Shown: positions 1 through 64,000 of the stretch, piece by piece | How the letters are laid out: the number at the start of each line of letters is the position of its first letter | Numbering within the stretch: position 1 is the stretch's first letter | Assembly: GCF_016903815.1 (NCBI RefSeq) | Contig: NZ_CP069973.1 | Source: Escherichia coli | Lineage (GTDB): Bacteria > Pseudomonadota > Gammaproteobacteria > Enterobacterales > Enterobacteriaceae | Direction: 5' to 3' (one strand) | Length of the DNA stretch: 64,000 nucleotides | Made by a program: the position numbers and the translations under genes | Notes under the pieces: generated by a model | Told to the model about the DNA's origin: nothing | The model's database searches: none | Seen by the model: the letters and a program-made list of their open reading frames with translations, nothing else

Positions 1-47
1 TGAAGGAACGCGACACCCTTCACGGACTTTTGAAGTTGATGCTATGA
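1..47 (+). CDS. 3' end of an ORF truncated by the window edge (...KERDTLHGLLKLML*); candidate toxin partner of the next gene
   Basis: In-frame read from window start ends at TGA 45-47, overlapping the ATG at 44-46 of the next gene (ATGA overlap). Confidence 0.3.
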   Translation, partial: KERDTLHGLLKLML

Positions 48-232
48 AAATCAAAGAAATACGCCGCGCTTCAGGGTTGTCACAATCTAAATTTGCCGAA
101 CTTATTTCCGTAAGCGTAGACACGTTGCGTAACTGGGAGCAGGGGCGACGTTCACCGACTGGGCCTGCAAAGGCTTTGCTGCGAGCGATTGCCAATGATC
201 CGCAACATGTGCTGCAGGCACTTAACCGTTAG
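44..232 (+). CDS. XRE-family helix-turn-helix protein, HigA-like antitoxin candidate (62 aa)
   Basis: ORF track; HTH-like stretch GLSQSKFAELISVSVDTLRNWEQGRRSP; 4-nt overlap with upstream ORF. Confidence 0.55.
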   Translation: MKIKEIRRASGLSQSKFAELISVSVDTLRNWEQGRRSPTGPAKALLRAIANDPQHVLQALNR

Positions 233-316
233 AGGCATGGTTATGCCATACAGAAAGCACCAGCATTCAGAACTCCTATGAAAGCGGCATAGTGCCGCCT
301 GCTCAGGAGTTTTACT

Positions 317-529
317 ATGACCCGTAATCGTGCTGAACGTCGCCATCATATGGCGCGATTAAAAAAAATCCGCTGCCGTTATCGCACTGCAGGCGATGGA
401 AGCAAAAAAGCATCAGGTATTTGCTTTCGTACTCCCTGTATTTGTTCTTGTTGGATGTGTGGGCATCGACGCTATCATAATGGTCCCCGCGTATCGGAAA
501 TTCGTGCAAAAGCACGCTATGCGAATTAA
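317..529 (+). CDS. hypothetical small basic Cys/His-rich protein (70 aa)
   Basis: ORF with GGAG 7 nt upstream of ATG; motif CICSCWMCGH; no family recognised. Confidence 0.35.
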   Translation: MTRNRAERRHHMARLKKIRCRYRTAGDGSKKASGICFRTPCICSCWMCGHRRYHNGPRVSEIRAKARYAN

Positions 530-590
530 GGGAAAATGATGAACTATTTTAAGGAAGCACATTTTTAGAACTCTTAACAGGAGACTAAAA

Positions 591-869
591 ATGTCCACGC
601 TTAATACGCGTAAAGATAGGGATCGTAATGGTAAAGCGAAGCCACATAATCATTCAGGGATCCCAACACTTACAGGTAAATGGCGTCACCCTTCAATGGA
701 TTGTTGGGTAAACTACAGTACACCGGGCGATCATGAATGGAAGCGGCTCTATACTACGCTTCGCCGTCGCGCAGATGATCGACGCCAATGTCATCGGGTA
801 ATGCAGGGGGATGATCCAGAAGGAATCGTCTGGTTCCCGGACTGTTATCCACAAATTTACTACTACTAA
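591..869 (+). CDS. hypothetical protein (92 aa)
   Basis: ORF with AGGAG 7 nt upstream of ATG; no family recognised. Confidence 0.35.
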   Translation: MSTLNTRKDRDRNGKAKPHNHSGIPTLTGKWRHPSMDCWVNYSTPGDHEWKRLYTTLRRRADDRRQCHRVMQGDDPEGIVWFPDCYPQIYYY

Positions 870-1287
870 CAATTAAAGACCGGTTGGTGCGGCACTGACC
901 GGTCAGTTATGAATGGTAGATTTCACCTTAAACCCTGGTGCGGTAAAGCTGCTGACTTTTTCGGGTACACCATCCTGATGAAGCAAATGAACACCCAATC
1001 AAAAAAATATTCTTGAATATAAAATATTTATAGCACCCATAATTCATCCTTATTATTTGTTGTTTCTTTTCTGTAGATGTGTCCCCGCTTAATTAAAAGT
1101 AATAAACCATCCTGGGTTATTACTAAACCATTTTTGAGTAACAATTGAAATAACTGCAACTGTTACATTATCTTTGGATGCCGTCTCGCAAAAACAAAAC
1201 GACATGCAAAAATCCGCTTTTTTTAAATGATTTTTCGGCGTAATTTTCGCACATACATTAATGAGTAATATATGTAAGGTGGTGGTA

Positions 1288-1506
1288 ATGGCGATGAATA
1301 CGGTTTTTCTTCATTTATCAGAAGAGGCAATTAAACGGCTGAATAAGCTTAGGGGCTGGCGTAAGGTTTCACGATCTGCAATTTTACGCGAAGCGGTAGA
1401 GCAATATCTGGAACGTCAGCAATTCCCGGTGCGTAAAGCAAAGGGAGGCAGGCAAAAGGGGGAGGTAGTTGGTGTTGATGATCAGTGTAAGGAGCATAAG
1501 GAATGA
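1288..1506 (+). CDS. yiiE: ribbon-helix-helix (CopG-like) small regulator, 72 aa from internal ATG
   Basis: ORF track 1261..1506; GGTGG Shine-Dalgarno before ATG at 1288; LREAVEQYL motif; position upstream of fdhE. Confidence 0.6.
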   Translation: MAMNTVFLHLSEEAIKRLNKLRGWRKVSRSAILREAVEQYLERQQFPVRKAKGGRQKGEVVGVDDQCKEHKE

Positions 1507-1709
1507 CAAAAATTTTTCATTCTTGAATATAAAAAAACAGATGCCCTTATTCTGGTATTAATACAAGGCTGTTTTACTTGAACTTATAATAACTGCAACT
1601 GTTACATCATATCTGGAAAACGCCTCGCAAAAATAAAAAGTGATGCGTAAATACGCTTTCTTTAAAGATTCGACAAGGGTACTTTTCTCTCCATAGATTC
1701 AAAAATGAT

Positions 1710-1967
1710 ATGGGCGAGATATTTATGAACTCTCTGGCAGGTATAGATATGGGCAGAATTTTACTCAATTTATCGAATGAGTTGTTTAAGCAACTTGATG
1801 ATCTCGAGGTGCAGCATAATCTTCCTCGTGCGGAGCTATTACGGGAAGCGGTAGATCAATACCTGGTAAATCAATCGCAAACAGCAAGAGCCAGTGCTTT
1901 TGGCATCTGGCAAGGGAGTGAGGAAGATGGTGTCCAATACCAGCGTAAGCTGCGCGAGGAATGGTAA
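1710..1967 (+). CDS. yiiF: ribbon-helix-helix protein with VapB-antitoxin-like C-terminus; true start may be 1725 or 1749
   Basis: ORF track; paralogous to the upstream RHH ORF (LREAVDQYL); C-terminal AFGIWQG...YQRKLREEW. Confidence 0.6.
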
Positions 1968-2148
1968 TGGCAAAAAGATTTGGCTATTTGATATCGATAT
2001 TGTTATCGATTTGTTCAGTGTGAAAATTGAGGCAAAACAGGCACTGGCAGCATAGCTTGAGGTGGTAACGCGGAATAAGAGAGATGGTGTCGTCACACCC
2101 TATGAACTGTAATCCGGGCGACCTGCGCCACCCGGAAAACGTCAGAGA

Positions 2149-3078
2149 TTACTCCCCTTCACCCGGAAACAGGAACGGGTTGATGGAACTACGAGCATAG
2201 CCTTCTTGCTCCATTCGCGCGTCCAGTACCAGAGAGGCGAGGTCATCTGCCACGGCTTCAACTTTCGGTTCTTTTTCCTGATAAAGAATCTTCAGGTAAG
2301 TGCCGCAGTCATCGCAGCTTTCGGCTTTAATCGCGGCCTGTTCGTCATCCAGCGACCAGTAATGCAGTTTGCCGCTCTGCTCGCAGTTGCTGCATTTTAC
2401 GCGCACTACGTGCCATTCGGTTTCACACAGGTTGCAGTGCAGGTAACGCAGACCCTGAGTGGTGCCAATTTGCACCATGCTGGACACCGGCATAGAGCCA
2501 CATACCGGGCAATATTGACGTTGTTCGCCGTATTCAGCGCGGGCTTTGCCGGGGATCAGATTAGCCATCTGCGCCCAGTAGAGCGACAGCGCAGCCCAGA
2601 TAAACGGCGCTTTATCGCTGCTGACGGACGAGAAATCAGAGGCAAACAGTGCGCTGGCCATATCTTCCAGCTCCTGAGTCGATGCCTTCTCCAGATTCTC
2701 AATCACTGCCAGCGCCGGGCCGCTCATTTCAGGTTTCAGCTCAGCAATCAGCGCCATCAGCAGCTTTTGCCAGTGCTTATCACGCGGCAGAACGTGAATA
2801 TCCAGCGGGGGCTTGCCCTGTGCGCTGGCTTCTTTAATGCGCGCGGTCAGATCCATCTCCAGCGGATGGTCGTACAGCACCACTTCCTGGGCGTGGGCGA
2901 TAAGCGCAGCAAAGCGCAGGTAATCACCCAGCGGATTATTTTCTGCCAGCTCGCGCAGACGCTCGGCGCGGCGGTTGTATAAATTCTTGAGCCGAGGGAA
3001 CAATAACGGCGGAATCATATCCGCCGTACGTTTCTCGCTCGAACCCAGCTCATCTTGCGGGATTATGCGAATACTCAT
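2149..3078 (-). CDS. fdhE: formate dehydrogenase accessory protein FdhE
   Basis: 309-aa ORF with paired CxxC motifs; recognised sequence; synteny with fdoGHI. Confidence 0.93.
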
Positions 3079-3710
3079 TCAGCTTTCTTTTCCGTTGTCT
3101 TGCGGACCTCACGGTACCAGCGCGGGTGATGTTTCTTCGCCCAGGCGCTGGTAACCCATCCTTCCACCATGGCGGTAATCGTGCCTTTCACCCAAAGGGC
3201 GGCGTAGATATGCACCATGATAACCACAATTAACGCCACTGCGGCAAATGAATGCAGCATTAACGCGAATCGGATCACCGGGATTGAGAAAGCAGGCGCA
3301 AAATAAGGACGCCAGATAATCACGCCGCTCACCAGCAGCAGAACCAGGAAAATAATCGCCGCCCAGAAAACGCATTTCTGACCGAAGTTATAACGCCCGG
3401 TGTCACCTACTTCCTCGTTGACGACGATCTTACGAATATTCTTCGCCCAAAAGATATCATCCCGATTGATTAGGTTGTGATGCCAGTAACGGAAAAACAT
3501 GATGATGAACGAGGCAAACATAACCACGCCGACAAACGGGTGCAGAATTCGCGCCAGCTGCGGTGTGCCCATGATTTGCATCAACCAGTTGAAGGACGGG
3601 AACAAAAAGCCCAGCCCGCTCACCGCCGCCAGGATGAAGCAGAAGGCGGTGATCCAGTGGTTGATACGTTCCGGCGCGGTGTAGCGCACGATGGTGTCAC
3701 GTCGTTTCAT
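3075..3710 (-). CDS. fdoI: formate dehydrogenase-O cytochrome b556 subunit
   Basis: 211-aa hydrophobic ORF overlapping fdoH stop; synteny. Confidence 0.93.
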
Positions 3711-4609
3711 TTGCGCTCCTCGTCTTTCTCTTCGTGCAGATTATTCTCTTCCTCATCCGCACGGTTCGGACCGACACCCACGTAGTGGAAGATACTGGCT
3801 GCGAAGGTAGCCGCAAAGCCAACAGCTGCGAGCGGTTTCCAGATGCCTTTCCAGAATTTCACGGTTTCGCTGATTTCCGGGTTCTCCGGCAAGCCATGAT
3901 ACAGATTTGGCTTGTCAGCATGGTGCAGCACGTACATAACGTGTGTACCACCAACGCCTGCCGGATCGTACAGACCCGCATTGTCGTAACCGCGAGTTTT
4001 CAGCTCCGCCACGCGCTCGCTCGCCAGCGTTTTCATCGACTCTTTCGTACCGAAGTGAATCGCGCCCGTTGGGCAGGTCTTCACGCAGGCCGGTTCTTGC
4101 CCAACCACCACGCGGTCAACGCACAGCGTACATTTGTAGACGCGGTTGTCTTCCGGGTTGAGGCGCGGAATGTCGAACGGACAGCCCGCAATGCAATAAC
4201 CGCAGCCGATGCACTGCTCGGACTGGAAGTCGACGATACCGTTGGCATACTGAATAATTGCTCCTTCCGCCGGGCACGCTTTCAGGCAGCCTGGATCGGA
4301 ACAGTGCATACAGCCGTCTTTGCGGATCAGCCATTCCAGTTTGTCGTTCTGTTCCACTTCCGAGAAGCGCATCACCGTCCACGATTTGGCACTTAAATCA
4401 TTGGGGTTGTCGTACACCCCAATGTTATTGCCGACGGTATCGCGAATGTCGTTCCACTCTGAACACGCCACCTGACAGGCTTTACAGCCGATACAGGTGG
4501 TGACGTCGATGAGTTTCGCCACTTCTTCCTGGAAGTCCCGCGCCTGAGGCGCGGGGGTCAGACCGTTAGTCGCGGAACGACGAATGATATCTTGAGATTG
4601 ATAAGCCAT
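3707..4609 (-). CDS. fdoH: formate dehydrogenase-O iron-sulfur subunit
   Basis: 300-aa ORF with multiple CxxCxxCxxxCP ferredoxin motifs. Confidence 0.94.
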
Positions 4610-4621
4610 ATGTCGTCTCCG

Positions 4622-7600
4622 TTACACCTTTTCCACATTCACAAGGAAGGACTTAAACTCTGGCGTCTGCGTGTTCGCATCACCAACGAATGGCGTTAAC
4701 GTATTGGCAATAAAGCCTTTTTTCGCAACACCTTCATAGCCCCAGTGAATCGGAATACCGATGGTATCGATATCTTTGCCGTTCGCTTTCAGCGTGCGAA
4801 TACGTTTGGTCACCACCGCTTTGGCTTTTATATAGCCACGGTTGGAGGAGACTTTCACTGTATCGCCCTGGGCAATGCCAAGTTTATTCGCCAGCGACTC
4901 ACCGATTTCCACAAACTGCTCTGGTTGCAAAATCGCGTTCAACAGCGCGTGTTTGGTCCAGTAGTGGAAGTGCTCGGTCAGACGATAGGTGGTTCCGACA
5001 TACGGGAACTTATCGGCTTTACCCAATGCTTCGGCGTCGTCTTTAAAGATACGTGCAGCCGGGTTCGAGATAACGTTTGGATGCAGCGGGTTAGTTCCCA
5101 GCGGCGTTTCAAACGGCTCGTAGTGTTCCGGGAACGGACCTTCCGCCATCTTATCGAGGGCAAACAGACGCCCCATGCCTTCCTGCTGCATGATAAACGG
5201 CCCAACGCCACTGCCCGGAGGCGCTGCGCTGTAGTCCGGAATATCCCAGCCGGTCCACTTAGTGCCGTCCCATTTCAGCAACTGACGCTTCGGATCCCAC
5301 GGGTTACCCTGCGGATCTGCGGAGGCGCGGTTATACAGAATGCGGCGGTTAAGCGGCCATGCCCATGCCCAGCCCAGCGTGTTACCGAGGCCAGACGGAT
5401 CGGCGTTATCACGACGCGCCATCTGGTTGCCCTCTGGCGTCCAGCTACCGGCGAAAATCCAGCAGCCACAGGAGGTGGTACCGTCATCGCGCAGTTGGGC
5501 GAACGAGCTAAGTTGTTGGCCTTTCTTGACGATAACCGCACCGGTTGCCGGATCGGTAATATCGGCCAGCGCCTTACCGTTGCTCTCCATCGCCACTTCT
5601 TCCGACTTCGGCTCATGCGGGATGGCGTAGTTCCAGGTCATGTTCAGCACCTGGTCCGGGTTCGCGCCACCCTGTTCGGCATACATCTTGCGCAAGCGCA
5701 GGAAGATACCGGAGAGGATCTCGCCGTCAGTCAGCGCAATCCCAGGGGCGTCCGCACCTTTCCAGTGCCACTGCAACCAGCGACCTGAGTTAACGATTGA
5801 ACCGTTCTCTTCCGCGAAGCAGGTCGATGGCAGACGGAACACTTCGGTCTGGATCTTCGACGAGTCAACTTCGTTCAGCTCACCGTGGTTCTGCCAGAAG
5901 TTAGAGGTTTCAGTGTTCAGCGGGTCGATGGTGACGAGGAACTTCAGTTTCGACAGACAACCGATCACTTTGTTTTTGTTCGGGAATGAGGCAACAGGGT
6001 TAAAACCCTGGCAGATATAGCCATTGACCTTGCCTTCTTTCATCATCTCGAAGTATTGCAGGACGTCGTAGCCTTTATCCCACTTCGGCAACCAGTCAAA
6101 GCCCCAGCTATTTTCCGCCGTCGCTTTATCACCAAAGAAGGCCTTCATCATAGAGACGAAGAATTTCGGGTAGTTGCCCCAGTAGTTTACCTGGCCTTCC
6201 AGCAGCGGTTTTGGCGTGTTGGCGGTAAGGTAGGTTTGCAGATCGGTCTGCTTCTCGCTTGGCAGCGTCATGTAACCCGGCAGGCTCTGCGACAGCAGCC
6301 CCAGGTCCGTCAGCCCCTGAATATTGGAGTGACCGCGCAGGGCGTTAACGCCGCCGCCGGCCATCCCCATATTGCCGAGCAGCAGCTGGATCATCGCCAT
6401 CGTACGAATGTTTTGCGCACCAACGGAGTGTTGCGTCCAGCCGAGGGCATACAGGAACGAGGCAGTTTTATCGTGTGCACTGGTTTCGGCGATGTATTCG
6501 CAGACTTTCAGGAACGCGTCTTTTGGCGTACCACAGATGTTTTCAACCACATCTGGCGTGTAGCGGGAAACGTGCTGTTTCAGCAAGTTCCACACGCAGC
6601 GCGGATGTTGCAGCGTGGTATCGCGTTTGGCGAAGCCGTTTTCGTCCAGTTCGTAAGTCCAGGAGGATTTATCGTACTTGCGTTTTTCCGCGTCGTAGCC
6701 GGTGAACAGGCCATCTTCAAAGCCGTAATCCTCACGCACGATAAGGCTAGCGTTGGTATAGGCTTCGGTATATTCGCGGTTGAATTTTTCATTGTTCAGC
6801 AGGTACAGCAATACGCCTGACAGGAAAGCAATGTCAGTACCGGAACGAATAGGGGCATAGTAGTCAGCCACCGCCGCCGTACGCGTAAAGCGAGGATCGA
6901 TCACAATCAGCTTCGCGCCGTTGTGAATTTTGGCTTCCATCGCCCAGCGGAACCCGACCGGGTGAGCTTCAGCGGCATTACCGCCCATCACCACGACGAG
7001 GTTGGCGTTCTTGATGTCGACCCAGTGGTTGGTCATCGCACCGCGACCAAATGTTGGAGCAAGACTTGCTACCGTTGGTCCGTGTCAGACACGCGCCTGG
7101 TTGTCGACCGCGAGCATCCCCAGCGCGCGGGAGAATTTTTGCGTTAAATAGCCGGTTTCGTTACTCGACGCGGAAGCACAAAGCATCCCGGTGGAGAGCC
7201 AGCGGTTAACAGTCACGCCTTCGGCGTTTTGCGCAATGTAGTTAGCATCGCGGTCTTCTTTCATCAGTTTGGCGATGCGATCAAACGCCTCTTCCCAACT
7301 GATTTGCTGCCATTTATCAGAACCTGGCGCACGGTATTCCGGAAACTTCAGACGGCTTTCGGAGTGGATGAAATCCACCAGGCCAGCGCCTTTCGGACAA
7401 AGTGCACCGCGGTTGACCGGGTGATCCGGATCGCCTTCGATATGGAAGATAGATGCTTTGGCGTTTTTTGCTCCGTCACCGAGGCTGTACATCAACAGCC
7501 CACAGCCTACGGAACAATAGGTGCAGGTATTACGGGTTTCGCGGGTGCGCAGCAGTTTATACTGCCGGGTTTCCGCGAGTGCTACGCTGGGTGCAAAACC

Positions 7601-7672
7601 CAGTGCCGCTGCCGTGGTGCCTGCCATACCGCCAGCGCAGATCTTAAAGAACTGCCTTCTGCTGACCTGCAT
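4622..7672 (-). CDS. fdoG: formate dehydrogenase-O catalytic subunit, selenoprotein; in-frame UGA (Sec) at 7085..7087
   Basis: Track ORFs 7085..7672 and 4622..7036 are in one frame separated only by TGA; Tat-like RRQFFK N-terminus; reading continues HGPTVASLAPTFGRGA-MTNHW after the UGA. Confidence 0.93.
7040..7084 (-). promoter_or_regulatory. candidate SECIS stem-loop directly 3' of the fdoG UGA
   Basis: mRNA after UGA contains GCAAG-U-CUUGC nested within GACCAA...UUGGUC. Confidence 0.5.
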
Positions 7673-7865
7673 GGATTGCTCCTTGTTTCGACATTGTCAC
7701 GTCCCATTTACATTCGCTTGCTGCGTGTGCAGGGAGTGGGAGTTATTTTTCTTTGCGGAAGGGGCCGCAAAGGTCCAGAATTGGCTCAATTTCCCTCCAT
7801 CCAGGAAGGGTTTGTAACAGAATACCATAATGTTGGTGTGTGTGTTCTTATCTGGTTAAGAGAAA

Positions 7866-8699
7866 GTGAAAAAAACACAGCAAAAAGAAATCGAAAATGT
7901 GACAAATGTCACAGGTGTTCGTCAAATTGAGTTATGGCGGCGTGATGATTTACAACACCCACGGTTAGATGAGGTCGCGGAAGAAGTTCCCGTTGCGCTG
8001 GTCTACAACGGCATTTCGCATGTGGTGATGATGGCGTCGCCCAAAGACCTTGAGTACTTTGCGCTCGGTTTTTCGCTTTCCGAGGGGATTATCGAAAGTC
8101 CGCGCGATATCTTCGGTATGGATGTCGTTCCTTCCTGTAATGGTCTGGAAGTGCAAATTGAGCTTTCCAGCCGCCGCTTTATGGGGTTGAAGGAGCGCCG
8201 CCGGGCGCTGGCGGGACGTACGGGCTGTGGCGTATGCGGTGTAGAACAGCTTAACGATATCGGTAAACCGGTGCAGCCGCTGCCGTTCACCCAGACGTTT
8301 GATCTCAACAAACTGGATGATGCATTACGTCATCTCAATGATTTCCAGCCAGTGGGGCAACTGACTGGTTGTACTCACGCCGCTGCATGGATGTTGCCAT
8401 CTGGCGAACTGGTCGGCGGGCATGAAGACGTGGGTCGCCATGTGGCGCTGGACAAACTGTTAGGCCGCCGGTCACAAGAAGGGGAAAGCTGGCAGCAAGG
8501 TGCGGTACTGGTTTCCAGCCGTGCCAGTTATGAAATGGTGCAAAAGTCGGCGATGTGCGGCGTAGAGATTTTGTTTGCGGTGTCTGCCGCGACCACGCTT
8601 GCTGTAGAAGTGGCTGAGCGCTGTAATCTGACACTGGTAGGTTTTTGTAAACCGGGTCGGGCAACGGTTTATACCCATCCGCAGCGTTTGAGCAATTAA
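7866..8699 (+). CDS. fdhD: formate dehydrogenase sulfurtransferase/accessory protein FdhD
   Basis: 277-aa ORF; recognised sequence; divergent from fdoG. Confidence 0.93.
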
Positions 8700-8706
8700 T
8701 TAAAAT

Positions 8707-8747
8707 AAGTCCTGCGATATATATTAAATTGCAGGACTTATTCATTT
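8707..8747 (+). terminator. hairpin after fdhD (AAGTCCTGC...GCAGGACTT followed by a T-rich tail)
   Basis: 9-bp perfect inverted repeat with 15-nt loop, seen directly. Confidence 0.5.
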
Positions 8748-8748
8748 C

Positions 8749-9429
8749 GTGAATTTTATTATTTTATTTATAAACAAAGCGCGTGTAGTGGCGTTAACGC
8801 CTGCGCTGCAACCTATTGATGGCGTGGCGGTAAGTTATATTGATACTGCCGTGGCGTTGGGTAATACCATTAACGAAATGGATAAATATTACACCCAGGA
8901 AAATTATAAAGACGATGCGTTTGCGAAAGGGAAAACGCTGCACCAGACATTCTTAAAAAATCTTGAAGCCTTTGAACCTGTAGCAGAATCTTATCATGCG
9001 GCGATTCAGGAAATTAACGATAAGCGCCAGCTTGCGGAACTGAAAAATATTGAACAAAGAGAAGGGAAAACATTCCACTACTACTCTCTGGCAGTCATGA
9101 TTTCAGCGAAACAAATTAATAACCTGATTTCGCAAGAGAAGTTTGATGTTGATGCGGCAATGAAGAAAGTCTCTGAACTGGAAACGCTGGTGGCGCAGGC
9201 CAAAGAAGCGGATAAAGGCGGTATGAATTTCTCGTTCATTAATTCGGCAGACCAGTATCAACTCGAGGCTAAAAAATATGTTCGCCGCGTCAGAGATAAA
9301 GTTCCGTACTCTGACTGGGATAAAGAGCAACTTCAGGATGCAAACACAAGCTGGATGGTCGACGACTCATTTCCGCGAGCGTTACGCGAGTACAACGAAA
9401 TGGTCGATGACTATAATAGCCTGCGTTAA
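8749..9429 (+). CDS. yiiG: YiiG-like protein (DUF3829 family as I recall); ORF looks 5'-truncated
   Basis: 226-aa ORF with GTG start, no SD, no signal peptide, begins 2 nt after the fdhD terminator; I recall K-12 YiiG as about 351 aa. Confidence 0.55.
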   Translation: MNFIILFINKARVVALTPALQPIDGVAVSYIDTAVALGNTINEMDKYYTQENYKDDAFAKGKTLHQTFLKNLEAFEPVAESYHAAIQEINDKRQLAELKNIEQREGKTFHYYSLAVMISAKQINNLISQEKFDVDAAMKKVSELETLVAQAKEADKGGMNFSFINSADQYQLEAKKYVRRVRDKVPYSDWDKEQLQDANTSWMVDDSFPRALREYNEMVDDYNSLR

Positions 9430-9456
9430 ACGTTTTTGATTTTGGTGATAAATGCA

Positions 9457-9481
9457 GTGTCGGATGCGGCGCATCCGACAC
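9457..9481. repeat. REP-like perfect palindrome GTGTCGGATGCGGCGCATCCGACAC between convergent yiiG and frvR
   Basis: Seen directly; contains the GCCGGATGCGGCG-type REP core. Confidence 0.7.
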
Positions 9482-9484
9482 AGT

Positions 9485-11233
9485 TCACCCCTTGTGAAGT
9501 AACTCCATAAATGCCTCATATCCTGTTAACCCGGCAATAACCTCTGCCGGATGCTGACACAATACGCTTGCCAGATAGCTGAATATTTTTAGCTCATGAC
9601 GCGCATCGGCGGCGGCACAGGCGATCAGCACATGGTTAACTACTTCGTTATTCACCTCAACCGGTTGGGCGAGGGTAATAAAAAATCCACGAAAACGGCG
9701 TTCCTGTTCGCTCCAGCAATGTGGGATGGCGAGACGATTAACAATCAGGTTTTCGCCTTCGCTTTCGCGGGCGATGATCCGTTGTACTTCATCGGCGGTA
9801 ATGTGGTGTTGCGTCACTAATTGCGCACAAATTTGCCGGGTAATATGTTGCCAGCTTTCACCACGTACATTCGAATAATGAAAACTTCCGGGGGCAGAAA
9901 AAAAACGCTCCGGTTGCTGGCGAATAAATGCCGTCGCCAGAAAATGTTTTATTTGTTCGATACCGGCAGCCGTAATGATATTTTTTACGATGATGCAATT
10001 ATTGACCGCATCATCCAGTAAATAATGGCTGTTATTAATGATCAATAACGGCTCAATCTCTTCGCGAATGGCAACAAGTTCGCTTAAGCTACGGGCAATA
10101 ATCACCCGACAATGTAAAACATCGCGCTCAATGGCGAGCTGATTAATGGTGGCAATCGCGTTCTGGTCCGAGAGCAAAATGATCGGCTGGCGTTCGTTTT
10201 GATGCCGTTCCAGCGCACAGGCAAAATACAAACCGATCAGATCGCTGTCGAAAAGGGGAATATCGAGTTGTTCACGCAGTAGCGTAATAAAGTGCAGACT
10301 CATATCAAAGGCCGCAGGCCAGGCGGCTTTCAGGTTATTCATGCTGCTTTGGCGGTGCTCACCTATCCACACCGGCGCGGCAAGGCAACGTAATAAATGC
10401 CCGGTAATATTCTCAACCAGTTGCGTATCAATAATATTCAATGACGCAATGCCCGGCACCCTTTGCAGCAATGCCAGCACATTATCGACACAAATAACCT
10501 GCGCCTGTTGATGCTGTTTCTCTATCAACCCCGTCAGGGTTCTTACAGCGTTATCACCAAGAAACAGGCCGCTTTGTTCAACGATTTGTTTTATCTCGTC
10601 ACCGGGATATTGCGGCCACTCATCGGTCAGTTGATTACGCAGGGCGTAAATCGCCAGAATCAGGCTGGAGAGATAATCACCCTGCATCAGCGGCCAGCGG
10701 TGTTGGTTGTCGCAGACCGTGGATAATTGCTGAAGGTTGTCTCGTGTTACGCCCGCCAGAGGAATTAAAAACGGATCTTTGCGTAAAAGATTCGCCAGCA
10801 AAATAATGCGTTTCTCTTCTGTCTCATCAATGAAATGGCCCAAACCAGGGCGACTAGCGAGACAAAAACCGCGTTCATAGCGCTGTTTCAGGCGGGGCAG
10901 GCGCTCTGCTACCCACGTTTCTGGCAAATTAAGCGCCGAGGCGAGTTGCGCACGGGGAGTGAAGGTATTCAGTAATAGCAGCGCCAGCAGCCGATCGTCG
11001 TTATCGTGCTTTTGCAGCAACTGAAAAAAGCTGCGGCGCTCGAAGATTTCCAGCTGATAGCCCGCGTTGCCACTGGCGGAAATGCGGGCTTTGCCGTTAA
11101 GGGTAAAGTTGAGATAGTCAATATCACGCAGAATGGTCCTACCAGAAACGCCAGTCTGTTGCGCCAGCTCGCCAGGCGTGCGTGGCTGTTGCTCCAGCAG
11201 ATCGACAATCTTTAACTGGCGTTCGTTTAGCAT
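9485..11233 (-). CDS. frvR: frv operon transcriptional regulator
   Basis: 582-aa ORF; synteny with frvXBA. Confidence 0.88.
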   Translation of the reverse strand: MLNERQLKIVDLLEQQPRTPGELAQQTGVSGRTILRDIDYLNFTLNGKARISASGNAGYQLEIFERRSFFQLLQKHDNDDRLLALLLLNTFTPRAQLASALNLPETWVAERLPRLKQRYERGFCLASRPGLGHFIDETEEKRIILLANLLRKDPFLIPLAGVTRDNLQQLSTVCDNQHRWPLMQGDYLSSLILAIYALRNQLTDEWPQYPGDEIKQIVEQSGLFLGDNAVRTLTGLIEKQHQQAQVICVDNVLALLQRVPGIASLNIIDTQLVENITGHLLRCLAAPVWIGEHRQSSMNNLKAAWPAAFDMSLHFITLLREQLDIPLFDSDLIGLYFACALERHQNERQPIILLSDQNAIATINQLAIERDVLHCRVIIARSLSELVAIREEIEPLLIINNSHYLLDDAVNNCIIVKNIITAAGIEQIKHFLATAFIRQQPERFFSAPGSFHYSNVRGESWQHITRQICAQLVTQHHITADEVQRIIARESEGENLIVNRLAIPHCWSEQERRFRGFFITLAQPVEVNNEVVNHVLIACAAADARHELKIFSYLASVLCQHPAEVIAGLTGYEAFMELLHKG

Positions 11234-12309
11234 TAATCCACCTGACGGAACTGGCTAAACGCGTTGACTTTCTCCGCGGTTAAGGTGGTCAGAAAATCCC
11301 GTATCAACGTGAGCAGAGCATCGTAATCGGCTTTTGAAATCATGCCGCTGTTGGCGTGCAGATAACGCGTTGGCAGGCACAGCGCAACAACCGGGCGACC
11401 GCCACCCATCACGTTGTAGCGCCCGCCATCCGTCGCACCGGTTTTCATAGTGGAAAATTGCAGCGGTAAATCATTCTGCGTGGCACAGCTTTTTAACGCT
11501 GCTACCAGTTTCTGGTTGGGGAAGTAGCGCTTGTCAAACAGCATCAGCCCCGGCCCGTTGCCCAGTTTCAGCGGATATTTAATGTTATCAATGCCTGGAA
11601 CATCACCTGCGACAGCGGTATCCAGCACGATCACCACATCCGGTTTAATGTGTTCAGCCGAGGTTTGCGCCCCGCGTAGCCCAACTTCTTCTTCCACACT
11701 GCCAACGCCATACAGCGTAATTTCGGGGTTATTCACCGTCTGCAATAGCTCAGCCATCATTGCGCAGCCGATGCGATTATCCAGCGCCTTGCCGACCACT
11801 TTATCTTCGCCCCAGCAGGCAAAATTGGCTTCCGGGCTAATAAAATTGCCAATTTCCACGCCGCGTTTTTCTGCTTCTTCGCGACTGTTCGCGCCAATAT
11901 CAATGAACATCTCATCAAATGACAGCGGTTGTTGCTTTTGCTTTTCCGTTAACGCATGAGGCGCGACGGAACCAATCACACCAGGGATTTTAAATCCCTT
12001 GTGTGTGCGTATGGTTACCCGGTGGTTGAGCATCGACTGATTCCACCAGCCGCCAATGGTGGTAAAACGCAGAAAACCGCTCTCGTCGATGTGGGTGACC
12101 ATAAAGCCGACTTCATCCATATGCCCGACAACGGCAACTTTTGGACCTTTATTTCCCTTACGGGCAACAAAGCTGCCCAGACCATCAAAGGTGATCTCAT
12201 TAACGCAAGGTTCCAGCGTGTTTATCAGAATGTCGCGAACTTCCTGTTCATCGCCGCTGACGGCGCTGGCTTCGCACAACTGTTGCAGTAACTCAATGTT
12301 CATGGACAA
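11233..12309 (-). CDS. frvX: M42-family aminopeptidase/endoglucanase-like protein
   Basis: 358-aa ORF (start may be a few codons in); synteny. Confidence 0.88.
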   Translation of the reverse strand: MSMNIELLQQLCEASAVSGDEQEVRDILINTLEPCVNEITFDGLGSFVARKGNKGPKVAVVGHMDEVGFMVTHIDESGFLRFTTIGGWWNQSMLNHRVTIRTHKGFKIPGVIGSVAPHALTEKQKQQPLSFDEMFIDIGANSREEAEKRGVEIGNFISPEANFACWGEDKVVGKALDNRIGCAMMAELLQTVNNPEITLYGVGSVEEEVGLRGAQTSAEHIKPDVVIVLDTAVAGDVPGIDNIKYPLKLGNGPGLMLFDKRYFPNQKLVAALKSCATQNDLPLQFSTMKTGATDGGRYNVMGGGRPVVALCLPTRYLHANSGMISKADYDALLTLIRDFLTTLTAEKVNAFSQFRQVD

Positions 12310-13750
12310 GCTCCTGTTGCGCGGCTTTCGCTTTGCGGCGTAACCACAATCCTTTCAGGACGATAATGAATGAAATGTTCAGCGCGAGGCCAATCGCCAG
12401 CACCAGATAAAACGAACCCACCGGCGACATCAGGCCGATCAGCGGGTCAAAGATACCCAAACCAGGTGCCAGTCGTTTGATTCCGAAAGCGATCACCAGC
12501 ACGCCGGTAATGCCGCCCGCCAGCGTATTGGCGGTAATCATTGGCAGTGGTGCCGCCAGAGCGTAAGGAATAGCCGGTTCGGTCGCGACCGTGGCACCGA
12601 CCACAATGGCGCTACTGGCGGCTTCTTTTTCCTGTTGAGTAAACAGTTTGGGCGCAATGAACGTCGCAAGACTCGCCGCGACAGGCGGCATCAGCGCGAC
12701 AACGCCGACGATGGCGTACCAGTCGTAAATGTGTTTTTCCAGCAGTGAGAAGCAGAAGAACCAGGCGGTTTTATTGATAGGGCCGCCCATATCGAACGCC
12801 AGCATCGCACCGACCAAAAACGCTGCCGCAAACTTCATTGACGGAGGAATGGTGTTCAGGAAGTGCAGCAACCCGCCCATGAGGTCGGACATCACCGGTC
12901 CGATAACGTAGTAAGTCAGTACGCCGAAAACCAGCAGAGTGACGAACGGGATCAGCATGGAACCGAGCAGCGGTTGTAATGCTTTGCCAAGGCGCACTTT
13001 ACGGAACCAGAAGACGAAATAGCCAATCGCCAGCCCCAGCACCACCGCGCCGAGGAAGCCCGCGCCAGACTGGGTGCCGAGCAGGGCTTTGTCATTCGCC
13101 AGATAGCAAACCAGAAACGCCGGAGCGAAAGCGGGTTTATCGGCAATCGACGAGGCAATATAAGCGCCCATGATGGGGATCATAAAGGTGAAGCCGAGAT
13201 AACCGATGGATTCAACCACCCAGGTAAACGACGGCGCGCCTTTCGACATATCGGTATACGGCAAACCGAACTGCACCAGCATGTTGGCAAGCGCCACCAG
13301 GATACCGCCACCGATGACAAACGGCAGCGCCGCAGAGACACCCGCCATCAGATGGCTCATTACGCTGCCACTTTGCACTTCCTGTTTGCCGAGCTTCACG
13401 CCGCTATCTGCGGCAAAAAGTTGTGAGTTTGTCGGTAATTCACTGAAAATCTGGTCGATATTTTTCAGCGCCTGGGAGATGGCAATCTCATAAACCATTT
13501 TCCCGGCAAATCGCGCGCGATCGTCACCGCTCAGGCCACGCCCGGTGGCGAAAATCACGTAATCGGCAGCGGCAATCTCTTCGCTGGATAAGCGGTTTTC
13601 GACGCCGCTTGATCCTTGAGTTTCCACTTTTATGGTATGGCCGAGAGAACGGGCTTTCTGTTCCAGGGCTTCCGCCACCATGTAGGTGTGAGCGATCCCG
13701 GCGGGGCAGTTGGTGATCGCGACAATACGTAAGGATGACTCCATCGCCAC
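12293..13750 (-). CDS. frvB: PTS fructose-like IIBC component
   Basis: 485-aa polytopic membrane ORF with N-terminal IIB-like CPAGIAHTYM cysteine motif. Confidence 0.9.
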   Translation of the reverse strand: MAMESSLRIVAITNCPAGIAHTYMVAEALEQKARSLGHTIKVETQGSSGVENRLSSEEIAAADYVIFATGRGLSGDDRARFAGKMVYEIAISQALKNIDQIFSELPTNSQLFAADSGVKLGKQEVQSGSVMSHLMAGVSAALPFVIGGGILVALANMLVQFGLPYTDMSKGAPSFTWVVESIGYLGFTFMIPIMGAYIASSIADKPAFAPAFLVCYLANDKALLGTQSGAGFLGAVVLGLAIGYFVFWFRKVRLGKALQPLLGSMLIPFVTLLVFGVLTYYVIGPVMSDLMGGLLHFLNTIPPSMKFAAAFLVGAMLAFDMGGPINKTAWFFCFSLLEKHIYDWYAIVGVVALMPPVAASLATFIAPKLFTQQEKEAASSAIVVGATVATEPAIPYALAAPLPMITANTLAGGITGVLVIAFGIKRLAPGLGIFDPLIGLMSPVGSFYLVLAIGLALNISFIIVLKGLWLRRKAKAAQQELVHEH

Positions 13751-13754
13751 GTCC

Positions 13755-14201
13755 TTATGAGCTGAGGGTTTGATTTAACAAAGCAAGCACCTGGTCGGCG
13801 TCGCCCTGTCGCAGTTGGTCGATAAAATCCTGGTGGATAATTTTGCGGCATAGCGTGCCGATGATTTTGACCTGATCCTCTTCGCCACTTTGCGGCACAC
13901 CGAGGCAGATCCAGCAATTGACGTCTTCGCCATCGCTGGCTTTCCAGTCAATGGCCTGCGCTTTGCGGGCGAATAACACGAACGGTTGTTTAACGCAGGC
14001 GCTTTTACCGTGCGGCACGGCGACACCGGAACCAAATCCCGTGGAGTGCATTTTTTCGCGCAGCAGCAGGGTTTGCAGGAATTGATGTGAGTCGGTGATA
14101 AAACCGTTTTGTAACGCCATTGTCGCCAACTGCTTCAGAACGGAATAAGTGCCATTGCCCTGAATATTCAGGTCAATACAGCTTGCAGTAAGTGCTGCCA
14201 T
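13755..14201 (-). CDS. frvA: PTS fructose-like IIA component (148 aa from MAALTASC...)
   Basis: Track ORF 13755..14330 is an upstream over-extension from a GTG; recognised FrvA start. Confidence 0.88.
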   Translation of the reverse strand: MAALTASCIDLNIQGNGTYSVLKQLATMALQNGFITDSHQFLQTLLLREKMHSTGFGSGVAVPHGKSACVKQPFVLFARKAQAIDWKASDGEDVNCWICLGVPQSGEEDQVKIIGTLCRKIIHQDFIDQLRQGDADQVLALLNQTLSS

Positions 14202-14677
14202 TATTGGACTCCATGAAAAAATATTATAGTTAATTGTAACGGCGGGGCGGTTTTGTGATGAGCGCGGATATGTCGTGAAGTCGTGACAATATAAGGCAGA
14301 GTGAAGGATAAATTTTGCGGTGTAAGGCACATATTGATGGGCAAAATAAATGCAGTGAATAAAAAATCATTATTTAATGATGTTGTGAATGTTTAACTGC
14401 CGCACATGTTTTGCAGCAAGGTTATTTATATTTGTGGCTTATGAGTCAGCGTGAATTATATCTAATATTTTTTACGATATTTGGTTAAAAACGGCACTAT
14501 TGTTATATTCCTCACGTTCCAGGAAATCAGCGGATTTACTCATATTATGCAGCGGGATACTATCCATAGGCCTGCTGAAGTTGGATTAAAAATTCGAAAG
14601 TGCACACCTTATATTTCTCTATATACGTATTCCTTTTGGAAAGCGTAGGGTCTCTTTTATTTCAGGGAACGTAAATA

Positions 14678-16072
14678 ATGAAAAAATCGACATTATCTTT
14701 AGCCATCGGTTTATTATTGGCATGTAGTACCGGAATGGCAAAAACACAGCATTTAACGCTGGAACAACGCATGGCATTGCTGGAAGAACGCCTGGAAGCG
14801 GCAGAAATGCGGGCAGCAAAAGCAGAGAGCCAGGTTAAACAGCTGCAGACACAACAAGCCGCTGAGATCCGCGAAATTAAGGCTGCCCAGGGCAATACGC
14901 CGGTAAATGGACAGGCAACGGCGGAATCTGCAAAGAAAAATTCCACCTCACCTAATCTTTTGCTCTCAGGTTATGGCGATTTAAAAATCTACGGCGATGT
15001 AGAATTTAATATGGATGCGGAAAGTAATCATGGCCTGCTGGCAATGACCAACGCTGATGTGAATAGCGATCCCACTAATGAACAGTGGAATCTCAATGGT
15101 CGTATTCTGTTAGGTTTTGATGGTATGCGAAAACTGGATAATGGCTATTTCGCCGGGTTCTCCGCACAACCGCTGGGGGACATGCACGGTTCAGTAAATA
15201 TCGATGATGCGGTATTCTTCTTTGGCAAAGAAAACGACTGGAAGGTCAAAGTAGGCCGTTTTGAAGCCTACGATATGTTCCCGCTGAATCAGGATACCTT
15301 TGTTGAACATTCCGGTAATACTGCGAACGATCTTTATGACGATGGCAGCGGTTATATCTATATGATGAAAGAGGGCCGCGGGCGCTCTAACGCTGGCGGT
15401 AATTTCCTCGTCAGCAAACAACTTGATAACTGGTATTTTGAATTAAACACGTTACTTGAAGACGGAACATCTTTATATAATGACGGTAATTATCATGGAC
15501 GCGATATGGAGCAGCAGAAAAATGTTGCTTATCTGCGTCCGGTAATTGCCTGGTCGCCGACGGAAGAATTTACCGTTTCCGCAGCGATGGAAGCGAACGT
15601 GGTAAATAATGCTTATGGTTATACCGATAGCAAGGGTAATTTTGTCGATCAGTCCGATCGTACCGGCTATGGTATGAGCATGACCTGGAATGGCCTGAAA
15701 ACGGATCCGGAAAATGGCGTCGTGGTTAATCTTAATACCGCCTATTTAGATGCTAATAATGAGAAAGATTTCACTGCCGGGATTAACGCGCTGTGGAAAC
15801 GTTTCGAGCTAGGTTATATCTACGCGCACAATAAGATTGATGAATTCAGCGGTGTAGTTTGTGATAACGACTGCTGGATTGATGATGAAGGGACGTACAC
15901 CATTCACACCATTCATGCGTCTTATCAGTTCGCTAATGTGATGGATATGGAGAACTTTAATATTTACCTCGGGACGTATTACTCCATTCTGGATAGCGAC
16001 GGTGATAAAAAACACGGTGATGATACTGATGACCGTTACGGCGCACGCGTTCGCTTTAAATACTTCTTCTGA
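14678..16072 (+). CDS. outer-membrane carbohydrate porin, ScrY/LamB-like, with N-terminal coiled-coil extension
   Basis: Signal peptide MKKSTLSLAIGLLLACSTGMA; heptad-like LEQRMALLEERLEAAEMRAAKAESQVKQLQ; Tyr/Gly/Asn/Asp-rich beta-barrel-like body; C-terminal ...RFKYFF. Confidence 0.7.
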   Translation: MKKSTLSLAIGLLLACSTGMAKTQHLTLEQRMALLEERLEAAEMRAAKAESQVKQLQTQQAAEIREIKAAQGNTPVNGQATAESAKKNSTSPNLLLSGYGDLKIYGDVEFNMDAESNHGLLAMTNADVNSDPTNEQWNLNGRILLGFDGMRKLDNGYFAGFSAQPLGDMHGSVNIDDAVFFFGKENDWKVKVGRFEAYDMFPLNQDTFVEHSGNTANDLYDDGSGYIYMMKEGRGRSNAGGNFLVSKQLDNWYFELNTLLEDGTSLYNDGNYHGRDMEQQKNVAYLRPVIAWSPTEEFTVSAAMEANVVNNAYGYTDSKGNFVDQSDRTGYGMSMTWNGLKTDPENGVVVNLNTAYLDANNEKDFTAGINALWKRFELGYIYAHNKIDEFSGVVCDNDCWIDDEGTYTIHTIHASYQFANVMDMENFNIYLGTYYSILDSDGDKKHGDDTDDRYGARVRFKYFF

Positions 16073-16112
16073 TGAAGGCGCGGTGCTGGATATTTTCCGG
16101 CACCGCAACTCA

Positions 16113-16427
16113 TTATGGCAGGTAAAACACTTCTTGCAGCTCGCTACTGACTGGGCTGTTATCCGGGTTAGCTGGCATAACGTCGGTCATATATTTCCAC
16201 CAACGTTGGCAAACATCAGTGCTGGCTACCGCATTCCACCGTTCTTCAGATTCAATCTCTACCGTGGCAAACAGCAGATTACGCGCTTTGTCGAGGTAAA
16301 TGGCGTAGTTATGCGCACCGTGAGATTTCAACACTGCTTCCAGTTCCGGCCAGATGGGGTTATGCCGACGCTGATACTCTTCGTGGGCGTCGGGGTTAAC
16401 CTGCATTACAAAGGCTTTGCGGATCAT
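16113..16427 (-). CDS. rhaM: L-rhamnose mutarotase
   Basis: 104-aa ORF, recognised sequence. Confidence 0.92.
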
Positions 16428-16436
16428 GTTTGCTCC

Positions 16437-17261
16437 TTACAGCGCCAGCGCACTGGCGAGTGGTGTAACGCCGAAACGCTGGCCGAGCGCTATCAGCTCT
16501 TCACGACTGATGGTCTGTTTCATGCCGCCCATCGAATAAACCTTCACTAATACTTGTGCTGATTTTTCTGCGGTGTCGATTAAACCGAATGTTTCATCCA
16601 GTGTCGGACCGCTGCCGAAGACGCCGTGGAAGGGCCACAACACCAGCGAATGTTTTTGCATTTCCTGTGCGGTCGCCTGGCCGATTTCGTCGGTGCCGGG
16701 CACCATCCACGGCAAAATGCCGACGCCATCCGGGAACACTACCAGACATTCGGTGCTGCCTTCCCACAGTTGGCGAGTGAAGACCGCGGTGTCGTTTTCC
16801 AGTACGTAGGTAAGGGCGATCAGGTTGGTGGCATGGCAGTGCATGATCACCCGATCTTTACCGTTGGTGGCTTTAATGCGTTCGCAGTGGGAGAGGAAGT
16901 GCGCCGGGAGTTCAGAGGTTGGAACGGCTTCGTGAGTTAGCCCCCAGAGAATGTGGTAGCCCGTGCCGTCGCTGTCGACTTTTACGACGCCTAAGTTAGC
17001 CGCAGGATCAAGCTGGACGTTGCGGAAGAATTTGCCGGAGCCGGTGACAATAAACGGTGTATTTGCCAGTAAAGGCATGGGCTGGCTGAGCGGGATATAG
17101 CGCGGTTGTGCATGAAAGTTGTCGTGATAAGGCGCGATATCGGCGTCATCCAGGCGTAGCGTCAGGTTGCCGCCGTTGCGCTCGTCCCAGCCTTTCAGCC
17201 AGGCGTCGGTGGTGGCTTTAATCATTCCCTGGACAAACCAGGACTGAGTAATGTTTTGCAT
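16437..17261 (-). CDS. rhaD: rhamnulose-1-phosphate aldolase (274 aa from MQNITQSW)
   Basis: Track ORF 16437..17351 over-extends upstream; recognised start. Confidence 0.92.
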
Positions 17262-17284
17262 GTTCGGTGTTCCTGTAAATTCGG

Positions 17285-17343
17285 TGTTGTCGGATGCACG
17301 ATCTGTCGGCCGAATAAGGCGCTCGCGCCGCATCCGGCAGTGT
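17285..17343. repeat. REP element in the rhaA-rhaD spacer
   Basis: GTCGGATGC...GCCGCATCCGGCA imperfect palindromes. Confidence 0.65.
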
Positions 17344-20356
<3,013 letters not shown>

Positions 20357-21193
20357 ATGACCGTATTACATAGTGTGGATTTTTTTCCGTCTGGTAACGC
20401 GTCCGTGGCGATAGAACCCCGGCTCCCGCAGGCGGATTTTCCTGAACATCATCATGATTTTCATGAAATTGTGATTGTCGAACATGGCACGGGTATTCAT
20501 GTGTTTAATGGGCAGCCCTATACCATCACCGGTGGCACGGTCTGTTTCGTACGCGATCATGATCGGCATCTGTATGAACATACCGATAATCTGTGTCTGA
20601 CCAATGTGCTGTATCGCTCGCCGGATCGATTTCAGTTTCTCGCCGGGCTGAATCAGTTGCTGCCACAAGAGCTGGATGGGCAGTATCCGTCTCACTGGCG
20701 CGTTAACCACAGCGTGTTGCAGCAGGTGCGACAGCTGGTTGCACAGATGGAACAGCAGGAAGAGGAAAATGATTTACCCTCGACCGCCAGTCGCGAGATC
20801 TTATTTATGCAATTACTGCTCTTGCTGCGTAAAAGCAGTTTGCAGGAGAACCTGGAAAACAGCGCGTCACGTCTCAACTTGCTTCTGGCCTGGCTGGAGG
20901 ACCATTTTGCCGATGAGGTAAATTGGGATGCCGTGGCGGATCAATTTTCTCTTTCGCTGCGTACGCTACATCGGCAGCTTAAGCAGAAAACGGGACTGAC
21001 GCCTCAGCGTTACCTGAACCGCCTGCGACTGATGAAAGCCCGACATCTGCTACGCCACAGCGAGGCCAGCGTTACTGACATCGCCTATCGCTGCGGATTT
21101 AGCGACAGTAACCACTTTTCGACGCTTTTTCGCCGAGAGTTTAACTGGTCACCGCGTGATATTCGCCAGGGACGGGATGGCTTTCTGCAATAA
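20357..21193 (+). CDS. rhaS: AraC-family L-rhamnose activator RhaS
   Basis: 278-aa ORF with C-terminal AraC HTH; recognised. Confidence 0.94.
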
Positions 21194-21266
21194 CGCGAAT
21201 CTTCTCAACGTATTTGTACGCCATATTGCGAATAATCAACTTCGTTCTCTGGCCGAGGTAGCCACG

Positions 21267-22115
21267 GTGGCGCATCAGTTAAAACTTCTCAAAGATGATT
21301 TTTTTGCCAGCGACCAGCAGGCAGTCGCTGTGGCTGACCGTTATCCGCAAGATGTCTTTGCTGAACATACACATGATTTTTGTGAGCTGGTAATTGTCTG
21401 GCGCGGCAATGGTCTGCATGTACTCAACGATCGCCCTTATCGCATTACCCGTGGCGATCTCTTTTACATTCATGCTGACGATAAACACTCCTACGCTTCC
21501 GTTAACGATCTGGTTTTGCAGAATATTATTTATTGCCCGGAGCGGCTGAAGCTGAATCTTGACTGGCAGGGGGCGATTCCGGGATTTAGCGCCAGCGCAA
21601 GGCAACCACACTGGCGCTTAGGTAGCGTGGGGATGGCGCAGGCGCGGCAGGTTATCGGTCAACTTGAGCATGAAAGTAGTCAGCATGTGCCGTTTGCTAA
21701 CGAAATGGCAGAGTTGCTGTTCGGGCAGTTGGTGATGTTGCTGAATCGCCATCGTTACACCAGCGATTCGTTGCCGCCAACATCCAGCGAAACGTTGCTG
21801 GATAAGCTGATTACCCGGCTGGCGGCCAGCCTGAAAAGTCCCTTTGCGCTGGATGAATTTTGTGATGAGGCATCGTGCAGTGAGCGCGTTTTGCGTCAGC
21901 AATTTCGCCAGCAGACTGGAATGACCATCAATCAATATCTGCGGCAGGTCAGAGTGTGTCATGCGCAATATCTTCTCCAGCATAGCCGCCTGTTAATCAG
22001 TGATATTTCAACCGAATGTGGCTTTGAAGATAGTAACTATTTTTCGGTGGTGTTTACCCGGGAAACCGGGATGACGCCCAGTCAGTGGCGTCATCTCAAT
22101 TCGCAGAAAGATTAA
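21267..22115 (+). CDS. rhaR: AraC-family L-rhamnose activator RhaR (282 aa, GTG start)
   Basis: Track ORF 21156..22115; in-frame GTG at 21267 gives the recognised start (M)[12 protein letters not shown]. Confidence 0.9.
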
Positions 22116-23146
22116 TTCGCCATGCCCATGCCGACGATGTTGGCGGCGACAATAATCACCACACAACCGAGGCTCAACACCGTTACCGGACGGCGACCTG
22201 CATTGTTCCACTCTTTCAGCACCAGCCCGACGATACCGCCGCACAATACATAGAAGCTCATATGCAGCATCCAGCTGATGTAGTCATACTGCGCCGGAAT
22301 ACGCGCGTGGCCCCAGGCATAGAAAAAGAATTGCAGATACCACATCAACCCGCCCAGTGCTGAGAGTAACACATTGTGAATGATCAGCGGTTTTGCCAGC
22401 GAGAAGTCGGCTTTTAGCGACAAATCCTTCACTTTTGCCAGACGAGTGAAGCAGAAACCGAGGTTGATGATCGCGCCGCCTCCCATGATGACAACATAGC
22501 TTGGCAGAGCGACATACAGTGGATCGACGCCCAGTGCAGCAGCGGCTTCATGCATCGGTTTTGCGGCGTTCATCGCAAAGGACATCCCGGCAGAGAAAAT
22601 GCCGCACATCACCGCCAGCACCAGCCCTTTTTTCAGGTTGAACTCTTCGGCTTTAATGCCCATCTTGCGCTCTTTCAACTGCCCGGCGCGAGTTACAATC
22701 CCTACGCCAATCAGCGCCACCAGAACGCCGAGCAACGTCATGCGTCCGCCTTCGGTATTAATCAGAACATCGAAATTGCCGTTGATAATTGGCGTCATCA
22801 GCGTACCGACAATCAACGTAATGCCAATGGCGATGCCAATTCCCATCGACATGCCGAGATAACGCATGGTCAGGCCGTAGTTGATATTACCGATCCCCCA
22901 CATTGCGCCGAACAGAAAAACAGGCAGCAGCGTAGAGAGACTAAACGAGCTGTAATACGCCCAGAAATTCGGTAGTAACAGGGCGCTGATGGCCCACGGC
23001 AGAATAATCCACGAAACAATCCCACCAACTGACCACATGGTTTCCCATGACCATTTTTTTACTTTTTTGAACGGAGCGTAAAAACAGGCTGCACTGGCCG
23101 CGCCGATCAAATGCCAAAATATCCCCATCGTAATCGCGTTAATCAT
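22112..23146 (-). CDS. rhaT: L-rhamnose-proton symporter
   Basis: 344-aa polytopic membrane ORF; recognised. Confidence 0.93.
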
Positions 23147-23336
23147 CTTCTTATCCTCATCATTTTTCGTCGCGTCACATCTCCGACGAGATGAGTGTAA
23201 AAATCGTGCTGTCGATTAACCTTTCGCCTGTTGCCGCCGTTGTCGATTTACTGGCAATCACGGCATTAAGTGGGTGATTTGCTTCACATCTCGGGCATTT
23301 TCCTGCAAAACCATACCCTTACGAAAAGTACGGCAT

Positions 23337-23373
23337 TGATAATCATTTTCAATATCATTTAATTAACTATAAT
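23337..23373 (+). promoter_or_regulatory. sodA promoter: Fur-box-like GATAATCATTTTCAATATCATT and -10 TATAAT
   Basis: Seen directly about 60-90 nt upstream of the sodA ATG. Confidence 0.6.
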
Positions 23374-23430
23374 GAACCAACTGCTTACGCGGCATTAACA
23401 ATCGGCCGCCCGACAACACTGGAGATGAAT

Positions 23431-24051
23431 ATGAGTTATACCCTGCCATCCCTGCCGTATGCTTACGATGCCCTGGAACCGCACTTCGATAAGCAGACCA
23501 TGGAAATCCACCACACCAAACACCATCAGACCTACGTCAACAACGCCAACGCGGCGCTGGAAAGCCTGCCAGAATTTGCCAACCTGCCGGTTGAAGAGCT
23601 GATCACCAAACTGGACCAGCTGCCAGCAGACAAGAAAACCGTACTGCGCAACAACGCTGGCGGTCACGCTAACCACAGCCTGTTCTGGAAAGGTCTGAAA
23701 AAAGGCACCACCCTGCAGGGTGACCTGAAAGCGGCTATCGAACGTGACTTCGGCTCCGTTGATAACTTCAAAGCAGAATTTGAGAAAGCGGCAGCTTCCC
23801 GCTTTGGTTCCGGCTGGGCATGGCTGGTGCTGAAAGGCGATAAACTGGCGGTGGTTTCTACTGCTAACCAGGATTCCCCGCTGATGGGTGAAGCTATTTC
23901 TGGCGCTTCCGGCTTCCCGATTCTGGGCCTGGATGTGTGGGAACATGCTTACTACCTGAAATTCCAGAACCGCCGTCCTGACTACATCAAAGAGTTCTGG
24001 AACGTGGTGAACTGGGACGAAGCAGCGGCACGTTTCGCGGCGAAAAAATAA
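23431..24051 (+). CDS. sodA: Mn superoxide dismutase
   Basis: 206 aa from [20 protein letters not shown]; GGAG 6 nt upstream. Confidence 0.97.
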
Positions 24052-24108
24052 TCATTTGCCGCCTGCTGCAATGAGGCGTTTACGCCGCATATCAGCTTAA
24101 AAAATGAA

Positions 24109-24134
24109 CCATCGCCAACGGCGGTGGTTTTTTT
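24109..24134 (+). terminator. intrinsic terminator after sodA
   Basis: CCATCGCC-AAC-GGCGGTGG followed by T7. Confidence 0.7.
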
Positions 24135-24310
24135 GTGATCAATTTCAAAATAAAAACAATGATCCGATAAAAATAAAACAGTGTTTCAATTGATGTGGTT
24201 TTGATCACTTTTATTGATTAAATGAATGTCTATCTTCGTTTCCATCAACACTGATGCTCCATTGAGGAATGACGCATCAGCCCTTAAAAATATGCCGACA
24301 GGTGATGGAA

Positions 24311-25294
24311 ATGCAGATAAAACGCTCGATTGAGAAAATCCCGGGGGGGATGATGCTCGTCCCGCTATTCCTTGGCGCACTGTGCCACACCTTCTCGCCG
24401 GAGGCGGGGAAATATTTTGGATCATTCACCAACGGGATGATTACCGGTACGGTGCCCATTCTGGCGGTGTGGTTTTTTTGCATGGGGGCGTCAATAAAAT
24501 TAAGCGCGACGGGAACGGTACTGCGTAAATCCGGTACGCTGGTGGTAACTAAAATTGCCGTCGCGTGGGTGGTTGCGGCAATTGCCTCGCGCATTATTCC
24601 GGAACATGGTGTTGAAGTTGGATTCTTTGCCGGACTTTCAACGCTGGCGCTGGTGGCGGCGATGGATATGACCAACGGCGGACTTTACGCTTCCATCATG
24701 CAGCAGTACGGCACAAAAGAAGAAGCTGGGGCATTTGTGTTGATGTCATTGGAGTCCGGGCCGCTCATGACGATGATTATTCTGGGCACTGCCGGGATTG
24801 CCTCGTTTGAACCGCATGTTTTCGTCGGCGCAGTATTACCGTTCCTGGTGGGCTTTGCCCTTGGGAACCTTGACCCTGAATTACGAGAATTTTTCAGCAA
24901 AGCGGTGCAGACGCTGATTCCATTCTTTGCCTTCGCGCTGGGCAATACCATTGATTTGACTGTAATTGCCCAGACAGGTTTGCTGGGGATCCTGTTGGGT
25001 GTGGCAGTAATTATCGTGACCGGTATTCCGTTGATTATCGCCGATAAATTGATTGGCGGTGGCGATGGCACTGCCGGAATTGCCGCTTCCAGTTCCGCAG
25101 GGGCCGCGGTAGCGACACCTGTGCTGATTGCAGAAATGGTGCCTGCGTTTAAACCGATGGCTCCGGCAGCAACTTCGCTGGTCGCGACGGCGGTCATTGT
25201 GACTTCGATTCTGGTGCCAATTCTTACCTCTATCTGGTCACGTAAAGTCAAAGCCAGAGCAGCGAAAATCGAAATTTTAGGTACGGTGAAATAA
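24311..25294 (+). CDS. kdgT: 2-keto-3-deoxygluconate permease
   Basis: 327 aa from [15 protein letters not shown]; membrane protein. Confidence 0.9.
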
Positions 25295-25442
25295 ACCTGC
25301 TTCCTTAATCCCCACAGCCGGATGAACTAACGTTCGTCCGGTTTGCTATTGAGTTCTTGCCTGGATACTTACCGCGAAAACAGCACGCCTGACATAAAAT
25401 AAATATGGTCTAATGGGGAAATTTCTCGTGGAGAGGGAACAG

Positions 25443-26117
25443 ATGCGATATCCGGTTGATGTATACACAGGCAAGATTCAGGCTTATCCCGAAGGTAAAC
25501 CCAGCGCAATTGCTAAAATCCAGGTTGATGGTGAGTTGATGCTGACGGAGCTGGGGCTGGAAGGTGACGAGCAGGCGGAGAAGAAGGTTCACGGCGGGCC
25601 AGACAGAGCGCTGTGTCATTATCCTCGTGAGCACTATCTCTACTGGGCGCGGGAATTTCCGGAACAGGCGGAGTTGTTTGTTGCGCCTGCGTTTGGTGAA
25701 AATCTCTCAACCGACGGTCTGACGGAAAGTAATGTTTATATTGGCGATATTTTCCGCTGGGGAGAGGCATTAATTCAGGTCAGCCAGCCACGCTCACCTT
25801 GCTATAAACTCAATTACCATTTTGATATCAGCGATATAGCGCAGTTGATGCAAAACACGGGTAAAGTTGGGTGGTTGTATAGCGTGATTGCGCCAGGGTT
25901 GGTATCTGCTGATGCGCCACTGGAGTTGGTTTCCCGTGTCAGCGATGTGACCGTGCAGGAGGCTGCTGCCATCGCATGGCATATGCCGTTTGATGACGAT
26001 CAGTATCACCGTTTACTCTCCGCCGCCGGGTTATCGAAAAGCTGGACGCGGACGATGCAAAAGCGCCGACTGAGCGGCAAGATCGAAGATTTTTCCCGCC
26101 GGTTGTGGGGAAAATAA
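25443..26117 (+). CDS. yiiM: MOSC-domain protein
   Basis: 224 aa from MRYPVDVYTGK; synteny. Confidence 0.85.
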   Translation: MRYPVDVYTGKIQAYPEGKPSAIAKIQVDGELMLTELGLEGDEQAEKKVHGGPDRALCHYPREHYLYWAREFPEQAELFVAPAFGENLSTDGLTESNVYIGDIFRWGEALIQVSQPRSPCYKLNYHFDISDIAQLMQNTGKVGWLYSVIAPGLVSADAPLELVSRVSDVTVQEAAAIAWHMPFDDDQYHRLLSAAGLSKSWTRTMQKRRLSGKIEDFSRRLWGK

Positions 26118-26120
26118 CCC

Positions 26121-26220
26121 CCGGAGTGTAGGCCTGATAAGACGCTATCAGCGTCGCATCAGGCATCCTGCTCAAATGCCGGATGCGGCGTAAACGCCTT
26201 ATCCTGCCTACAAATGCGGA
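26121..26220. repeat. REP cluster between yiiM and cpxA
   Basis: GCCTGATAAGACGC...GCGTCGCATCAGGC and GCCGGATGCGGCGTAAACGCCTTATCC palindromic units. Confidence 0.75.
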
Positions 26221-26222
26221 GT

Positions 26223-27596
26223 TTAACTCCGCTTATACAGCGGCAACCAAATCACCAGCCGTAAACCGCCCAGCGGGCTGTCTTCCGCTTTAACCCAGCC
26301 ACGATGCTGCTGAATGGCGGTTTCAACAATCGCCAGCCCCAAACCTGTACCGCCAGATTCACGATCGCGTGCTTCATCGGTACGATAGAACGGACGGAAA
26401 ATCTGTTCGCGATCTTCCGGGCTAACGCCAGGACCATCGTCGTCCACCGTAATGGTGATACCGTCTTTATCTACCGCAAAGCCCACTTCAATCTTCGTAT
26501 GGGAATAACGCAGGGCATTACGAACAATGTTTTCCAGCGCACTCTCCAGGGCGTTCGGGTTGCCGTACAGCGGCCACGGCCCAGGCGGGAAGTTAACTGT
26601 CAACGACTTGCCCATCTGTTCTGCTTCGAACGCCGCGTTATCCAGCACTTCGCCCCACAACTGGTTAGCTTTCAATGTCTCGCTTACCAGCGCGTTTTTC
26701 TGCTGATTACGTGACATCACCAACAGATCGTTAATCATGCTGTCCAGACGTTGCGCTTCGGTTTCAATACGCTCCAGTTCCTTGCTTTCACCGCTACGAC
26801 GGCGCAGTAACGCCGTACCCAGTTGCAGACGCGTCAGCGGGGTGCGCAGTTCGTGAGAGATATCAGAAAGTAGACGCTGCTGAGAGGTCATCATGCGCTC
26901 CAGCGCGGTGACCATCTGGTTAAAACTGGCACCGGCGGCAAGGAATTCCTGTGGCCCCGCTTCCAGTTCCGGGTGCTGGCGTAAGTTTCCCTGGGCAACT
27001 TCATCGGCAGCGTTTTTCAGCTTACGCGCCGGTTTTGCCAGACTCCAGGCCAACCACAACAGCAGCGGCGTACTGACCAACATGGTGACAATCAGCAGTA
27101 ATAGCGGGCGGTCAAACAGTAAGTTAATGAAATCGGATTGAGAACTGCTGGCCGGACGAATCAGATAAAGTTGGTAATTATCTTCGCCATCACGCACGGA
27201 GAACGGACCGACCAGTTCCACGCGGCCATACTTTTTCTTCTGCGGATGATCGGCGTTATCGGCCTGACCAATAAAGTTACGAATGATCTGCATTTCGCTG
27301 CGTTCAGCGCCGATCACGCGGCCCTCGGTGGTCACCAATAACAAACGCTGTCCTGGCGGTGCCCACTTATCAATCGCCCGGAACAGACGCCGCCACCACA
27401 TTAAATCGTTGGGCGGATCGTTCGCCAGCTCCGCTTCGACATGCTGCTCAATCATCAGACCCTGACGCTGTTCGCTATCCAGAAGCTCGGTCATCTGGCG
27501 TGAATCGAGCTTGGGTAACATCAAAACCAACATCAACACCAGCGCCAGCGTCAGCCAGAAGATGGCGAAGATGCGCGCGGTTAAGCTGCCTATCAT
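26223..27596 (-). CDS. cpxA: envelope-stress sensor histidine kinase CpxA
   Basis: 457-aa ORF; H-box SHELRTPLT; overlaps cpxR stop. Confidence 0.95.
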   Translation of the reverse strand: MIGSLTARIFAIFWLTLALVLMLVLMLPKLDSRQMTELLDSEQRQGLMIEQHVEAELANDPPNDLMWWRRLFRAIDKWAPPGQRLLLVTTEGRVIGAERSEMQIIRNFIGQADNADHPQKKKYGRVELVGPFSVRDGEDNYQLYLIRPASSSQSDFINLLFDRPLLLLIVTMLVSTPLLLWLAWSLAKPARKLKNAADEVAQGNLRQHPELEAGPQEFLAAGASFNQMVTALERMMTSQQRLLSDISHELRTPLTRLQLGTALLRRRSGESKELERIETEAQRLDSMINDLLVMSRNQQKNALVSETLKANQLWGEVLDNAAFEAEQMGKSLTVNFPPGPWPLYGNPNALESALENIVRNALRYSHTKIEVGFAVDKDGITITVDDDGPGVSPEDREQIFRPFYRTDEARDRESGGTGLGLAIVETAIQQHRGWVKAEDSPLGGLRLVIWLPLYKRS

Positions 27597-28291
27597 GAAG
27601 CAGAAACCATCAGATAGCCGCGACCACGCAAGGTTTTAAACCACGGGTGACCATCTTTACGATCCGGCAGTTTACGACGCAGGTTGGAAATGTGCATATC
27701 GATAGCGCGGTCGAAAGGCGTCAGACGTTTGCCCAGCACTTCCTGGCTTAAATGTTCACGGGAAACCACCTGACCCAGATGCTGTGCCAGCAAATAGAGC
27801 AGGGTAAACTCAGTACCGGTTAACTCCAGCGTTTGCCCGTCGAAGCTGGCTTCCTGACGGCCTGGATTCAGCACTAAGGCATCAACTTCCAGTGTCGGTG
27901 AACCGTTGTCGTTGTTTTGCTGTTGCTCGCTCCAGTGCGAACGGCGCAGGATCGCGCGAATACGTGCCACCAGCTCACGATCATTAAACGGTTTCGGGAG
28001 ATAGTCATCTGCGCCCAGCTCAAGGCCGAGAACGCGATCAAGTTCACTGCCGCGCGCCGTCAACATAATGACAGGCGTCTGGTGTGTCTGGCGAAGTGCT
28101 TTTAATGTGTCGATACCATTTTTCTTCGGCATCATTACATCAAGCAAAAGTAAATCAATGCTGTCGTCCAGAAGATCAAGCGCCTGTTCCCCATCGTGGG
28201 CAACAATCACATTGAAGCCTTCCATCTCGAGCAGCTCCTTTAATAGGGAAGTCAGCTCTCGGTCATCATCAACTAACAGGATTTTATTCAT
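27593..28291 (-). CDS. cpxR: response regulator CpxR (OmpR family)
   Basis: 232-aa ORF MNKILLVDDD... Confidence 0.95.
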   Translation of the reverse strand: MNKILLVDDDRELTSLLKELLEMEGFNVIVAHDGEQALDLLDDSIDLLLLDVMMPKKNGIDTLKALRQTHQTPVIMLTARGSELDRVLGLELGADDYLPKPFNDRELVARIRAILRRSHWSEQQQNNDNGSPTLEVDALVLNPGRQEASFDGQTLELTGTEFTLLYLLAQHLGQVVSREHLSQEVLGKRLTPFDRAIDMHISNLRRKLPDRKDGHPWFKTLRGRGYLMVSAS

Positions 28292-28347
28292 TGTTTAAAT
28301 ACCTCCGAGGCAGAAATTACGTCATCAGACGTCGCTAATCCATGACT

Positions 28348-28362
28348 TTACGTTGTTTTACA
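28348..28362 (-). promoter_or_regulatory. CpxR box GTAAA-N5-GTAAA in the cpxR/cpxP spacer
   Basis: Plus strand TTTACgttgtTTTAC is the reverse complement of GTAAAacaacGTAAA; a further GTAAA lies near 28391. Confidence 0.65.
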
Positions 28363-28440
28363 CCCCCTGACGCATGTTTGCAGCCTGAATCGTAAACTCT
28401 CTATCGTTGAATCGCGACAGAAAGATTTTGGGAGCAAATG

Positions 28441-28941
28441 ATGCGCATAGTTACCGCTGCCGTCATGGCCTCAACGCTGGCAGTCAGTTCATTAAGCCAC
28501 GCTGCTGAAGTCGGTTCAGGCGATAACTGGCATCCGGGTGAAGAACTTACGCAGCGCAGTACGCAGAGCCATATGTTCGACGGCATAAGTTTAACCGAAC
28601 ATCAGCGTCAGCAGATGCGAGATCTTATGCAACAGGCCCGGCACGAACAGCCTCCTGTTAATGTTAGCGAACTGGAGACAATGCATCGCCTTGTCACCGC
28701 AGATAATTTTGATGAAAACGCTGTGCGCGCACAGGCAGAAAAAATGGCGAATGAGCAAATTGCTCGTCAGGTTGAGATGGCAAAAGTCCGCAACCAAATG
28801 TATCGCCTGTTAACGCCGGAGCAGCAAGCGGTTTTAAACGAGAAACATCAACAACGAATGGAGCAGTTGCGCGACGTGACGCAATGGCAAAAAAGTTCAT
28901 CGTTGAAGCTATTGAGTAGTAGCAACTCACGTTCCCAGTAG
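28441..28941 (+). CDS. cpxP: periplasmic Cpx pathway inhibitor/chaperone CpxP
   Basis: 166 aa from [21 protein letters not shown]; two LTxxQ motifs. Confidence 0.9.
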
Positions 28942-28949
28942 TAAACCCT

Positions 28950-29008
28950 GTTTTCCTTGCCATAGACACCATCCCTGTCTTCCCCCACATGATGTGGGGG
29001 TTTTTTTT
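28950..29008 (+). ncRNA. cpxQ: candidate CpxQ sRNA from the cpxP 3' UTR
   Basis: 3' UTR ends in a strong terminator (CCCCCACAT-GAT-GTGGGGG + T8); call rests on knowledge of CpxQ, exact 5' end not determinable. Confidence 0.4.
28982..29008 (+). terminator. intrinsic terminator of cpxP
   Basis: 9-bp G/C-rich perfect stem plus T8, seen directly. Confidence 0.85.
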
Positions 29009-29089
29009 ATCCTCAATTTGCCTGCTGCTTAATGCATTGCAGATGATTTGCTTCCGTTATACTAGCGTCAGTTGATAGCGGGAGTATTT

Positions 29090-29992
29090 ATGAATCAATC
29101 TTATGGACGGCTGGTCAGTCGGGCGGCGATTGCTGCAACGGCGATGGCTTCACTGCTATTGCTGATTAAAATTTTTGCATGGTGGTATACCGGGTCGGTG
29201 AGTATTCTCGCCGCGCTGGTGGATTCGCTGGTGGATATCGGCGCGTCGTTGACGAATTTATTGGTGGTGCGATATTCCCTGCAACCTGCCGACGATAATC
29301 ACTCGTTTGGTCACGGTAAAGCTGAGTCCCTCGCGGCGCTGGCGCAAAGTATGTTTATCTCCGGTTCGGCACTATTCCTCTTTTTGACGGGTATTCAACA
29401 TCTGGTATCTCCAACACCGATGACAGATCCAGGCGTCGGGGTTATCGTGACAATTGTGGCGCTAATTTGTACGATTATCCTTGTCTCGTTTCAGCGGTGG
29501 GTGGTGCGCCGGACGCAAAGCCAGGCGGTGCGGGCTGATATGCTACATTACCAGTCTGATGTTATGATGAACGGCGCAATTCTGCTGGCGCTGGGGTTGT
29601 CCTGGTACGGCTGGCATCGCGCCGATGCTCTGTTTGCATTGGGAATCGGCATCTATATTTTATATAGCGCGTTACGCATGGGATATGAGGCGGTACAGTC
29701 ATTACTGGATCGCGCATTGCCTGATGAAGAACGGCAAGAAATTATTGATATCGTGACTTCCTGGCCGGGTGTTAGCGGCGCTCACGATCTTCGCACGCGG
29801 CAGTCAGGGCCGACCCGCTTTATTCAGATTCATTTGGAAATGGAAGACTCTCTGCCTTTGGTTCAGGCACATATGGTGGCGGATCAGGTAGAGCAGGCTA
29901 TTTTACGGCGTTTTCCGGGATCGGATGTGATTATCCATCAGGACCCCTGTTCCGTCGTACCCAGGGAGGGTAAACGGTCTATGCTTTCATAA
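29090..29992 (+). CDS. fieF: cation diffusion facilitator Fe(II)/Zn(II) efflux protein
   Basis: 300 aa from [20 protein letters not shown]. Confidence 0.9.
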
Positions 29993-30172
29993 TCAGTATA
30001 AAAGAGAGCCAGACCCGCATTTTGTGTATAAAATACCGCCATTTGGCCTGACCTGAATCAATTCAGCAGGAAGTGATTGTTATACTATTTGCACATTCGT
30101 TGGATCACTTCGATGTGCAAGAAGACTTCCGGCAACAGATTTCATTTTGCATTCCAAAGTTCAGAGGTAGTC

Positions 30173-31135
30173 ATGATTAAGAAAATCGGTGTGTTGACAA
30201 GCGGCGGTGATGCGCCAGGCATGAACGCCGCAATTCGCGGGGTTGTTCGTTCTGCGCTGACAGAAGGTCTGGAAGTAATGGGCATTTATGACGGCTATCT
30301 GGGTCTGTATGAAGACCGTATGGTACAGCTAGACCGTTACAGCGTTTCTGACATGATCAACCGTGGTGGTACGTTCCTCGGTTCTGCGCGTTTCCCGGAA
30401 TTCCGCGACGAGAACATCCGCGCCGTGGCTATCGAAAACCTGAAAAAACGTGGTATCGACGCGCTGGTGGTTATCGGCGGTGACGGTTCCTACATGGGTG
30501 CAATGCGTCTGACCGAAATGGGCTTCCCGTGCATCGGTCTGCCGGGCACTATCGACAACGACATCAAAGGCACTGACTACACTATCGGTTTCTTCACTGC
30601 GCTGAGCACCGTTGTAGAAGCGATCGACCGTCTGCGTGACACCTCTTCTTCTCACCAGCGTATTTCCGTGGTGGAAGTGATGGGCCGTTATTGTGGCGAT
30701 CTGACCCTGGCTGCGGCCATTGCCGGTGGCTGTGAATTCGTTGTAGTTCCGGAAGTTGAATTCAGCCGTGAAGACCTGGTAAACGAAATCAAAGCGGGTA
30801 TCGCGAAAGGTAAAAAACACGCGATCGTGGCGATTACCGAACATATGTGTGATGTTGACGAACTGGCGCATTTCATCGAGAAAGAAACCGGTCGTGAAAC
30901 CCGCGCAACTGTGCTGGGCCACATCCAGCGCGGTGGTTCTCCGGTGCCTTACGACCGTATTCTGGCTTCCCGTATGGGCGCTTACGCTATCGATCTGCTG
31001 CTGGCAGGTTACGGCGGTCGTTGCGTAGGTATCCAGAACGAACAGCTGGTTCACCACGACATCATCGACGCTATCGAAAACATGAAGCGTCCGTTCAAAG
31101 GCGACTGGCTGGACTGCGCGAAAAAACTGTATTAA
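30173..31135 (+). CDS. pfkA: 6-phosphofructokinase I
   Basis: 320 aa from [23 protein letters not shown]; track ORF over-extends upstream. Confidence 0.97.
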
Positions 31136-31204
31136 TGATTTCGGAAAAAGGCAGATTCCTTTAGCCTGAAACCGATGACAGAAGCAAAAATGCCTGATGC
31201 GCTT

Positions 31205-31290
31205 CGCTTATCAGGCCTACATGAATTCTGCAATTTATTGAATTTGCAAACTTTTGTAGGCCGGATAAGGCGTTCGCGCCGCATCCGGCA
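31205..31290. repeat. REP elements between pfkA and sbp
   Basis: GCTTATCAGGCCTACA and TGTAGGCCGGATAAGGCGTTCGCGCCGCATCCGGCA units. Confidence 0.7.
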
Positions 31291-31454
31291 TGGACAAAGC
31301 GCACTTTGTCAGCAATATGAGGCGGATTTCTTCCGCCTTTTTAATCCCCCAACATATACCTGCAAGTTATAGCCAATCTTTTTTTATTCTTTAATGTTTG
31401 GTTAACCTTCTGGCACGCTTTGCTCATCACAACACAACATAAGAGAGTCGGGCG

Positions 31455-32444
31455 ATGAACAAGTGGGGCGTAGGGTTAACATTTTTGCTGGCGGCAACCA
31501 GCGTTATGGCAAAGGATATTCAGCTTCTTAACGTTTCATATGATCCAACGCGCGAATTGTACGAACAGTACAACAAGGCATTCAGCGCCCACTGGAAACA
31601 GCAAACTGGCGATAACGTGGTGATTCGTCAGTCACACGGTGGTTCAGGTAAACAAGCGACGTCGGTAATCAACGGTATTGAAGCTGATGTTGTCACGCTG
31701 GCTCTGGCCTATGACGTGGACGCGATTGCGGAACGCGGGCGGATTGATAAAGAGTGGATCAAACGTCTGCCGGATAACTCCGCACCGTACACTTCCACCA
31801 TTGTTTTCCTGGTACGTAAGGGCAATCCAAAGCAGATCCATGACTGGAACGATCTGATTAAACCGGGTGTTTCGGTGATCACGCCTAATCCGAAAAGCTC
31901 TGGTGGCGCGCGCTGGAACTACCTGGCTGCCTGGGGCTACGCGCTGCATCACAACAACAACGATCAGGCAAAAGCACAGGATTTTGTTCGGGCACTGTAT
32001 AAAAACGTCGAAGTTCTGGATTCTGGCGCGCGCGGCTCCACTAACACTTTTGTCGAGCGCGGAATTGGCGATGTACTGATTGCCTGGGAAAACGAAGCTC
32101 TGCTGGCAGCGAATGAGCTGGGGAAAGATAAATTCGAAATCGTTACGCCGAGTGAGTCTATCCTCGCAGAGCCAACCGTGTCGGTGGTCGATAAAGTGGT
32201 CGAGAAAAAAGGCACCAAAGAGGTGGCGGAAGCCTACCTGAAATATCTCTACTCGCCAGAAGGTCAGGAAATTGCCGCGAAAAACTACTACCGTCCGCGC
32301 GATGCTGAGGTGGCGAAAAAGTACGAAAATGCGTTTCCAAAGCTGAAGTTATTCACCATTGATGAAGAGTTCGGCGGCTGGACGAAAGCGCAAAAAGAGC
32401 ATTTTGCTAACGGCGGTACGTTCGATCAGATCAGCAAACGCTGA
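31455..32444 (+). CDS. sbp: periplasmic sulfate-binding protein
   Basis: 329-aa ORF with signal peptide; recognised. Confidence 0.94.
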
Positions 32445-32464
32445 TTTCCCCAGGATAATTATCA

Positions 32465-32498
32465 AACCCGGTGGTTTCTCGCGACCGGGTTTTTTATT
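32465..32498 (+). terminator. intrinsic terminator after sbp
   Basis: AACCCGGT...ACCGGGTT stem followed by a T run. Confidence 0.75.
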
Positions 32499-32550
32499 TG
32501 TCACGATTTTGCGTTACCCTTGCATCTCTTTGAGGTACAGGGAAAAAAAG

Positions 32551-33306
32551 ATGAAAAAAGCGGGTCTTCTTTTTTTGGTGATGATAGTTATCGCCGTTGT
32601 GGCTGCCGGTATTGGTTACTGGAAATTAACCGGTGAAGAGTCGGATACACTACGTAAGATTGTCCTTGAGGAATGTTTGCCCAATCAACAGCAAAATCAA
32701 AATCCTTCGCCATGTGCGGAAGTCAAACCCAATGCCGGATACGTGGTTTTAAAAGATCTTAATGGCCCACTGCAATATCTGTTGATGCCAACGTATCGTA
32801 TTAACGGCACGGAAAGTCCTTTGTTGACCGATCCTTCAACGCCGAACTTCTTTTGGTTGGCCTGGCAGGCGCGTGATTTTATGAGCAAAAAATACGGCCA
32901 GCCGGTTCCCGATCGCGCGGTTTCTTTGGCGATCAACTCTCGCACCGGGCGTACGCAAAACCATTTTAATATTCATATCTCTTGTATTCGTCCTGATGTG
33001 CGCGAACAGCTGGATAACAATCTGGCTAACATCAGCAGCCGCTGGTTGCCACTGCCAGGTGGTTTGCGTGGGCATGAGTACCTGGCGCGTCGGGTAACGG
33101 AAAGCGAACTGGTACAACGCAGCCCATTTATGATGCTTGCAGAGGAAGTGCCTGAGGCGCGGGAACATATGGGAAGCTACGGGCTGGCGATGGTGCGGCA
33201 GAGTGATAATTCGTTTGTTTTGCTGGCGACACAACGAAATCTACTGACGCTGAACCGTGCTTCAGCCGAGGAAATCCAGGATCATCAGTGTGAGATTTTG
33301 CGTTAA
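32551..33306 (+). CDS. cdh: CDP-diacylglycerol pyrophosphatase
   Basis: 251 aa from [24 protein letters not shown]. Confidence 0.9.
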
Positions 33307-33328
33307 GGCGAGGAGTTAAGGAAAGTAA

Positions 33329-33351
33329 GTGCCGGATATGAAATCCGGCAC
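33329..33351. terminator. bidirectional hairpin between convergent cdh and tpiA
   Basis: GTGCCGGA-tatgaaa-TCCGGCAC. Confidence 0.7.
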
Positions 33352-33360
33352 CTGTCAGAC

Positions 33361-34128
33361 TTAAGCCTGTTTAGCCGCTTCTGCAGCTTTAACGATCACT
33401 GCGAAAGCGTCAGCTTTCAGAGAAGCACCGCCAACCAGCGCGCCGTCGATGTCTGGCTGAGCAAACAGTTCTGCAGCGTTAGACGCGTTTACAGAGCCGC
33501 CGTACTGGATGATCACTTGTTCAGCGATGTTAGCGTCAACTTTAGCGATGTGGTCACGGATGAATTTGTGAACAGCCTGTGCCTGCGCCGGAGTTGCAGA
33601 TTTGCCAGTACCGATTGCCCATACTGGTTCGTAAGCGATTACCGCACCTTCGAATGCTGCAGCACCCTGAGTTTTCAGTACCGCGTCGATCTGACGTGCA
33701 CAAACTTCTTCAGTTTTGCCCGCTTCGTTTTCAGCTTCGGTTTCACCGATGCACAGAACCGGAGTCAGACCCTGCTCTTTCAGCACCGCGAATTTTTTCG
33801 CGATCAGTTCGTCAGACTCTTTGTGGTAAGTACGACGTTCAGAGTGGCCGATGATGATGTACTGTGCGCCGATGTCTTTCAGCATAGCAGCAGAGGTTTC
33901 ACCGGTGAATGCGCCGGACAGGTTCAGGTCCACGTTTTGCGCACCCAGCATGATGTGGCTGCCTTCAGCTTCACGCTTCGCCATATCGATGTACATTTCC
34001 GGTGGTGCGATTGCAACCGCACAGCCAGCAACACCTGCCAGCTCTTTACGCAGGTTAGAAACCAGCTCGTGAACCATGTGGCGGCTGCCGTTCAGTTTCC
34101 AGTTACCCATCACTAAAGGATGTCGCAT
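33361..34128 (-). CDS. tpiA: triosephosphate isomerase
   Basis: 255-aa ORF; recognised. Confidence 0.97.
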
Positions 34129-34235
34129 TTTAATTCTCCACGCTTATAAGCGAATAAAGGAAGATGGCCGCCCCGCAGGGCAGCAGGTCTGTGAAACAGT
34201 ATAGAGATTCATCGGCACAAAGGCTTTGCTTTTTG

Positions 34236-34835
34236 TCATTTATTCAAACCTTCAAGCGATTCAGATAGCGCCAGCTTAATCGGTTCAACAGCGAAGGTCA
34301 GCCCCTTTTCGCCGTTGTCCGCGACAACATAACGCAGTGCACCTTCTGTCTCGGTGTAATAACGTTTGTTTTTCCCCGCCGTTAGTAGCGACTGCAGTTT
34401 TTTCTGGCTTTGTGTTTTGGTCATTAATGGGGTGAGTGTGCGGATCACCGCTGCCATGTATTCCTGAGCTTTCGCTTTCGCGGCTTTTTGCTCTGGCCCC
34501 TGGATGGGTAGCCAGGTCATTTGAATGCTTTTGATTTTTAAGGTACCGCGCTCCAGCGCTGTAGAAGCATACAAGTTCTCATTAATTTTACTGGCAGCAC
34601 GAGTGAGATTGGCTTTGTCGGGACTGCTGTCGATGGCACGAAATTCGTTCAGTGGCAGGCTGGGATTCTGGCTGTTAAAGTCTTCTCTAAACTGGCTGAT
34701 GGAGAGATCGAAAGTAGGGGCTCCAGCCAGCAGATAAGGCGCGGTCGTTGCCGTATCTGGTGTTTGTGCATGCGCCGTTGTTGTAACGGTTAATGCAGAA
34801 CATAAGAGAAAAAACAGCGTACACCCTGGCTTCAT
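34236..34835 (-). CDS. yiiQ: secreted protein YiiQ (DUF1454 as I recall)
   Basis: 199-aa ORF with signal peptide; synteny. Confidence 0.85.
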   Translation of the reverse strand: MKPGCTLFFLLCSALTVTTTAHAQTPDTATTAPYLLAGAPTFDLSISQFREDFNSQNPSLPLNEFRAIDSSPDKANLTRAASKINENLYASTALERGTLKIKSIQMTWLPIQGPEQKAAKAKAQEYMAAVIRTLTPLMTKTQSQKKLQSLLTAGKNKRYYTETEGALRYVVADNGEKGLTFAVEPIKLALSESLEGLNK

Positions 34836-34935
34836 TGACAGTACCTTTTGTTATGACTGGCTCCGATTAAAACGATATCTGTCGCCCTTGTCAAAAGGGT
34901 AGAATCCTGGAAAAGACAACCATCAAGGAACTTAC

Positions 34936-35376
34936 ATGACCATACAGCAATGGTTATTCTCATTTAAAGGGCGTATTGGACGCCGTGATTTCTGGATTTG
35001 GATAGGCCTGTGGTTCGCAGGCATGCTGGTGCTTTTCTCACTGGCGGGTAAAAATTTACTCGATATTCAGACTGCGGCGTTTTGCCTTGTGTGCTTGCTC
35101 TGGCCAACAGCGGCAGTAACCGTTAAGCGCTTGCATGATCGCGGGCGTTCCGGCGCATGGGCATTTCTGATGATTGTGGCGTGGATGCTGCTGGCGGGTA
35201 ACTGGGCGATTTTACCGGGTGTCTGGCAATGGGCGGTGGGGCGTTTTGTCCCGACGTTGATTCTGGTGATGATGCTTATCGATCTTGGTGCGTTTGTTGG
35301 CACACAAGGCGAAAATAAATATGGTAAAGATACCGAGGATGTGAAGTATAAAGCCGACAATAAATCAAGTAATTAA
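34936..35376 (+). CDS. yiiR: inner-membrane protein YiiR (DUF805 as I recall)
   Basis: 146-aa hydrophobic ORF; synteny. Confidence 0.85.
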   Translation: MTIQQWLFSFKGRIGRRDFWIWIGLWFAGMLVLFSLAGKNLLDIQTAAFCLVCLLWPTAAVTVKRLHDRGRSGAWAFLMIVAWMLLAGNWAILPGVWQWAVGRFVPTLILVMMLIDLGAFVGTQGENKYGKDTEDVKYKADNKSSN

Positions 35377-35587
35377 CCTTTAATATATCTCTTACTGCTA
35401 TTTTTTTCCGGGATTGTTATTTCCACGATGCAAATGACAATACCCGGAAAATCCTTCTGAACTCTTCACCTTAAGCAATATCAAAAAAAATGGTAATCCA
35501 TAAGATCATTACTTGTTTGTTCTTCCCTTAACGGCGCATTATTCTTAAGTCGTAATCGACAGAGAGGCGAATATACAGAGGTGCCCT

Positions 35588-35887
35588 ATGAAAGATGTCG
35601 TAGATAAATGCAGTACTAAAGGATGTGCGATTGATATCGGTACGGTGATTGATAACGACAACTGTACCAGTAAGTTTTCGCGCTTTTTTGCCACCCGCGA
35701 AGAAGCAGAGTCCTTTATGACCAAACTGAAAGAGCTTGCCGCCGCTGCATCCTCTGCAGATGAAGGGGCCAGCGTGGCCTATAAGATTAAGGATCTGGAG
35801 GGGCAAGTTGAGCTTGATGCGGCCTTCACCTTCTCATGCCAGGCCGAGATGATTATTTTTGAGTTATCACTGCGTTCGTTAGCTTGA
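35588..35887 (+). CDS. yiiS: small conserved protein YiiS
   Basis: 99-aa ORF; synteny upstream of uspD. Confidence 0.8.
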
Positions 35888-35913
35888 TGGAGTTGCTTTA
35901 GAAGGAGTTAAAC

Positions 35914-36342
35914 ATGGCTTATAAACACATTGGCGTGGCAATTTCCGGGAATGAAGAAGATGCCTTACTGGTGAATAAAGCCCTGGAGCTCGCCAGACAT
36001 AATGACGCTCACCTGACGTTAATTCATATTGATGATGGCTTAAGCGAGTTGTATCCGGGTATCTACTTCCCTGCAACAGAAGATATTCTTCAATTGTTGA
36101 AGAATAAGTCGGATAACAAGCTGTATAAACTGACGAAAAATATTCAATGGCCGAAGACAAAACTGCGTATTGAACGCGGAGAAATGCCGGAAACACTGCT
36201 GGAAATTATGCAAAAAGAGCAGTGCGACCTCCTTGTCTGTGGTCATCACCACTCATTTATCAACCGTTTGATGCCGGCATATCGCGGGATGATCAATAAG
36301 TTGAGTGCGGATTTGCTCATCGTGCCGTTTATCGATAAGTAA
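35914..36342 (+). CDS. uspD: universal stress protein D
   Basis: 142-aa ORF; recognised. Confidence 0.9.
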
Positions 36343-36346
36343 CCGC

Positions 36347-53000: not shown

Positions 53001-54178
53001 AACGGGTATGGCGGCGTGAACGGGACCTGACGGGCTGGATGTCGCTGTCATGGAAACCGGAAGTGCCCTGGTACGGCTGGGACGGCGACCGGCTGACCAC
53101 AATACAGAACGACAGAACCCGCATCCAGACGGTTTATCAGCCGGGGAGCTTCACGCCACTCATCAGAGTTGAAACTGCCACCGGTGAGCTGGCGAAAACG
53201 CAGCGCCGCAGCCTGGCGGATGCGCTTCAGCAGTCCGGCGGTGAAGACGGTGGCAGTGTGGTGTTCCCGCCGGTGCTGGTGCAGATGCTCGACCGGCTGG
53301 AAAGTGAAATCCTGGCTGACCGGGTGAGTGAGGAAAGCCGCCGCTGGCTGGCATCGTGCGGCCTGACGGTGGAGCAGATACAAAACCAGATGGACCCGGT
53401 GTACACGCCGGCGCGAAAAATCCACCTGTACCACTGCGACCATCGCGGCCTGCCGCTGGCGCTTGTCAGCACGGAAGGGGCAACAGAATGGTGCGCAGAA
53501 TACGATGAATGGGGCAACCTGCTGAATGAAGAGAACCCGCATCAGCTGCAGCAGCTCATCCGCCTGCCGGGTCAGCAGTATGATGAGGAGTCCGGCCTGT
53601 ATTACAACCGCCACCGCTATTATGACCCGCTGCAGGGGCGGTATATCACTCAGGATCCGATTGGGCTGAAGGGGGGATGGAATTTTTATCAGTATCCGTT
53701 GAATCCGATCTCAAATATAGATCCATTAGGATTATATGAATTTAAATCAAAAAATATAGATGATATTGGAATATTTGCATTGGCAATGTGTAATGGAGAA
53801 TCAATTAACGAGAATAAAGAATATGGTGGGCTAATATGTAAGAAGCAAGGTGAATATTTCCCCATGAATCCGATAAGTTCAAATGATAATGATAGTGTAG
53901 ACTTGCGAAATATAAAATGCCCTGAAGGTTCAGAGAGAGTAGGCGATTATCACACTCACGGTTTTTACTCTGACGATAAAGGCAATAAAGTAACAAAAGA
54001 AAATGATGTTTATGATAGTCTAAATTTTTCAAGCAAAGATTTAACGAATTCTTATATGAATGGAATGGGAAAAAAAGAATACAGTAGTTACTTGGGAACA
54101 CCAAATAACACCTATCTAAAATATAATCCCAAAGCTAAAGGGAATGGAGTTACAATTATCAGGCAAGGGAGTAATTAA
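50006..54178 (+). CDS. Rhs-family polymorphic toxin (1390 aa): RhsA-like N-terminus, YD-repeat core, AT-rich C-terminal toxin tip
   Basis: N-terminus [17 protein letters not shown]...; many YD/RYxYD repeats; core-end motif [27 protein letters not shown] near aa 1243; composition switch near 53690. Confidence 0.9.
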
Positions 54179-54179
54179 A

Positions 54180-54503
54180 ATGAAGGTAATACAATGTTGT
54201 TATTTCCTTGCTTTAGTCTCCAGTCATTTAATGGCTGGAGTTATGAGTGATGACAATATATTTTTAAGTAATTCGGATTTAGCTGCTTTATATTGTGTGG
54301 CTAAAATATTTCCAGATGGAGAAAATATTTTAATATATAAAGTAAATATAATTAATGCTAGTTCAAAAAAAGATGTATTTTTTTATGAAAGCCCAACATC
54401 AACCCACAATGACATAATGGGGGGCGGGGGAATGTCATATGCCTATGAATATGATGTAAAATATAATATATGTCATTTGAGAAAAAAGAGCAGAATGAGG
54501 TAA
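54180..54503 (+). CDS. putative cognate immunity protein (107 aa from MKVIQCCYFLALVSS...)
   Basis: ATG 1 nt after the rhs TAA (TAAaATG); GGGAG SD inside the rhs 3' end; same AT-rich composition as the toxin tip. Confidence 0.5.
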   Translation: MKVIQCCYFLALVSSHLMAGVMSDDNIFLSNSDLAALYCVAKIFPDGENILIYKVNIINASSKKDVFFYESPTSTHNDIMGGGGMSYAYEYDVKYNICHLRKKSRMR

Positions 54504-54759
54504 AAATCTTTGGCTGTGTATTCAGTCTGGTAATCATCCAAGGAAAGCTCATCAGAAGGGTGATGACTCCAATTAGTAGAACATATATTTTCGATAAAAG
54601 CACCGATGACTTTTTCATGAAGTTCTACAGAACGCGAGAAACAGATGGTTCTGCGGGCCAGACGTTTGATTCGGGTTCTCAGGGGCAGATTGTTACGCTC
54701 AATGGGTGATGCTGCCAACTTACTGATTTAGTGTATGATGGTGTTTTTGAGGTGCTCCA

Positions 54760-55035
54760 GTGGCTTCTGTTTCTATCAGCTGTCCCTCCTGTTCAGCTAC
54801 TGACGGGGTGGTGCGTAACGGCAAAAGCACCGCCGGACATCAGCGCTATCTCTGCTCTCACTGCCGTAAAACATGGCAACTGCAGTTCACTTACACCGCT
54901 TCTCAACCCGGTACGCACCAGAAAATCATTGATATGGCCATGAATGGCGTTGGATGCCGGGCAACCGCCCGCATTATGGGCGTTGGCCTCAACACGATTT
55001 TCCGCCATTTAAAAAACTCAGGCCGCAGTCGGTAA
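54760..55035 (+). CDS. insA: IS1 InsA
   Basis: 91-aa [25 protein letters not shown]... Confidence 0.92.
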
Positions 55036-55457
55036 CCTCGCGCATACAGCCGGGCAGTGACGTCATCGTCTGCGCGGAAATGGACGAACAGTGGGGATAC
55101 GTCGGGGCTAAATCGCGCCAGCGCTGGCTGTTTTACGCGTATGACAGGCTCCGGAAGACGGTTGTTGCGCACGTATTCGGTGAACGCACTATGGCGACGC
55201 TGGGGCGTCTTATGAGCCTGCTGTCACCCTTTGACGTGGTGATATGGATGACGGATGGCTGGCCGCTGTATGAATCCCGCCTGAAGGGAAAGCTGCACGT
55301 AATCAGCAAGCGATATACGCAGCGAATTGAGCGGCATAACCTGAATCTGAGGCAGCACCTGGCACGGCTGGGACGGAAGTCGCTGTCGTTCTCAAAATCG
55401 GTGGAGCTGCATGACAAAGTCATCGGGCATTATCTGAACATAAAACACTATCAATAA
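54954..55457 (+). CDS. insB: IS1 InsB reading frame (expressed as InsAB' by frameshift)
   Basis: 167-aa ORF overlapping insA in the -1 frame. Confidence 0.9.
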
Positions 55458-56186
55458 GTTGGAGTCATTACCCGCTCAATGTGCTGAGTAAAAATCTTAC
55501 CAGTCAGATGCTTCTCCTTTGGTAACTCTCTAGCGTAACTACCCCATTCGTCAGTGGTCAACATGCCGATGGTAAAAGGGTAAGCAGCGCCAGCAGTTCA
55601 CGACAGGTTTCATCAGTCCGGGGGCCAAAAGTGTAGGCCAGAACACCACCAGTTTTCGTGTTGTACACGTACCAGAGCCAGTGCTGTCGCGCTTTACTGC
55701 CGACAAAGCTCCATTGCTGACTAAGTTCGCAGATGAGTGCCACATCAGCATGAGCGACCGGGGATGACGTTATTTTTCGTGGCGAGAGTTTTTTAAAGTT
55801 CGGATGACTGTATTAATGCCAATTTTCAGCGTACGGGCAGTATAGCGAACCCCGGCACCGTTGAAAGCCATTTCAGCGATTTGGTCTTTAACTCCTGGTT
55901 TACGGGGCTCGTAACAGTAACTGAGCTGAAATACCCGGTGACAGTCACGGCCGCGGAATCGATCATGTCTTTTGGGGTTCTGCCCGTGACGGTAAACCTG
56001 AACGGACTGGCAACGGGGACAATGAAGGTTAACTGTGACCATGAAACAACCTTAAAAGCGAGTATTATATCCTTAATTCAACTAATTGGAGGCATCACCG
56101 TTTACCGGAGCGACAGCTTGCGGAAAGGTCGTGCAACTACAAAGCAACAAACAGACTACGGCGGGAATTATTTTTTTTATCATCCA

Positions 56187-56795
56187 TTACCACGAAAACA
56201 GCGGCCATTCTTTGGCAACAGTGGTGAGTTGTGGCGCATCGAAAACGGCTTGTGGCGAGACCACCGTTTCCTCAAGCGGAATATTCTTGCCGTAACGTTC
56301 TTTGAGCTTTGCCTGAACTTGTGGGCTGCTCAGGTCGAACTCTTTCAACTTCTGCTGTTCGCCCACGCGCATTCCCAGCGCATTCTGATAAACCTTCCAC
56401 ACCACTTCCGAACAGTACTGGCGATCGTCGCTCCACGAGAAGCTGAAATCGTACGGTTTGCCGAGATAACGTTTTGCCGTTTGCGCCAGTTTTTGCTGTT
56501 GTTTAACACTCAGTCCGCCTTCAACGCGGCGAACAACGTATTTGCCCTTTTCACCATGGGCAATCCACTGCTTGAGCGGGGTGTATTTCACCGGGCCGAC
56601 CGCTTCAAAAACGTAGGGCTTTTTGTTACGCATCACCAGCATACCGGTGTGGCTGTAATCGGAATGGGTCGCCAGTTGGATCGCTTTACTTTGCGATGAG
56701 CGAGAGATCTGAAAGATGATGTCGCCGGTTTGTGGTTGCCAGGCAAATGCAGGCACAGAAACCAGCAGACCGGGGATCAGTAGCCTGATTATCAT
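56187..56795 (-). CDS. yiiX: secreted NlpC/P60-like peptidase-family protein YiiX
   Basis: 202-aa ORF with signal peptide; synteny with metJ. Confidence 0.85.
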   Translation of the reverse strand: MIIRLLIPGLLVSVPAFAWQPQTGDIIFQISRSSQSKAIQLATHSDYSHTGMLVMRNKKPYVFEAVGPVKYTPLKQWIAHGEKGKYVVRRVEGGLSVKQQQKLAQTAKRYLGKPYDFSFSWSDDRQYCSEVVWKVYQNALGMRVGEQQKLKEFDLSSPQVQAKLKERYGKNIPLEETVVSPQAVFDAPQLTTVAKEWPLFSW

Positions 56796-56854
56796 CGTTA
56801 AACGTCCATGTATAAAAAAAGCGGCAGGTTAACTCCGCGCCGCTCTTTTCCGCT

Positions 56855-57172
56855 TTAGTATTCCCACGTCTCCGGGTTAATCCCCATCTCACGCATGATC
56901 TCTTTTGCCGCTTCCGGGATTTCGTCGCTGCGCTCTTTACGCAGATCGGCATCATCCGGCAAAGGTTGCCCGGTAAAGGCATGCAGAAACGCTTCGCACA
57001 GCAGCTCGCTGTTGGTAGCGTGACGCAGGTTGTTCACCTGACGACGCGTGCGTTCATCGGTGAGGATTTTTAACACCTTAAGAGGAATGGAAACCGTAAT
57101 CTTTTTGACTTGTTCACTCTTCTTGCCGTGCTCAGCGTATGGGCTGATATATTCGCCGCTCCATTCAGCCAT
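56855..57172 (-). CDS. metJ: methionine repressor MetJ
   Basis: 105 aa from [41 protein letters not shown]; track ORF over-extends. Confidence 0.95.
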
Positions 57173-57361
57173 GAGATACTTAATCCTCTTCGTCAATAAA
57201 TTGAGACCAGACCACACAGTTAGTGTGGGTACTGACCGTAAACCCGCATAGTTTACCGTACAGGCGTTACCGTGACATCGTGTAATGCACCTGTCGGCGT
57301 GATAATGCATATAATTTTAACGGCTATTTGGGATTTGCTCAATCTATACGCAAAGAAGTTT

Positions 57362-57385
57362 AGATGTCCAGATGTATTGACGTCC
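57362..57385. promoter_or_regulatory. tandem MetJ boxes in the metJ/metB divergent control region
   Basis: Contiguous 8-bp units AGATGTCC AGATGTAT TGACGTCC resembling the AGACGTCT consensus. Confidence 0.7.
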
Positions 57386-57448
57386 ATTAACACAATGTTT
57401 ACTCTGGTGCCTGACATTTCACCGACCAAGCCCAGGGAACTTCATCAC

Positions 57449-58609
57449 ATGACGCGTAAACAGGCCACCATCGCAGTGCGTAGCGGGTTAAATGACGACG
57501 AACAGTATGGTTGCGTTGTCCCACCGATCCATCTTTCCAGCACCTATAACTTTACCGGATTTAATGAACCGCGCGCGCATGATTACTCGCGTCGTGGCAA
57601 CCCAACGCGCGATGTGGTTCAGCGTGCGCTGGCAGAACTGGAAGGCGGTGCCGGTGCCGTACTTACTAATACCGGCATGTCCGCGATTCACCTGGTAACG
57701 ACCGTCTTTTTGAAACCGGGCGATCTGCTGGTTGCGCCGCACGACTGCTATGGCGGCAGCTATCGCCTGTTCGACAGCCTGGCTAAACGTGGTTGCTATC
57801 GCGTGTTGTTTGTTGATCAAGGCGATGAACAGGCATTACGGGCAGCGCTGGCAGAAAAACCCAAACTGGTACTGGTAGAAAGCCCAAGTAATCCATTGTT
57901 ACGCGTCGTGGATATTGCGAAAATCTGCCATCTGGCAAGGGAAGTCGGGGCGGTGAGCGTGGTGGATAACACCTTCTTAAGCCCGGCATTACAAAATCCG
58001 CTGGCATTAGGTGCCGATCTGGTGTTGCATTCATGTACGAAATATCTGAACGGTCACTCAGACGTGGTGGCCGGCGTGGTGATTGCTAAAGACCCGGACG
58101 TTGTCACTGAACTTGCCTGGTGGGCAAACAATATTGGCGTGACGGGCGGCGCGTTTGACAGCTATCTGCTGCTACGCGGGTTGCGAACACTGGTGCCGCG
58201 TATGGAGCTGGCGCAGCGCAACGCGCAGGCGATTGTGAAATATCTGCAAACCCAGCCGTTGGTGAAAAAACTGTATCACCCGTCGCTGCCAGAAAATCAG
58301 GGGCATGAAATTGCCGCGCGCCAGCAAAAAGGCTTTGGCGCAATGTTGAGTTTTGAACTGGATGGCGATGAGCAGACGCTGCGTCGTTTCCTGGGCGGGC
58401 TGTCGTTGTTTACGCTGGCGGAATCATTAGGGGGAGTGGAAAGTTTAATCTCTCACGCCGCAACCATGACACATGCAGGCATGGCACCAGAAGCGCGTGC
58501 TGCCGCCGGGATCTCCGAGACGCTGCTGCGTATCTCCACCGGTATTGAAGATGGCGAAGATTTAATTGCTGACCTGGAAAATGGCTTCCGGGCTGCAAAC
58601 AAGGGGTAA
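57449..58609 (+). CDS. metB: cystathionine gamma-synthase
   Basis: 386 aa from MTRKQATIAVRSGLNDDEQYG; track ORF over-extends. Confidence 0.95.
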   Translation: MTRKQATIAVRSGLNDDEQYGCVVPPIHLSSTYNFTGFNEPRAHDYSRRGNPTRDVVQRALAELEGGAGAVLTNTGMSAIHLVTTVFLKPGDLLVAPHDCYGGSYRLFDSLAKRGCYRVLFVDQGDEQALRAALAEKPKLVLVESPSNPLLRVVDIAKICHLAREVGAVSVVDNTFLSPALQNPLALGADLVLHSCTKYLNGHSDVVAGVVIAKDPDVVTELAWWANNIGVTGGAFDSYLLLRGLRTLVPRMELAQRNAQAIVKYLQTQPLVKKLYHPSLPENQGHEIAARQQKGFGAMLSFELDGDEQTLRRFLGGLSLFTLAESLGGVESLISHAATMTHAGMAPEARAAAGISETLLRISTGIEDGEDLIADLENGFRAANKG

Positions 58610-58611
58610 AA

Positions 58612-61044
58612 ATGAGTGTGATTGCGCAGGCAGGGGCGAAAGGTCGTCAACTGCATAAATTTGGTGGCAGTAGTCTGGCTGATGTGAAGTGTTATTTGCG
58701 TGTCGCGGGCATTATGGCGGAGTACTCTCAGCCTGACGATATGATGGTGGTTTCCGCCGCCGGTAGCACCACTAACCAGTTGATTAACTGGTTGAAACTA
58801 AGTCAGACCGATCGTCTCTCTGCGCATCAGGTTCAACAAACGCTGCGTCGCTATCAGTGCGATCTGATTAGCGGCCTGCTACCCGCCGAAGAAGCCGATA
58901 GCCTCATTAGTGCCTTTATCAGCGATCTTGAGCGCCTGGCGGCGCTGCTCGACAGCGGTATTAACGACGCGGTGTATGCGGAAGTGGTGGGCCACGGCGA
59001 AGTGTGGTCGGCGCGCCTGATGTCTGCGGTACTTAATCAACAAGGGCTGCCAGCGGCCTGGCTTGATGCTCGCGAGTTTTTACGCGCTGAACGCGCTGCG
59101 CAACCGCAGGTTGATGAAGGGCTTTCTTACCCGTTGCTGCAACAGCTACTGGTACAACATCCAGGCAAACGTCTGGTGGTGACCGGGTTTATCAGCCGTA
59201 ACAACGCCGGTGAAACGGTGCTGCTGGGGCGTAACGGTTCCGACTATTCCGCGACACAAATCGGTGCGCTGGCGGGAGTTTCCCGCGTAACCATCTGGAG
59301 CGACGTCGCCGGGGTATACAGCGCCGACCCGCGTAAAGTGAAAGATGCCTGCCTGCTGCCGTTGCTGCGTCTGGATGAGGCCAGCGAACTGGCGCGTCTG
59401 GCGGCTCCCGTTCTTCACGCCCGTACTTTACAGCCAGTTTCTGGCAGCGAAATCGACCTGCAACTGCGCTGTAGCTACACGCCGGATCAAGGTTCCACGC
59501 GCATTGAACGCGTGCTGGCCTCCGGTACTGGTGCGCGTATTGTCACCAGCCATGATGATGTCTGCTTGATTGAGTTTCAGGTGCCCGCCAGCCAGGATTT
59601 CAAACTGGCGCATAAAGAGATCGACCAGATCCTGAAACGTGCTCAGGTGCGCCCACTGGCGGTTGGCGTGCATAACGATCGCCAGTTGCTGCAATTTTGC
59701 TACACCTCAGAAGTGGCCGACAGTGCGCTGAAAATCCTCGACGAAGAGGGATTACCTGGCGAACTGCGCCTGCGTCAGGGGCTGGCGCTGGTGGCGATGG
59801 TTGGGGCGGGTGTCACCCGTAACCCGCTGCATTGCCACCGCTTCTGGCAGCAACTGAAAGGCCAGCCGGTCGAATTTACCTGGCAGTCCGATGACGGCAT
59901 CAGCCTGGTGGCAGTACTGCGCACCGGACCAACCGAAAGCCTGATTCAGGGGCTGCATCAGTCCGTCTTCCGCGCAGAAAAACGCATCGGCCTGGTATTG
60001 TTCGGCAAGGGCAATATCGGTTCCCGCTGGCTGGAACTGTTCGCCCGTGAGCAGAGCACGCTTTCGGCGCGTACCGGCTTTGAATTTGTGCTGGCAGGCG
60101 TGGTGGACAGCCGCCGCAGCCTGTTGAGCTATGACGGGCTGGACGCCAGCCGCGCGTTAGCCTTCTTCAACGATGAAGCGGTCGAGCAGGATGAAGAGTC
60201 GCTGTTCCTGTGGATGCGCGCCCATCCGTATGATGATTTAGTGGTGTTGGACGTTACCGCCAGCCAGCAGCTTGCTGATCAGTATCTCGATTTTGCCAGC
60301 CACGGTTTCCACGTCATCAGCGCCAACAAACTGGCGGGAGCGAGCGACAGCAATAAATATCGCCAGATCCACGACGCCTTCGAAAAAACCGGGCGTCACT
60401 GGCTGTACAACGCCACCGTCGGTGCGGGCTTGCCGATCAACCATACCGTGCGCGATCTGATCGACAGCGGCGATACTATTTTGTCGATCAGTGGGATCTT
60501 CTCCGGCACGCTCTCCTGGCTGTTCCTGCAATTCGACGGTAGCGTGCCGTTTACCGAGCTGGTGGATCAGGCGTGGCAGCAGGGCTTAACCGAGCCTGAT
60601 CCGCGTGATGACCTTTCCGGCAAAGACGTGATGCGCAAGCTGGTGATTCTGGCGCGTGAAGCGGGTTACGACATCGAACCAGATCAGGTGCGCGTGGAAT
60701 CGCTGGTGCCTGCCCATTGCGAAGGCGGTAGCATCGACCATTTCTTTGAAAACGGCGATGAACTTAACGAGCAGATGGTGCAACGACTGGAAGCGGCCCG
60801 CGAAATGGGGCTGGTGCTGCGCTATGTGGCGCGTTTCGATGCCAATGGCAAAGCGCGTGTGGGCGTGGAAGCGGTGCGTGAAGACCATCCGCTGGCATCA
60901 CTGCTGCCGTGCGATAACGTCTTTGCCATCGAAAGCCGCTGGTATCGCGATAACCCTCTGGTGATCCGTGGGCCTGGCGCGGGGCGCGACGTCACCGCAG
61001 GGGCGATTCAGTCGGATATTAACCGCCTGGCGCAGTTGTTGTAA
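58612..61044 (+). CDS. metL: bifunctional aspartokinase II / homoserine dehydrogenase II
   Basis: 810-aa ORF immediately after metB; recognised. Confidence 0.95.
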   Translation: MSVIAQAGAKGRQLHKFGGSSLADVKCYLRVAGIMAEYSQPDDMMVVSAAGSTTNQLINWLKLSQTDRLSAHQVQQTLRRYQCDLISGLLPAEEADSLISAFISDLERLAALLDSGINDAVYAEVVGHGEVWSARLMSAVLNQQGLPAAWLDAREFLRAERAAQPQVDEGLSYPLLQQLLVQHPGKRLVVTGFISRNNAGETVLLGRNGSDYSATQIGALAGVSRVTIWSDVAGVYSADPRKVKDACLLPLLRLDEASELARLAAPVLHARTLQPVSGSEIDLQLRCSYTPDQGSTRIERVLASGTGARIVTSHDDVCLIEFQVPASQDFKLAHKEIDQILKRAQVRPLAVGVHNDRQLLQFCYTSEVADSALKILDEEGLPGELRLRQGLALVAMVGAGVTRNPLHCHRFWQQLKGQPVEFTWQSDDGISLVAVLRTGPTESLIQGLHQSVFRAEKRIGLVLFGKGNIGSRWLELFAREQSTLSARTGFEFVLAGVVDSRRSLLSYDGLDASRALAFFNDEAVEQDEESLFLWMRAHPYDDLVVLDVTASQQLADQYLDFASHGFHVISANKLAGASDSNKYRQIHDAFEKTGRHWLYNATVGAGLPINHTVRDLIDSGDTILSISGIFSGTLSWLFLQFDGSVPFTELVDQAWQQGLTEPDPRDDLSGKDVMRKLVILAREAGYDIEPDQVRVESLVPAHCEGGSIDHFFENGDELNEQMVQRLEAAREMGLVLRYVARFDANGKARVGVEAVREDHPLASLLPCDNVFAIESRWYRDNPLVIRGPGAGRDVTAGAIQSDINRLAQLL

Positions 61045-62138
61045 TCCTGAGCCAGAGAAAGCAGTATTTGCGTAACGCGCCCTGCGGAAAGCGGGGCGCT
61101 GTGAGTAAATACTGCTTGTTTATGTAGCCAGTCGATAAAATGTCTGCTGGTTGCTAAAGAGAGCATTTCTGCTTTGCTGTTATTTCCGCCCGTTAATGCA
61201 CATACCATTTTACGATTTTTGCCCTGAACCCAGAGTTGCCACTGATTTTTCCACCAGCCGTGATAAGTTGTTCCCTGAAAACGCCAGGGCATATTATCGG
61301 TATCGTCAGCTATTTCCTCTTCAATAAACCAAATCTCACCTTGCTGTTGGCGAAACAGATCAGCCCATGCCGTAATAATGGCACCTCTTAAAAAACACTC
61401 GTGTGAAATTACATGTGTTTTTACTGTAGGGAATAAAATATTCAGTACTCTGAAATGCCCGTGTGCAGTGATAACCGGACGCAGAATAACACCTTTAGCA
61501 TTGCGTTTGAGCGCTGCGCTGCCATATTGAATCTCATCAAACTGACTGCGGCGTAGAAATTGTGCTTCGCGCATATCAACGCGTTGTACAATATTACTCT
61601 CGTGTAACTCTGGTTCTGCATTCCCTCTGTATCGATAATGCAGACTTTCTCCAGCCTGATGCTGCGTGTAATTAGTAGAAAGATGAAGAATATTACCGCG
61701 AAGAGCATCAAAACTGATTAAAACATACAGTTTCTGCCCGCCGCTGGCTCCCTGAAATGGCACCAGAAGAGCAACCGTTTCGATTATTTCAGGAGGCGTT
61801 ATTTCTTTCTGATATTGTTTAGGTGTCCAGACTTTTTTGCAGTTACGACATTGAATGCGTTGCGACCCCTGTGGATTGTGGCCATAACAAATCGTCTTTG
61901 TGCCATAACATACCGGGCAGAAATGACCTTTCTCAGTTGCAAAAGTAGATAAGTGAACTGACAACCAGTCACGAAATTGCTGTTCGTCAAACAACGGCGG
62001 GTAACTTCCACATGCCCGACAGTGCAGTGCCGGATAACCCAGTCGATAGTCTGGCCAGCTGTAATCTGTCGATGTTGGTTGCCCTAAATTACGACAACCA
62101 AACGACTTGCAGGCATTAATCGTAAACAGAGTCGACAT
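61008..62138 (-). CDS. hypothetical Zn-ribbon protein (376 aa), possibly transposase-derived; 3' end overlaps metL by 37 nt
   Basis: Long ORF; N-terminal CxxxxC...HCxxC and CPVC...CRNC motifs loosely resembling IS1595-type transposase zinc ribbons; rest unrecognised. Confidence 0.45.
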   Translation of the reverse strand: MSTLFTINACKSFGCRNLGQPTSTDYSWPDYRLGYPALHCRACGSYPPLFDEQQFRDWLSVHLSTFATEKGHFCPVCYGTKTICYGHNPQGSQRIQCRNCKKVWTPKQYQKEITPPEIIETVALLVPFQGASGGQKLYVLISFDALRGNILHLSTNYTQHQAGESLHYRYRGNAEPELHESNIVQRVDMREAQFLRRSQFDEIQYGSAALKRNAKGVILRPVITAHGHFRVLNILFPTVKTHVISHECFLRGAIITAWADLFRQQQGEIWFIEEEIADDTDNMPWRFQGTTYHGWWKNQWQLWVQGKNRKMVCALTGGNNSKAEMLSLATSRHFIDWLHKQAVFTHSAPLSAGRVTQILLSLAQDYNNCARRLISD

Positions 62139-62270
62139 ATATCACCAACGATTTCACAAGGTCGTTGATTTTGTCCGGCAACTATCCCCTGCGGATGTGA
62201 TTACTCTCACATAAATAACTCTTTCAGAACGTAATGTAGCAATCCTTTAAATCACTGAAAGGGACTATTT

Positions 62271-63824
62271 ATGAAAATTAAAATACTTGCTGCGGGTATC
62301 GCATTAACATTGCCGTTCTGGGCTTGCGCCAAAGATGTCACCATCATTTATACCAACGACCTCCATGCGCATGTCGAGCCTTATAAAGTGCCGTGGATCG
62401 CTGATGGTAAACGGGATATTGGCGGCTGGGCAAATATCACTACGCTGGTTAAGCAAGAAAAAGCAAAAAATAAAGCGACATGGTTTTTTGATGCGGGTGA
62501 TTATTTTACCGGGCCATATATCAGCAGCCTGACCAAAGGTAAGGCTATTATCGATATTATGAATACTATGCCGTTTGATGCCGTCACGATAGGCAACCAT
62601 GAATTTGACCACGGCTGGGACAACACATTATTACAGTTGAGTCAGGCAAAATTCCCTATTGTGCAGGGCAATGTTTTTTATCAGAACAGCAGTAAATCAT
62701 TCTGGGATAAGCCATATACCATCATCGAAAAAGACGGTGTGAAAATAGGCGTTATAGGTTTGCACGGTGTATTTGCCTTTAATGACACGGTATCTGCGGC
62801 AACGCGAGTGGGGATTGAAGCGCGTGATGAAATTAAATGGCTACAACGTTATATCGATGAACTTAAAGGCAAGGTTGATTTGACCGTCGCCCTGATCCAT
62901 GAAGGTGTTCCGGCCCGCCAGTCCAGTATGGGAGGCACAGATGTGCGTCGCGCGCTGGATAAAGATATTCAGACGGCAAGTCAGGTGAAAGGGCTGGATA
63001 TTTTGATCACCGGACATGCGCATGTGGGTACGCCGGAACCGATTAAAGTCGGCAATACGCTCATCCTCTCCACTGACAGCGGCGGGATTGATGTGGGCAA
63101 ACTGGTTCTCGACTACAAAGAGAAGCCGCATGATTTTACGGTGAAAAACTTCGAGCTTAAAACCATTTACGCCGACGAGTGGAAGCCCGATCCGCAAACA
63201 AAACAGGTGATCGACGGCTGGAATAAAAAGCTTGATGAAGTGGTGCAACAAACGGTCGCGAAATCGCCGGTTGAATTAAAACGTGCCTATGGTGAATCGG
63301 CTTCCCTCGGGAACCTGGCGGCTGATGCTTTACTGGTAGCGGCGGGTAAAAACACCCAATTGGCGTTAACCAACTCTGGCGGCATTCGCAATGAGATCCC
63401 CGCAGGGGCGATTACGATGGGCGGCGTCATCAGTACCTTCCCGTTTCCCAACGAACTGGTGACGATGGATCTCACGGGTAAACAATTACGCAGTTTGATG
63501 GAACACGGCGCAAGTTTAAGTAATGGCGTTTTACAGGTATCGAAAGGCCTGGAAATGAAGTACGACAGCAGTAAGCCGGTTGGTCAGCGGGTAATCACGC
63601 TGACTCTGAATGGCAAACCGATTGAAGATGCGACGATTTACCACATTGCTACTCAGAGTTTCCTTGCTGATGGTGGAGATGGTTTTACCGCCTTTACCGA
63701 AGGGAAAGCGCGTAACACAACGGGCGGTTATTACGTTTATCACGCCGTGGTTGATTACTTCAAAGCGGGTAACACCATCACGGATGAACAGATCAACGGT
63801 ATGCGCGTGAAAGATATCAAGTAA
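62271..63824 (+). CDS. secreted bifunctional metallophosphatase / 5'-nucleotidase family protein (UshA-like)
   Basis: Signal peptide [20 protein letters not shown]; calcineurin-like motifs DLHAH, GDYF, GNHEFD, GHAH; 5'-nucleotidase-like C-terminal half. Confidence 0.75.
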
Positions 63825-63872
63825 AAGTACGTATTGAGTTGATTCATCTGTTTGTTACCAGTTGATTTTGCA

Positions 63873-63900
63873 GATCCAGTATTCGGCCTACGCGAGGGCG
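63873..63900. repeat. G/C-rich palindrome TTCGGCCT...AGGCCGAA after the phosphatase gene (terminator or REP-like)
   Basis: Seen directly. Confidence 0.45.
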
Positions 63901-64000
63901 CAGGCCGAATCAGATGCCTTAGCATCACCATCCGGTGGCAGGACGTTGTTTTTCGAATAAGCCCAGGTGTCGCTGTGTTGTCAGAATATCAGTCAAAACG

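Follow-up and report, generated by a model that had tools for sequence, protein, structure and literature searches.

The first 232 nt of the window (the whole 64-kb stretch of Escherichia coli DNA analyzed here) very probably comprise the last 76 codons of a higA2-like antitoxin gene, an ortholog of Salmonella sehD; this degree of confidence applies to the HigBA2/SehCD identity of the locus as a whole. Within the window, an ORF of 62 codons runs from ATG to TAG at positions 44..232 (+), and its 62-aa product contains an entire XRE-type helix-turn-helix (HTH) domain, as the first-pass annotation had reported (Pfam HTH_3, E = 4e-10, residues 3–40 of 62). The HTH frame (frame 2) is open from position 2 and reads EGTRHPSRTFEVDAMKIKE... 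up to the edge. We took the upstream sequence from NZ_CP023820.1 (locus L001; window position n corresponds to L001 8000 + n), one of many complete E. coli chromosomes that are 100% identical to positions 1..1300 of the window. In this chromosome, the frame reaches back to an ATG at L001 7942, 58 nt before the window, giving a gene for a 96-aa protein that RefSeq names nadS ('NadS family protein', WP_000356395.1). The ATG at position 44, which had been read as the start of a small gene, is the internal Met35 codon of this protein, and no Shine-Dalgarno sequence precedes it.

The small gene had also been described as overlapping, through an ATGA, an upstream ORF cut by the window edge. Frame 3 reads KERDTLHGLLKLML* from the edge and its TGA at 45..47 overlaps the ATG at 44..46, i.e., the ATGA at 44..47 is literally present. 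This ORF is not the end of a longer gene, because an in-frame TGA at L001 7988..7990 closes it 12 nt before the window and leaves 18 codons in total. These codons lie out of frame within the 96-aa gene, and the ATGA therefore marks no gene junction but arose by chance in coding sequence. The gene that does precede the antitoxin gene is a 103-aa ORF, no part of which falls within the window; its TAA and the antitoxin ATG adjoin without overlapping (TAAATG; GAGGTGGTAAATG). The motif GAGG, part of the final Arg-Trp codons of the 103-aa ORF, lies 6 nt from the antitoxin ATG and acts as the Shine-Dalgarno sequence of the antitoxin gene; no obvious Shine-Dalgarno sequence was seen for the toxin gene. 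It was thus the window edge that led to both genes being drawn wrongly. Coordinates of all features are given in Table 1.

Table 1. Features of the toxin-antitoxin locus, in coordinates of NZ_CP023820.1 (L001) and of the window.
Feature	L001 position	Window position	Strand	Sequence or basis
O1 box	7576..7592	-424..-408		Consensus TACGyCAwTGACGTA; perfect palindrome GTACGTCA-A-TGACGTAC in E. coli
O2 box	7610..7624	-390..-376		Consensus AGCyArTGGCGTA; TAAGCCA-A-TGGCGTA in E. coli
Toxin gene (103 aa)	7630..7941	-370..-59		
Antitoxin gene (96 aa)	7942..8232	-58..232		
Antitoxin gene, 3' part (codons 21–96 and TAG)		2..232	+	Open frame and NZ_CP023820.1
XRE-type HTH core (antitoxin residues 37–74)		50..163	+	Pfam HTH_3, E = 3.9e-10
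Internal Met35 codon		44..46	+	In frame with the ATG at window -58
Tail of spurious 18-codon frame-3 ORF, inside the antitoxin gene		3..47	+	Translation, MKLLKERDTLHGLLKLML*

The 103-aa protein is a homolog of the HigB-2 toxin of Vibrio cholerae (VcHigB2). The first-pass annotation had proposed extending the sequence upstream to look for a RelE/HigB-type protein, and the gene recovered in this way is neither long nor metabolic: its product matched VcHigB2 over residues 2–99 in a phmmer search of the PDB (E = 1.5e-19), and BLASTP aligned the two proteins at full length and without gaps at 41% identity. Mutagenesis has identified Arg51, Arg64, Tyr82, and Lys84 as the activity residues of VcHigB2 (PMC5416850). 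These align with R49, R62, Y80, and K82 of the E. coli toxin, i.e., all four are kept, and they are conserved in all orthologs as well as in the displayed representatives of the alignment (every second row), which share approximately 40–55% identity. The toxin family comprises 3888 clusters at 50% identity (E ≤ 1e-3).

The E. coli toxin falls below the gathering threshold of PF06296, the Pfam family that holds VcHigB-2 (17.6 vs 27 bits), and this score reflects a divergent member of the family and not a different fold. The sub-threshold score is probably also the reason why RefSeq labels the protein 'hypothetical protein' in many genomes; other names in RefSeq and UniProt are 'type II toxin-antitoxin system RelE/ParE family toxin' and 'Toxin HigB-2'. 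Some toxin orthologs have a precomputed PF06296 hit. Neither the toxin nor the antitoxin matched PF05015 or PF09907, the Pfam families of the classical HigB lineages, at E ≤ 0.1. In PADLOC, the toxin matched no defense-system model and the antitoxin gave only generic HTH matches. We also used AlphaFold2 to model a toxin-linker-antitoxin fusion from a shallow alignment. The toxin part of this model had a pLDDT of 78–93, and its best PDB matches by Foldseek were HigB2 chains (TM 0.80–0.85, rmsd 1.7–2.9 Å, 101 columns).

The 96-aa protein matched the antitoxin HigA-2 of V. cholerae (VcHigA2), and not a regulator family outside the antitoxins, in a single-sequence phmmer search (E = 8e-9) and in a profile search (E = 1.8e-10) whose match was limited to residues 30–89, i.e., the HTH domain; residues 1–29 showed no profile-level similarity to VcHigA2. 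It barely passes the NCBIfam NadS model (NF041265; 60.4 bits vs a curated cut-off of 60), which spans residues 5–89 of 96. No explanation of the name 'NadS' was found in the literature, where one paper reports no more than the expression of a K-12 nadS paralog. The protein failed the models of MqsA (PF15731, 22.4 vs 30; TIGR03830, 40.2 vs 61.8) and YiaG (PRK10072, 35.7 vs 110), all of which match it in the shared HTH region only.

The model of the antitoxin superposes on the C-terminal domain of HigA2 (5j9i) with a TM of 0.71–0.79 (Foldseek), and its predicted recognition helix includes D60, R63, N64, and R69. These residues align with R68, E71, N72, and R77, which contact bases in VcHigA2 (PMC11006873). 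N64 and R69 are retained, whereas the other two contacts are replaced (R68 by D60 and E71 by R63), in line with the differences at the inner operator positions. In the fusion model, given its linker and shallow alignment, antitoxin residues 3–21 are predicted to form a helix and residues 28–31 a strand, with a pLDDT of up to 92; when the antitoxin was modelled alone, the same segment had a pLDDT of 62–69 and no strand, and four of the five models were poor. In V. cholerae, the disordered N-terminus of VcHigA2 folds into helix 3–22 and strand 28–37 on the toxin (PMC5416850). The predicted difference between the fusion and the lone models mirrors this folding and lends soft support to a similar process in E. 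coli. By the same analogy (cf. PMC5416850), the 34 N-terminal residues omitted from the 62-aa gene model are the part that would neutralize the toxin.

We surveyed 5426 complete E. coli genomes and found the module in 2636, in one copy each and almost always on the chromosome. Both genes were present in 2635 of the 2636; the presence of the toxin gene in the source genome of the window is itself taken from the identical genomes. The sole antitoxin-less genome, EC5931, has a frameshifted toxin gene adjoining IS1, and in another strain an IS1 lies within the toxin gene and the antitoxin gene is intact. These two anecdotal cases fit an active toxin. K-12 lacks the module upstream of yiiE, in agreement with the first-pass annotation: in the module's place, its locus between fabY (yiiD) and yiiE carries 517 bp of unrelated, AT-rich sequence, and homology to the window picks up again near position 877. 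In the literature, the E. coli locus appears as TA27 relE-1/yiaG-1 of the AIEC strain NRG857c and the UPEC strain CFT073 (PMC7232551). TA27 corresponds to NRG857_19405/19410 (312 bp and 291 bp) and is located between yiiD and fdhE; K-12 and HS do not have it (PMC7232551). That paper is a bioinformatic listing in which the toxin domain is 'not identified' and the antitoxin is placed under the YiaG superfamily (PMC7232551).

The same pair of 103-aa and 96-aa genes lies directly beside a convergent fdhE gene in Salmonella, Enterobacter, Yokenella, and Cronobacter. Relative to the E. coli proteins, identity in these four genera is 69–73% for the toxin and 79–86% for the antitoxin, compared with 88–94% for FdhE. 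An alpha/beta hydrolase gene (75% identity to the E. coli protein) precedes the pair in Salmonella and Enterobacter; a LysE-family gene takes its place in Cronobacter and no gene is called there in Yokenella. The two genes are tightly spaced throughout: the stop/start junction is TAGATG in Salmonella, TGATG (a 1-nt overlap) in Cronobacter, and TAAATG in Enterobacter and Yokenella as well as in E. coli. In two Salmonella contigs, the toxin gene is intact and the antitoxin gene is frameshifted.

For both genes, pN was 0.08–0.21 against a pS of about 0.5–0.9, with synonymous sites saturated. The comparison of these sequences indicates that both the toxin and the antitoxin gene are under purifying selection. 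This extends to antitoxin codons 1–34, i.e., those upstream of Met35, for which pN was 0.12–0.21 and pS 0.47–0.82. We also considered whether an isoform reduced to the HTH might start at Met35, and rejected this: the position is Leu in the Cronobacter ortholog, and codons 1–34 are under purifying selection.

When the regions upstream of the toxin gene were aligned across the five genera, two boxes, O1 and O2, were the only blocks that stayed invariant, the remaining sequence having diverged. Each of the 12 loci that carry the module has a single O1, always at the same distance from the ATG, and the K-12 locus has none. Its core, GTACG-N7-CGTAC, is the same as that of the V. cholerae HigA2 operator, which has been footprinted and crystallized (TGTACGC-N5-GCGTACA; PMC11006873). 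A scan of the 64-kb window at up to two mismatches revealed no further O1-like site, and there is therefore no sign of a local regulon.

The promoter may lie among these boxes. A -35-like element (TTGACG or ATGACG) inside O1 and a -10-like element (TACTCT or TCTAAG) between O1 and O2 form a plausible candidate promoter, judged by motif and position. The only consensus match in a sigma-70 scan, TTGTTA-N16-TATAAT, ends 1 nt before the toxin ATG. This is probably not the promoter, given a -10 element only 1 nt from the ATG and a TATAAT that, among the other four genera, is conserved only in Enterobacter and not in Yokenella, Cronobacter, or Salmonella.

Comparison with characterized systems shows the closest relative to be SehC/SehD of Salmonella enterica (STM4032.2N-STM4033; SL3979-SL3980), which is the ortholog of the E. 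coli pair. The order of the genes and the lengths of the proteins (103 aa and 96 aa) are the same, the toxins and antitoxins share 71% and 86% identity, respectively, and are collinear over their full length, and both pairs have the O1 and O2 boxes upstream. They also occupy the same slot, i.e., alpha/beta hydrolase gene, toxin, antitoxin, and then convergent fdhE. We identified the Salmonella toxin of our alignments (loci L011-L013) as SehC because its computed mass of 12,326.1 Da equals that of the SehC entry (SL3979, 12,326; PMC4366850). The two loci differ in that E. coli has ORFs of 70 aa and 92 aa, yiiE, and a yiiF-like gene between the antitoxin gene and fdhE, and in that Salmonella has sehAB across the hydrolase gene, whereas none is present in E. 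coli NZ_CP023820.1. SehCD was scored as a functional toxin-antitoxin pair, both toxic and neutralizable (PMC4366850). Its first description reported autorepression by SehD, binding in EMSA, two palindromes, and no virulence phenotype (PMC3868539, retracted); according to the same article, SehC had no effect on growth in LB and sehD deletion mutants were viable (PMC3868539, retracted). The EMSA and reporter data on SehD come from this article alone, as does much of what has been described of SehCD, and we give these data little weight because the article was retracted.

The V. cholerae HigB-2/HigA-2 system (PDB 5JA8, 5JAA, 5J9I, 8A0X) shares with the E. coli pair the toxin fold, the active-site residues, and the toxin-first order. 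Both antitoxins have a short N-terminal toxin-binding segment, predicted in the case of E. coli, followed by an XRE-HTH domain for dimerization and DNA binding. However, their N-termini have no detectable sequence similarity, two of the four base contacts differ, and so do the inner operator positions. There is a single footprinted operator in V. cholerae (PMC11006873), whereas the enterobacterial promoter region has two boxes, and V. cholerae HigBA2 resides in the superintegron, in contrast to the conserved chromosomal slot of the E. coli pair.

The relationship to classical HigB/HigA systems (Rts1; K-12 YgjN/YgjM; SehAB) is more distant. Like the E. coli pair, these systems have the toxin gene first and combine a toxin of the RelE superfamily with an XRE-HTH antitoxin. 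Unlike it, they belong to the PF05015/PF09907 lineages and have antitoxins of approximately 138–142 aa with another domain layout (PMC7160566). The layout had originally been described as of the HigB/HigA type. This holds insofar as the module is a type II system with the toxin first and the antitoxin second, tightly coupled, and with proteins of the RelE superfamily and XRE-HTH type; its lineage, in contrast, is that of HigB-2/HigA-2 and not of classical Rts1. SehAB was considered as a Salmonella counterpart and rejected, given that SehB has 142 aa and resembles K-12 HigA (PMC7160566), and that Y53, D61, and H88 to Y98 of SehA do not map onto the E. coli toxin.

On these grounds, we assign the pair with high confidence to the HigBA2/SehCD-type type II toxin-antitoxin operons, within the HigB-2/HigA-2 lineage. 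Its exact biochemical activity, judged by homology, is probably that of V. cholerae HigBA2. By this analogy, the E. coli proteins would be expected to show toxicity, RNA cleavage, neutralization, and DNA binding. The toxin, with its RelE fold, would act as a ribosome-dependent mRNA endonuclease through R49, R62, Y80, and K82. The antitoxin would form a dimer held by its C-terminal XRE-HTH domain, with approximately 34 N-terminal residues that would be poorly ordered alone; binding to the toxin would fold residues 3–21 into a helix and residues 28–31 into a beta-strand and thereby block the toxin. The HTH dimer would bind O1 and O2 and so repress the operon.

A first alternative is that the module is a domesticated or attenuated relic, in which the toxin is weak or inactive natively and the 96-aa HTH protein (NadS/SehD) is kept mainly as a regulator, of its own operon and possibly of other genes. 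The position beside fdhE is fixed across genera and synonymous sites are saturated, which is unusual for a mobile addiction module. NCBI treats NadS as a family of its own and not as an antitoxin, and the two Salmonella contigs with an intact toxin and a frameshifted antitoxin would also suit such a relic, as would the viability of sehD deletion mutants and the failure of SehC to limit Salmonella growth in the retracted description (PMC3868539). We nevertheless regard it as improbable: no ortholog has lost any of the four catalytic residues and purifying selection acts on the toxin gene, SehCD was toxic and neutralizable when assayed (PMC4366850), and the one genome of 2636 that lacks the antitoxin has a frameshifted toxin gene, while another genome has IS1 in the toxin gene. 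A wider regulatory role also sits poorly with the single O1-like site at up to two mismatches, the window holding no other.

A second alternative retains the RelE fold of the toxin but gives it a non-canonical target. There is precedent in a related organism: SehA, a HigB-like toxin of Salmonella, is not an RNase and instead inhibits RNase III (PMC12817084), which means that fold homology alone is no proof of activity. The sub-threshold PF06296 score of the E. coli toxin would also be compatible with such divergence. However, SehA is unrelated in sequence, with 11.6% identity to SehC (PMC3868539, retracted), and its key residues do not map onto the E. coli toxin. Moreover, SehA lacks the canonical active site, whereas the E. 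coli toxin keeps the R/R/Y/K set of VcHigB2 and its model superposes on HigB2 at 1.7–2.9 Å. These differences make a target like that of SehA very improbable.

Refuted by the upstream TGA, finally, is the literal reading in which a stand-alone 62-aa XRE protein starts at position 44 and is coupled through the ATGA to a longer frame-3 toxin ORF. In its favor are the presence of an ATG at 44 and of a TGA at 45..47, and the complete HTH in the 62-aa product alone. Against it, the frame-3 ORF has only 18 codons and is closed by the upstream TGA, the HTH frame extends to an upstream ATG preceded by GAGG, codons 1–34 are conserved at the protein level in five genera and their pN is far lower than their pS, and Cronobacter has Leu in place of Met35; the N-terminal region is also covered by both the NadS model and phrog_2104.

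The HigBA2/SehCD-type operon identified here is real, and the first-pass annotation had its class right and its anatomy wrong. It is also an ordinary and catalogued module, already known from RefSeq and UniProt annotation, from the survey of E. coli toxin-antitoxin systems, from the studied SehCD ortholog, and from the solved V. cholerae structure. The discovery value is small and the benefit is one of correction: at a window edge, gene models can go wrong, as here, where an internal Met passed for a start and an out-of-frame ATGA for a junction. In addition, the E. coli locus is now tied explicitly to both SehCD and HigBA2, by a shared operator core among other features. A broader reading, which we consider unlikely, is that the fdhE-adjacent pair is an ancient, vertically kept locus of the Enterobacteriaceae with a host function, not a selfish or mobile addiction module, and was lost in lineages such as K-12. 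If true, this would account for the unchanging position of the pair, for purifying selection on its two genes, and for the weak toxicity reported for SehC, and the host function may then be phage exclusion, growth control induced by stress or by the host, or a regulatory role of the NadS/SehD repressor.

The segment missing from K-12 has its right-hand edge at window position ~870..905, equivalent to about 4,078,950 in NC_000913.3. K-12 homology starts again there at a short, hairpin-like element (GACCGGT...GACCGGTC) that reads AAAGACCGGTTGG... In K-12, an unrelated AT-rich sequence of 517 bp replaces the genes for the alpha/beta hydrolase, the toxin and the antitoxin, together with ORF70 and ORF92.

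These two ORFs occur at this position in E. coli only; in Salmonella, Enterobacter, Yokenella, and Cronobacter, by contrast, fdhE lies directly 3' of the antitoxin gene. The ORF70 product matches the phage family phrog_4499 (E=8e-14), while a search for a family match to the ORF92 product found none. Further downstream, yiiE and a yiiF-like gene form a tandem CopG pair with no toxin gene adjoining either member. The C-terminal tail of the yiiF-like product resembles a VapB antitoxin, and the two proteins may be orphan antitoxin-type regulators.

Features downstream of the antitoxin gene
Feature	Window position	Location	Description
ORF70	317..529	between antitoxin gene and yiiE	70-aa product, basic, Cys-rich (CxC...CxxC)
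ORF92	591..869	between antitoxin gene and yiiE	92-aa product, WP_001306650.1
yiiE	1288..1506		ribbon-helix-helix (CopG) gene
yiiF-like	1710..1967		ribbon-helix-helix (CopG) gene, 85 aa

In two Salmonella enterica contigs (L003 and L004, 3313..3610), the antitoxin gene is frameshifted past about codon 10 and the toxin gene is intact, encoding a variant (P0139) recorded on 641 contigs; the frameshifted gene would yield at best an 81-aa product that is missing the beginning of the helix predicted to bind the toxin. Both genes are intact in most Salmonella (L010-L013). Within E. coli, IS1 interrupts the toxin gene of strain WP4-S17-ESBL-08 (L014 1571..2658), leaving the antitoxin intact. In strain EC5931 (L015 2571..3616), the toxin gene is frameshifted and the segment from the antitoxin gene to yiiE is deleted beside IS1; this is the only one of the 2636 module-carrying genomes in which the antitoxin is missing. 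Such IS1-linked decay of the pair in E. coli is sporadic.

One paper reports a PGAP-annotated 'nadS' gene in K-12 itself (BW25113 locus tag RS26030), which is expressed under laboratory conditions and is not in EcoCyc (PMC12350097); an orphan paralog of the NadS/HigA2 type may therefore be present elsewhere in K-12. Literature searches did not reveal where the name NadS comes from.

The fabY-fdhE gap of S. Typhimurium (STM4030.S-STM4033 in the literature) also contains an unrelated second toxin-antitoxin module, sehAB, which is separated from sehCD by the hydrolase gene. At the equivalent position, E. coli strain 7/2 contains a pseudogene and a transposase (4510..6324 of the NZ_CP023820.1 locus, L001). 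The fabY-fdhE gap acts like a hotspot for small modules.

Follow-up and report, generated by a model that had tools for sequence, protein, structure and literature searches.

As judged by comparison across bacterial genera, segment 317–869 of the E. coli window (the window being the whole 64-kb stretch of DNA that was analyzed) is a horizontally mobile two-gene operon, in which ORF1 (317–529, plus strand, 70 residues) is followed by ORF2 (591–869, plus strand, 92 residues). Structure prediction and covariation support the expression of both genes by a translational relay that runs through short upstream ORFs. The explanation that joins the mobile operon, the relay, and two nucleic-acid-binding partner proteins is considered here somewhat probable as a whole. 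Two anonymous ORFs become a defined, testable unit through three results: the syntenic mobile module itself, the combination of a mini-ORF with a predicted stop-to-start hairpin over the ribosome-binding site (RBS) of the ORF2 family, and a comparable predicted lock on the Shine-Dalgarno (SD) sequence of ORF1.

Two Conserved Genes in a Mobile Module

The original prediction described a 70-residue ORF rich in Arg, His, and Cys and a 92-residue ORF, each with a good ribosome-binding site at the correct spacing, and both were found as described. AGGAG boxes at 305–309 and 579–583 (plus strand), both read directly from the sequence, are located 7 nt before the ATG codons at 317 and 591, respectively. 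A GGAG or AGGA box at the same distance from the ATG is retained in the orthologues of both, and for ORF1 the retained box is also described as GGAG or GAGG. The absence of overlap with other genes is likewise borne out, with only minor ORFs in other frames being present. One of them, 396–539, encodes a hydrophobic product and was considered as a hidden membrane peptide, an assignment rejected after the frame proved to be closed in the Salmonella orthologue. The region is rich in TGT and TTG codons, and such overlapping ORFs look like by-products of the Cys-codon run.

Both reading frames are kept in Escherichia, Klebsiella, Salmonella, Edwardsiella, Kosakonia, Atlantibacter, Huaxiibacter, and Citrobacter. 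For unsaturated cross-genus pairs, dN/dS is 0.10–0.11 for ORF1 and 0.14–0.23 for ORF2; the frames, whose lack of conservation would have spoken against the original prediction, are thus under purifying selection. The exact ORF1 and exact ORF2 proteins are each present in at least 1000 public contigs, always under the name "hypothetical protein". Since the frames are conserved across genera with low dN/dS and the exact proteins are so widespread, ORF1 and ORF2 go beyond chance and, by these comparisons, are real genes.

Synteny of the pair extends over Escherichia, Klebsiella, Salmonella, Edwardsiella, and other genera, although the genomic contexts are unrelated. In a species-wide genome scan, an ORF1 homologue was located directly upstream and on the same strand in seven of the 13 ORF2 loci, with a pseudogene in one more. 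The pair was also found in a Salmonella contig, in Salmonella IncFIB plasmids, and in the boundary regions of predicted proviruses. The neighboring genes differ from one pair locus to another, and a third gene common to all of them was not found, a 211-residue protein recurring in loci of the Edwardsiella/Kosakonia type only. The two genes either overlap or are separated by spacers of 27–66 nt, and in one locus the stop codon of ORF1 overlaps the start of the mini-ORF as ATGA. The spacer in E. coli, 61 nt long, accommodates both a mini-ORF (536/539–568) and a hairpin (553–596). The organization of the two ORFs as one syntenic module, with a third, mini-ORF between them, was not part of the original prediction.

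Each family is also found alone. ORF1 is present without ORF2 in T5-like phages, Vibrio cassettes, and Klebsiella plasmids, and a short form of ORF2 is present without ORF1 in Pantoea, Mixta, Rouxiella, and small plasmids, while in two loci from intact genomes (L001 and L022) ORF2 lies beside a disrupted ORF1. The partnership is therefore not obligatory. An insert in ORF2 (residues 19–45) seems to accompany the presence of ORF1.

The Locus and Its Carriage in E. coli

In the window, the module is part of a variable island between fabY and fdhE, in agreement with the suggestion that the two ORFs might be phage- or island-derived; the match of ORF1 to the phage family phrog_4499 and to T5.055 of T5-like phages points the same way. 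No phage genes are found near this locus, and ORF1 here is chromosomal rather than virus-encoded, being a cellular or island homologue of phrog_4499. Upstream, the 3′ part of nadS (44–232, plus strand; an antitoxin-like gene with a helix-turn-helix, matching NCBIfam NadS and Pfam HTH_3) provides context only; it is truncated by the start of the window, and its stop codon is located 10 nt before the first mini-ORF. In identical loci this gene carries the name nadS in the RefSeq annotation and is preceded by a 103-residue gene that is weakly RelE-like. The ribbon-helix-helix genes yiiE and yiiF are found downstream of the module. Carriers of the two protein families include E. coli (STEC O103 among them), Salmonella, Klebsiella plasmids, and all T5-like phages examined.

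The module is intact in 1266 of 5426 complete E. coli genomes, while about 77% either lack it or have it deleted. Some nadS-bearing E. coli genomes carry a ~410-bp deletion remnant, of which one variant (L003) was inspected as an example, and some alleles of ORF1 are frameshifted at a run of eight A residues. The module is dispensable, as the deletion remnants and the frameshifted alleles indicate. The same observations, together with the occasional omission of ORF1 from PGAP annotation, would be expected if the two ORFs were decaying phage or island remnants with no function in E. coli, their hairpins being incidental (terminator-like, REP-like, or due to chance). Such an origin is, however, very improbable given the dN/dS of 0.10–0.23 across genera and the count of contigs with intact alleles, more than 1400, against tens with frameshifted ones; the hairpins, discussed below, argue against it as well.

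The ORF1 and ORF2 Proteins

The ORF1 protein (MTRNRAERRHH...CICSCWMCGH...) contains 19 Arg and Lys, three Asp and Glu, six Cys, and four His residues, giving a net charge of +16 and a pI of 11.1. Its N-terminal part, with the pattern RRHH..R.K..R, is predicted to be an arginine-rich helix and is followed by a cluster of cysteines, TPCxCSCWMCG. In 37 diverse members, Cys43, Cys45, and Cys48 are invariant, and Cys41, His11, Arg8, and Arg9 are invariant or nearly so. Cys41, Cys43, Cys45, and Cys48 create a compact motif of four conserved potential metal ligands, and His10 and His11 are nearly conserved. We can speculate that this cluster would bind zinc, which is among the least certain of our assignments.

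The original prediction could place neither protein in a family, and searches of Pfam, NCBIfam, PADLOC, and PDB sequences led to the same outcome. The only library match of ORF1 is phrog_4499 (hmmscan E = 8e-14, residues 3–67 on profile positions 6–73 of 88), a PHROG of unknown function, and ORF2 matches no curated family. ORF1 itself has no match in Pfam, NCBIfam, or PADLOC, its family alignment has none in Pfam, and comparison with PDB sequence profiles gave nothing at E ≤ 1. An AlphaFold2 (AF2) model of ORF1 is all-helical with low confidence (pLDDT 66), and a Foldseek search of the PDB with it returned no hits. A relationship to the RMF-like ribosome factors was considered and rejected, with an hhalign probability of 0.25% and no match to Pfam Ribosome_mod_fac. 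The family comprises 288 relatives in which the cysteines are invariant; tblastn placed relatives in 446 T5-like phage records, 152 plasmid records also carry them, and others are found in cassette-like arrays of Vibrio. Nothing relevant to T5.055, the WP accessions, or phrog_4499 came up in searches of the literature, and T5.055 is absent from the text of a paper on a T5 toxicity screen.

The ORF2 protein is hydrophilic, with 16 Arg and Lys and 11 Asp and Glu residues, a pI of 9.3, and no hydrophobic stretch. Its N terminus is conserved (MS.FNTRKDR..G), and its C-terminal domain follows the pattern W.RL.TT.RRA..R.....V..G.DP.G..W....P.IYYY, which corresponds in the family to the motif WW..TRPRR..DPDG..YYW. 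The family is rare, with 61 relatives among 1.84 billion representative proteins. Neither the protein nor its family alignment has a match in Pfam, NCBIfam, or PHROGs, the protein has none in PADLOC, and PDB sequence profiles gave nothing at E ≤ 1. The AF2 model, with pLDDT in the range of 66–67, is confident only in the helical region 57–71, and this low-confidence model had no Foldseek hits in the PDB.

ORF1 and ORF2 are not paralogues (hhalign probability 0.08%). T5.054, the gene next to T5.055, was rejected as a phage counterpart of ORF2, the short BLAST match (E = 0.005) being accompanied by an hhalign probability of 2% in profile comparison; a terminator and a promoter, and neither a mini-ORF nor a hairpin, are located between T5.054 and T5.055. 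A few single-chain proteins of the ORF2 family start with M(K/S)RSIRRH, similar to ORF1. A fusion of the Rosetta-stone type was not accepted, and the similarity is only a hint, since the match amounts to merely 7.4 bits over 14 residues.

The two genes are small, lie side by side in the same orientation, and are carried by islands, plasmids, and integron-like cassette arrays, all of which would also suit a toxin-antitoxin pair, in which one protein would be a toxin, the other would neutralize it, and the structured leaders would keep the toxin low, as in type I or in tightly coupled type II systems. Known modules of this kind surround the locus (the RelE-like gene and nadS upstream, yiiE/yiiF downstream), PIN and Gp49 modules adjoin a distant ORF2 homologue, and the combination of a leader ORF with a structured RBS resembles hok/mok. 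We nevertheless regard such a pair as quite unlikely. Searches of Pfam, NCBIfam, and PADLOC matched neither the proteins nor their family alignments to any known toxin or antitoxin; both proteins are basic; ORF2 is hydrophilic, unlike type I toxins; and a consensus scan did not detect an antisense promoter. Moreover, an obligate poison-antidote pair fits poorly, because hundreds of phages and plasmids carry ORF1 by itself, and ORF2 occurs alone or beside a disrupted ORF1.

Mini-ORFs and Predicted Hairpins

The mini-ORF preceding ORF2, uORF-B (539–568, or from an alternative ATG at 536, plus strand), encodes MNYFKEAHF in 9–10 codons. It is preceded at 6 nt by an AAGGG sequence located right after the ORF1 stop codon, and it ends 22 nt before the ATG of ORF2. 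The peptide is identical in K. spallanzanii, with three synonymous and no non-synonymous changes, and a divergent E. coli allele encodes MNYFKDAHF instead. Across the 64-kb window, the pattern ATGAAYTAYTTYAAR has a single occurrence, with 0 expected. Conservation of the mini-ORF peptides may partly reflect the constraint of base pairing alone. A stop codon is located 19–28 nt before the start of ORF2 in 26 of the 28 loci listed. The length of the leader mini-ORFs varies from 2 to 15 codons, with only two or three codons in many family members, and distant metagenomic and viral homologues follow the same design with start-stop mini-ORFs (AUG UAG, AUG ACG UGA).

The predicted hairpin B (553–596, plus strand; folding z = −4.62) connects the end of uORF-B with the start of ORF2. 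In its main stem, CAUUUUUAG (560–568, the last uORF-B codons and the stop) pairs with CUAAAAAUG (585–593, including the AUG of ORF2), and in its inner stem, CUCUU (571–575) pairs with the SD of ORF2, AGGAG (579–583). A similar stop-to-start hairpin recurs, with covariation, in about 30 loci of the ORF2 family whose sequences are very different. In 22 loci, the equivalents of hairpin B have a mean z of −3.5, with 18 below −2, and the start and stop codons are fully paired in 15 and 17 of them, respectively. By comparison, 44 control genes of the window average z = −0.38, with complete pairing of the start codon in 18% of them. Pairing is found in 88.9% of the alignment cells, compared to 77.8% in shuffles (none of 500 reaching the observed value) and 28–53% in slid controls, and cells with double changes number 17 against 7.5 in shuffles (0/500). 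Two groups have a weak hairpin, the Edwardsiella-type loci with z between −0.4 and −2.7 and the MAHYKRKRPR group with z near −1. For the group with leaders ending in LDTL, MAFFT/RNAalifold gave no consensus structure, while single-sequence folds of the same loci show the hairpin. An Rfam cmscan of positions 1–2200 at E ≤ 1 left the hairpins unmatched, its two sub-threshold hits both being outside the module (1042–1226). Hairpin B is not followed by a U tract. This lack, the missing Rfam match, the retention of the hairpin with compensatory changes in unrelated sequences, and its constant position across the stop-to-start interval are the features of the hairpin that speak against functionless remnants.

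ORF1 is preceded by a comparable arrangement. The mini-ORF uORF-A (243–281, plus strand; 12 codons, MPYRKHQHSELL) has a GAGG sequence 7 nt upstream and ends 35 nt before the ATG of ORF1, and its last codons, GAA CUC CUA, constitute the anti-SD arm of hairpin A. It also has 12 codons in K. spallanzanii (MMNRKFQYSELM) and again in the divergent E. coli allele, which has a different upstream context (MTYRKQRHSELM). A search across ORF1 loci for a uORF ending in hairpin A found it only in Escherichia and K. spallanzanii; uORF-A is thus lineage-specific. The predicted hairpin A (269–313, plus strand) has a minimum free energy of −30.5 kcal/mol over 228–320 (z = −3.26), and the 64-nt segment from −55 to +8 around the ORF1 ATG gives z = −3.65. 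In the outer stem, AACUCCU pairs with AGGAGUU in the SD region of ORF1, and the inner stem, GCGGCA/UGCCGC (284–298), is formed by G and C pairs for the most part. This architecture is found in most ORF1 loci, with varying inner stems. Covariation is modest, with 88.9% of cells paired compared to 82.3% in shuffles (1/500) and 43–52% in slid controls. Both of the well-spaced ribosome-binding sites named in the original prediction are accordingly predicted to be locked in conserved hairpins.

Directly after the stop codon of ORF2, the centroid structure includes a 12-bp stem-loop (878–904, plus strand) without a U tract, which could be the 3′ boundary of the module or could stabilize the RNA. In the deletion variant L003, the 5′ half of this stem (AAGACCGGTTGGT) is kept and the 3′ half is lost. 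A pattern scan placed a terminator-like site, GCGGTAAAGCTGC followed by TGACTTTTTC, at 940–962 (plus strand); it is a candidate transcript end with weak evidence, as the scan yielded three such sites against 1.5 expected. A consensus scan, which can miss promoters, found no antisense promoter on the minus strand in the module or just downstream of it, the only promoter-like site on that strand being 1294–1267.

Proposed Mechanism

The structures described above are consistent with a relay in which the SD of each cistron, and for ORF2 also the AUG, would be paired in a hairpin whose 5′ arm is the end of a mini-ORF with its own SD. A ribosome translating uORF-A or uORF-B to its stop codon, 35 nt before ORF1 or 22 nt before ORF2, would melt this arm, after which either re-initiation would take place or a new 30S subunit would bind. 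Since the passage of a ribosome through the mini-ORF would open the hairpin, ORF2 would be made only upon upstream translation. In the paired loci, its output would be tied to that of ORF1 and basal levels would be low.

The same geometry, in which the 3′ end of a leader is the 5′ arm of an SD-sequestering hairpin, is that of attenuation leaders, and the module could instead be an inducible sensor. By translation attenuation of the erm/cat type or by start-stop stalling, a drug, starvation, or a shortage of release factor would stall a ribosome in the leader, which would keep the hairpin open and turn on ORF2 and ORF1. Leader peptide motifs indeed recur beyond the needs of pairing: MNYFK is common to uORF-B of E. 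coli and to a Vibrio uORF upstream of an ORF1 homologue, an x-F-K motif is present in two distant loci (L012 and L036), and leaders of Pantoea, Rouxiella, and a small plasmid have the ending ALD(T/A)L in common. Start-stop mini-ORFs, moreover, are known sites of long ribosome occupancy. A common arrest peptide is nevertheless hard to reconcile with the many mini-ORFs of only two or three codons, and a ribosome stalled at the stop codon of the mini-ORF would cover the SD, which is located only about 10 nt beyond. No downstream function related to resistance or stress response is apparent, and we consider such a sensor unlikely.

Within the preferred explanation, a relay opened by ribosome passage, our best guess for the proteins, and the least certain part of the model, is that ORF1 and ORF2 act jointly as small nucleic-acid-binding factors that probably bind RNA. 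The basic character of the proteins, above all the net charge of +16 in the 70 residues of ORF1 and its pI of 11.1, supports this guess. They would serve mobile elements in host takeover, in conflict between elements, or in regulation, and the locks on both genes would be explained if the proteins were harmful when freely made, as we propose. Translational control as tight as this is typically found for proteins that do damage when freely made, toxins, Rep proteins, transposases, and lysis proteins among them, and it is therefore reasonable to regard the module as a candidate conflict or regulatory system of a new kind. It also offers a handle on T5.055, a conserved early gene of T5.

A bolder extension, which we find unlikely, is that ORF1 and ORF2 are the founders of a new class of effectors, small basic proteins targeting RNA or the ribosome, which would be made only when ribosomes pass through start-stop or leader mini-ORFs. 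In that case the hairpin would sense the state of translation, and a disturbance such as phage infection or antibiotic stress would release a harmful protein. If this were true, the module would be a new defense, anti-defense, or addiction system, with T5.055 as its phage-borne counterpart.

Comparison with Known Systems

The closest known relative of ORF1 is T5.055 (YP_006883.1; phrog_4499), to which it aligns over its first ~67 residues with about 50% identity, sharing both the RRHH..R.K..R helix and the TPCxCSCWMCG cluster. Phage proteins of this type are longer, ~104 residues compared to 70 in ORF1, and carry an additional acidic C-terminal tail (..DEFDGFVGFGEG..DERPDL). T5.055 stands alone between a terminator and a T5 promoter, with no ORF2 partner, whereas ORF1 is chromosomal and paired. 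With its short, Arg-rich, basic N-terminal helix and its Cys cluster, ORF1 also resembles the arginine-rich motifs of lambda N and P22 N and small zinc-binding proteins that bind nucleic acids; this resemblance is compositional only, with no match in sequence or fold.

In hok/mok/sok, located on plasmids and islands, a leader ORF is needed to translate a small, tightly repressed protein from an mRNA with a highly structured leader. ORF2 differs in being a 92-residue hydrophilic, basic protein rather than a membrane peptide, there is no sequence or Rfam match, and the consensus promoter scan did not find an antisense RNA gene. In the leaders of erm, cat, and cmlA, as predicted here, the 3′ part of the leader ORF pairs, as the 5′ arm of a hairpin, to conceal the downstream SD. 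These leaders need a drug-dependent arrest peptide, whereas here many leaders have two or three codons and what follows them is not a resistance gene.

Coupling through a leader ORF, a structured RBS, and re-initiation is known for plasmid rep genes, and it provides a further parallel, as uORF-B has its own SD near the start of ORF2 and a predicted structure, with its 5′ arm in the leader, hides both the SD and the start codon of ORF2. In tap-repA of R1, repR-repA of IncI2, and repB-repA of IncB, translation has to begin with a short leader ORF that has an SD of its own, the downstream RBS is found within secondary structure, and coupling proceeds by termination and re-initiation (PMC8053102). 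The plasmid leaders overlap or abut the start of rep, whereas here the stop codon is located 19–28 nt upstream. Translation of the plasmid leaders is controlled by an antisense RNA, for which no promoter was found here by the consensus scan. In addition, the hairpin of the present module pairs the stop region with the start region, and the regulated products, unlike those of the tap-repA types, are not Rep proteins. With leaders ranging from 2 to 15 codons, the ORF2 family would be a natural example of termination-reinitiation coupling.

Coding Potential of ORF1 and ORF2

Both small genes of the original prediction were found where it placed them, with ORF1 at 317–529 (+) encoding 70 aa that include the motif CICSCWMCGH, and ORF2 at 591–869 (+) encoding 92 aa. 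The good ribosome-binding sites ascribed to them are AGGAG boxes (305–309 and 579–583), each 7 nt before its own ATG, and GGAG-type boxes are present at unchanged distance before both starts in the orthologues. The description of ORF1 as rich in Arg, His, and Cys agrees with its composition (19 Arg+Lys vs 3 Asp+Glu, 6 Cys, 4 His, pI 11.1); the pI of ORF2 is 9.3. The exact proteins each occur on at least 1000 public contigs, named only "hypothetical" or "uncharacterized". The reading frames are conserved, with dN/dS of 0.10–0.11 for ORF1 and 0.14–0.23 for ORF2 (Nei-Gojobori, unsaturated comparisons), and on this comparative evidence ORF1 and ORF2 encode proteins, and purifying selection acts on both.

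In several database alleles, the ORF1 frame is broken at an internal A8 run (361–368) or close to it, and in some of these a further shift compensates for the first. The complete genome NZ_CP187781.1 (locus L001) has its shift at this run, and PGAP calls a 73-aa hypothetical protein there. Slippage, decay, or sequencing error could account for such alleles, which are far outnumbered by intact ones. Frameshifted alleles run into an alternative-frame ORF inside ORF1 (396–539, +), which encodes 47 strongly hydrophobic residues (..VFAFVLPVFVLVGCVGIDAIIMV..). The Salmonella orthologue has not preserved this open frame, so the run of Cys codons has probably produced it as a by-product.

The Two-Gene Module and Its Distribution

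Orthologous ORF1–ORF2 pairs are found on a contig that is labelled phage but belongs to Salmonella (identities 51% and 42%), in Edwardsiella, Klebsiella spallanzanii, Kosakonia, Atlantibacter, Huaxiibacter, Citrobacter, and Mixta, on Salmonella IncFIB plasmids, and at the edges of predicted proviruses. The flanking genes are unrelated among these loci, save that the K. spallanzanii locus is orthologous and that a 211-aa unknown protein recurs in the Edwardsiella-type loci. When ORF2 relatives were scanned with one genome per species, giving 13 loci, ORF1 was intact directly upstream on the same strand in seven, a clear pseudogene in one (L022), and undetected in five. Four of these five carry a short form of ORF2 (76–87 aa), which does not have the central insert of the 92–98-aa form. 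The partnership is frequent, not obligatory. Paralogy of ORF1 and ORF2 was considered and ruled out. In a Mixta sp. (L016 2953–3547), an ORF1 homologue seems to be followed by two tandem ORF2-family copies.

The source of the window is an E. coli chromosome, and at least a partial match to positions 1–1300 is present in 5385 of 5426 complete genomes, with 100% identity in a bovine strain. In near-identical RefSeq loci the gene order is fabY, an alpha/beta hydrolase gene (−), a gene for a 103-aa hypothetical protein, nadS, ORF1, ORF2, yiiE, yiiF or a CopG-family gene, and fdhE. ORF2 is annotated there as "hypothetical protein"; annotation of ORF1 is uneven, being present in some genomes and skipped in others though the gene is intact (as in locus L002). 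In SCU-308 (L003 3318–3455, corresponding approximately to window 370–780), a deletion of ~410 bp has fused codon 18 of ORF1 to the 3' end of ORF2, itself diverged, and what is left of the module has decayed. The same remnant is apparently present in further genomes that carry nadS and share this partial match. Given these remnants, matches that begin only at yiiE in O157:H7 and BL21-derived genomes, and the presence of all 1300 bases in only 1266 of the 5426 genomes, the module is accessory and often lost in E. coli.

The window starts inside nadS, which encodes an HTH protein. Together with the preceding gene, that of the 103-aa, weakly RelE-like protein, nadS (window 1–232 and upstream, L002 2630–3232) looks like a HigB/HigA-type toxin–antitoxin (TA) pair directly upstream of the module. 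On the other side, a perfect 12-bp stem-loop (GACCGGUUGGUG/CACUGACCGGUC, 878–904) without a U tract lies 9 nt past the ORF2 stop. The leader regions of yiiE and yiiF share a 79-nt direct repeat, 81% identical (1149–1227 and 1588–1666), and an exact 16-nt repeat, ATTCTTGAATATAAAA (1009–1024 and 1519–1534); these ribbon-helix-helix genes seem to have been duplicated along with their control regions.

Protein Families

ORF1 has no match in Pfam, NCBIfam, PADLOC, or PDB, and matches phrog_4499, a family of unknown function, with E=8e-14. Its relatives were found by tblastn in 446 phage records, essentially T5-like Demerecviridae, where the counterpart is T5.055, an early-region protein of ~104 aa that differs from ORF1 in its extra acidic tail. 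Relatives are also present in 152 plasmid records, mainly conjugative Klebsiella plasmids, and in Vibrio and Photobacterium, where they are placed among small cassette-like ORFs. Among 37 diverse members, C43, C45, C48, R9, R14, R19, and G34 are invariant, and C41, H11, R5, R8, and K16 nearly so. The AF2 model is all-helical with low confidence (pLDDT 66), and Foldseek returned no PDB neighbour for it.

A word-indexed search with ORF2 retrieved close Escherichia relatives only, whereas 61 proteins emerged at E<=1e-3 when 1.84 billion representative proteins were searched exhaustively with a profile. Common to these is a C-terminal block of ~50 residues, P.WW.RL..TRPRR...R......L.G.DPDG..WP...KPh.YYW, and many members share the N-terminus MS.FNTRKDR..G. 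Pfam, PHROGs, NCBIfam, and the sequences of the PDB gave no match for any member; the AF2 model of ORF2, confident for the 57–71 helix region only, gave zero Foldseek matches. Some distant members are plasmid-borne (a small Rep3 plasmid, a ParA/PIN/Gp49 plasmid fragment); others were found beside the junction of a tRNA-Gly island, in marine metagenomes, and on one viral contig.

In two unrelated contexts, Salmonella and marine metagenome contigs, ORF2-family genes are followed, at a distance of a few hundred bases, by HNH-endonuclease-like genes (L004 2459–3289, L046 1616–2209, L048 7714–8253, L049 6460–6999), and the marine contigs have a DEDD-exonuclease-like gene upstream as well; these neighbours may be a coincidence. 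In metagenomic locus L036, the ORF1 position (4757–4933) is held by an unrelated 58-aa basic CxxC protein (MHHKRKRSKARRAGCLLCKPNK..), followed by a 13-codon mini-ORF and the ORF2 homologue. Some single-chain ORF2-family proteins start with M(K/S)RSIRRH.. or MAHYKRKRPR.., a hint that exchange or fusion of a basic N-terminal module can occur.

Mini-ORFs and Hairpins Preceding the Two Genes

Lining up the 90 nt before each ORF2-family start revealed a mini-ORF whose stop precedes the ORF2 ATG by 19–28 nt, mostly 21–25 nt, and which may occupy any of the three frames with respect to ORF2. In the window it is uORF-B (539–568, MNYFKEAHF), with an alternative ATG at 536 and AAGGG just past the ORF1 stop. 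The peptide is identical in K. spallanzanii (three synonymous and no non-synonymous differences) and reads MNYFKDAHF in a divergent E. coli allele (L050), MYLLQEHF in L021 and L028, MRYIQEHW in L004, ..ALD(T/A)L in Pantoea, Mixta, Rouxiella, and a small plasmid, and MLRHFKQENWDDF in L036. Other lineages have a start-stop or 2–3 codons (AUG AGG UAA, AUG UAG, AUG ACG UGA) after a strong Shine-Dalgarno (SD) sequence. Where the two genes are paired, the start of the mini-ORF falls at the ORF1 stop or follows it closely; in one lineage the two overlap as ATGA.

Folding accounts for the constant stop-to-ATG distance, since the last codons and stop of the mini-ORF are predicted to pair with the segment bearing the ORF2 start codon, around an inner stem in which an anti-SD pairs with the ORF2 SD. 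For hairpin B of the window (553–596), the predicted outer pairing is that of 560–568 (CAUUUUUAG) with 585–593 (CUAAAAAUG), and the inner one that of 571–575 (CUCUU) with 579–583 (AGGAG). Against dinucleotide shuffles, the mean z was −3.5 for 22 ORF2-family loci and −0.38 for 44 long ORFs of the same window taken as controls, with z below −2 in 18/22 loci vs 16% of controls. The start codon is fully paired in 15/22 loci vs 18% of controls, and the stop codon in 17/22 loci. When nine Enterobacterales sequences were aligned, pairing was found in 88.9% of cells vs 77.8% in shuffles (0/500), 17 cells carry double changes vs 7.5 (0/500), and slid controls reach 28–53% pairing. Distant, sequence-unrelated homologues have an equivalent hairpin (L012, L013, L035, L039, L041, L042, L047); it is weaker in the Edwardsiella-type and MAHYKRKRPR groups. 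Sequence, statistics, and covariation show the arrangement of SD, mini-ORF, stop, and predicted hairpin over SD and AUG.

A similar design precedes ORF1. In the predicted hairpin A (269–313, z=−3.3 to −3.65), an inner G+C hairpin is enclosed by a stem of AACUCCU and AGGAGUU, the latter being the SD region. Most ORF1 loci repeat this design with different inner stems, and a Vibrio homologue has a simpler anti-SD/SD hairpin. Covariation is modest (88.9% paired, 1/500 shuffles; slid controls 43–52%). The 12-codon uORF-A (243–281, MPYRKHQHSELL) begins 10 nt past the stop of nadS, and its end lies within the anti-SD arm of this compound hairpin, where the ORF1 SD would be hidden; an allele without nadS upstream keeps the uORF too. 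Its variants are MMNRKFQYSELM and MTYRKQRHSELM (K. spallanzanii and the divergent E. coli allele), and it is absent from lineages other than Escherichia and K. spallanzanii. Neither hairpin matches an Rfam family.

The start of the uORF-B leader, MNYFK (ATGAAYTAYTTYAAR, 539–553), occurs only once in the 64-kb window, where 0 chance matches are expected. It recurs in Vibrio parahaemolyticus (L009 4916–4930, L010 1251–1265) at the start of a 10-codon uORF (MNYFKVSRYR) that precedes the ORF1 homologue by 52 nt; it therefore stands before the other gene of the module than in E. coli.

Proposed Mechanism and Function

By analogy with known coupled systems, the folded RNA would allow only poor de novo initiation at ORF2, and a ribosome arriving at the mini-ORF stop would unwind the 5' arm of the hairpin, so that ORF2 could be started by re-initiation or by a fresh 30S subunit. 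The start of the mini-ORF at or just past the ORF1 stop points to a relay from ORF1 to ORF2, which in the window might run from uORF-A (possibly from nadS) through ORF1 and uORF-B to ORF2. The same elements could instead constitute an inducible, stalling-dependent switch of the attenuation type, a reading that we consider rather improbable.

As for the proteins, our best guess, held with moderate to low confidence, is that they are small nucleic-acid-binding partners of mobile elements. This is suggested by the extreme positive charge and arginine-rich helix of ORF1, by its four conserved Cys residues, and by the location of a tightly translation-gated module on phages, plasmids, cassette-like arrays, and islands, where TA modules are often its neighbours. 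ORF1 and ORF2 themselves are unlikely to be a classical TA pair, since either family does well without the other and none of the known toxin or antitoxin families matches ORF1 or ORF2.

Databases already contain both proteins, as hypotheticals without a name. Judging by the libraries and papers searched, the module has apparently not been described before, nor have the signature of the ORF2 family and the stop-to-start hairpin with mini-ORFs that occurs throughout it. These findings are a sound, testable starting point for work on a widespread unknown module and on a conserved T5 gene, without breaking a paradigm: the regulatory principle, translational coupling, is well known, and the precedents for the mechanism proposed here are MS2, tap-repA of R1, and repR-repA of IncI2 (PMC8053102).

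Follow-up and report, generated by a model that had tools for sequence, protein, structure and literature searches.

In the fabY–yiiE–fdhE region of the Escherichia coli chromosome, a perfect palindrome downstream of a 92-aa ORF is the 3' arm of a 27-nt stem-loop that probably acts as a transcript-end hairpin. On the minus strand this hairpin would be a modest terminator, and on the plus strand a 3' stem-loop that stabilizes the transcript or terminates weakly. In the model that we favor, the stem-loop would mark the point at which two convergent transcription units share their 3' end, and the ancestral order would have been the 92-aa ORF (plus strand), 8 nt, the hairpin, 31 nt, and the stop codon of a 179-aa gene (minus strand). 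We infer that transcripts end or are stabilized at the hairpin; the structure itself, its conservation, the layout of the genes around it and the relics of these genes are direct observations. The hairpin is an ordinary feature of a known kind that was previously unannotated, and it takes the place of a candidate regulator site that had been proposed for the palindrome. Table 1 lists the features, with coordinates referring to the window, the whole 64,000-nt stretch of DNA that was analyzed.

Table 1. Features at and around the stem-loop (window coordinates)
Feature	Position	Strand	Remarks
70-aa ORF	317..529	+	Upstream of the 92-aa ORF; Arg/Cys/His-rich orphan
92-aa ORF	591..869	+	AGGAG 8 nt before the ATG; 'hypothetical protein' in RefSeq
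U-rich tail UUUAAUUGUUAGUAG	863..877	-	Directly after the stem; overlaps the stop codon of the 92-aa ORF
Stem-loop, 27 nt	878..904		Palindrome is the 3' arm; folds on both strands
Upstream GACCGGT	878..884	+	Outer part of the 5' arm; direct repeat, spaced 19 nt, with 897-903
Perfect 14-bp palindrome ACTGACCGGTCAGT	894..907		Comprises the 3' arm and 3 adjacent bases; includes the 12-mer 895-906
Degraded 5' part of the 179-aa gene	916..1040	-	Relic start codon at 1038-1040
Weak terminator-like site	940..960	+	GCGGTAAAGCTGC then TGACTTTTTC; inside the relic of the 179-aa gene; from the consensus scan

The palindrome is one arm of a stem-loop

The initial annotation had described a self-complementary 12-mer, CTGACCGGTCAG, at positions 895–906 just 3' of the 92-aa ORF, and a second GACCGGT copy 18 nt upstream that was said to start at 879. 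The 12-mer lies exactly at this position and extends to a perfect 14-bp palindrome, and the ORF does end shortly before it, with the stop codon TAA at 867–869. The second GACCGGT copy exists as well, but it had been placed one position too far downstream: it starts at 878, 8 nt past the stop codon, and the spacing of the two copies from start to start is 19 nt and not 18.

Each GACCGGT copy makes up the outer part of one arm of a 12-bp stem-loop, in which positions 878–889 pair with 893–904 around the loop CGG. In the plus-strand RNA, GACCGGUUGGUG-CGG-CACUGACCGGUC, there are 12 pairs, two of which are G·U (885·897 and 886·896), and the hairpin alone has a folding energy of −17.8 kcal/mol (z = −4.2), with none of 200 shuffled sequences folding as well. 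The minus-strand RNA has a shorter stem because these G·U pairs turn into A·C mismatches, leaving 7 pairs, a 2×2 internal loop and 3 further pairs (−13.2 kcal/mol). RNA folding of the region, which had been recommended as a check, predicted the stem-loop with high confidence on both strands. The plus strand of the window contains 14 places with a 30-nt fold of −17.5 kcal/mol or lower, 878–904 among them, and the 30-nt fold of this site ranks within the top 0.03% of the window on the plus strand and the top 0.4% on the minus strand. The stem-loop is a non-random feature, half of which had been seen in the initial annotation. Its structure rests on direct reading and RNAfold; a repeat search of the window did not list the inverted repeat at 878–904, and the covariance models of Rfam 15 gave nothing at or near 878–906 even at E ≤ 10. 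Rfam returned five weak matches within positions 1–2200, all of them elsewhere and far below gathering scores.

Taken alone, the perfect 12/14-bp palindrome is unremarkable and incidental. Just six matched positions are required for a self-complementary 12-mer, and perfect 12-mer palindromes are not enriched in the window, which has 17 of them compared with 15.6 expected for random sequence and 20.5 ± 5 in Markov-1 simulations; perfect 14-mer palindromes number five. GACCGGT showed no enrichment in the window either (9 matches versus 5.9 expected, a count reached in 17 of 100 shuffles). As for the concern that the motif might be a common background word, it applies to the class, as palindromes of this length occur at chance frequency, and not to the exact 12-mer, which has a single occurrence in the 64 kb. 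Since ACCGGT, a self-complementary hexamer, is part of the stem, either arm reads as a local palindrome and the hexamer is present twice. The methodological lesson is that a stem with such a hexamer will always resemble a palindrome with a nearby repeat.

The hairpin is conserved and the dyad is not

A search of 5,426 complete E. coli genomes found positions 872–1010 (139 nt) as one copy per genome in 5,371 of them, and the 48 nt around the hairpin (868–915) in 5,306. The genome-wide search for other copies, another of the suggested checks, revealed one locus only and no second copy: at E ≤ 10 the 48-nt query matched one place per genome, the single exception being a genome with a tandem duplication. 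In strain BDSF8-3 (locus L018, 601–648) we observed a 20-nt tandem duplication, with GACCGGTTGGTGGCAGTACT present twice and followed by GACCGGTC, which is consistent with slippage between the direct GACCGGT repeats in the two arms.

Three groups of sequences were distinguished. The palindrome is perfect in about 309 of ∼5,300 genomes (at least 99% identical over 868–915). In about 958 genomes a 1-nt deletion, giving CTGACCGGTCGT, breaks the dyad, as we read directly in A26 and in an ST131 isolate, and about 4,039 genomes are K-12-like, with CTGACCGGTCTG and the loop GCAG. All three groups retain the hairpin, but only the first has the perfect dyad; the perfect symmetry of the palindrome is a lineage-specific accident.

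This pattern bears on the dimeric-regulator site put forward in the initial annotation. In such a reading, the dyad TGACCGGTCA would be the operator of a dimeric DNA-binding protein, for example the neighboring NadS-type helix-turn-helix (HTH) protein or the ribbon-helix-helix proteins YiiE/YiiF. The 14-bp dyad is indeed perfect in the window strain, and genes for three small DNA-binding proteins lie within 1.1 kb. However, symmetry beyond the 8-mer GACCGGTC is not conserved, 12-mer palindromes are no more frequent than expected by chance, and an operator would be present as a single copy per genome. Moreover, the site lies between the 3' ends of genes and not in a promoter; the yiiE start codon is about 380 nt further downstream, and an operon resembling toxin-antitoxin modules starts about 1.2 kb upstream. 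ACCGGT was absent upstream of this operon (in a 20-kb comparison locus) and from the upstream regions of yiiE and yiiF. We therefore withdraw the regulator site and consider an operator at this position highly improbable.

Variation within the stem is limited. Ten distinct variants have standard pairs in 99.2% of the pair cells; three stem pairs vary, each by a transition from G-C to G·U on the plus strand, and a C-to-A mismatch is present in one strain (C899A in strain 550). Compensatory double changes were not found among the ten variants, which differ too little for shuffles to be informative, and covariation gives the hairpin no support. As the proteins of both flanking genes are confined to Escherichia, no deeper alignment is possible. 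When comparing the window with the K-12 haplotype, we found one difference in the 24 stem positions, while the alignable left flank is 76–77% identical by blastn and the right flank about 82–83%, so that the flanks are ∼17–24% diverged. A binomial estimate for conservation of the stem above its flanks (P about 0.05) is suggestive only. Between strain WL297 and locus L007 the hairpin is conserved no better than its immediate flanks.

In most E. coli the hairpin lies between relics of two convergent genes

Bases 1–2150 of the window are 100% identical to many complete genomes. In the annotation of one of these, AR_0067, the order is fabY, a pseudogene, a transposase gene, an alpha/beta hydrolase gene, a gene for a 103-aa hypothetical protein, nadS (HTH protein), the genes for the 70-aa and 92-aa hypothetical proteins, yiiE and a yiiF-like gene, followed by fdhE-fdoIHG on the other strand. 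The 103-aa protein has a weak RelE-like match below the Pfam cut-off. Neither the 70-aa nor the 92-aa ORF, both orphans, matches a family in Pfam or NCBIfam. Homologues of the 92-aa ORF fall into 15 clusters, all at least 66% identical, of which the few with a named organism are from E. coli, and the ORF is present in 1,270 of the 5,426 complete E. coli genomes.

The 70-aa ORF is probably co-transcribed with the 92-aa ORF. The two are adjacent, small and Arg/Cys/His-rich, have good Shine-Dalgarno sites, and lie downstream of the weakly RelE-like/NadS pair, which resembles a toxin-antitoxin module. An imperfect inverted repeat at 271–311 (19 nt, 79% complementary) surrounds the ribosome-binding site of the 70-aa ORF, and another at 549–604 (20 nt, 80%) surrounds the start codon of the 92-aa ORF; hence the translation starts of both small ORFs may be sequestered.

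On the other side of the hairpin, strain WL297 has an intact minus-strand gene of 179 aa between the hairpin and yiiE (L003, 2088–2627). The encoded protein has hydrophobic segments at its N and C termini and is a predicted membrane protein without a family match in Pfam or NCBIfam. At least 80% of the intact gene is covered in just 3 of the 5,426 complete E. coli genomes; strain 2013C-4282, like WL297, has the intact gene. Among 5.8 billion proteins the 179-aa protein is represented by three clusters, at 98, 84 and 78% identity. Every locus recovered for these clusters has the same hairpin between the 179-aa gene and a convergent ORF of 92 or 102 aa. In WL297 (L003), L007 and L013 the intact gene converges on the hairpin, with its stop codon 31 nt from the stem. 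The convergent stop codons are separated by 67 nt in WL297 and by 37 nt in L007. In loci of the L007 type, the plus-strand ORF has lost its TAA, reads into the stem and ends at the UGA in CACUGACC.

The window and K-12 contain only the beginning of this gene. Using tblastn, the N-terminal ∼42 residues aligned to both, with stop codons and frameshifts, and a ∼410-bp deletion joins the relic at 916–1040 to a point 11 nt past the hairpin, with the same endpoints in the window and in K-12. The deletion is common to the window and K-12 haplotypes, yet the proteins encoded by the intact alleles are up to 22% different. The 92-aa ORF has decayed as well in K-12-like haplotypes, where it is reduced to a remnant of 47–120 nt: the left flank in K-12 is a relic, 76–77% identical, of the last ∼47 nt of the ORF, and other K-12-like strains have a deletion from about position 370 (within the 70-aa ORF) to about 761–765 (within the 92-aa ORF). 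Judged from these alignments, the hairpin in most E. coli stands between the wrecks of two genes that it once separated. In almost every E. coli, including K-12, the supposedly intergenic DNA that separates the island from yiiE consists of relics of two convergent orphan genes around the hairpin, and a map of these relics is useful for annotating the variable region and for work on the uncharacterized yiiE/yiiF or the 70/92-aa ORFs.

K-12 MG1655 has an unannotated 35-codon ORF (MVANINLIKQ...TMSK; L002, 4852–4959; NC_000913.3, about 4,078,851–4,078,958), with GGAGG about 7 nt before the ATG and the TAA just before the hairpin. The 3' end of this ORF overlaps the relic of the 92-aa ORF in another frame, and its product has no Pfam match. 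The non-coding stretch from the hairpin to yiiE (870–1287 versus L002 4950–5291) has about 60–83% identity, depending on the alignment, with indels, compared with 217 of 219 identical positions in the yiiE coding sequence between the two main haplotypes. By these alignments, the divergence of the stretch is far above what is usual within E. coli. The upstream regions of yiiE and the yiiF-like gene are duplicated (1009–1227 versus 1519–1666, including a 79-nt block with 81% identity) and have the exact 16-mer ATTCTTGAATATAAAA in common. From these duplicated upstream regions, the two ribbon-helix-helix genes can be read as a tandem duplication that also took in the promoter and the beginning of the neighboring minus-strand gene.

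Differing neighbors between strains would also be explained if the hairpin were a cassette boundary or the target of a site-specific recombinase or transposase. With megablast, homology between K-12 and the window appears to start exactly at the hairpin, and the right-hand deletion begins 11 nt past it. An IS1 element has inserted 18 nt to the left of the hairpin in strain EE72d (L049; window 852–860, in the last codons of the 92-aa ORF), and the slippage duplication lies inside the hairpin. We rejected a boundary at the hairpin once a sensitive alignment extended the homology leftward into the 76–77% identical relic of the 3' end of the 92-aa ORF. The left-hand deletion (about 370 to about 761–765) is far from the hairpin, and IS1 is flanked by a 9-bp target duplication of its own, CAAATTTAC, which is located outside the stem. 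Furthermore, the hairpin is single-copy and always at the same locus. All 28 matches in metagenome contigs were at this locus, a search of phages did not find the hairpin, and the four 'plasmid' matches are records of 1.0–4.9 Mb and hence mislabeled chromosomal sequence. No integrase or recombinase gene adjoins the hairpin; the closest gene for a transposase lies ∼2.5 kb from it, at the opposite end of the island. A role in recombination is thus highly improbable.

Terminator features differ between the strands

A stable G+C-rich stem-loop, as in intrinsic terminators, is present on both strands, and it follows a stop codon at a distance of 8 nt on the plus strand and 31 nt on the minus strand (in WL297, L007 and L013). 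A U-tract after the stem is absent from the plus strand. Every variant has a U-rich tail on the minus strand, and in the loci with an intact 179-aa gene this tail is kept as UUUAAUUUCU, UUUACUUGGU or UUUAAUUAUU, the first of these following the stem in WL297.

We scored the hairpin with the d'Aubenton-Carafa discriminant and ViennaRNA energies (modern parameters); the values are approximate. In the window, the minus-strand tail UUUAAUUGUU has a score of T = 4.10, resulting in a marginal d of +4.8, and the minus-strand d was +6.0 in WL297, +2.5 in L007 and −5.4 in K-12. The plus-strand tail in the window, AGUUAUGAAU, scores 2.17 (d = −13.7), and d on this strand ranged from −13.7 to −5.5 across loci, being negative because no U-tract follows the stem. 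Sites with d ≥ 4.8 number 12–15 per strand in the window versus 5 in one shuffled strand, suggesting that roughly a third of the sites at the minus-strand score could be due to chance; for this reason, the minus-strand terminator call is marginal. A simple consensus terminator scan made no call at 878–904 on either strand, since the plus strand has no T-run and the minus-strand loop is too long for its rules. The scan identified 4 terminator-like sites in positions 1–2200, compared with 2.4 expected. One of them, on the plus strand at 940–952, is weak at best and was rejected as the terminator that the ORFs would use. By comparison with the WL297 coding sequence, the T-run of this site stems from Lys codons in the defunct minus-strand gene, and K-12 does not conserve the stem.

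These features suggest a separate role for each strand. On the minus strand, the G+C-rich 7-bp stem followed by UUUAAUU would be built like a modest intrinsic (Rho-independent) terminator, serving the 179-aa gene. For a plus-strand transcript of the 70/92-aa ORFs, the hairpin would mainly be a 3' stem-loop protecting against 3'-5' exonucleases, with weak non-canonical termination at most; the role on this strand is taken as mainly protective because there is a 12-bp stem and no U-tract. In the window strain and in K-12, just the plus-strand role could still matter, the minus-strand gene having been gutted by the ∼410-bp deletion. The suggestion in the initial annotation that the palindrome is part of a terminator hairpin was therefore right in part. 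The strong, conserved stem-loop to which the palindrome contributes the 3' arm does lie directly past a stop codon, but the U-rich tail is on the opposite strand, whose gene is deleted here, and the strand of the ORF has no U-tract. A search for published E. coli 3' ends at K-12 positions 40789xx/40790xx, yiiE and fabY gave none in the supplementary text of two 3'-end-mapping papers, which was possibly incomplete, and nothing relevant was found in the literature on yiiE/yiiF.

The main rival to a transcript-end hairpin is that the hairpin once terminated the 179-aa gene and, in the window strain and most E. coli, is now neutral DNA, still present only because it is short and by chance escaped the deletions. 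In favor of a leftover, both flanking genes have decayed in most genomes, with the 179-aa gene intact in 3 of 5,426 and the 92-aa ORF a short remnant in K-12-like haplotypes. Stem-weakening variants are present in single strains (C to T in L016, C to A in L017), L018 tolerates its 20-nt duplication, and neither covariation nor the comparison of WL297 with L007 points to selection on the stem. On the other hand, a single stem position differs between haplotypes with much more diverged flanks, and every observed transition preserves pairing on the plus strand. A plus-strand role remains plausible because in 1,270 genomes the 92-aa ORF, with a good ribosome-binding site, looks intact and still stops 8 nt ahead of the hairpin. 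We therefore regard a neutral leftover as rather unlikely, and favor the transcript-end hairpin.

A stronger version of this function is that the hairpin is actively maintained in >5,300 genomes despite the decay of both genes and has a present-day function of its own, which we think doubtful. If it were true, the hairpin could be an insulator against read-through from the variable island on the fabY side into yiiE–yiiF. Alternatively, a small transcript or peptide that lacks annotation could end at the hairpin, such as the K-12 35-codon ORF with its GGAGG.

Comparison with known systems

Like operators of HTH and ribbon-helix-helix proteins, the palindrome at 894–907 is a perfect 14-bp dyad near genes for three small DNA-binding proteins. 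It differs from them in that the dyad is not conserved, is not associated with a promoter, has no additional copies and belongs to a class occurring at chance frequency.

REP/BIME elements in E. coli have a described role in stabilizing mRNA against 3'-5' exonucleases. The stem-loop at 878–904 is similar to such 3' stem-loops in being a stable hairpin (−17.8 kcal/mol) located just after a stop codon and lacking a U-tract. Unlike REP/BIME and other dispersed palindromes, which have many copies per genome, it is present once per genome; to our knowledge it does not resemble the REP consensus, and the homologous position in K-12 has no repeat_region feature.

Compared with the bidirectional terminators of convergent genes, the stem-loop at 878–904 is asymmetric. 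The U-rich tail is present on the minus strand only, where the loop region is longer than usual and the score marginal; the plus strand has the stronger stem (12 versus 7+3 pairs, via G·U) and no U-tract. What it shares with these terminators is a G+C-rich stem-loop in the short gap between convergent stop codons and an A-rich tract on one side that is a U-tract for the opposite strand.

Follow-up and report, generated by a model that had tools for sequence, protein, structure and literature searches.

Two small genes, yiiE and yiiF, lie in tandem beside fdhE on the Escherichia coli chromosome, and the second looks like an antitoxin gene with no toxin gene behind it. Where does this pair come from, and what became of the toxin? 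We addressed these questions in a window of 64,000 nt of E. coli DNA (contig NZ_CP069973.1), whose positions 1-2200 are 100% identical to the E. coli chromosome of strain AR_0067 and others. PGAP calls yiiE at 1288-1506, an 80-aa protein ('hypothetical' or YiiF) at 1725-1967 and the convergent flanking gene fdhE at 2149-3078 on the minus strand, our syntenic anchor; both small genes carry the name 'CopG family transcriptional regulator'. The segment very probably represents the antitoxin half of a chromosomal vapBC locus (RHH antitoxin plus PIN RNase toxin) that lies between fabY and fdhE and has been duplicated in tandem; YiiE and YiiF would act as leader-binding repressors.

Paralogous RHH genes and their leaders

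A sequence-only reading of this stretch had taken the two genes, which it placed accurately, for tandem RHH paralogs whose control region was copied along with the gene. Both claims hold. The gene yiiE (1288..1506, + strand) encodes a 72-aa RHH (CopG-family) protein, a paralog of vapB/yiiF, and BLASTP aligns YiiE with YiiF at E=1e-10 and 38% identity over 56 aa, a match that takes in the ILREAVEQYL block, common to the two proteins as LREAV(E/D)QYL. Pairwise alignment of the DNA, leaders included, joins 1109-1502 to 1549-1960 in a single colinear gapped local alignment (262/423 identical), whose score of 95 compares with 14.2±2.3 in 300 composition-preserving shuffles and was reached by none of them (z=35, 0/300); leader and gene were therefore duplicated as one unit. 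Within this unit, a 79-nt box in the yiiE leader (1149..1227, +) is 81% identical to its second copy in the yiiF leader (1588..1666, +), and the coding sequences fall below that value, at 61% (130/213). An exact 16-mer, ATTCTTGAATATAAAA, has copies at 1009 and 1519. The leaders have a G+C content of 31%, the two genes 46% and fdhE 55%.

The second protein had been read as an orphan VapB-type RHH antitoxin, and homology and synteny bear this out. The gene yiiF (1725..1967, + strand; 80 aa) is the positional ortholog of vapB, and its product matches the crystallised Klebsiella pneumoniae VapB (7BY2_A) over its full length (E=1.9e-26; query 7-85 to chain residues 2-82, C-terminal tail included) as well as Shigella YiiF (2K5J; E=9.6e-42). 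YiiE also finds 7BY2_A (E=1.1e-7), so that profile and structure searches led neither protein to a non-antitoxin family. YiiE exceeds the gathering threshold of Pfam RHH_1 (PF01402) with 44.2 bits against 20.5 (E=1.5e-11). The window YiiF stays under the cut-offs of both RHH_1 (14.4 bits against 20.5) and RHH_3 (18.5 against 21.6), and its family membership therefore rests on the homology to 7BY2_A and 2K5J; in strain TCM3e1 the toxin-linked allele clears the RHH_1 threshold with 26.6 bits.

The two copies evolve in very different ways. In yiiE, codons 1-44, which encode the RHH domain, show no nonsynonymous differences (Nd=0) against 44 synonymous ones (Sd=44), and the tail has a pN/pS of 0.48; across cluster representatives, the protein differs by 5.5% in the RHH part and by 25.5% in the tail. 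The tail, GGRQKGEVVGVDDQCKEHKE, aligns with that of VapB at the DNA level and is without all three of its aromatics (W63, Y72 and W80 of VapB). Judged by these substitution patterns, purifying selection on the YiiE RHH domain is strict, and the presumed former toxin-binding tail is degenerate. Named homologs of YiiE come from Escherichia/Shigella only. For orphan yiiF, pN/pS is 0.46 against 0.04 for the control gene fdhE in the same strains, roughly ten times faster at nonsynonymous sites, and it exceeds 1 in the closest pairs (window versus K-12, 1.68; window versus L017, 1.39). These statistics are rough: the Nei-Gojobori totals come from 10 pairs that are not independent, the gene has 80 codons and the species recombines. 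We excluded intact-vapC rows containing Klebsiella and C. freundii genes from the constraint figures, because an indel had misaligned them. A Tajima test with a Citrobacter outgroup assigns 14 unique amino-acid changes to the window YiiF and 0 to the toxin-linked allele (chi-square 14). The C-terminal toxin-binding motif of orphan YiiF (C-terminal 20 codons) has a pN/pS of 0.14 (Sd 18 versus Nd 12) and the RHH core one of 0.32, by the same rough measure. A constrained C-terminal motif is not what pure decay predicts.

Toxin-gene remnants and live relatives

The missing toxin had been explained by the convergence of fdhE. This explanation fails, since intact alleles fit a 124-aa vapC into the same gap. 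The 181-nt gap between yiiF and fdhE in the window holds a 146-nt vapC remnant at 1967-2112, and the yiiF stop TAA (1965-1967) overlaps the vapC ATG at 1967 (TAATG), as in intact alleles. Its 5' part (1967..2055, +) corresponds to codons 1-30; it lacks 1 nt at nt 17, a frameshift that leaves an 18-codon ORF (1967-2023), and has TGG changed to TAG at codon 30 (W30stop). After an internal deletion of ~213 nt follows the 3' part (2056..2112, +; ~codons 101-124), which reads LEVVTRNKRD and, beyond a further 15-nt deletion, GVVTPYEL, and then ends at the original vapC stop TAA (2110-2112). The ~213-nt deletion takes out two PIN acidic residues (the segment with WME and LPD). Aligned with intact vapC at the DNA level, the relic reaches z=39; tblastn against the whole window recovers the 5' part at E=2.7e-6 and the 3' part at E=1e-3 (2.3e-4 in another search) and no other VapC within the window, and in the PDB the relic peptide matches 7BY2_B alone (VapC residues 6-29, E=0.0065). 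Of the features that mark a VapBC locus, the window thus has the antitoxin-first order with stop/start overlap and lacks an intact PIN toxin. The same deletion junction occurs in 7/7 orphan alleles examined (window, K-12, L002, L017, L022 and two E. fergusonii), and this common junction, together with the stop-overlapping ATG, argues against an insertion of vapC beside a pre-existing yiiF. Between the vapC and fdhE stops, a G+C-rich hairpin (CCGGGCG...CCCGG; 2114..2135) can be read from the sequence; it aligns in all alleles compared, including those next to an intact vapC, is also found after Citrobacter vapC, and is probably a shared bidirectional terminator.

A relic of a second vapC appears to lie behind yiiE (1503..1556, +). 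The yiiE stop overlaps the relic ATG at 1503 (ATGA), and the segment contains copy 2 of the 16-mer (1519-1534, ~vapC codons 82-87) followed by CAGATGCCCTTATTCTGG (1539-1556, codons for PDAIIL), which matches nt 274-291 (1-based) of intact vapC at 17/18 positions (z=6.8). The equivalent 38 nt of E. coli L017 match vapC nt 259-296 (1-based) at 31/38 (z=10.3), and L002 and L017 retain 'MTKRVALFGSNIFVIL', which resembles VapC 1-16. MAFFT had aligned the PDAIIL scrap with the palindrome of the Citrobacter leader, as if it were ancestral leader, but its direct comparison with intact vapC DNA favours a toxin relic. Of the leader described before yiiF, the distal part (TTCTTGAATATAAAA at 1519; CAGATGCCCTTATTCTGG at 1539-1556) is probably debris of yiiE's own vapC and, most likely, not control sequence. 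The gene yiiE is an older copy, confined to Escherichia, that arose when leader, vapB and vapC were duplicated together. Upstream of the yiiE leader, a distal segment with copy 1 of the 16-mer (1009-1024) resembles the relic behind yiiE (997..1045, +): it aligns to 1502-1552 at 37/54 positions (z=4.2, reached by 0/300 shuffles). Against intact vapC, 997-1045 has no significant similarity (score reached by 24/300 shuffles). The segment may be a third, older toxin-gene relic, which would be at odds with a single two-unit duplication.

Live toxin genes occupy the same position in relatives. The order in K. pneumoniae is fabY–hydrolase–vapB–vapC(PIN)–fdhE, with a VapC 100% identical to 7BY2_B, and the ortholog from this species is deposited as a VapB-VapC complex (7BY2); Citrobacter has the same synteny. 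Within Escherichia, an intact vapC lies downstream of yiiE–yiiF in the cryptic Escherichia sp. E4694, is present at the locus in E. albertii, and is found here in 57/5426 complete E. coli genomes (~1%), where PGAP names it 'VapC family toxin'. Pfam PIN gives the intact E. coli VapC 69.7 bits; the NCBIfam tRNA(fMet)-endonuclease VapC models give it 29 and 19.8 bits, far under their cut-offs of 140 and 143. No E. coli genome has more than one place where megablast detects vapC, and that place is on the chromosome in every case. A tblastn search of 72,556 plasmids with intact VapC gave only two matches above 60% identity, both to this chromosomal locus in mislabelled records, and the next-best matches, from Burkholderia/Rhizobium, were ~50% identical. 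Intact alleles are near-identical across three Escherichia species, so part of the pattern may reflect lateral exchange and not vertical decay.

The locus has also been reshuffled. Natural yiiE::yiiF hybrids have their crossover within the common LREAV(E/D)QYL block: E. albertii combines the yiiE leader, a YiiE RHH::VapB tail fusion and an intact vapC, and E. coli L022/L023 have a hybrid of this kind together with a gutted vapC. Some lineages have yiiF deleted or truncated (L018; short variants), and strain DETEC-P793 has lost it outright. A single genus thus displays a decay series of intact, internally deleted, further deleted, REP-invaded and hybrid-collapsed loci, and of loci in which the antitoxin is also lost.

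Candidate regulatory sites in the leaders

The yiiE leader box includes an Escherichia-specific 20-mer, AATAACTGCAACTGTTACAT, that is present in both leaders. A 13-bp near-palindrome, TGCAACTGTTACA, lies at 1155-1167 in the yiiE leader and at 1594-1606 in the yiiF leader; in the yiiE leader of Escherichia sp. E4694 it is perfect (TGCAACTGTTGCA). Next comes an ancestral core, TTTGGATGCCGTCTCGCAAAAA at 1173-1194 before yiiE and TCTGGAAAACGCCTCGCAAAAA at 1612-1633 before yiiF, which in the yiiF box is followed by phased A-tracts; its pattern T.TGGA..G..TC.CAAAA is invariant across 19 leaders from Klebsiella, Citrobacter and Escherichia. A further palindrome, ATATAC-TGGAG-GTATAT, spans the Shine-Dalgarno sequence and is kept in 6/6 toxin-linked leaders and degenerate in 5/5 orphan yiiF leaders. 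The near-palindrome, the invariant core and the Shine-Dalgarno-flanking palindrome of toxin-linked leaders are candidate operators.

Other signals in the leaders gave less. The sigma-70 promoter-like site TCGACA-18-TAGATT before yiiF (1670..1699, +) is a prediction of a consensus scan, and a weak one, because the scan found 4 sites in the region where shuffles gave 3.7±1.8, no excess. A structured RNA leader was rejected after RNAalifold returned 0 pairs on 14 leaders, as was a known RNA family, the best Rfam matches (E=0.33 and 0.4) lying far under gathering scores. The invariant core also holds TGG-N9-TCGC, which has a sigma-54-like look and the spacing of glnAp2. We rejected a sigma-54 promoter at this site: the near-invariant C of TGGCA is missing and an activator would be needed; our literature search found no paper connecting yiiF with RpoN. 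In published data, yiiE is bound by H-NS and induced 2.5-fold on SlyA overexpression (PMC5797941), and in vitro the RpoS holoenzyme binds between yiiD and yiiE (PMC5493296).

Origin and fate of the two antitoxin genes

We propose that an ancestral vapBC stood between fabY and fdhE in Enterobacteriaceae and that leader, vapB and vapC were duplicated in Escherichia. In the yiiE copy, the cognate vapC is cut to scraps and the tail no longer has the Trp/Tyr residues of its toxin-binding motif; in the yiiF copy, the vapC partner is left as a wreck. No toxin would remain to be neutralised in this strain. Both genes retain the ancestral AT-rich leader. RHH antitoxins generally repress their own transcription, and by family analogy YiiE and YiiF would bind leader operators as dimers and do the same. 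YiiE, with its frozen RHH domain, may have been domesticated as a DNA-binding regulator. Since the Escherichia-specific 20-mer with its 13-bp palindrome occurs in both leaders, YiiE is likely to act on each. YiiF would be recently orphaned and under relaxed constraint, in the course of decay or else kept solely for autorepression. Rearrangement of the locus seems to continue, through unequal crossover in the LREAV(E/D)QYL block and independent deletions and insertions. A more specific proposal is tentative and on balance doubtful, namely that YiiE is a toxin-blind former antitoxin serving as an extra, toxin-insensitive repressor of its own and of the vapBC/yiiF promoter through the TGCAAC-N-GTTACA common to both leaders. 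If it is true, live yiiE–vapB–vapC alleles would be three-component toxin–antitoxin loci, and the E. albertii hybrid would be a natural domain swap in which the YiiE DNA-binding module suffices to run the operon.

One alternative takes yiiF, and perhaps yiiE as well, for a gene without function that is turning into a pseudogene, its leader likeness being uneroded ancestry; this is possible if not favoured. For yiiF this would account for the overall pN/pS of 0.46 with values above 1 in the closest pairs, the 14:0 Tajima result, the score under the RHH_1 threshold, the degenerate Shine-Dalgarno-flanking palindrome in all orphan leaders and the loss in DETEC-P793. For yiiE it is excluded by the RHH domain, with 0 nonsynonymous against 44 synonymous differences, and for yiiF it sits poorly with the retention of sequence at the locus in nearly all genomes (the region is matched in 5424/5426 complete E. 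coli genomes), with the constraint on the C-terminal 20 codons (0.14) and the RHH core (0.32), and with a paralog leader box that is 81% identical against 61% for the coding sequences despite a duplication older than the radiation of the genus. The constrained C terminus could instead mean that YiiF is still a working antitoxin against a VapC encoded elsewhere, in anti-addiction or in cross-protection against incoming vapBC elements or recombining alleles; the intact yiiF frame in the alleles examined agrees with this, as does a live vapC that circulates in the species and looks recombined between Escherichia species. Anti-addiction is a proposed role of orphan antitoxins. We consider such a role unlikely here: no close VapC homolog occurs on the 72,556 plasmids, which leaves anti-addiction against plasmid-borne vapBC unsupported, E. 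coli genomes have at most one vapC place, on the chromosome, the window has no other VapC, YiiF changes ~10x faster than fdhE at nonsynonymous sites, and some lineages have deleted or truncated it.

Conservation of the leader box raises a separate question, as gene conversion between the tandem copies, and not selection on a cis-element, might keep the boxes alike. The copies do recombine, as the hybrids attest, and the 16-mer is identical at 16/16 positions amid poorly conserved flanks. Yet paralog-specific differences are kept in E. coli, E. fergusonii and Escherichia sp. E4694 (yiiE CAAAACGACATGCAAAAATCC; yiiF TAAAAAGTGATGCGTAAATAC), so each leader tracks its orthologs and not its neighbour, and the core is also conserved in the single-copy leaders of Klebsiella and Citrobacter, where conversion is impossible; we regard this explanation as quite improbable. 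It is scarcely credible that yiiE and yiiF are stand-alone CopG-type transcription factors with a superficial likeness to VapB. The PGAP name suggests as much, a survey devoted to uncharacterised transcription factors of E. coli includes YiiF (PMC9308461), and NCBIfam gave no antitoxin model above cut-off, but the full-length homology of YiiF to a crystallised VapB from exactly the same locus contradicts it, as do the live vapC in 1% of E. coli and wreckage that begins at the stop-overlapping ATG. A duplicated vapBC locus that has lost its toxins is thus the reading we retain.

Among known systems, the closest is K. pneumoniae VapBC (7BY2/7BY3, 'CopG family transcriptional regulator' and 'Ribonuclease VapC'), which resembles the window in antitoxin family, position, stop/start overlap and leader core. 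It differs in its toxin, of which the window has only a gutted pseudogene, in having no second, diverged antitoxin paralog such as yiiE, and in its Shine-Dalgarno-flanking palindrome, which is degenerate before the window yiiF. Shigella flexneri YiiF (2K5J), a structural-genomics NMR entry for an 'uncharacterized protein yiiF' without functional assignment, is the same gene, with 69/80 residues identical; 11 substitutions are unusually many within one species. The enteric VapBC systems of Shigella pINV (MvpAT) and Salmonella LT2 likewise pair a PIN-domain VapC with an upstream autoregulating antitoxin, but their antitoxins have an AbrB/SpoVT-type DNA-binding domain, not RHH. YiiE shares with CopG/Arc/MetJ-type RHH repressors the small dimeric fold, Pfam RHH_1 and candidate palindromic operators, and differs from them in its antitoxin origin and in its proposed targets, two leaders only. 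In other orphan antitoxins and decayed chromosomal type II loci, too, the antitoxin and its promoter region outlive the toxin gene; here, by comparison, the decay series is visible in one genus, the locus is duplicated and one copy is apparently domesticated.

The history of yiiE and yiiF is ordinary gene decay, and orphan antitoxins are already known as a kind, so this is no new kind of system; the decay is unusually well documented because ~1% of sequenced E. coli have kept a live toxin at this position. For toxin–antitoxin biology the reference organism is E. coli K-12, which to our knowledge has not been credited with a vapBC locus. Our literature search found no paper holding both 'yiiF' and 'antitoxin', though a hint of the connection may already exist in curated databases. 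The reading proposed here gives an origin to two 'y-genes' whose function is not known, one of them encoding the 2K5J protein, and the survey shows that E. coli strains differ in whether they have a live PIN toxin here (57/5426). The alleles form a natural series for the fate of an antitoxin and its operator after the death of the toxin, and the contrast between the frozen DNA-binding domain of YiiE and the drifting YiiF bears on how orphan antitoxins should be seen: as junk, as anti-addiction devices or as regulators that have been recruited.

Tandem RHH genes, their leaders and their neighbours

Positions 1-2200 of the window are 100% identical to several complete E. coli genomes, one of which is annotated with the gene order nadS, two small hypothetical genes, yiiE (1288-1506), an 80-codon gene named YiiF in other strains (1725-1967), and the convergent fdhE–fdoIHG. 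The sequence-only reading held that two tandem ribbon-helix-helix (RHH) genes had been duplicated together with their leaders, and both the duplication and its placement were confirmed. A repeat finder returned a 79-nt direct repeat (1149-1227 and 1588-1666, 81% identical) and an exact 16-mer, ATTCTTGAATATAAAA, with copies at 1009 and 1519. When the two units were aligned locally with gaps, the match was colinear (1109-1502 against 1549-1960; 262/423 identities), with a similarity far beyond that of 300 composition-preserving shuffles (z = 35), none of which came near the observed score. YiiE and YiiF are paralogous (BLASTP E = 1e-10, 38% across 56 residues) and have in common the LREAV(E/D)QYL block, which the reading had picked out in both proteins as LREAVEQYL and LREAVDQYL. 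Between the units, the leader box is more alike (81%) than the coding sequences (61%). Named YiiE homologs were found only in Escherichia, including E. albertii, and Shigella, so the duplication is confined to the genus, yet old.

The window starts inside nadS (1-232), a NadS/MqsA-like HTH antitoxin gene (Pfam HTH_3, E = 4e-10), whose NCBIfam NadS score (44.7 bits) falls under the cut-off because the window edge truncates the gene. Full-length loci (L001 5630-6232) carry a 103-aa ORF 5' of nadS, assigned by PGAP to the RelE/ParE toxin family and a pseudogene in strain DETEC-P793; with nadS it forms a second toxin–antitoxin (TA)-like pair, some 1 kb 5' of yiiE. Two small Arg/Cys/His-rich ORFs (317-529 and 591-869; 70 and 92 aa) have no match in Pfam or NCBIfam. 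They are conserved beside yiiE in E. coli, E. fergusonii and E. albertii, and are missing from K-12 and Escherichia sp. E4694.

YiiF as a VapB ortholog and the remains of vapC

YiiF matches PDB entry 2K5J, the same protein from Shigella ('uncharacterized protein yiiF'; E = 9.6e-42), and matches over its full length chain A of 7BY2/7BY3 (E = 1.9e-26), of which chain B is 'Ribonuclease VapC'. In Citrobacter, the same interval holds, in order, fabY – alpha/beta hydrolase – RHH gene – PIN gene – fdhE, with an RHH product 70% identical to YiiF and a PIN gene of 124-128 aa; a K. pneumoniae chromosome has this arrangement too, with a PIN protein that matches 7BY2_B at 100% identity. On this match and synteny, YiiF is the positional ortholog of a crystallised VapB antitoxin, which bears out the proposal that the second RHH gene is an orphan VapB-type antitoxin; K. 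pneumoniae VapBC is its closest known system. Two records filed as plasmids, CP125156.1 and NZ_CP151862.1 (a 5.37-Mb K. pneumoniae and a 425-kb C. freundii record), are evidently chromosomal, as both carry dtd, fabY, fdhE and fdoGHI.

The further claim that no toxin ORF follows yiiF because fdhE converges needs refining: the toxin gene is wrecked, not absent. Intact E. coli VapC, searched by tblastn against the whole 64-kb window, matched 1969-2052 (E = 2.7e-6) and 2056-2109 (E = 1e-3), with no further convincing VapC-like sequence, and the peptide read 3' of yiiF matched a single PDB entry, 7BY2_B (VapC residues 6-29, E = 0.0065). As in intact operons, the yiiF stop is overlapped by an ATG (TAATG), and the original vapC stop (2110-2112) and the hairpin directly after it are both kept. 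Aligned globally with intact vapC at the DNA level, the relic shows four lesions: loss of 1 nt at nt 17, a nonsense change at codon 30 (TGG→TAG), and two larger deletions, one internal of ~213 nt (nt 92-304) and one of 15 nt (nt 334-348). As we read the aligned sequence, the ~213-nt deletion takes out the stretch with two of the conserved PIN acidic residues. The 1-nt frameshift creates an 18-codon hydrophobic ORF (1967-2023), also found in two further E. coli loci (L017 and L022), which could be translationally coupled because its ATG overlaps the yiiF stop; it is probably accidental.

The yiiE stop is likewise overlapped by an ATG (ATGA, 1503). In E. coli loci L002 and L017, the ORF after yiiE starts MTKRVALFGSNIFVIL (VapC counterpart MAKRTALFDTNILIDL) and further on contains a 38-nt stretch matching vapC nt 259-296 (1-based; 31/38, z = 10.3). 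The window equivalent, CAGATGCCCTTATTCTGG (1539-1556), matches vapC at 17/18 positions (z = 6.8), and the 16-mer copy at 1519 corresponds in the alignment to vapC codons ~82-87. These matches indicate that yiiE once had its own toxin gene and hence that the whole vapBC module was duplicated, toxin gene included. The distal portion of the yiiF 'leader' is most likely toxin debris. A scrap 5' of the yiiE leader (997-1045) resembles 1502-1552 (z = 4.2) and hints at a possible third unit; its similarity to vapC itself is not significant.

Live alleles, decay series and leaders

Escherichia sp. E4694 has the order fabY – yiiE – vapB – intact vapC – fdhE, and E. coli strain TCM3e1 is arranged alike, its toxin being named 'VapC family toxin' by PGAP. 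Of 5426 complete E. coli genomes, 57 have the TCM3e1 vapC at full length, in each case as a single chromosomal copy. Alignment of eleven alleles reveals a decay series: the internal deletion junction is common to all seven toxin-less alleles (window, L017, L022, K-12, L002 and two from E. fergusonii), the 15-nt deletion is a further lesion of the E. coli members, and four of them also have the W30 stop. Near the vapC 5' end, a REP-like insertion of ~150 nt is present in K-12, L002 and E. fergusonii. DETEC-P793 has lost yiiF and most of vapC via an independent deletion from the leader core into vapC. This insertion is REP/BIME-like (K-12 locus L016, 3370-3560) and recurs in L002, L013 and L014, but the window allele does not have it; what counts in K-12 as 330 nt of 'intergenic' yiiF–fdhE spacer is therefore a pseudogene plus a repeat element. 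The intact vapB–vapC of TCM3e1 and E4694 and the intact vapC of E. albertii (L015, L011, L021) are nearly identical, while the neighbouring yiiE and fdhE differ more (TCM3e1 vs E4694 dS: vapB 0.06, yiiE 0.25, fdhE 0.095), which suggests that the live module has been exchanged between species.

The tandem copies also recombine, as natural hybrids reveal. In E. albertii, a yiiE-type leader precedes a 72-codon gene that matches YiiE residues 3-37 over its first 35 residues and consists of the VapB tail thereafter, with intact vapC directly after; E. coli loci L022 and L023 have a YiiE::VapB-type hybrid 5' of a window-type vapC wreck. The crossover lies within the LREAV(E/D)QYL block first flagged in the sequence-only reading. 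From these hybrids, we infer that the YiiE leader and DNA-binding domain are able to run an operon with a live toxin.

Across 19 leaders (Klebsiella and Citrobacter vapB, toxin-linked and toxin-less Escherichia yiiF, and yiiE), a core T.TGGA..G..TC.CAAAA is invariant (window 1612-1633 and 1173-1194). Its TGG-N9-TCGC spacing equals that of the sigma-54 promoter glnAp2; the core is without the usual C of sigma-54 TGGCA, and a literature search found no link between yiiF and RpoN. A 20-mer with a 13-bp near-palindrome, TGCAACTGTTACA, is in both Escherichia leaders and not outside the genus. The palindrome ATATAC-TGGAG-GTATAT over the Shine-Dalgarno is intact in 6/6 toxin-linked and degenerate in 5/5 orphan yiiF leaders. 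Recent gene conversion between leaders is unlikely, since yiiE- and yiiF-specific differences are kept across species. No RNA structure or Rfam family accounting for leader conservation was found. The leaders' low G+C (31%) fits reports of H-NS binding at yiiE and of its 2.5-fold induction when SlyA is overexpressed (PMC5797941), and of in vitro binding of RpoS holoenzyme to the yiiD–yiiE spacer (PMC5493296). A near-perfect hairpin, AGTAATAAACCA-TCC-TGGGTTATTACT (1098-1124), sits within a ~45-nt yiiE-leader segment that is in the window and E. fergusonii, is missing from E4694, and seems to be a minor indel polymorphism. In some E. coli and E. fergusonii, one or two extra minus-strand genes lie between yiiE and yiiF (L002 3007-3459; L003/L004 3007-3747; L013 3018-3755; L017 735-2348), encoding a hypothetical protein and, in L017, additionally a DUF6708 protein; the insertion takes the place of the distal yiiF leader and spares the 79-nt box.

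Selection on the paralogs and their possible roles

Rough Nei-Gojobori counts, with differences summed over pairs of five toxin-less alleles, are small and the pairs non-independent; the contrast between paralogs is nevertheless large. The yiiE RHH domain (codons 1-44) has 0 nonsynonymous vs 44 synonymous differences, and its tail a pN/pS of 0.48, in agreement with pairwise differences among YiiE cluster representatives (RHH part 5.5% vs tail 25.5%). For yiiF, pN/pS is 0.46 over the whole gene, 0.32 in the RHH core, 2.15 in the linker (47-60; Nd 50, Sd 8) and 0.14 in the C-terminal 20 codons (fdhE control in the same strains, 0.04). Relative to a Citrobacter outgroup, 14 amino-acid changes are specific to window YiiF and 0 to the toxin-linked E. 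coli allele (chi-square 14; p ~2e-4, standard chi-square distribution), and window YiiF falls below the Pfam RHH_1 threshold that the toxin-linked allele passes.

What the segment preserves is the antitoxin half of a duplicated vapBC locus in decay: it is not a functional TA system, because it is without an intact PIN toxin, and it bears the marks of descent from one. Operator binding and autorepression are established for RHH antitoxins; by analogy, YiiE and YiiF dimers would bind operators in the AT-rich leaders and repress their own transcription; the window strain has no toxin remaining for them to neutralise. YiiE resembles a domesticated regulator that perhaps acts on both leaders, and YiiF an antitoxin that was orphaned recently and is under relaxed constraint. 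The main observation that an orphaned antitoxin leaves unaccounted for is the conserved toxin-binding tail, those C-terminal 20 codons, which would suit a YiiF still protecting against VapC arriving from elsewhere; this alternative is kept alive. We found no plasmid-borne VapC candidate.

Orphan antitoxins are well known, as is TA decay, and the yiiE/yiiF result brings no new mechanism; our literature search found no paper naming both 'yiiF' and 'antitoxin'. The result assigns an origin to two long-standing y-genes and, for the best-studied bacterium, provides a series of naturally occurring decay states.

Follow-up and report, generated by a model that had tools for sequence, protein, structure and literature searches.

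The selenocysteine codon of fdoG in Escherichia coli and the SECIS element that follows it

The fdo locus and the split reading frame of fdoG

The window, a 64-kb stretch of the E. coli chromosome, carries the genes for formate dehydrogenase-O, with fdoG, fdoH, fdoI and fdhE on the minus strand and fdhD diverging from fdoG (Table 1). The assignment of the gamma subunit gene was specific: the fdoI product scored 243.6 bits with the FdnI model NF007558, under that model's cut-off of 339. The N-terminal stretch MQVSRRQFFK...ALA of FdoG we take to be a twin-arginine (Tat) signal, on the strength of the motif S/T-R-R-x-F-L-K. FdoG of the window and K-12 FdoG (b3894) are identical at 1015 of 1016 residues (99.9%), the single amino-acid difference lying away from the region discussed here, while identity to FdnG is 77%; the arrangement fdoGHI-fdhE with divergent fdhD is likewise shared with K-12. 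By this orthology to b3894 and by its neighbors fdoH-fdoI-fdhE and fdhD, the gene is fdoG and not fdnG, although PGAP uses the name 'fdnG' for it in strains matching the window. The product of fdhD is described as a sulfurtransferase required for maturation of the molybdenum cofactor (PMC6239281).

Table 1. Coordinates of genes, codons and RNA features at the fdo locus, numbered from the first nucleotide of the window
Feature	Position	Strand	Basis or remark
fdhE, formate dehydrogenase accessory protein	2149..3078	minus	NF002925, 604 bits
fdoI, cytochrome b556 gamma subunit	3075..3710	minus	NF007924, 453 bits, above cut-off
fdoH, iron-sulfur beta subunit	3707..4609	minus	TIGR01582, 478.7 bits; RefSeq annotation
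fdoG CDS, catalytic alpha subunit of formate dehydrogenase-O	4622..7672	minus	1016 codons + stop; UGA = Sec at codon 196
Frozen synonymous block, codons 195-217	7022..7090	minus	includes SECIS, extends about 20 nt past its 3' end
SECIS, Rfam RF01989 (SECIS_3) limits, GUC-UGA to AUGAC	7032..7090	minus	covariance model, full model 1-59
Lower stem, 3' strand UUGGUCGCG	7042..7050	minus	predicted fold; alignment A1
Upper stem-loop, putative SelB-binding minimal SECIS	7056..7073	minus	GG / bulged U (7071) / AGCAA / loop GUC (7065..7063) / UUGCU / CC
Lower stem, 5' strand CGGACCAA	7075..7082	minus	predicted fold
UGA Sec codon (codon 196)	7085..7087	minus	next base C (UGAC)
Presumed Tat signal peptide of FdoG, N-terminal (MQVSRRQFFK...ALA)	7574..7672	minus	from translation
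fdhD, sulfurtransferase for Mo cofactor maturation, divergent from fdoG	7866..8699	plus	TIGR00129, 340 bits

A mechanical ORF call splits fdoG into two pieces on one strand and in one frame, 7085..7672 (195 aa plus the TGA stop) and 4622..7036 (804 aa), the second of which starts at the first ATG, codon 213. The sequence-only reading had joined these pieces across the TGA as one selenoprotein, and translation of 7672..4622 agrees with it throughout: there is no frameshift between the pieces, the TGA of codon 196 is the sole internal stop in the frame of 1016 codons, and the protein continues beyond it exactly as had been written, ...DNQARV*HGPTVASLAPTFGRGAMTNHW.... The N-terminal piece matches positions 1-194 of the TIGR01553 profile (271 bits) and the C-terminal piece positions 196-1009 (1278 bits for this piece alone, against a cut-off of 814), so that the TGA falls on profile position 195, in the U-H-x-P motif. 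Codons 196-199 read U-H-G-P and fit this motif, which marks the Sec-type formate dehydrogenase family (PMC13188914). When the query protein, with C put at residue 196, was aligned to chain A of PDB 1kqf (E. coli Fdh-N), codon 196 fell on the non-standard residue X196.

The TGA might instead be a nonsense mutation in a pseudogene, with the hairpin beside it incidental. That is how the mechanical ORF call would have it, and the hairpin is of ordinary stability (see below); moreover the two products, of exactly 195 and 804 aa, have been entered thousands of times in public protein collections, with at least 1000 contigs for each, and many deposited annotations still cut fdoG in two, sometimes under wrong names. 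Against this, the TGA was retained in all 80 Enterobacterales loci fetched from species-level genomes; of 16 more distant homologs, 13 retain it and three have TGT or TGC (Cys); it lies within a block common to 5425 of 5426 E. coli genomes; and downstream of it 820 codons remain intact, with a match to the family profile over their full length. RefSeq/PGAP, for its part, gives a single intact CDS of 3051 nt and no pseudogene, and the homologous site of the Fdh-N structure holds a non-standard residue. We therefore find a pseudogene scarcely conceivable. The expectation in the sequence-only reading that automated annotation would call one fails for RefSeq/PGAP and holds for the simpler gene callers that deposit the two fragments.

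Genes for selenocysteine insertion, which that reading had proposed to look for elsewhere in the genome, are nearly universal in the species: of 5426 complete E. coli genomes, 5425 have selAB and 5424 have selC. In strain 7/2, which does not differ from the window at this locus, selA and selB are intact and a tRNA-Sec is annotated; selD was seen in K-12 only, and the 64-kb window itself contains no tRNA genes. All three E. coli formate dehydrogenases have a Sec ligand (PMC6239281).

Structure of the hairpin downstream of the UGA

The SECIS_3 covariance model gave 84.3 bits (E = 1.4e-18) for the 59 nt from 7090 to 7032, against a gathering score of 63. In the predicted fold, GACCAA (7080..7075) pairs with UUGGUC (7050..7045) in the lower stem, and the upper stem consists of A21-U33, G22-C32, C23-G31 (pair probability 0.999), A24-U30 and A25-U29, closing on a GUC loop. 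The sequence-only reading had named both halves of the lower stem and a GCAAG/CUUGC palindrome, which is present at 7069..7059; the one-base loop that it drew, GCAAG-U-CUUGC, is impossible, and the loop is GUC. It was right to place the hairpin where a SECIS is expected, as the model score and a direct comparison with K-12 fdhF indicate, the upper stem-loop starting in both cases 11 nt past the UGA. The lower stem in Enterobacterales is one base off the register of the Rfam consensus. We rejected the Rfam register for this stem, where it is poor, with two non-canonical positions and -7.2 kcal/mol vs. -13.8 kcal/mol in the shifted register; across alignment A1 the lower helix in the Rfam register is 84% paired.

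The published bSECIS model (PMC13188914) describes an apical loop of 3-9 nt with G at its first or second position, an upper stem of 4-16 bp, a distance of 16-37 nt from UGA to apical loop and an MFE of at most -7.5 kcal/mol. The fdoG hairpin (7082..7042) lies directly downstream of the in-frame UGA (7087..7085), with one coding frame before and after it, and has a 3-nt GUC loop with G first, an upper stem of 7 bp (5 + 2, with the bulged U between), 19 nt between UGA and loop, and an energy of -13.8 kcal/mol, the MFE of the 51-mer being -14.6 kcal/mol.

Two characterized E. coli elements allow direct comparison, and for both the likeness that the sequence-only reading had proposed to check is close. 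The fdnG SECIS (RF01989 SECIS_3) is nucleotide-identical over 71 nt, including the UGA and the whole hairpin, and scores the same 84.3 bits, although fdnG belongs to another operon, the nitrate-induced fdnGHI. K-12 fdoG (b3894) is likewise identical over the 63 nt from GUC-UGA onward. The fdhF SECIS (RF01988 SECIS_2), which is the best-studied SelB target (PMC8659212, PMC11431864), shares with the window GUC-UGA-CAC-GG, the 11-nt spacer, the GG with bulged U, a short stem and a loop containing G-U-C. It differs in the size of its upper stem-loop, 17 nt (UGCA/UGCA, loop GGUC) vs. 18 nt in the window (AGCAA/UUGCU, loop GUC), and each element scores poorly on the other's model (28 bits for the window element on SECIS_2, 35.8 bits for fdhF on SECIS_3); the FdhF protein is only 30% identical to that of the window. 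Judged by the Rfam SECIS_3 match and by nucleotide identity to the K-12 fdnG element, the hairpin 3' of the fdoG UGA is a SECIS. Decoding of UGA as Sec was shown to require the fdnG stem-loop (Berg, Baron and Stewart 1991, according to the references of PMC13188914), and a 17-nt upper stem-loop constitutes the minimal SECIS that binds SelB (PMC11431864). From the identity with fdnG and from these sources (PMC13188914, PMC11431864) we infer that the window element would likewise bind SelB and direct Sec insertion.

Folding energy contributed little. Compared with dinucleotide shuffles the hairpin was unremarkable (z = -0.56 for 61 nt, -0.77 for 84 nt), and among synonymous recodings 7-14% were equally stable in the same register when sampled by the codon usage of fdoG, and 0.7-4% with uniform codon choice. 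Since the energy tests do not discriminate, we turn to the score of the covariance model, to conservation and to covariation; by folding energy alone, this SECIS would have escaped detection.

Conservation, covariation and absence from Cys-type homologs

From GUC-UGA onward, 68 of the 80 Enterobacterales species have one and the same 63-mer, from Escherichia to Proteus, Yersinia, Serratia and Edwardsiella. Third-position entropy over 79 Enterobacterales loci was 0.06 bit in codons 197-212 vs. 1.03 elsewhere (Mann-Whitney p = 2e-10), with each codon ranked against columns of the same amino acid. The longest identical run between fdoG and fdnG, genes that are just 74.7% identical overall, comprises 71 nt from codon 195 and takes in 23 identical codons, a length matched in none of 20,000 shuffles. 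The frozen block, mentioned above as common to 5425 of 5426 E. coli genomes, mostly occurs there in two copies.

Identity of fdoG and fdnG over this block of 69-71 nt within one genome is also what recent gene conversion between them, or horizontal spread, would leave behind, with no selection on an RNA element. Yet the 63-mer is held in common by those 68 species while the synonymous sites flanking it are near saturation, and conversion within a genome cannot account for invariance between genera; we consider such an origin of the block very improbable.

Inside the Enterobacterales the element is invariant, and no covariation is possible there. Covariation was therefore sought among homologs carried on plasmids and chromids of alpha-, beta- and gamma-proteobacteria, about 12 distant sequences that are mutually related. 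In alignment A1, 99.2% of upper-helix cells are paired, vs. 28-51% for controls in which the partner was slid by 1-3 columns, and compensatory changes occur at three pairs (21-33, 22-32 and 24-30) in alpha- and beta-proteobacterial Sec-type homologs. Twelve of 13 Sec-type homologs score 78-85 bits on SECIS_3; the divergent Sec-type locus of Indioceanicola (46% identical) scores 42.8 bits. Cys-type FdnG/FdoG homologs (Escherichia IncF plasmid NZ_AP025755.1, Azospirillum, Paracoccus) belong to the same family and have the near-identical local peptide C-HGPTVAALAPTFGRGAMTN, with TGT or TGC in place of TGA. The three Cys-codon homologs keep 4-5 of the 7 upper pairs (-0.8 to +7.9 kcal/mol) and score 35-45 bits.

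These data bear on a further possibility, that the hairpin only reflects the coding of the conserved peptide HGPTVASLAPTFGRG and does nothing as RNA, with read-through of the UGA independent of any SECIS. The recodings with the gene's own codon usage speak for it, as 7-14% of them fold equally well in the same register, and so does the residual Rfam score of the Cys-type homologs, part of that score coming from coding homology. However, the Cys-type homologs encode nearly the same peptide, HGPTVAALAPTFGRG, without the SECIS helix and below the Rfam threshold; the synonymous freeze is limited to this block; and the amino-acid change VASLA to VSSLG in alpha-proteobacteria preserves the helix pairs. 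We regard a mere coding by-product as extremely improbable.

A scan of metagenomes for non-enteric variants, with the pattern GTNTGACAYGGNCCNNNNGGTBGCNNGTC, returned one contig only. This contig, L088, scores 64.4 bits on SECIS_3 but is of limited value, as its coding frame contains indels.

The conserved 3' extension, decoding of the UGA and significance

In Enterobacterales the frozen block reaches codon 216/217 (position 7022), about 20 nt beyond the lower stem. The 7-mer GACCAAC occurs as a direct repeat on either side of UUGGUC (7050..7045), at 7080..7074 and 7034..7028, which gives the lower stem's 3' strand two possible partners: upstream, as the SECIS lower stem, or downstream, in a 9-bp hairpin. 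The two pairings are predicted to be almost equally stable (-13.8 vs. -14.2 kcal/mol), their pair probabilities being about 0.6 vs. 0.3-0.4. The constrained RNA may be longer than the SECIS hairpin, and the freed 3' strand might snap to the downstream repeat as the ribosome melts the lower stem. We consider such an enteric-specific refolding device unlikely; if it were real, its effect would be to hold the SelB-binding upper stem-loop apart or to set the pace of the ribosome. A more modest alternative is that GUC (codon 195) and GAC (codons 213-214), both invariant, close an extended helix around the UGA, in which case codon bias may explain the remaining two or three codons. As a general feature of the element the UUGGUC/GACCAA 3' hairpin was rejected, alpha- and beta-proteobacterial Sec-type sequences having UUGGCC with GACGAA or GACCAA.

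We are as good as certain that the TGA at 7087..7085 is the Sec196 codon of fdoG, as the sequence-only reading had proposed, and that the sequence just downstream is a bacterial SECIS. For SelB binding, ribosomal timing and molybdenum ligation we draw on the literature, by which decoding would proceed as follows. In the E. coli Sec pathway SelD produces selenophosphate, and SelA converts Ser-tRNA(Sec), whose tRNA is encoded by selC, to Sec-tRNA(Sec), which is bound by SelB-GTP; the C-terminal winged-helix domains of SelB would grip the apex of the hairpin at the bulged U and the loop G-U. The arriving ribosome would melt the lower stem and, with the UGA in its A site, leave the upper stem-loop still folded 11 nt downstream, where the tethered SelB could hand over Sec-tRNA(Sec) in competition with RF2; the C after the UGA (UGAC) makes for a weak termination context. 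The selenol so inserted would coordinate, as protein ligand, the molybdenum of the bis-MGD cofactor in FdoGHI, an enzyme expected to be Tat-exported and membrane-bound and to oxidize formate.

Sec196 of FdoG and its SECIS have been known for decades, being textbook material, curated in Rfam and correct in RefSeq, and their confirmation here changes nothing as a finding. The case serves rather as a positive control, in which a recoded stop and its RNA signal were recognizable from raw sequence. The comparative data further illustrate that an RNA signal can freeze coding sequence wholly, to the point of an unchanged 63-mer in 68 of 80 Enterobacterales species.

Reading frame and identity of fdoG

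Translated as a single frame, minus-strand 7672..4622 contains one internal stop, a TGA at 7087..7085, in the context ...LAVDNQARV*HGPTVASLAPTFGRGAMTNHWVDIK.... The ORF list breaks this frame into 7085..7672 (195 aa, closed by the TGA) and 4622..7036 (804 aa, starting at the first ATG past the TGA); since that ATG (7036) is in frame with the upstream piece, at codon 213, there is no frameshift. The sequence-only reading, which had called the TGA a selenocysteine (Sec) codon of fdoG, was right in its coordinates, its peptide and the continuity of the frame. The formate dehydrogenase alpha profile TIGR01553 (NCBIfam) aligns by its positions 1-194 before the TGA and 196-1009 after it, placing the TGA at exactly profile position 195. 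Codon 196 aligns to a non-standard residue, written X, in chain A of the solved structure of Fdh-N (PDB 1kqf), and for all three E. coli formate dehydrogenases ligation of the bis-MGD molybdenum through selenocysteine has been described (PMC6239281). The product begins with a twin-arginine signal (SRRQFFK) and is identical to K-12 FdoG (b3894) at 1015 of 1016 positions, vs. 77% identity to FdnG and 30% to FdhF.

The reading had also warned that automated annotation would call a pseudogene. This does not hold for PGAP, RefSeq carrying one intact 3051-nt CDS at fdoG, but it does elsewhere, where split fragments are widely deposited: in a public protein collection the exact fragments (195-aa window:7088-7672:- and 804-aa window:4625-7036:-) each occur on at least 1000 contigs, in clusters of 3382 and 6687 members, and in Cronobacter and Hafnia the N-terminal fragment sometimes carries the name 'sulfate ABC transporter substrate-binding protein'. 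PGAP names the gene 'fdnG / formate dehydrogenase-N subunit alpha' (NZ_CP023820.1, NZ_CP032261.1) despite its partners fdoH and fdoI; the 'fdnG' label is a peculiarity of naming that comes systematically with the TIGR01553 equivalog.

The window is chromosomal E. coli DNA. Several complete genomes, those of strains 7/2 and AR_0067 among them, match its first 25 kb and a 3.6-kb segment spanning the site at 100% identity, and of 5426 complete E. coli genomes 5425 have the site. In its first 54.7 kb the window has 14 mismatches with AR_0067, all past 50065, in the region (50065-54704) to which the RHS core gene of AR_0067 and the ORF downstream of it map. Beyond it lies a 768-bp IS1 (54705-55472, plus strand) with intact insA- and insB-sized ORFs, flanked by a 9-bp target-site duplication, CGCTCAATG, at 54696-54704 and 55473-55481, and nested in an older, frameshifted IS1H-like transposase pseudogene; because AR_0067 lacks this IS1 and is otherwise colinear, it looks like a recent strain-specific insertion. 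Between fdhD and frvR, yiiG (8788-9429, plus strand) is truncated in the lineage and is described as 'incomplete, missing N-terminus' in window-identical strains.

Features of the window around fdoG and other Rfam matches
Feature	Coordinates	Strand	Basis or remark
fdoG CDS	4622..7672	minus	one frame, 1016 codons, TGA at codon 196
fdoH	3707..4609	minus	downstream of fdoG, profile match
fdoI	3075..3710	minus	FDH-O cytochrome b556 model above cut-off; FdnI model under its cut-off
fdhE	2149..3078	minus	downstream of fdoG, profile match
fdhD	7866..8699	plus	divergent from fdoG, profile match
Upper stem-loop (RNA positions 18-35)	7073..7056	minus	SECIS_3 structure
Frozen synonymous sites past SECIS	7022-7041	minus	fdoG codons 211-217
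naRNA4 (REP-derived)	26131-26208	minus	Rfam above threshold
ES036	31213-31254	minus	Rfam above threshold
ClpQY (hslVU) promoter element	44906-44963	minus	Rfam above threshold
L31 (rpmE) ribosomal-protein leader	49575-49627	plus	Rfam above threshold

Structure of the SECIS hairpin

The Rfam model SECIS_3 (RF01989) matches at full length over 7090..7032 with 84.3 bits (E = 1.4e-18; gathering score 63); with SECIS_2, the model for fdhF-type elements, the score is only 28 bits. With RNA position 1 at the first base of GUC-UGA (window 7090; UGA at 4-6), an 11-nt spacer (positions 7-17) separates the UGA from the upper stem-loop, described as the minimal SelB-binding SECIS (PMC11431864). Its base is formed by G18-C35 and G19-C34, followed by a bulged U20, and its top by A21-U33, G22-C32, C23-G31, A24-U30 and A25-U29, enclosing the loop G26-U27-C28. 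The K-12 fdhF element likewise has an 11-nt spacer and the arrangement of GG, bulged U, short stem and G-U-C loop. The outer helix GACCAA...UUGGUC proposed from sequence was correct; the proposed inner hairpin GCAAG-U-CUUGC would require an impossible one-base closure, and G26 and C28 remain in the loop. For the lower stem a register one base off the Rfam consensus was better (-13.8 vs. -7.2 kcal/mol), with pairs C14-G43, C13-G44, A12-U45, G11-C46, a bulged G47, G10-C48 and C9-G49. The element falls within all published bSECIS criteria (PMC13188914), with an upper stem of 7 bp (4-16 bp required), 19 nt from UGA to loop (16-37 nt) and an energy of -13.8 kcal/mol (-7.5 kcal/mol or lower).

Judged by its sequence, the element is nucleotide for nucleotide the Sec196/SECIS of K-12 fdoG, already known, and the K-12 fdnG SECIS is identical to it. 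By the title of work by Berg, Baron and Stewart in 1991, cited in PMC13188914, the fdnG stem-loop is reportedly essential to decode UGA as Sec. A statement in PMC10945757 is at odds with the finding that fdoG and fdnG both match SECIS_3 above threshold.

Constraint on the element

Folding energy at the element is unremarkable (z-score -0.56), energy statistics being uninformative here. Random synonymous recodings folded as well in the same register in 7% of cases for the whole hairpin and 14% for the upper stem under the gene's own codon usage, and in 0.7% and 4% under uniform codon choice; evidently the peptide has co-evolved with the stem. Four independent lines, from paralogs, species, covariation and negative controls, show constraint on the element. 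Between fdoG and fdnG (74.7% nucleotide identity), codons for the same amino acid are identical in only 57% of cases, and the longest identical run is 71 nt from codon 195, i.e., 23 successive identical codons, vs. a maximum of 21 in 20,000 shuffles. Of roughly 600 hits in species-level genomes the best 80 were compared (Escherichia through Proteus, Photorhabdus, Yersinia, Serratia, Edwardsiella and Pantoea); all 80 keep the TGA, 68 share an identical 63-mer, and third-position entropy was 0.06 bit over codons 197-212 vs. 1.03 bit for amino-acid-invariant columns elsewhere (Mann-Whitney p = 2e-10). Across 18 Sec-type (TGA) sequences, some of them from alpha- and beta-proteobacteria, pairing in the upper helix reaches 99.2%, with changes on both sides at pairs 21-33 (G-C or A-U), 22-32 (G-C, U-G or C-G) and 24-30 (A-U, C-G or G-C); with the partner offset by 1-3 columns, only 28-51% pairing was left. 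In Rhizobiales, Paracoccus and Roseomonas the peptide itself is altered (VASLA to VSSLG), which keeps the upper-helix pairs. A metagenome pattern scan yielded a single noisy contig.

Helix and TGA co-occur. In three Cys-type homologs (TGT/TGC) with near-identical peptides, from an Escherichia IncF plasmid, Azospirillum and a second Paracoccus alcaliphilus copy, only 4-5 of the 7 upper pairs form, and energies lie between -0.8 and +7.9 kcal/mol. Their SECIS_3 scores are 35-45 bits, vs. 78-85 bits for 12 of 13 Sec-type homologs (the thirteenth, a divergent Indioceanicola locus at 46% identity, scores 42.8 bits, within the Cys-type range), and so about 40 of the 84 bits reflect the SECIS itself and not coding homology. 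A third FdnG-like alpha subunit (65% identity) is encoded on Escherichia IncF plasmids (NZ_AP025755.1 168052-169332; NZ_CP012500.1); in it Cys (TGT) replaces Sec, the SECIS helix is lacking, and this paralog, carried by a conjugative plasmid, is predicted to be selenium-independent.

Synonymous sites are frozen over a block that spans codons 195 to 216/217 (7090..7022, minus strand) and so extends some 20 nt 3' of the hairpin. At each degenerate codon of the block, codon entropy is below that of the invariant columns for the same amino acid elsewhere, with at most one column as an exception. RNAalifold paired codon 195 (GUC, invariant) with the GAC of codons 213-214, which might extend the helix around the UGA. 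In Enterobacterales a 7-nt direct repeat, GACCAAC (7080-7074 and 7034-7028), flanks UUGGUC (7050-7045), allowing an alternative 3' hairpin nearly isoenergetic with the lower stem; the alpha- and beta-proteobacterial elements compared do not keep it, and we think it unlikely that it serves a functional refolding role.

Selenocysteine machinery and decoding

The window holds no tRNA genes, and the K-12 sel genes map outside the equivalent region. Of 5426 complete E. coli genomes, 5425 contain a full-length match to K-12 selAB and 5424 one to selC. Strain 7/2, 100% identical to the window at the fdoG locus, has intact selB and selA at 4058567-4061799 and an annotated tRNA-Sec at 4138356-4138450. 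With one frame and the machinery present, neither of the two findings named beforehand as counting against a Sec codon, a frameshift or missing machinery, was made. In strain 7/2 tRNA-Sec (selC) is followed by an integrase-bearing islet of about 10 kb (NZ_CP023820.1 4138356-4148254) encoding the integrase, a TPR protein, a LacI regulator, an MFS transporter, a GH31 hydrolase and ykgR, and ending in IS1 and a setC remnant.

Following the established E. coli pathway (PMC8124441, PMC11431864, PMC13188914), the apical stem-loop would be bound by SelB-GTP-Sec-tRNA(Sec) and the lower stem melted by the ribosome, bringing the UGA, which lies 11 nt before the bound hairpin, into the A site, where Sec insertion would compete with RF2. 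The selenol would then ligate Mo in the periplasmic, Tat-exported FdoGHI.

Follow-up and report, generated by a model that had tools for sequence, protein, structure and literature searches.

The yiiG gene of Escherichia coli K-12 MG1655 (b3896) comprises 1,056 nt, encodes 351 amino acids and is annotated as "DUF3829 domain-containing lipoprotein YiiG". Its product opens with a lipoprotein signal peptide and a lipobox cysteine (MKRNLLSSAIIVAIMSLGLTG followed by CDD; ...SLGLTG-CDD) and spans positions 2-285 of the 285-position Pfam DUF3829 profile (PF12889), as does that of a divergent full-length allele from KP63 (84% identical). In the literature, yiiG appears only as the gene of an uncharacterised lipoprotein; the K-12 protein found no meaningful relative in a sequence search of the PDB and gives only a sub-threshold LppK match in NCBIfam. 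Our search of the literature on yiiG and DUF3829 found no paper on a truncated yiiG pseudogene; RefSeq/PGAP, on the other hand, calls exactly the yiiG-derived interval described here a pseudogene in the genomes AR_0067 and 7/2.

Here, we examined the yiiG locus in a 64,000-nt stretch of E. coli DNA (hereafter, the window), the first 25 kb of which are 100% identical to several finished genomes, including AR_0067, DA33137, 222 and WCHEC4533. A preliminary description, made from the sequence of the window, had proposed that yiiG is 5'-truncated. The comparisons below bear this out, and we conclude that 8788-9429 is almost certainly a non-functional remnant, i.e. a pseudogene, of the yiiG lipoprotein gene left by a 478-bp deletion between short direct repeats.

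Domain content and anatomy of the locus

The product of the 226-aa open reading frame (ORF), whose length and GTG start are as the preliminary description gave them, matches DUF3829 with E = 2.6e-74 (250.8 bits; cut-off 26.8) and covers profile positions 64-285 only, leaving the domain incomplete; NCBIfam contains no family for it. The ORF encodes no cysteine and therefore has no possible lipobox and cannot specify a lipoprotein, in agreement with the earlier remark that it lacks a signal peptide. The remnant occupies the orthologous position between fdhD and frvR (fdhD > yiiG > < frvR), with both neighbours intact (Table 1), and window position 8700 is the first base past the fdhD stop codon.

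Table 1. Features of the fdhD-yiiG-frvR region in the window (L003, MG1655 locus).
Feature	Coordinates	Strand	Remarks
fdhD, intact, upstream neighbour	7866..8699	+	277-aa ORF; PGAP CDS with the same coordinates in the identical AR_0067 record
Terminator-like hairpin after fdhD	8704..8742	+	15-bp stem, 9-nt loop; common to K-12
Retained 5' part of the fdhD-yiiG spacer	8743..8787	+	colinear with MG1655 L003 1394-1438
yiiG-like ORF	8749..9429	+	GTG start, 226 aa; six-frame ORF list
yiiG remnant	8788..9429	+	codons 139-351 and stop codon; frame still open
Deletion junction, one leftover direct-repeat copy GTGGCGTT	8788..8795	+	matches L003 1439-1446 and 1917-1924
frvR, intact, convergent downstream neighbour	9485..11233	-	K-12-like synteny

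Window and MG1655 were compared without gaps, anchored on the fdhD stop codon and then on the yiiG stop codon; these comparisons superseded a MAFFT pairwise alignment, which was dropped because its gap was wrongly placed. From the fdhD side, window 8700-8795 is colinear with L003 1351-1446 (3 mismatches), and from the yiiG side 8788-9429 is colinear with L003 1917-2558 (30 mismatches). The intact allele carries GTGGCGTT at both ends of the missing segment, in copies 478 bp apart whose similarity extends to 11/13 identity over 13 nt (GTGTAGTGGCGTT / GTGCTGTGGCGTT), and a repeat finder independently reported the flanking pair as families D1/D5 with a spacing of 478. A single copy remains at the junction in the window, as expected of a deletion between short direct repeats. 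Repeats of 8 nt are frequent by chance, 1.2 kb containing 15 repeat families, and the ends of both deletions seen at this locus, the present one and a 135-bp deletion found in other genomes, coincide exactly with the two longest pairs of direct repeats in the intact gene (D5 and D2).

Measured on the MG1655 allele, the deletion removes 478 bp, made up of 56 nt before the ATG, 138 codons and one repeat copy. The upstream DNA lost (TTCTTTTTTCATTTATTATGTTCACTCTCTTATCTATATATTTATAAGGCAATTAAATG) contains TAAGG, 7 nt before the ATG, as its sole Shine-Dalgarno-like element, and the coding part lost comprises the start codon, the signal peptide with its lipobox, a Pro/Ala/Glu-rich linker and DUF3829 residues 73-138 (~66 residues). 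The segment missing from the window corresponds, within intact yiiG, to L003 1503-1916. True yiiG sequence begins at 8788 with codon 139 (V-A-L-T-P...), and the first 13 codons of the ORF (8749-8787, MNFIILFINKARV) are fdhD-yiiG spacer read in frame; the ORF measures 226 rather than 213 aa because these spacer codons lie open in frame with a GTG. The earlier estimate of roughly 125 lost codons was thus too low, whereas the K-12 length given there, about 351 aa, is correct; the reference protein is not one of about 226 aa with the same start. As a separate point of allelic variation, a 15-bp in-frame indel, situated between CTGAAGC repeats in the Pro/Ala/Glu linker, distinguishes intact yiiG alleles of 351 aa from those of 346 aa.

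The junction anatomy suggests a microhomology-mediated event, by replication slippage or illegitimate recombination between the short direct repeats, that would have joined the fdhD-yiiG spacer directly to codon 139 of yiiG. The 226-aa ORF is on this reading an accident: the 13 spacer codons that precede the junction contain no in-frame stop, and a GTG occurs there by chance.

Expression signals upstream of the remnant

None of the in-frame starts (GTG 8749, 8788, 8824 and 8851, TTG 8857, ATG 8878) is preceded at a usable spacing by a Shine-Dalgarno-like sequence, which for GTG 8749 confirms what had been noted. Consensus scans of 8500-9600 identified no promoter-like and no terminator-like site; the same scan upstream of intact K-12 yiiG was also blank, so the silence of the window scan is weak evidence and the lost promoter cannot be located by it. 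Relative to intact orthologues, the window copy has lost its start codon and translation signals. The TAAGG ribosome-binding element was removed with the last 56 nt before the start codon, and the promoter probably lay within the same 56 nt. On these sequence grounds, we infer that the remnant is not expressed.

The hairpin that follows fdhD folds at -20.2 kcal/mol (z = -5.35; 0/200 shuffles as stable) and is present in all alleles compared. The hairpin postulated earlier is thus real, although its stem ends 6 nt before GTG 8749 and not 2 nt as had been stated. Its tail, UUAUUCAUUU, has only a moderate U content, and no call was made there by the consensus terminator scan. The pair 8715/8731, at the end of the GUCCUGC/GCAGGAC core, is C-G in the window and K-12, U.G in Nissle, C.A in ST131 and UPEC129, and U-A in N96 (sites in L004, L012, L013 and L016); this variation looks like a compensatory series, which would support a functional stem.

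Frequency of truncated alleles and further decay

Among 5,426 complete E. coli genomes, 3,882 (72%) keep at least 80% of the 470-bp yiiG 5' segment and 3,916 show any match to it, while 5,369 contain some yiiG 3' sequence; by subtraction, ~1,453 retain the 3' part without the 5' segment. The full-length gene thus exists in related genomes, a check that the preliminary description had called for. A 60-nt probe for the window-type junction matched 945/5,426 genomes, including Nissle 1917, NC101 and clone D i14, and undercounts carriers, having missed an ST131-type copy (L016) that shares the junction, presumably because a SNP close by and a 1-bp indel interrupt every possible 28-nt seed. An ST131-type junction probe matched 1,038/5,426 genomes (413 exactly), a set that overlaps the first. 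About a quarter of sequenced E. coli, Nissle 1917 and ST131 among them, carry the same deletion.

Allele classes were assigned in a spread sample of 60 rows from the K-12 locus search. Intact yiiG accounted for ~43 rows, the 5' deletion alone, as in the window, for 3, the 5' deletion with loss of the 3' end for 5, and both of these lesions with a 135-bp internal deletion for 8 (including ST131); yiiG was absent from one (E2348/69). The E2348/69-derived record gave no match to yiiG. The fdhD-yiiG spacer is itself an insertion site (L006 4204-8191; L007 1-3964), at which E2348/69 and KP63 carry an ATP-binding protein gene and a tetratricopeptide-repeat/hypothetical protein gene; the full-length yiiG allele of KP63-type strains (147 genomes) is only ~84% identical. 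IS1 insertions in yiiG were seen in strains CUWW10 and TUM11356.

Copies that share the lesion have decayed further, with frameshifts, a stop codon, the 135-bp deletion and 3' loss. An A6-to-A5 frameshift is found in the B2-type copies of THO-008, AHB2 and UPEC129, and THO-008 additionally has a CAG-to-TAG stop. B2-type strains lack the 3' end of yiiG together with all of the frvRXBA operon, so that a RafY-like porin gene comes immediately after the remnant. The 135-bp in-frame deletion lies between AAGGGAAAAC repeats (family D2, spacing 135, the other long repeat pair of the intact gene) and occurs in Nissle and ST131 on the B2 background and in O139:H1 W13-16 on the window background. Changes specific to the B2 type number ~10 non-synonymous (one a stop) against 5 synonymous, a pattern consistent with relaxed constraint.

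Together, these observations make the yiiG locus a textbook case, in which deletions fall on the longest of the available short direct repeats and a pseudogene erodes step by step in different E. coli lineages; the truncation in the window, taken by itself, is an ordinary finding of little consequence.

One origin or several

The identical junction may have arisen repeatedly, by slippage at the same repeat, or once, with subsequent spread by homologous recombination. Recurrence would account for its presence on two allele backgrounds that are far apart (24-28 differences in up to 600 nt), one of window type with the signature QEVDDVTD and one of B2 type with EDAEGISE; the 135-bp AAGGGAAAAC deletion is likewise found on both backgrounds, and both deletions fall at the longest repeats available. 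Against this, mosaic remnants (L008 and L017) and shuffled fdhD alleles among carriers show that recombination has crossed the locus and could have carried a single junction onto different backgrounds, and the left-repeat variant GTGTAGTGGCGTT is the one kept at the junction in every copy examined. We regard repeated origin as a serious candidate whose chances fall somewhat short of even. Both histories fit the data, and the identity of the feature as a yiiG remnant is unaffected by the choice between them.

Possible selection for loss of yiiG

Lesions in yiiG are many and independent, and for that reason loss of YiiG could have been selected rather than merely tolerated, making the window allele one case of convergent adaptive inactivation of an envelope lipoprotein. 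E. coli genomes show the 478-bp 5' deletion, the 135-bp deletion (in two backgrounds), a frameshift, a nonsense codon, IS1 insertions and complete loss, and carriers include major extraintestinal lineages (ST131 and Nissle/CFT073-like B2). Mutations in the yiiG promoter and start codon were recovered in E. coli under antibiotic selection in the laboratory (PMC11742677). In Stenotrophomonas maltophilia, populations that evolved under ciprofloxacin or tobramycin are reported to have acquired frameshifts in the YiiG-family gene, and a population evolved under SXT a P195H substitution (PMC11047544). These reports allow an advantage of yiiG loss; we nevertheless consider selected loss an unlikely explanation. 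If loss were adaptive, it would give a first clue to the function of DUF3829, a family of uncharacterised envelope lipoproteins, although the window itself shows nothing of that. MarA ChIP-seq placed a binding site, gcgcgttatgctgac, inside yiiG (PMC5684230); the site lies at L003 1791, within the segment deleted in the window.

Constraint on the remaining frame

Alternatively, the product of the short ORF could be a functional DUF3829 protein that lacks its N-terminal part and stays in the cytoplasm; translation would begin at GTG 8749 or at an internal start, with expression through read-through from fdhD or from a cryptic promoter. The 226 codons of the ORF are open, with the 213-codon frame of the remnant intact, some databases list the product as a protein, and dN/dS between remnant and K-12 is 0.10, near the value for frvR (0.11) and at the level of comparisons between intact yiiG alleles.

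The low dN/dS is, however, accounted for by full-length siblings of the remnant. Using a chimeric query that combined the K-12 5' part with the window remnant, we found full-length alleles in N96 and 2020CK-00188 that differ from the remnant at only 5/642 nt (99.2% identical) and share all of its signature residues (Q228, E255, V259, D260, D293, V306, T325 and D330). Since these intact siblings are so close, the divergence between remnant and K-12 predates the deletion, and purifying selection on the remnant was rejected as a reading of its dN/dS. The window copy has only ~2 substitutions of its own (one synonymous and one non-synonymous), too few for a selection test, and their small number explains why the frame is still open; the open frame would thus reflect few substitutions since the loss in the lineage of the window, and not usage.

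Further points against a shortened functional protein are the lack of a Shine-Dalgarno-like sequence and of a promoter-like site, the strong hairpin just upstream, the absence from the product of an export signal and of 62 domain positions, the frameshifts, stop and deletions that the same allele has suffered in other lineages, and the PGAP pseudogene call. Read-through from fdhD and weak translation of the remnant may occur; a functional protein is very improbable.

The reverse polarity, with the short form ancestral and 478 bp gained by K-12, and an assembly artefact were refuted, with nothing found in their favour, and deserve practically no credence: the extra 478 bp encode a signal peptide, a linker and the first part of a domain whose Pfam model spans many species, their content is shared by a full-length allele only 84% identical and their 5' segment is possessed by 3,882 of the 5,426 genomes. 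The junction, for its part, is seen again in some 1,000 or more genomes that were finished independently.

Other features of the window

Several features elsewhere in the window were recorded in passing. A gene for a RafY-like glycoporin of 464 aa (14678-16072, plus strand; Pfam Porin_8, 514 bits) stands between frvA and rhaM, which in MG1655 are separated by no more than a 300-bp spacer; it is the same gene that adjoins the yiiG remnant in B2-type strains. An Rhs protein of 1,390 aa is encoded at 50006-54178 (plus strand), with DUF6531, 10 RHS repeats, the RHS core and a C-terminal DUF4329; its gene starts ~380 nt downstream of an L31 leader match (49575-49627), and this is probably a toxin locus that varies between strains. 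In the ORF list, fdoG is broken into pieces of 804 and 195 aa at an in-frame TGA (7085-7087), and PGAP annotates one fdoG CDS (4622-7672); because an Rfam SECIS_3 match (84 bits; 7032-7090, minus strand) coincides with the split, this TGA is a normal selenocysteine codon. Rfam matches at gathering level to naRNA4 (CssrE; 26131-26208, minus strand), ES036 (CssrF; 31213-31254, minus strand) and a ClpQY promoter element (44906-44963, minus strand) are ordinary features of the chromosomal region.

Comparison with annotated yiiG alleles

The truncated yiiG is a common and already annotated pseudogene allele, and in that sense already known. Public protein collections contain exact 226-aa, 213-aa and 183-aa translations, the 226-aa form occurring on at least 1,000 contigs, and some GenBank and UniRef records name the 226-aa product "putative lipoprotein". 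That name is misleading because the product has neither signal peptide nor lipobox and 13 of its codons are spacer; gene-finder calls of the 226-aa ORF mislead likewise.

Compared with MG1655 yiiG, which the preliminary description had suggested as the reference for alignment, the remnant is orthologous and syntenic and aligns without gaps to codons 139-351 and the stop codon, with 612/642 nt identical and 9 amino-acid differences. The clean 478-bp deletion leaves it without a start codon, ribosome-binding site, signal peptide, lipobox and the first 62 DUF3829 profile positions. PGAP arrived independently at a missing N-terminus: its pseudogenes AM446_RS26395 (AR_0067) and CRT46_RS21740 (7/2), annotated "YiiG family protein; incomplete; missing N-terminus", are 100% identical in sequence to the window remnant, with identical coordinates, and represent the same allele. 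The B2-type remnants of Nissle 1917 (ACFX5S_RS23265), ST131 (INT78_RS13825) and UPEC129 (J3P56_RS23660) share the junction GCGTGTAGTGGCGTTAA with the window; unlike it, they lie on the other allele background and are more decayed, with a 1-bp frameshift, a stop codon or the 135-bp deletion.

Follow-up and report, generated by a model that had tools for sequence, protein, structure and literature searches.

In the 64-kb window analysed here (a stretch of 64,000 nucleotides of Escherichia coli DNA), the gene between frvA and rhaM encodes a porin that belongs to the RafY glycoporin family (PF16966, TCDB 1.B.15). Taken together, our data make it likely that this is an orphan chromosomal glycoporin of the RafY type, acting as a wide, weakly selective and CRP-activated channel whose position beside the rhamnose genes was inherited. 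The gene itself is already known: its family has been described, RefSeq annotates it and it has been named rafY2 in the literature. What we add is small and unsurprising to specialists, namely the history of the locus across genera, a 47/52% dimorphism in E. coli and the prediction of a conserved CRP-like promoter.

A first-pass annotation of this DNA had described a 464-aa outer-membrane protein with a ScrY-like coiled coil and had read it, speculatively, as a LamB-type channel for rhamnose-containing oligosaccharides; the observation was confirmed, and the interpretation was supported in part, for the coiled coil but not for the rhamnose/LamB link. The open reading frame is real (Table 1) and not a chance one, because it has a Pfam match (E=3e-154), 658 homologs and dN/dS values of 0.04-0.14. 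PGAP labels the gene 'carbohydrate porin' in thousands of genomes, and its annotation in other genomes agrees with the start and stop given here; a second in-frame TGA (16073-16075) lies just past the stop codon. Position 14331, where the feature had been made to begin, is not the start of the gene and corresponds to the edge of a strain-specific segment, since homology to K-12 ends at 14333.

Table 1. Features of the porin locus, in window coordinates (aa, residues of the porin)
Feature	Position	Strand	Description or basis
frvA	ATG ~14201	-	divergent, upstream neighbour of the porin
AT-rich divergent intergenic region frvA-porin	14202..14677		476 bp, ~36-41% GC; composition, sequence, PGAP record of the corresponding locus
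Segment in this strain without counterpart in K-12 MG1655	14334..16111		1,778 bp; blastn
Conserved CRP-like motif TGTTATATTCCTCACG	14501..14516	+	8/10 core positions of TGTGA-N6-TCACA; predicted centre -61.5
Predicted -35 hexamer TTTACT	14535..14540	+	conserved spacing
Predicted -10 hexamer TACTAT	14558..14563	+	17-nt spacer
Small hairpin in predicted 5' UTR, weak evidence	14624..14647	+	dG -9.9 kcal/mol, z -2.2
Shine-Dalgarno-like AGGGA	14664..14668	+	9-13 nt before ATG
Porin CDS	14678..16072	+	ATG start, 464 aa, TGA stop; ORF list
Signal peptide (aa 1-21)	14678..14740	+	sequence and conserved A-KT context; predicted signal peptidase I cut after TGMA
Predicted periplasmic heptad coiled-coil helix, ScrY-type N-terminal extension (aa 27-72)	14756..14893	+	heptads, AlphaFold2, Pfam
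Variable low-confidence linker (aa 73-100)	14894..14977	+	pLDDT <50 at residues 74-98
Predicted 16-stranded beta-barrel, RafY family (aa 101-464)	14978..16069	+	AlphaFold2 strands between 101 and 463
Predicted L3-like constriction loop (aa 195-240)	15260..15397	+	46 residues, between beta5 and beta6
GC-rich stem-loop in the interval between porin and rhaM (convergent); putative terminator for both strands or mRNA-end hairpin	16080..16106		folding
rhaM	16113-16427	-	convergent, downstream neighbour of the porin

Domain layout and family assignment

The protein begins with MKKSTLSLAIGLLLACSTGMA, followed by KT, which is a typical Sec signal peptide, as the first-pass annotation had proposed, and the cleavage context TG(M/F/W)A-KT is kept in orthologs of other genera. 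We also considered a lipoprotein, because residues 12-16 (LLLAC) fit the lipobox L-x-[AGS]-C. This fit is found in E. coli only: Cys16 is missing in the Citrobacter, Klebsiella and Enterobacter orthologs, which retain the signal peptidase I context, and the lipobox is therefore unlikely.

The heptad coiled coil of about 45 residues was confirmed. Between residues 27 and 72, hydrophobic residues occupy 11/13 a/d positions in one register, whereas each of the six others reaches 4-6 of 13-14, and AlphaFold2 modelled a single helix over residues 28-70. The Pfam family of the periplasmic N-terminal coiled-coil extension of ScrY, Sugarporin_N (PF11471), aligned with residues 27-54 of the window protein at 15.3 bits (E=0.024), under the 25.7-bit cutoff, so that this sequence taken alone does not pass; 17/49 aligned relatives, in contrast, match at E<=0.01 (best 5.9e-7). 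Because of these matches and the clear heptad pattern, comparison of the family points to a coiled-coil domain that is homologous to Sugarporin_N at family level. The pattern LEQRLxxLExRLxxAExRA is kept throughout the subclade that has the extension, and the extension is missing in most distant members of the family (~350-390 aa). The helix is followed by a linker in which 25/30 positions of the bin of residues 71-100 vary among 11 orthologs.

The remainder of the protein matches Pfam PF16966 (Porin_8, 'Porin-like glycoporin RafY') over residues 104-464 with 513.9 bits (E=3.1e-154), against a cutoff of 25 bits and across profile positions 1-372 of 372. The LamB-family profile PF02264 gave no match to the window protein even at E<=1, no LamB or ScrY chain was matched in PDB sequence or profile searches, and a search of NCBIfam returned nothing meaningful. 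PDB sequence and profile searches likewise found no solved structure of the RafY family, only noise (dehydroquinase, MinC, E ~1-2). AlphaFold2, run on an alignment of 49 family members with 25-85% identity, gave a model with a mean pLDDT of 81.4 and a pTM of 0.71, in which the blocks of the barrel are mostly above 90. In this model residues 101-463 form a barrel of 16 long beta-strands, not 18. The beta-barrel-like body noted earlier was thus recovered and a non-barrel fold was not borne out, while the suggestion of an 18-strand LamB-type barrel fell with the strand count and the missing profile match. The C-terminal phenylalanine is also present, in the ending RFKYFF.

The modelled architecture is therefore a ScrY-type coiled coil joined to a different, 16-stranded barrel, and the likeness to sucrose porins that had been read from the sequence applies to the N-terminal part and not to the barrel. 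ScrY (PDB 1A0S) and LamB are, like this family, outer-membrane sugar channels, but the window protein differs from them in profile and in modelled strand number. At the level of the fold it resembles the 16-stranded trimeric porins OprP (2O4V), Omp-Pst1 (4D64), Omp32 (1E54), DcaP (6EUS), VhChiP (5MDO) and OprB (4GF4), with 8-14% identity and no sequence kinship by profile search. This combination of a ScrY-type coiled coil with another barrel makes the RafY family a reasonable structural target.

The most conserved part of the porin is the loop of residues 195-240. None of its 46 positions varies among six E. coli alleles and only 6/46 vary across 11 sequences from six genera and the plasmid copy; it holds three of the 11 invariant columns of the family (D206, Y228 and R236), and R234 and G235 are near-invariant. 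In OmpF-type porins the constriction loop L3 occupies the equivalent place. By this analogy, residues 195-240 probably fold inward as the pore constriction, with which their position in the model and their conservation agree. The most variable parts of the porin are the linker, L1, L7 and L8, a pattern that agrees with an inward functional loop and with loops exposed at the surface. Among E. coli alleles, variation in the predicted surface loops is low (0/17 positions in L1, 1/17 in L7 and 2/10 in L8).

A megablast search found a gene about 86% identical on E. coli plasmids. On plasmid NZ_CP029113 this gene comes last, after genes for a LacI-type regulator, an alpha-galactosidase, an MFS permease and a GH32 hydrolase, which is the classic rafR-rafA-rafB-rafD-rafY layout (PMC4809568). 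With the NZ_CP029113 copy representing the founder RafY (pRSD2-type rafRABD-rafY), the plasmid and window proteins share 79% identity and 87% positives over 450 aa. Both have 464 aa, the same succession of signal peptide, coiled coil, linker and barrel, the same RFKYFF end and a C-x3-C pair in the predicted L7 loop; their differences lie mostly in the signal peptide, the linker, L1 and L8. The window gene, unlike that of the plasmid, is chromosomal, occupies a fixed site between frvA and rhaM and lacks rafR/A/B/D.

Distribution and history of the frvA-rhaM locus

The gene lies between frvA and rhaM, as stated in the first-pass annotation, and is divergent from the former and convergent with the latter. 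It is missing in K-12. A blastn match between the K-12 frvA-rhaM region and the window stops at 14333 and restarts at 16112. In MG1655 the frvA-rhaM gap is 300 bp, gene-free, and holds ~167 bp of unrelated filler in place of window positions 14334-16111. The filler was considered as a deletion scar and rejected, since its similarity to the segment does not exceed that of shuffled controls (local alignment score 20, shuffle mean 21.2; no remnant). It is the gene order in other genera, and only this, that favours an ancestral porin lost by the K-12 lineage.

We analyzed 5,426 complete E. coli genomes, scoring presence as at least 80% of the 14331-16072 segment. The porin segment was found in 2,544 (about 47%) and the K-12-type filler in 2,826 (about 52%); because the two states account for about 99% of the genomes, the locus is a clean two-state polymorphism. 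Among the carriers of this outer-membrane channel missing from K-12 are the E. coli B strains and O157:H7. Two haplotypes of the empty site occur, which differ by about 10%. IS1 has inserted at the locus in strain 1579, and HS30-1 carries an IS1-associated deletion that left a 77-bp 3' remnant. All six sampled alleles are intact. Pairwise dN/dS among them, for pairs with dS of at least 0.05, lies in the range given above, with dS up to 0.23, and dN/dS against C. rodentium is 0.06. These low ratios indicate that the porin is under purifying selection wherever it is present.

Ten ortholog neighbourhoods in other genera were compared, and the picture is consistent. In three lineages of Citrobacter, in Kluyvera, Pseudocitrobacter, Klebsiella sp. 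B345, K. grimontii and Raoultella, the porin was also found at that end of the rha cluster where rhaM lies. The two genes converge in all of these and so never share a transcript. Pseudocitrobacter and one of the Citrobacter lineages have a GntR-PTS-GH4 cassette between them. Klebsiella sp. B345 and Raoultella carry, one after another, genes for a rafR-like regulator, a GH36 alpha-galactosidase, a LacY-type permease and the porin, with rhaM on the opposite strand. Enterobacter has exactly the divergent arrangement of frvA and porin seen in E. coli, and there the three raf-like genes just named come after the porin. The orthologs of Klebsiella sp. B345, Raoultella planticola and Enterobacter sp. 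are of the same family, with 73-76% identity to the window protein, and share with E. coli the rhaM or frvA neighbour and the upstream motif described below; they differ from it in having kept a co-oriented LacI-type regulator, the GH36 alpha-galactosidase and the LacY-type permease. The porin stands alone in Escherichia, Citrobacter and Kluyvera, and none of rafR, rafA, rafB and rafD was found beside it in E. coli. Other members of the family accompany a LacI-MFS-beta-helix cassette (K. grimontii) or an ABC transporter with GH13 and GH130 (Buttiauxella).

Linkage to raf genes is typical of the founder RafY, yet it does not define the family. In a comparative-genomics paper on O157:H7, the chromosomal copy is named rafY2 and O157 lacks rafRABD; in another paper, a complete rafABD operon was present in only 23/45 rafY-positive E. 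coli isolates.

On the simplest reading of this gene order, the porin has long resided at the locus, and its adjacency to the rha genes was inherited rather than reflecting a shared function. The hint at a rhamnose-oligosaccharide role that had been drawn from the placement thereby becomes very unlikely, and no regulatory sequence of the rha genes appears to be shared. A k-mer comparison of the porin upstream region with the rhaB-rhaS intergenic region gave one shared 11-mer (14447), and rhamnose co-regulation was rejected on this basis. The 11-mer is missing in four other E. coli alleles and in the other genera, and we take it as chance because it is private to the lineage of the window.

Upstream region and 3' end

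The region upstream of the porin is very AT-rich, which fits silencing by H-NS. Alignment across genera revealed in it a conserved TGTTA-N6-TCAC(G/A) element. The exact CRP-like motif occurs once in the 64-kb window, where 0.14 occurrences are expected, and the element was found upstream of 13/13 rha-locus orthologs from seven genera; it is missing at porin-less loci and upstream of both the plasmid rafY and the Buttiauxella porin. Two core positions of the site are mismatched, one of them being the missing G at position 7 of the left half-site, and CRP sites with two mismatches are found in the window at chance frequency (25 against 25.7 expected), so that conservation is what supports it. 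On the strength of this conservation, CRP is predicted to bind at 14501-14516.

A TTTAC(A/T/C) hexamer follows the motif at exactly 18 nt in E. coli, C. rodentium, Citrobacter sp., Kluyvera, Pseudocitrobacter and Enterobacter. Enterobacter and the two closest lineages of Citrobacter have TAATAT, TAATAA or TAATGA as -10 candidate at equal spacing, and weaker hexamers stand there in Kluyvera (TAGTGT) and Pseudocitrobacter (AATATT). In Klebsiella and Raoultella the CRP-like motif is conserved, whereas the -35/-10 spacing is not. The promoter predicted for the window is weak, with 8/12 consensus positions, and falls under the threshold of a generic promoter scan. It would place the transcription start near 14570, with a leader of ~108 nt. 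A centre at -61.5 is the classic class I position of CRP, and this geometry is conserved in six lineages, as calculated from a predicted start and a predicted site with two core mismatches.

Within the predicted leader, the hairpin listed in Table 1 has a similar counterpart in C. rodentium (z -2.5), and that of Enterobacter is not significant (z -0.6). A Shine-Dalgarno-like sequence, AAGGAA or AGGGAA, is kept in the upstream alignment. At the 3' end, the stem-loop between the convergent genes folds with a dG of -24 kcal/mol on the plus strand (z -5.6) and -20.2 kcal/mol on the minus strand (z -4.4); it has no U-run on either strand, which makes a terminator function uncertain. Generic promoter and terminator scanning missed both elements, the promoter having come from cross-species comparison and the stem-loop from folding, and a search of Rfam with positions 14150-16250 returned nothing at E<=1.

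Proposed channel function and alternative readings

According to the reading we prefer, the Sec pathway would export the porin, signal peptidase I would cut after Ala21 and the mature protein would insert in the outer membrane as a 16-stranded barrel, probably as a trimer of identical subunits, as in the structures that it matches best. The three ScrY-type helices would then probably hang into the periplasm as a three-stranded coiled coil. By analogy with plasmid RafY, the channel should be wide and weakly selective, and when sugars are dilute it should speed the passage of di- to oligosaccharides such as raffinose, sucrose and maltodextrins into the periplasm, where any inner-membrane permease present could take them up. 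A weak sigma-70 promoter, activated by cAMP-CRP from -61.5, would direct transcription and lead to expression when preferred sugars are scarce.

The functional analogy comes from the plasmid protein. [quoted passage not shown] (1998), and a wide channel passing oligosaccharides is known for the plasmid RafY protein only. In the searchable literature we found no experiments on the chromosomal copy. A RafY homolog of Salmonella is lactulose-induced according to one report. GlyP of Klebsiella pneumoniae, assigned to the RafY family by its authors and modelled as a barrel with a short helix, has been linked with glycerol-containing compounds and described as a larger, alternative channel through which OmpK35/36-deficient cells regain competitiveness (bioRxiv 10.64898/2026.03.29.715108). 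Likened here by description, GlyP belongs to a regulator-permease-hydrolase-porin operon repressed by the LacI-type GlyR, whereas no regulator gene is linked to the porin in E. coli.

GlyP also bears on a reading that we regard as unlikely, in which the main role of the porin is not raffinose-type uptake but that of a large back-up general porin for other nutrients or of a surface receptor for phages or colicins, its polymorphism reflecting a trade-off between the entry of nutrients and that of antibiotics or phages. Upregulation of GlyP alone gave a fitness gain in an OmpK35/36-deficient strain (bioRxiv 10.64898/2026.03.29.715108). The general diffusion reported for RafY, the diversity of cassettes beside which the family is found (raf; LacI-MFS-beta-helix; ABC with GH13 and GH130) and the stable split of ~47/52%, with an old empty site (haplotypes ~10% apart) and old alleles (dS up to 0.23), speak in the same direction; the low variation of the surface loops within E. 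coli, on the other hand, gives no sign of strong diversification driven by phages. This role overlaps with the glycoporin reading and does not exclude it.

A possible, if doubtful, extension of the glycoporin reading is a wide 'hunger' porin activated by cAMP-CRP, whose ancient presence/absence split alters permeability and scavenging at the level of strains. Were this true, carriers would scavenge oligosaccharides and bulky nutrients better, and antibiotic-resistant strains that have lost OmpF/OmpC could regain fitness through the porin, as reported for GlyP in K. pneumoniae. A possible cost would be the entry of bulky antibiotics, and work based on K-12 would be blind to the effect.

It seems quite improbable to us that the gene is a cryptic leftover of the loss of its raf partners, silent (e.g. 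H-NS-repressed), contributing nothing under normal conditions and on its way to being lost. Such a state would agree with the solitary position of the gene in E. coli, where no permease, hydrolase or regulator gene is linked to it, with an upstream region of 36% GC and a predicted promoter of 8/12 consensus positions, and with the absence of the gene from 52% of complete genomes and its disruption or deletion by IS1 in some strains. However, dN/dS of 0.04-0.14 with dS up to 0.23 indicates long-term purifying selection, six of six alleles are intact, and conservation across genera, including the 'orphan' lineages Citrobacter and Kluyvera, extends to the promoter motif with its spacing and to the putative constriction loop. 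Finally, a specific 18-strand channel of the LamB/ScrY type for rhamnose-containing or related oligosaccharides, tied to the rha genes, is extremely improbable in spite of the rhaM adjacency in E. coli and five other genera and of the ScrY-like N-terminal coiled coil, given the RafY-family barrel, modelled with 16 strands, and the inherited gene order.

The practical value of the glycoporin assignment is modest, and it corrects a guilt-by-association link to rhamnose. If the porin is expressed, strains could differ in their use of oligosaccharides, for example of raffinose-family sugars in animals on soy-rich diets, and the outer-membrane permeability of porin-deficient resistant strains could also be affected.

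Polymorphism and IS1 events at the porin locus

The whole region from fdhD through frv and the porin gene to rha appears to be a hot spot for long-standing polymorphism. In blastn comparisons with K-12, frvA and its upstream region (window 13700-14333) showed 91.0% identity over 635 bp (L004, the K-12 frvA-rhaM region, 4323-4956), and rhaM showed 95.5% identity. Judged from these alignments, the divergence of the frvA region and rhaM from K-12 is unusually high for E. coli housekeeping DNA. Gene content also varies at this locus: in strain NQ3 the whole frv operon is absent, and a remnant of yiiG (DUF3829) directly adjoins the porin gene. Additionally, in E. coli HS30-1 an IS1A element (L002, the locus in this strain, 3288-4077) stands where yiiG and the frv operon would be expected, and it also replaces most of the porin gene, of which only the last 75-77 bp are left, adjoining rhaM. 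This arrangement is an IS1-mediated deletion and a third allelic state of the porin locus. Strain 1579 also has an IS1 insertion, either inside the porin segment or adjacent to it.

In other genera, the place that the frv operon takes in E. coli is occupied by a conserved gene for a 182-aa regulator with HTH_3 and Cupin_2 domains. This gene was found in Citrobacter, Kluyvera, Pseudocitrobacter, Klebsiella and Raoultella (porin-ortholog loci L005, L007 and L021-L024). It is divergent from azlCD and runs in the same direction as the porin or raf cluster, which lies a few hundred bp further downstream.

Comparison of the chromosomal and plasmid porins

Synonymous divergence (dS) between the E. 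coli chromosomal porin gene (window 14678-16069) and plasmid rafY (L003, the plasmid locus, 7925-9316) was 0.94, while values from 1.8 to saturated were obtained against the Citrobacter orthologs. Plasmid rafY is thus closer to the E. coli gene at synonymous sites than the Citrobacter orthologs are, yet its dN from that gene is higher (0.132, compared with 0.086-0.109 for Citrobacter). One possibility is that an Escherichia-like lineage was the source from which the mobile rafY was captured, and that its protein then evolved faster. Alternatively, similar codon usage could account for the lower dS between plasmid rafY and the E. coli porin gene.

The plasmid RafY also carries the same C-x3-C pair as the chromosomal porin in the predicted surface loop L7 (see table), and a disulfide between these two cysteines is possible. 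In the O157 allele, residue 400 is a third cysteine (W400C). Furthermore, Cys16 of the E. coli alleles creates a lipobox look-alike, LLLAC, in the signal peptide; this residue is not conserved in the porin orthologs of other genera.

Leader and upstream elements

Features in the porin gene, its upstream region and elsewhere in the window
Feature	Window position	Strand	Location
Small hairpin CGUAUUCC-UUUU-GGAAAGCG	14624-14647	+	predicted 5' leader, ~30 nt before porin ATG
Second conserved block TTTTTACGATATTT	14468-14481		~20-35 nt upstream of CRP-like motif
Perfect CRP core consensus TGTGACAAATGTCACA	7898-7913		
Perfect CRP core consensus TGTGATTACTCTCACA	62196-62211		
Near-consensus CRP sites	20178-20193 and 20213-20228		rhaB-rhaS intergenic region
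Cys16	14723-14725		signal peptide
C-x3-C pair, Cys395 and Cys399	15860-15874		predicted surface loop L7

Folding of the porin leader gave a hairpin with z -2.2 in E. coli, a similar one in C. rodentium (z -2.5) and, at the corresponding place in Enterobacter, one whose sequence differs (z -0.6), the statistics being weak in all three. By analogy with other porin mRNAs, this hairpin might serve as a leader element or as the target of a small RNA. In the aligned porin upstream sequences, the second conserved block was common to E. coli and two Citrobacter lineages and was absent from Enterobacter and Klebsiella.

Elsewhere in the 64-kb window, two perfect matches to the CRP core consensus were found, in addition to near-consensus sites between rhaB and rhaS, a region with known CRP sites.

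Follow-up and report, generated by a model that had tools for sequence, protein, structure and literature searches.

The cpxP promoter is the most strongly Cpx-induced promoter and is widely used as a Cpx reporter, while CpxQ serves as a model for sRNAs derived from a 3' UTR. Upon Cpx activation, cpxP mRNA increases 19-60 fold, and under nlpE overexpression in a cpxR mutant it is down to 0.03. In Salmonella EMSAs, the cpxP promoter has been the positive control for binding by CpxR. A list of 41 known CpxR sites contains two for cpxR/cpxP, namely GTAAAACAACGTAAA and GCAAACATGCGTCAG (PMC9600279 Table S1). A DNase I footprint from Yersinia pseudotuberculosis shows CpxR-P protection of the orthologous stretch gtcagggcatgtaaagctga, and scrambling of its GTAAA-N5-GTAAA leads to less binding (PMC3158067). 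Promoters of the OmpR/PhoB family that are activated in the absence of a -35 element, for example those with pho boxes, provide a related architecture, in which direct-repeat half-sites are phased by 10 bp, the proximal site lies over the -35 position and only a -10 element is recognisable.

Downstream of the gene, CpxQ has been described as an Hfq-dependent RNase E product of cpxP mRNA, ~58-60 nt long and ending in a rho-independent terminator (PMC9438474, PMC6755755, PMC4817254). It pairs with nhaB and cfa through its 5' end, which acts as the seed (PMC6755755), and it has been remarked that conservation within cpxP is highest in the 3' UTR (PMC9438474). Two further systems touch the same place. 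According to its source paper, hrs1 of Erwinia amylovora (130070-130143, plus strand) is flanked by cpxP and fieF and shares their orientation, and the attB of phage Wphi has been given the MG1655 coordinate 4104392 (PMC3448106).

The DNA analysed here (the window, 64 kb) is an E. coli chromosome segment with the gene order cpxA-cpxR / cpxP-fieF-pfkA. Positions 28200-29100 are 100% identical to one RefSeq E. coli chromosome, and 5421 of the 5426 complete E. coli genomes carry this stretch at 99% identity or more, all annotated as cpxR / cpxP / fieF. The gene names cpxR and cpxP, which a first-pass annotation had assigned from the letters alone, agree with the RefSeq annotation of the identical DNA, which also names fieF. 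The genes and their shared spacer are as follows.

26223-27596, minus strand: cpxA (ORF list and RefSeq annotation of identical DNA)
27593-28291, minus strand: cpxR CDS, response regulator (ORF list and RefSeq annotation of identical DNA)
28292-28440, no strand assigned: divergent cpxR/cpxP control region, 149 bp (sequence and ORF list)
28430-28434, plus strand: cpxP Shine-Dalgarno GGGAG, 6 nt 5' of the annotated ATG (sequence; conserved as GGGAG or GGAG)
28441-28941, plus strand: cpxP CDS, 166 codons (ORF list, annotation and MG1655 alignment)

The annotated start of cpxP is the second of two adjacent ATGs, and its stop codon TAG is followed by an in-frame TAA. Compared with MG1655, the window shows 3 differences in 851 aligned bases (28704, 28872 and 28992). 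None of them falls in the 149-bp spacer, so that the whole K-12 cpxPp control region, including both published 15-mers, is shared without any difference. The change at 28704 exchanges the GAA codon (Glu) of MG1655 for GAT (Asp) in cpxP, the change at 28872 is synonymous, and that at 28992 lies in CpxQ. The residue encoded at 28704 belongs to a motif TA(D/E)NFDEN and is Glu in E. albertii and in several other genera.

Every element of the locus is identical or nearly identical to a characterised K-12 reference; the cpxP promoter and CpxQ found here are already known, and they hold no new biology. We put the probability that the whole module is the canonical Cpx envelope-stress output of E. coli at about 95%, and no evidence contradicting this overall picture was found. 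For genome annotation, this amounts to the confirmation of a textbook regulatory module. Sequence identities, motif positions, phasing, conservation, the terminator fold and its covariation were computed here, while CpxR-P binding, Cpx induction, the dependence on RNase E and Hfq, and the CpxQ targets are taken from the literature.

CpxR boxes and the cpxP promoter

For comparison, cpxP loci of other Enterobacterales were retrieved from a genome collection by scanning for a 16-nt pattern (15 specified bases), 12 nt of which lie inside CpxQ. About 20 Enterobacterales were among the 120 matches listed; the rest were mostly chance matches, and those in Serratia oryzae, Aeromonas and Vibrio were discarded as such. 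The spacers of 14 species from Escherichia, Citrobacter, Enterobacter, Klebsiella, Pseudescherichia, Pluralibacter, Siccibacter, Pantoea and Yersinia were aligned, and Dickeya was left out of this promoter alignment because too little upstream sequence was available. Between genera, the control region is 63-99% identical versus 66-96% for the cpxP CDS, and it was rated the more conserved of the two. Its elements are listed below.

28347-28361, minus strand: CpxR box 1, perfect GTAAA-N5-GTAAA, GTAAAACAACGTAAA (exact match, published site and conservation)
28367-28381, minus strand: CpxR box 2, imperfect, GCAAACATGCGTCAG = GCAAA-N5-GTCAG (published site, conservation and phasing)
28392-28396, plus strand: lone GTAAA, in the orientation opposite to boxes 1 and 2 (sequence)
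28393-28398, plus strand: inferred cpxP -10 hexamer TAAACT, conserved as TAnACT (conservation pattern)

The consensus GTAAANNNNNGTAAA has a single exact copy in the 64-kb window, which is box 1; it reads TTTACGTTGTTTTAC on the plus strand. The first-pass annotation had placed a perfect box at 28348-28362 of the spacer and had proposed an exact alignment of the motif. The alignment finds the motif in the spacer as claimed, at a position one base lower and on the minus strand, which had been left unstated. When set against the published sites, box 1 equals cpxR/cpxP1 and box 2 equals cpxR/cpxP2 letter for letter (PMC9600279 Table S1); the latter had been missed.

The two boxes, which span 4105726-4105760 in MG1655 numbering, form on the plus strand the array TTTAC-GTTGT-TTTAC-ACCCC-CTGAC-GCATG-TTTGC, in which four pentamers keep an exact 10-bp phase. 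Judging from the spacing, such an arrangement would fit two CpxR dimers bound to the same face of the helix. The box centres lie 87 and 67 bp 5' of the cpxP ATG, and box 2 overlaps the expected -35 position of cpxP. Both pentamers of box 1 (TTTAC/TTTAC) are invariant in the 14 species, while the five bases between them vary (GTTGT, GTACT, TTAGT, GTAGT and TTAGC); in the same species, the box 2 pentamers CTGAC and TTTGC are conserved around a variable spacer. The Yersinia artesiana spacer (L026) contains an extra 21-bp unit, TTTAC-ATGCC-CTGAC-TCCAGT, and hence six phased CpxR-type pentamers versus four in the other 13 species. Two further strongly conserved blocks, CCTCCGAGGCAGAAATTACGTCATC and AATCCATGAC (28308-28345), are found in the interval from box 1 to the start codon of cpxR. 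Their minus strand might contain the Shine-Dalgarno sequence of cpxR and the cpxRA promoter, with TAATTT as a possible -10 and TGGATT as a possible -35.

A further GTAAA, also pointed out in the first-pass annotation, is indeed present on the plus strand at 28392-28396. This pentamer is uninformative by itself because the window holds 182 copies of it. Its fourth base varies between A, G and C, and most other genera have GTAGA or GTACA. The 14-species alignment, in which the letters TAnACT are conserved, gives no support to it as a conserved CpxR pentamer. We infer instead that TAnACT is the cpxP -10 element, with the transcription start site (TSS) at about 28403-28407, or 4105782-4105786 in MG1655, which is compatible with a native TSS no more than 44 bp from the ATG (PMC4817254). 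A literature search for the TSS or footprint limits of E. coli cpxP returned nothing specific. Scanning 28100-29200 with a sigma-70 consensus gave zero promoters, and a -35 hexamer at the proper distance from TAnACT is absent, with box 2 in its place. This null result is what would be expected of an activator-dependent promoter lacking a -35 element and is read in that sense, not as a sign that no promoter exists. The layout is the same as that of the OmpR/PhoB-family promoters mentioned above, including the 10-bp-phased half-sites, although the sites at cpxP also serve the divergent cpxRA; by analogy with that family, a similar mode of activation seems probable.

Two alternative explanations concern these elements. 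Box 1 might be a chance match without a regulatory role: 0.12 copies of GTAAANNNNNGTAAA are expected per window, 12 of 100 window shuffles contain at least one exact copy, and the one-mismatch boxes (6 sites against 3.3 expected) show no significant excess. These figures, however, describe mere presence. Since box 1 lies within the 149-bp cpxR-cpxP spacer, a chance occurrence at such a position is much less probable (about 0.12 x 149/64000), and since one-mismatch boxes elsewhere occur at chance frequency, the perfect site alone stands out. Box 1 is moreover identical to a published site, no change in its pentamers is seen from Escherichia through Yersinia whereas the bases between them differ, and the orthologous Yersinia site has been validated experimentally (PMC3158067), so that coincidence can be practically dismissed. 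A stronger case can be made for the third GTAAA being a functional CpxR-P half-site, belonging to a third operator over the -10/+1 region, instead of or besides a -10 element. PMC9753035, citing Yamamoto & Ishihama 2006, gives PcpxP three CpxR-P sites, the third reaching +5 of the TSS; with a TSS near 28403-28407, such a site would cover 28392-28396. Besides, the G at 28392 is invariant across species though a -10 hexamer has no need of it. On the other hand, most other genera have GTAGA or GTACA in place of the pentamer, it is oriented opposite to boxes 1 and 2, and it has no partner at the N5 distance (TATCG downstream, CAGCC upstream); the letters under conservation, T-A-n-A-C-T, match a -10 element, and the 41-site list gives just two cpxR/cpxP sites (PMC9600279 Table S1). 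A third operator is therefore a real possibility, but it is the less favoured one, and we prefer to regard TAnACT as the -10 element of a promoter served by boxes 1 and 2.

CpxQ, its terminator and the Cpx circuit

The 3' UTR of cpxP carries the following elements.

28950-28951, plus strand: processing site CCCUG↓UUUUCC, 9 nt past the stop (annotated cpxQ 5' end, mapped by alignment)
28951-29008, plus strand: CpxQ sRNA, 58 nt (alignment to annotated MG1655 cpxQ)
28951-28965, plus strand: CpxQ 5' seed UUUUCCUUGCCAUAG, predicted to be single-stranded (MFE fold and conservation)
28964-28980, plus strand: predicted small internal hairpin AGACA/UGUCU (MFE fold)
28982-29008, plus strand: intrinsic terminator with 8-bp stem, 3-nt loop and U8 (terminator scan, fold and covariation)

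In MG1655, cpxQ is the annotated ncRNA b4716 (4106330-4106387, 58 nt), which maps to 28951-29008. Position, strand and length are shared with the window, and 57 of the 58 bases are identical; the sole mismatch is the terminator-loop base 28992 (A here, C in K-12). The RNA begins 9 nt past the cpxP stop and ends at the last U of the U8 tract. The earlier suggestions of a strong terminator at the end of the cpxP 3' UTR and of CpxQ as its product both hold, and the comparison of ends proposed with them places 29008 exactly at the mapped 3' end of the annotated K-12 cpxQ.

The terminator stem pairs 28982-28989 with 28993-29000, six of its eight pairs are G-C, and it is followed by T8 at 29001-29008. 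The U8 tail of CpxQ is the expected Hfq-binding 3' end. The predicted fold of CpxQ has an energy of -17.4 kcal/mol (z = -2.7), and the first 13 nt of the seed are unpaired in it. Across genera, three pairs of the terminator stem show changes on both sides, which are compensatory, and 86% of the stem cells remain paired versus 39-60% in slid controls. All five pairs of the internal hairpin are invariant, and covariation is therefore neutral with regard to it. The consensus for RNase E is RN↓WUU; the annotated G↓U cleavage position is not exactly on this consensus, which a shift by one base would match.

CpxQ is 88-100% identical across genera versus 66-96% for the cpxP CDS and 56-98% for the CpxP protein, a conservation that is somewhat inflated because 12 nt of CpxQ were part of the retrieval pattern. 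The 5' seed and the body are kept from Escherichia through to Yersinia, Dickeya and Pantoea, the one departure being a 1-nt deletion in Pantoea stewartii. The seed does not vary among 11 distinct sequences, which represent 10 genera, and 12 of its nucleotides belong to the retrieval pattern. The stretch CCTGTTTTCCTTGCCATAGACACCATCCCTGTCTT is invariant across genera save for the P. stewartii deletion, and as 16 of its bases are the search pattern itself, only the other 19 count as independent evidence. Outside the pattern, the rest of the CpxQ body, TAGACACCATCCCTGTCTT, is likewise invariant save for this deletion. The higher conservation of CpxQ than of the cpxP CDS agrees with the published remark on the 3' UTR (PMC9438474).

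Taken together with the literature, these elements suggest the following circuit. Envelope stress would cause CpxA to phosphorylate CpxR, and CpxR-P would bind the four phased direct-repeat pentamers of boxes 1 and 2 on the minus strand of the cpxR/cpxP spacer. Since box 2 occupies the -35 position, CpxR-P would recruit sigma-70 RNA polymerase to a promoter with a -10 only. Strong activation of cpxP would then start from the TAAACT (28393-28398) promoter, presumably through a class-II-like substitution for the -35 element, and the divergent cpxRA operon, which is autoregulated, would use the same boxes. The cpxP mRNA would yield the periplasmic CpxP protein, and its transcription would end at the terminator at 28982-29008. 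An RNase E cut at 28950/28951 would release the 58-nt Hfq-dependent CpxQ, whose single-stranded 5' seed would repress mRNAs such as nhaB, skp and cfa.

A phage attachment core overlapping the 3' end of cpxQ

The 3' part of cpxQ coincides with a second kind of site.

28965-29011, no strand assigned: unoccupied attB core of Wphi-type P2-like phages (47/47 identity to Wphi and to many Peduovirus genomes)

Of its 47 nt, 44 are the 3' end of cpxQ and 3 lie beyond it. The phages carry their own copy of it, and the site is empty in the window. After conversion from the older K-12 numbering by way of a cpxP coordinate, the Wphi attB coordinate 4104392 probably lies inside cpxQ. In E. coli RUT3575, a P2-like prophage (integrase, Cox) starts directly past the core, with cpxP and CpxQ intact. 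The core was seen in locus L002 (3766-3812), with a prophage from about 3813, and in locus L003 (3001-3045). In a circular 32-kb P2-like element, the core adjoins the element's own integrase. Where some E. coli have a P2-like prophage (integrase, Cox, ogr) directly past the core, the junction restores CpxQ. The flanks occur in about 840 additional copies among the 5426 complete E. coli genomes, which suggests that attB is occupied in roughly 15% of them.

The attachment core lends some support to another explanation, in which the cpxP 3' UTR is only a terminator, conserved because of termination or phage attachment and not as an sRNA. The terminator is clearly there, and the Wphi-type core does coincide with the 3' 44 nt of cpxQ. 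Conservation is greatest, however, in the unpaired 5' part, for which a terminator has no need, while the stem varies with compensation. The core leaves the first 14 nt of CpxQ, within the 5' seed, uncovered, and the CpxQ body persists in genera whose terminator is unlike the 47-nt core. As CpxQ is, moreover, an annotated and experimentally studied sRNA, we consider the terminator-only explanation very improbable and retain CpxQ as the product of this 3' UTR.

Among complete E. coli genomes, A is the commoner form of loop base 28992 (4487 genomes, against 1088 with C); the phage attP copies have A, and K-12 has C. Both alleles occur together in at least 149 genomes, and the two forms presumably sit at the two prophage junctions. 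In occupied genomes, the terminator half downstream of the crossover point would be phage-derived, and the A/C polymorphism might trace past lysogeny, with A as the phage form. A search of the literature for papers linking cpxP/CpxQ with the P2-like attB found none with both. That the Wphi attB, whose mapping preceded the discovery of CpxQ, overlaps an sRNA gene may have gone unremarked. The joint reading, in which the terminator half of CpxQ is phage-derived in ~15% of genomes, the loop polymorphism records past lysogeny and the overlap is unremarked, is offered tentatively, and we think it rather unlikely to hold. The polymorphism at 28992 could be used for mapping the phage crossover point. 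That the 3' end of cpxQ is also a frequently occupied prophage site is relevant whenever cpxQ alleles or the cpxP-fieF spacer are compared across strains.

The Hrs1 model and Rfam coverage

At gathering score, Rfam 15 gave zero RNA families in 28292-29008, and Rfam 15 has no CpxQ family. A permissive search returned RF02628, Hrs1 (Erwinia amylovora Hfq-regulated sRNA 1), at 28936-29008 on the minus strand, antisense to cpxP, which at 44.5 bits misses its gathering score (56.4). Matches to NsiR1, RyhB and OmrA-B in the same search were weak, terminator-driven and far below threshold, and were taken as chance. In three Pantoea loci, the Hrs1 model scores above threshold (61-75 bits), on the strand antisense to cpxP/CpxQ. 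Besides that in the window, its matches are at L101 7621-7694 (minus strand), L067 3279-3351 (plus strand) and L032 360-430 (plus strand), and they are antisense in every locus.

Hrs1 is the Erwiniaceae orthologue of CpxQ. The two share the cpxP/fieF spacer, but the strand of the Hrs1 model is opposite. The model consensus opens with AAAAAAA followed by a stem. Given that the source paper orients hrs1 in the sense of cpxP and fieF, while the model matches antisense, the RF02628 model appears to be reverse-complemented, an inversion that may have gone unremarked until now. Because there is no CpxQ family and the sole related model is wrong-stranded, Rfam-based annotation overlooks CpxQ in E. 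coli.

The other above-threshold Rfam matches in the window are expected features of this E. coli region (all Rfam, above gathering score).

7032-7090, minus strand: SECIS_3 selenocysteine insertion element
26131-26208, minus strand: naRNA4, REP-derived, between yiiM and cpxA
31213-31254, minus strand: ES036
44906-44963, minus strand: ClpQY (hslVU) promoter element
49575-49627, plus strand: L31 ribosomal protein leader
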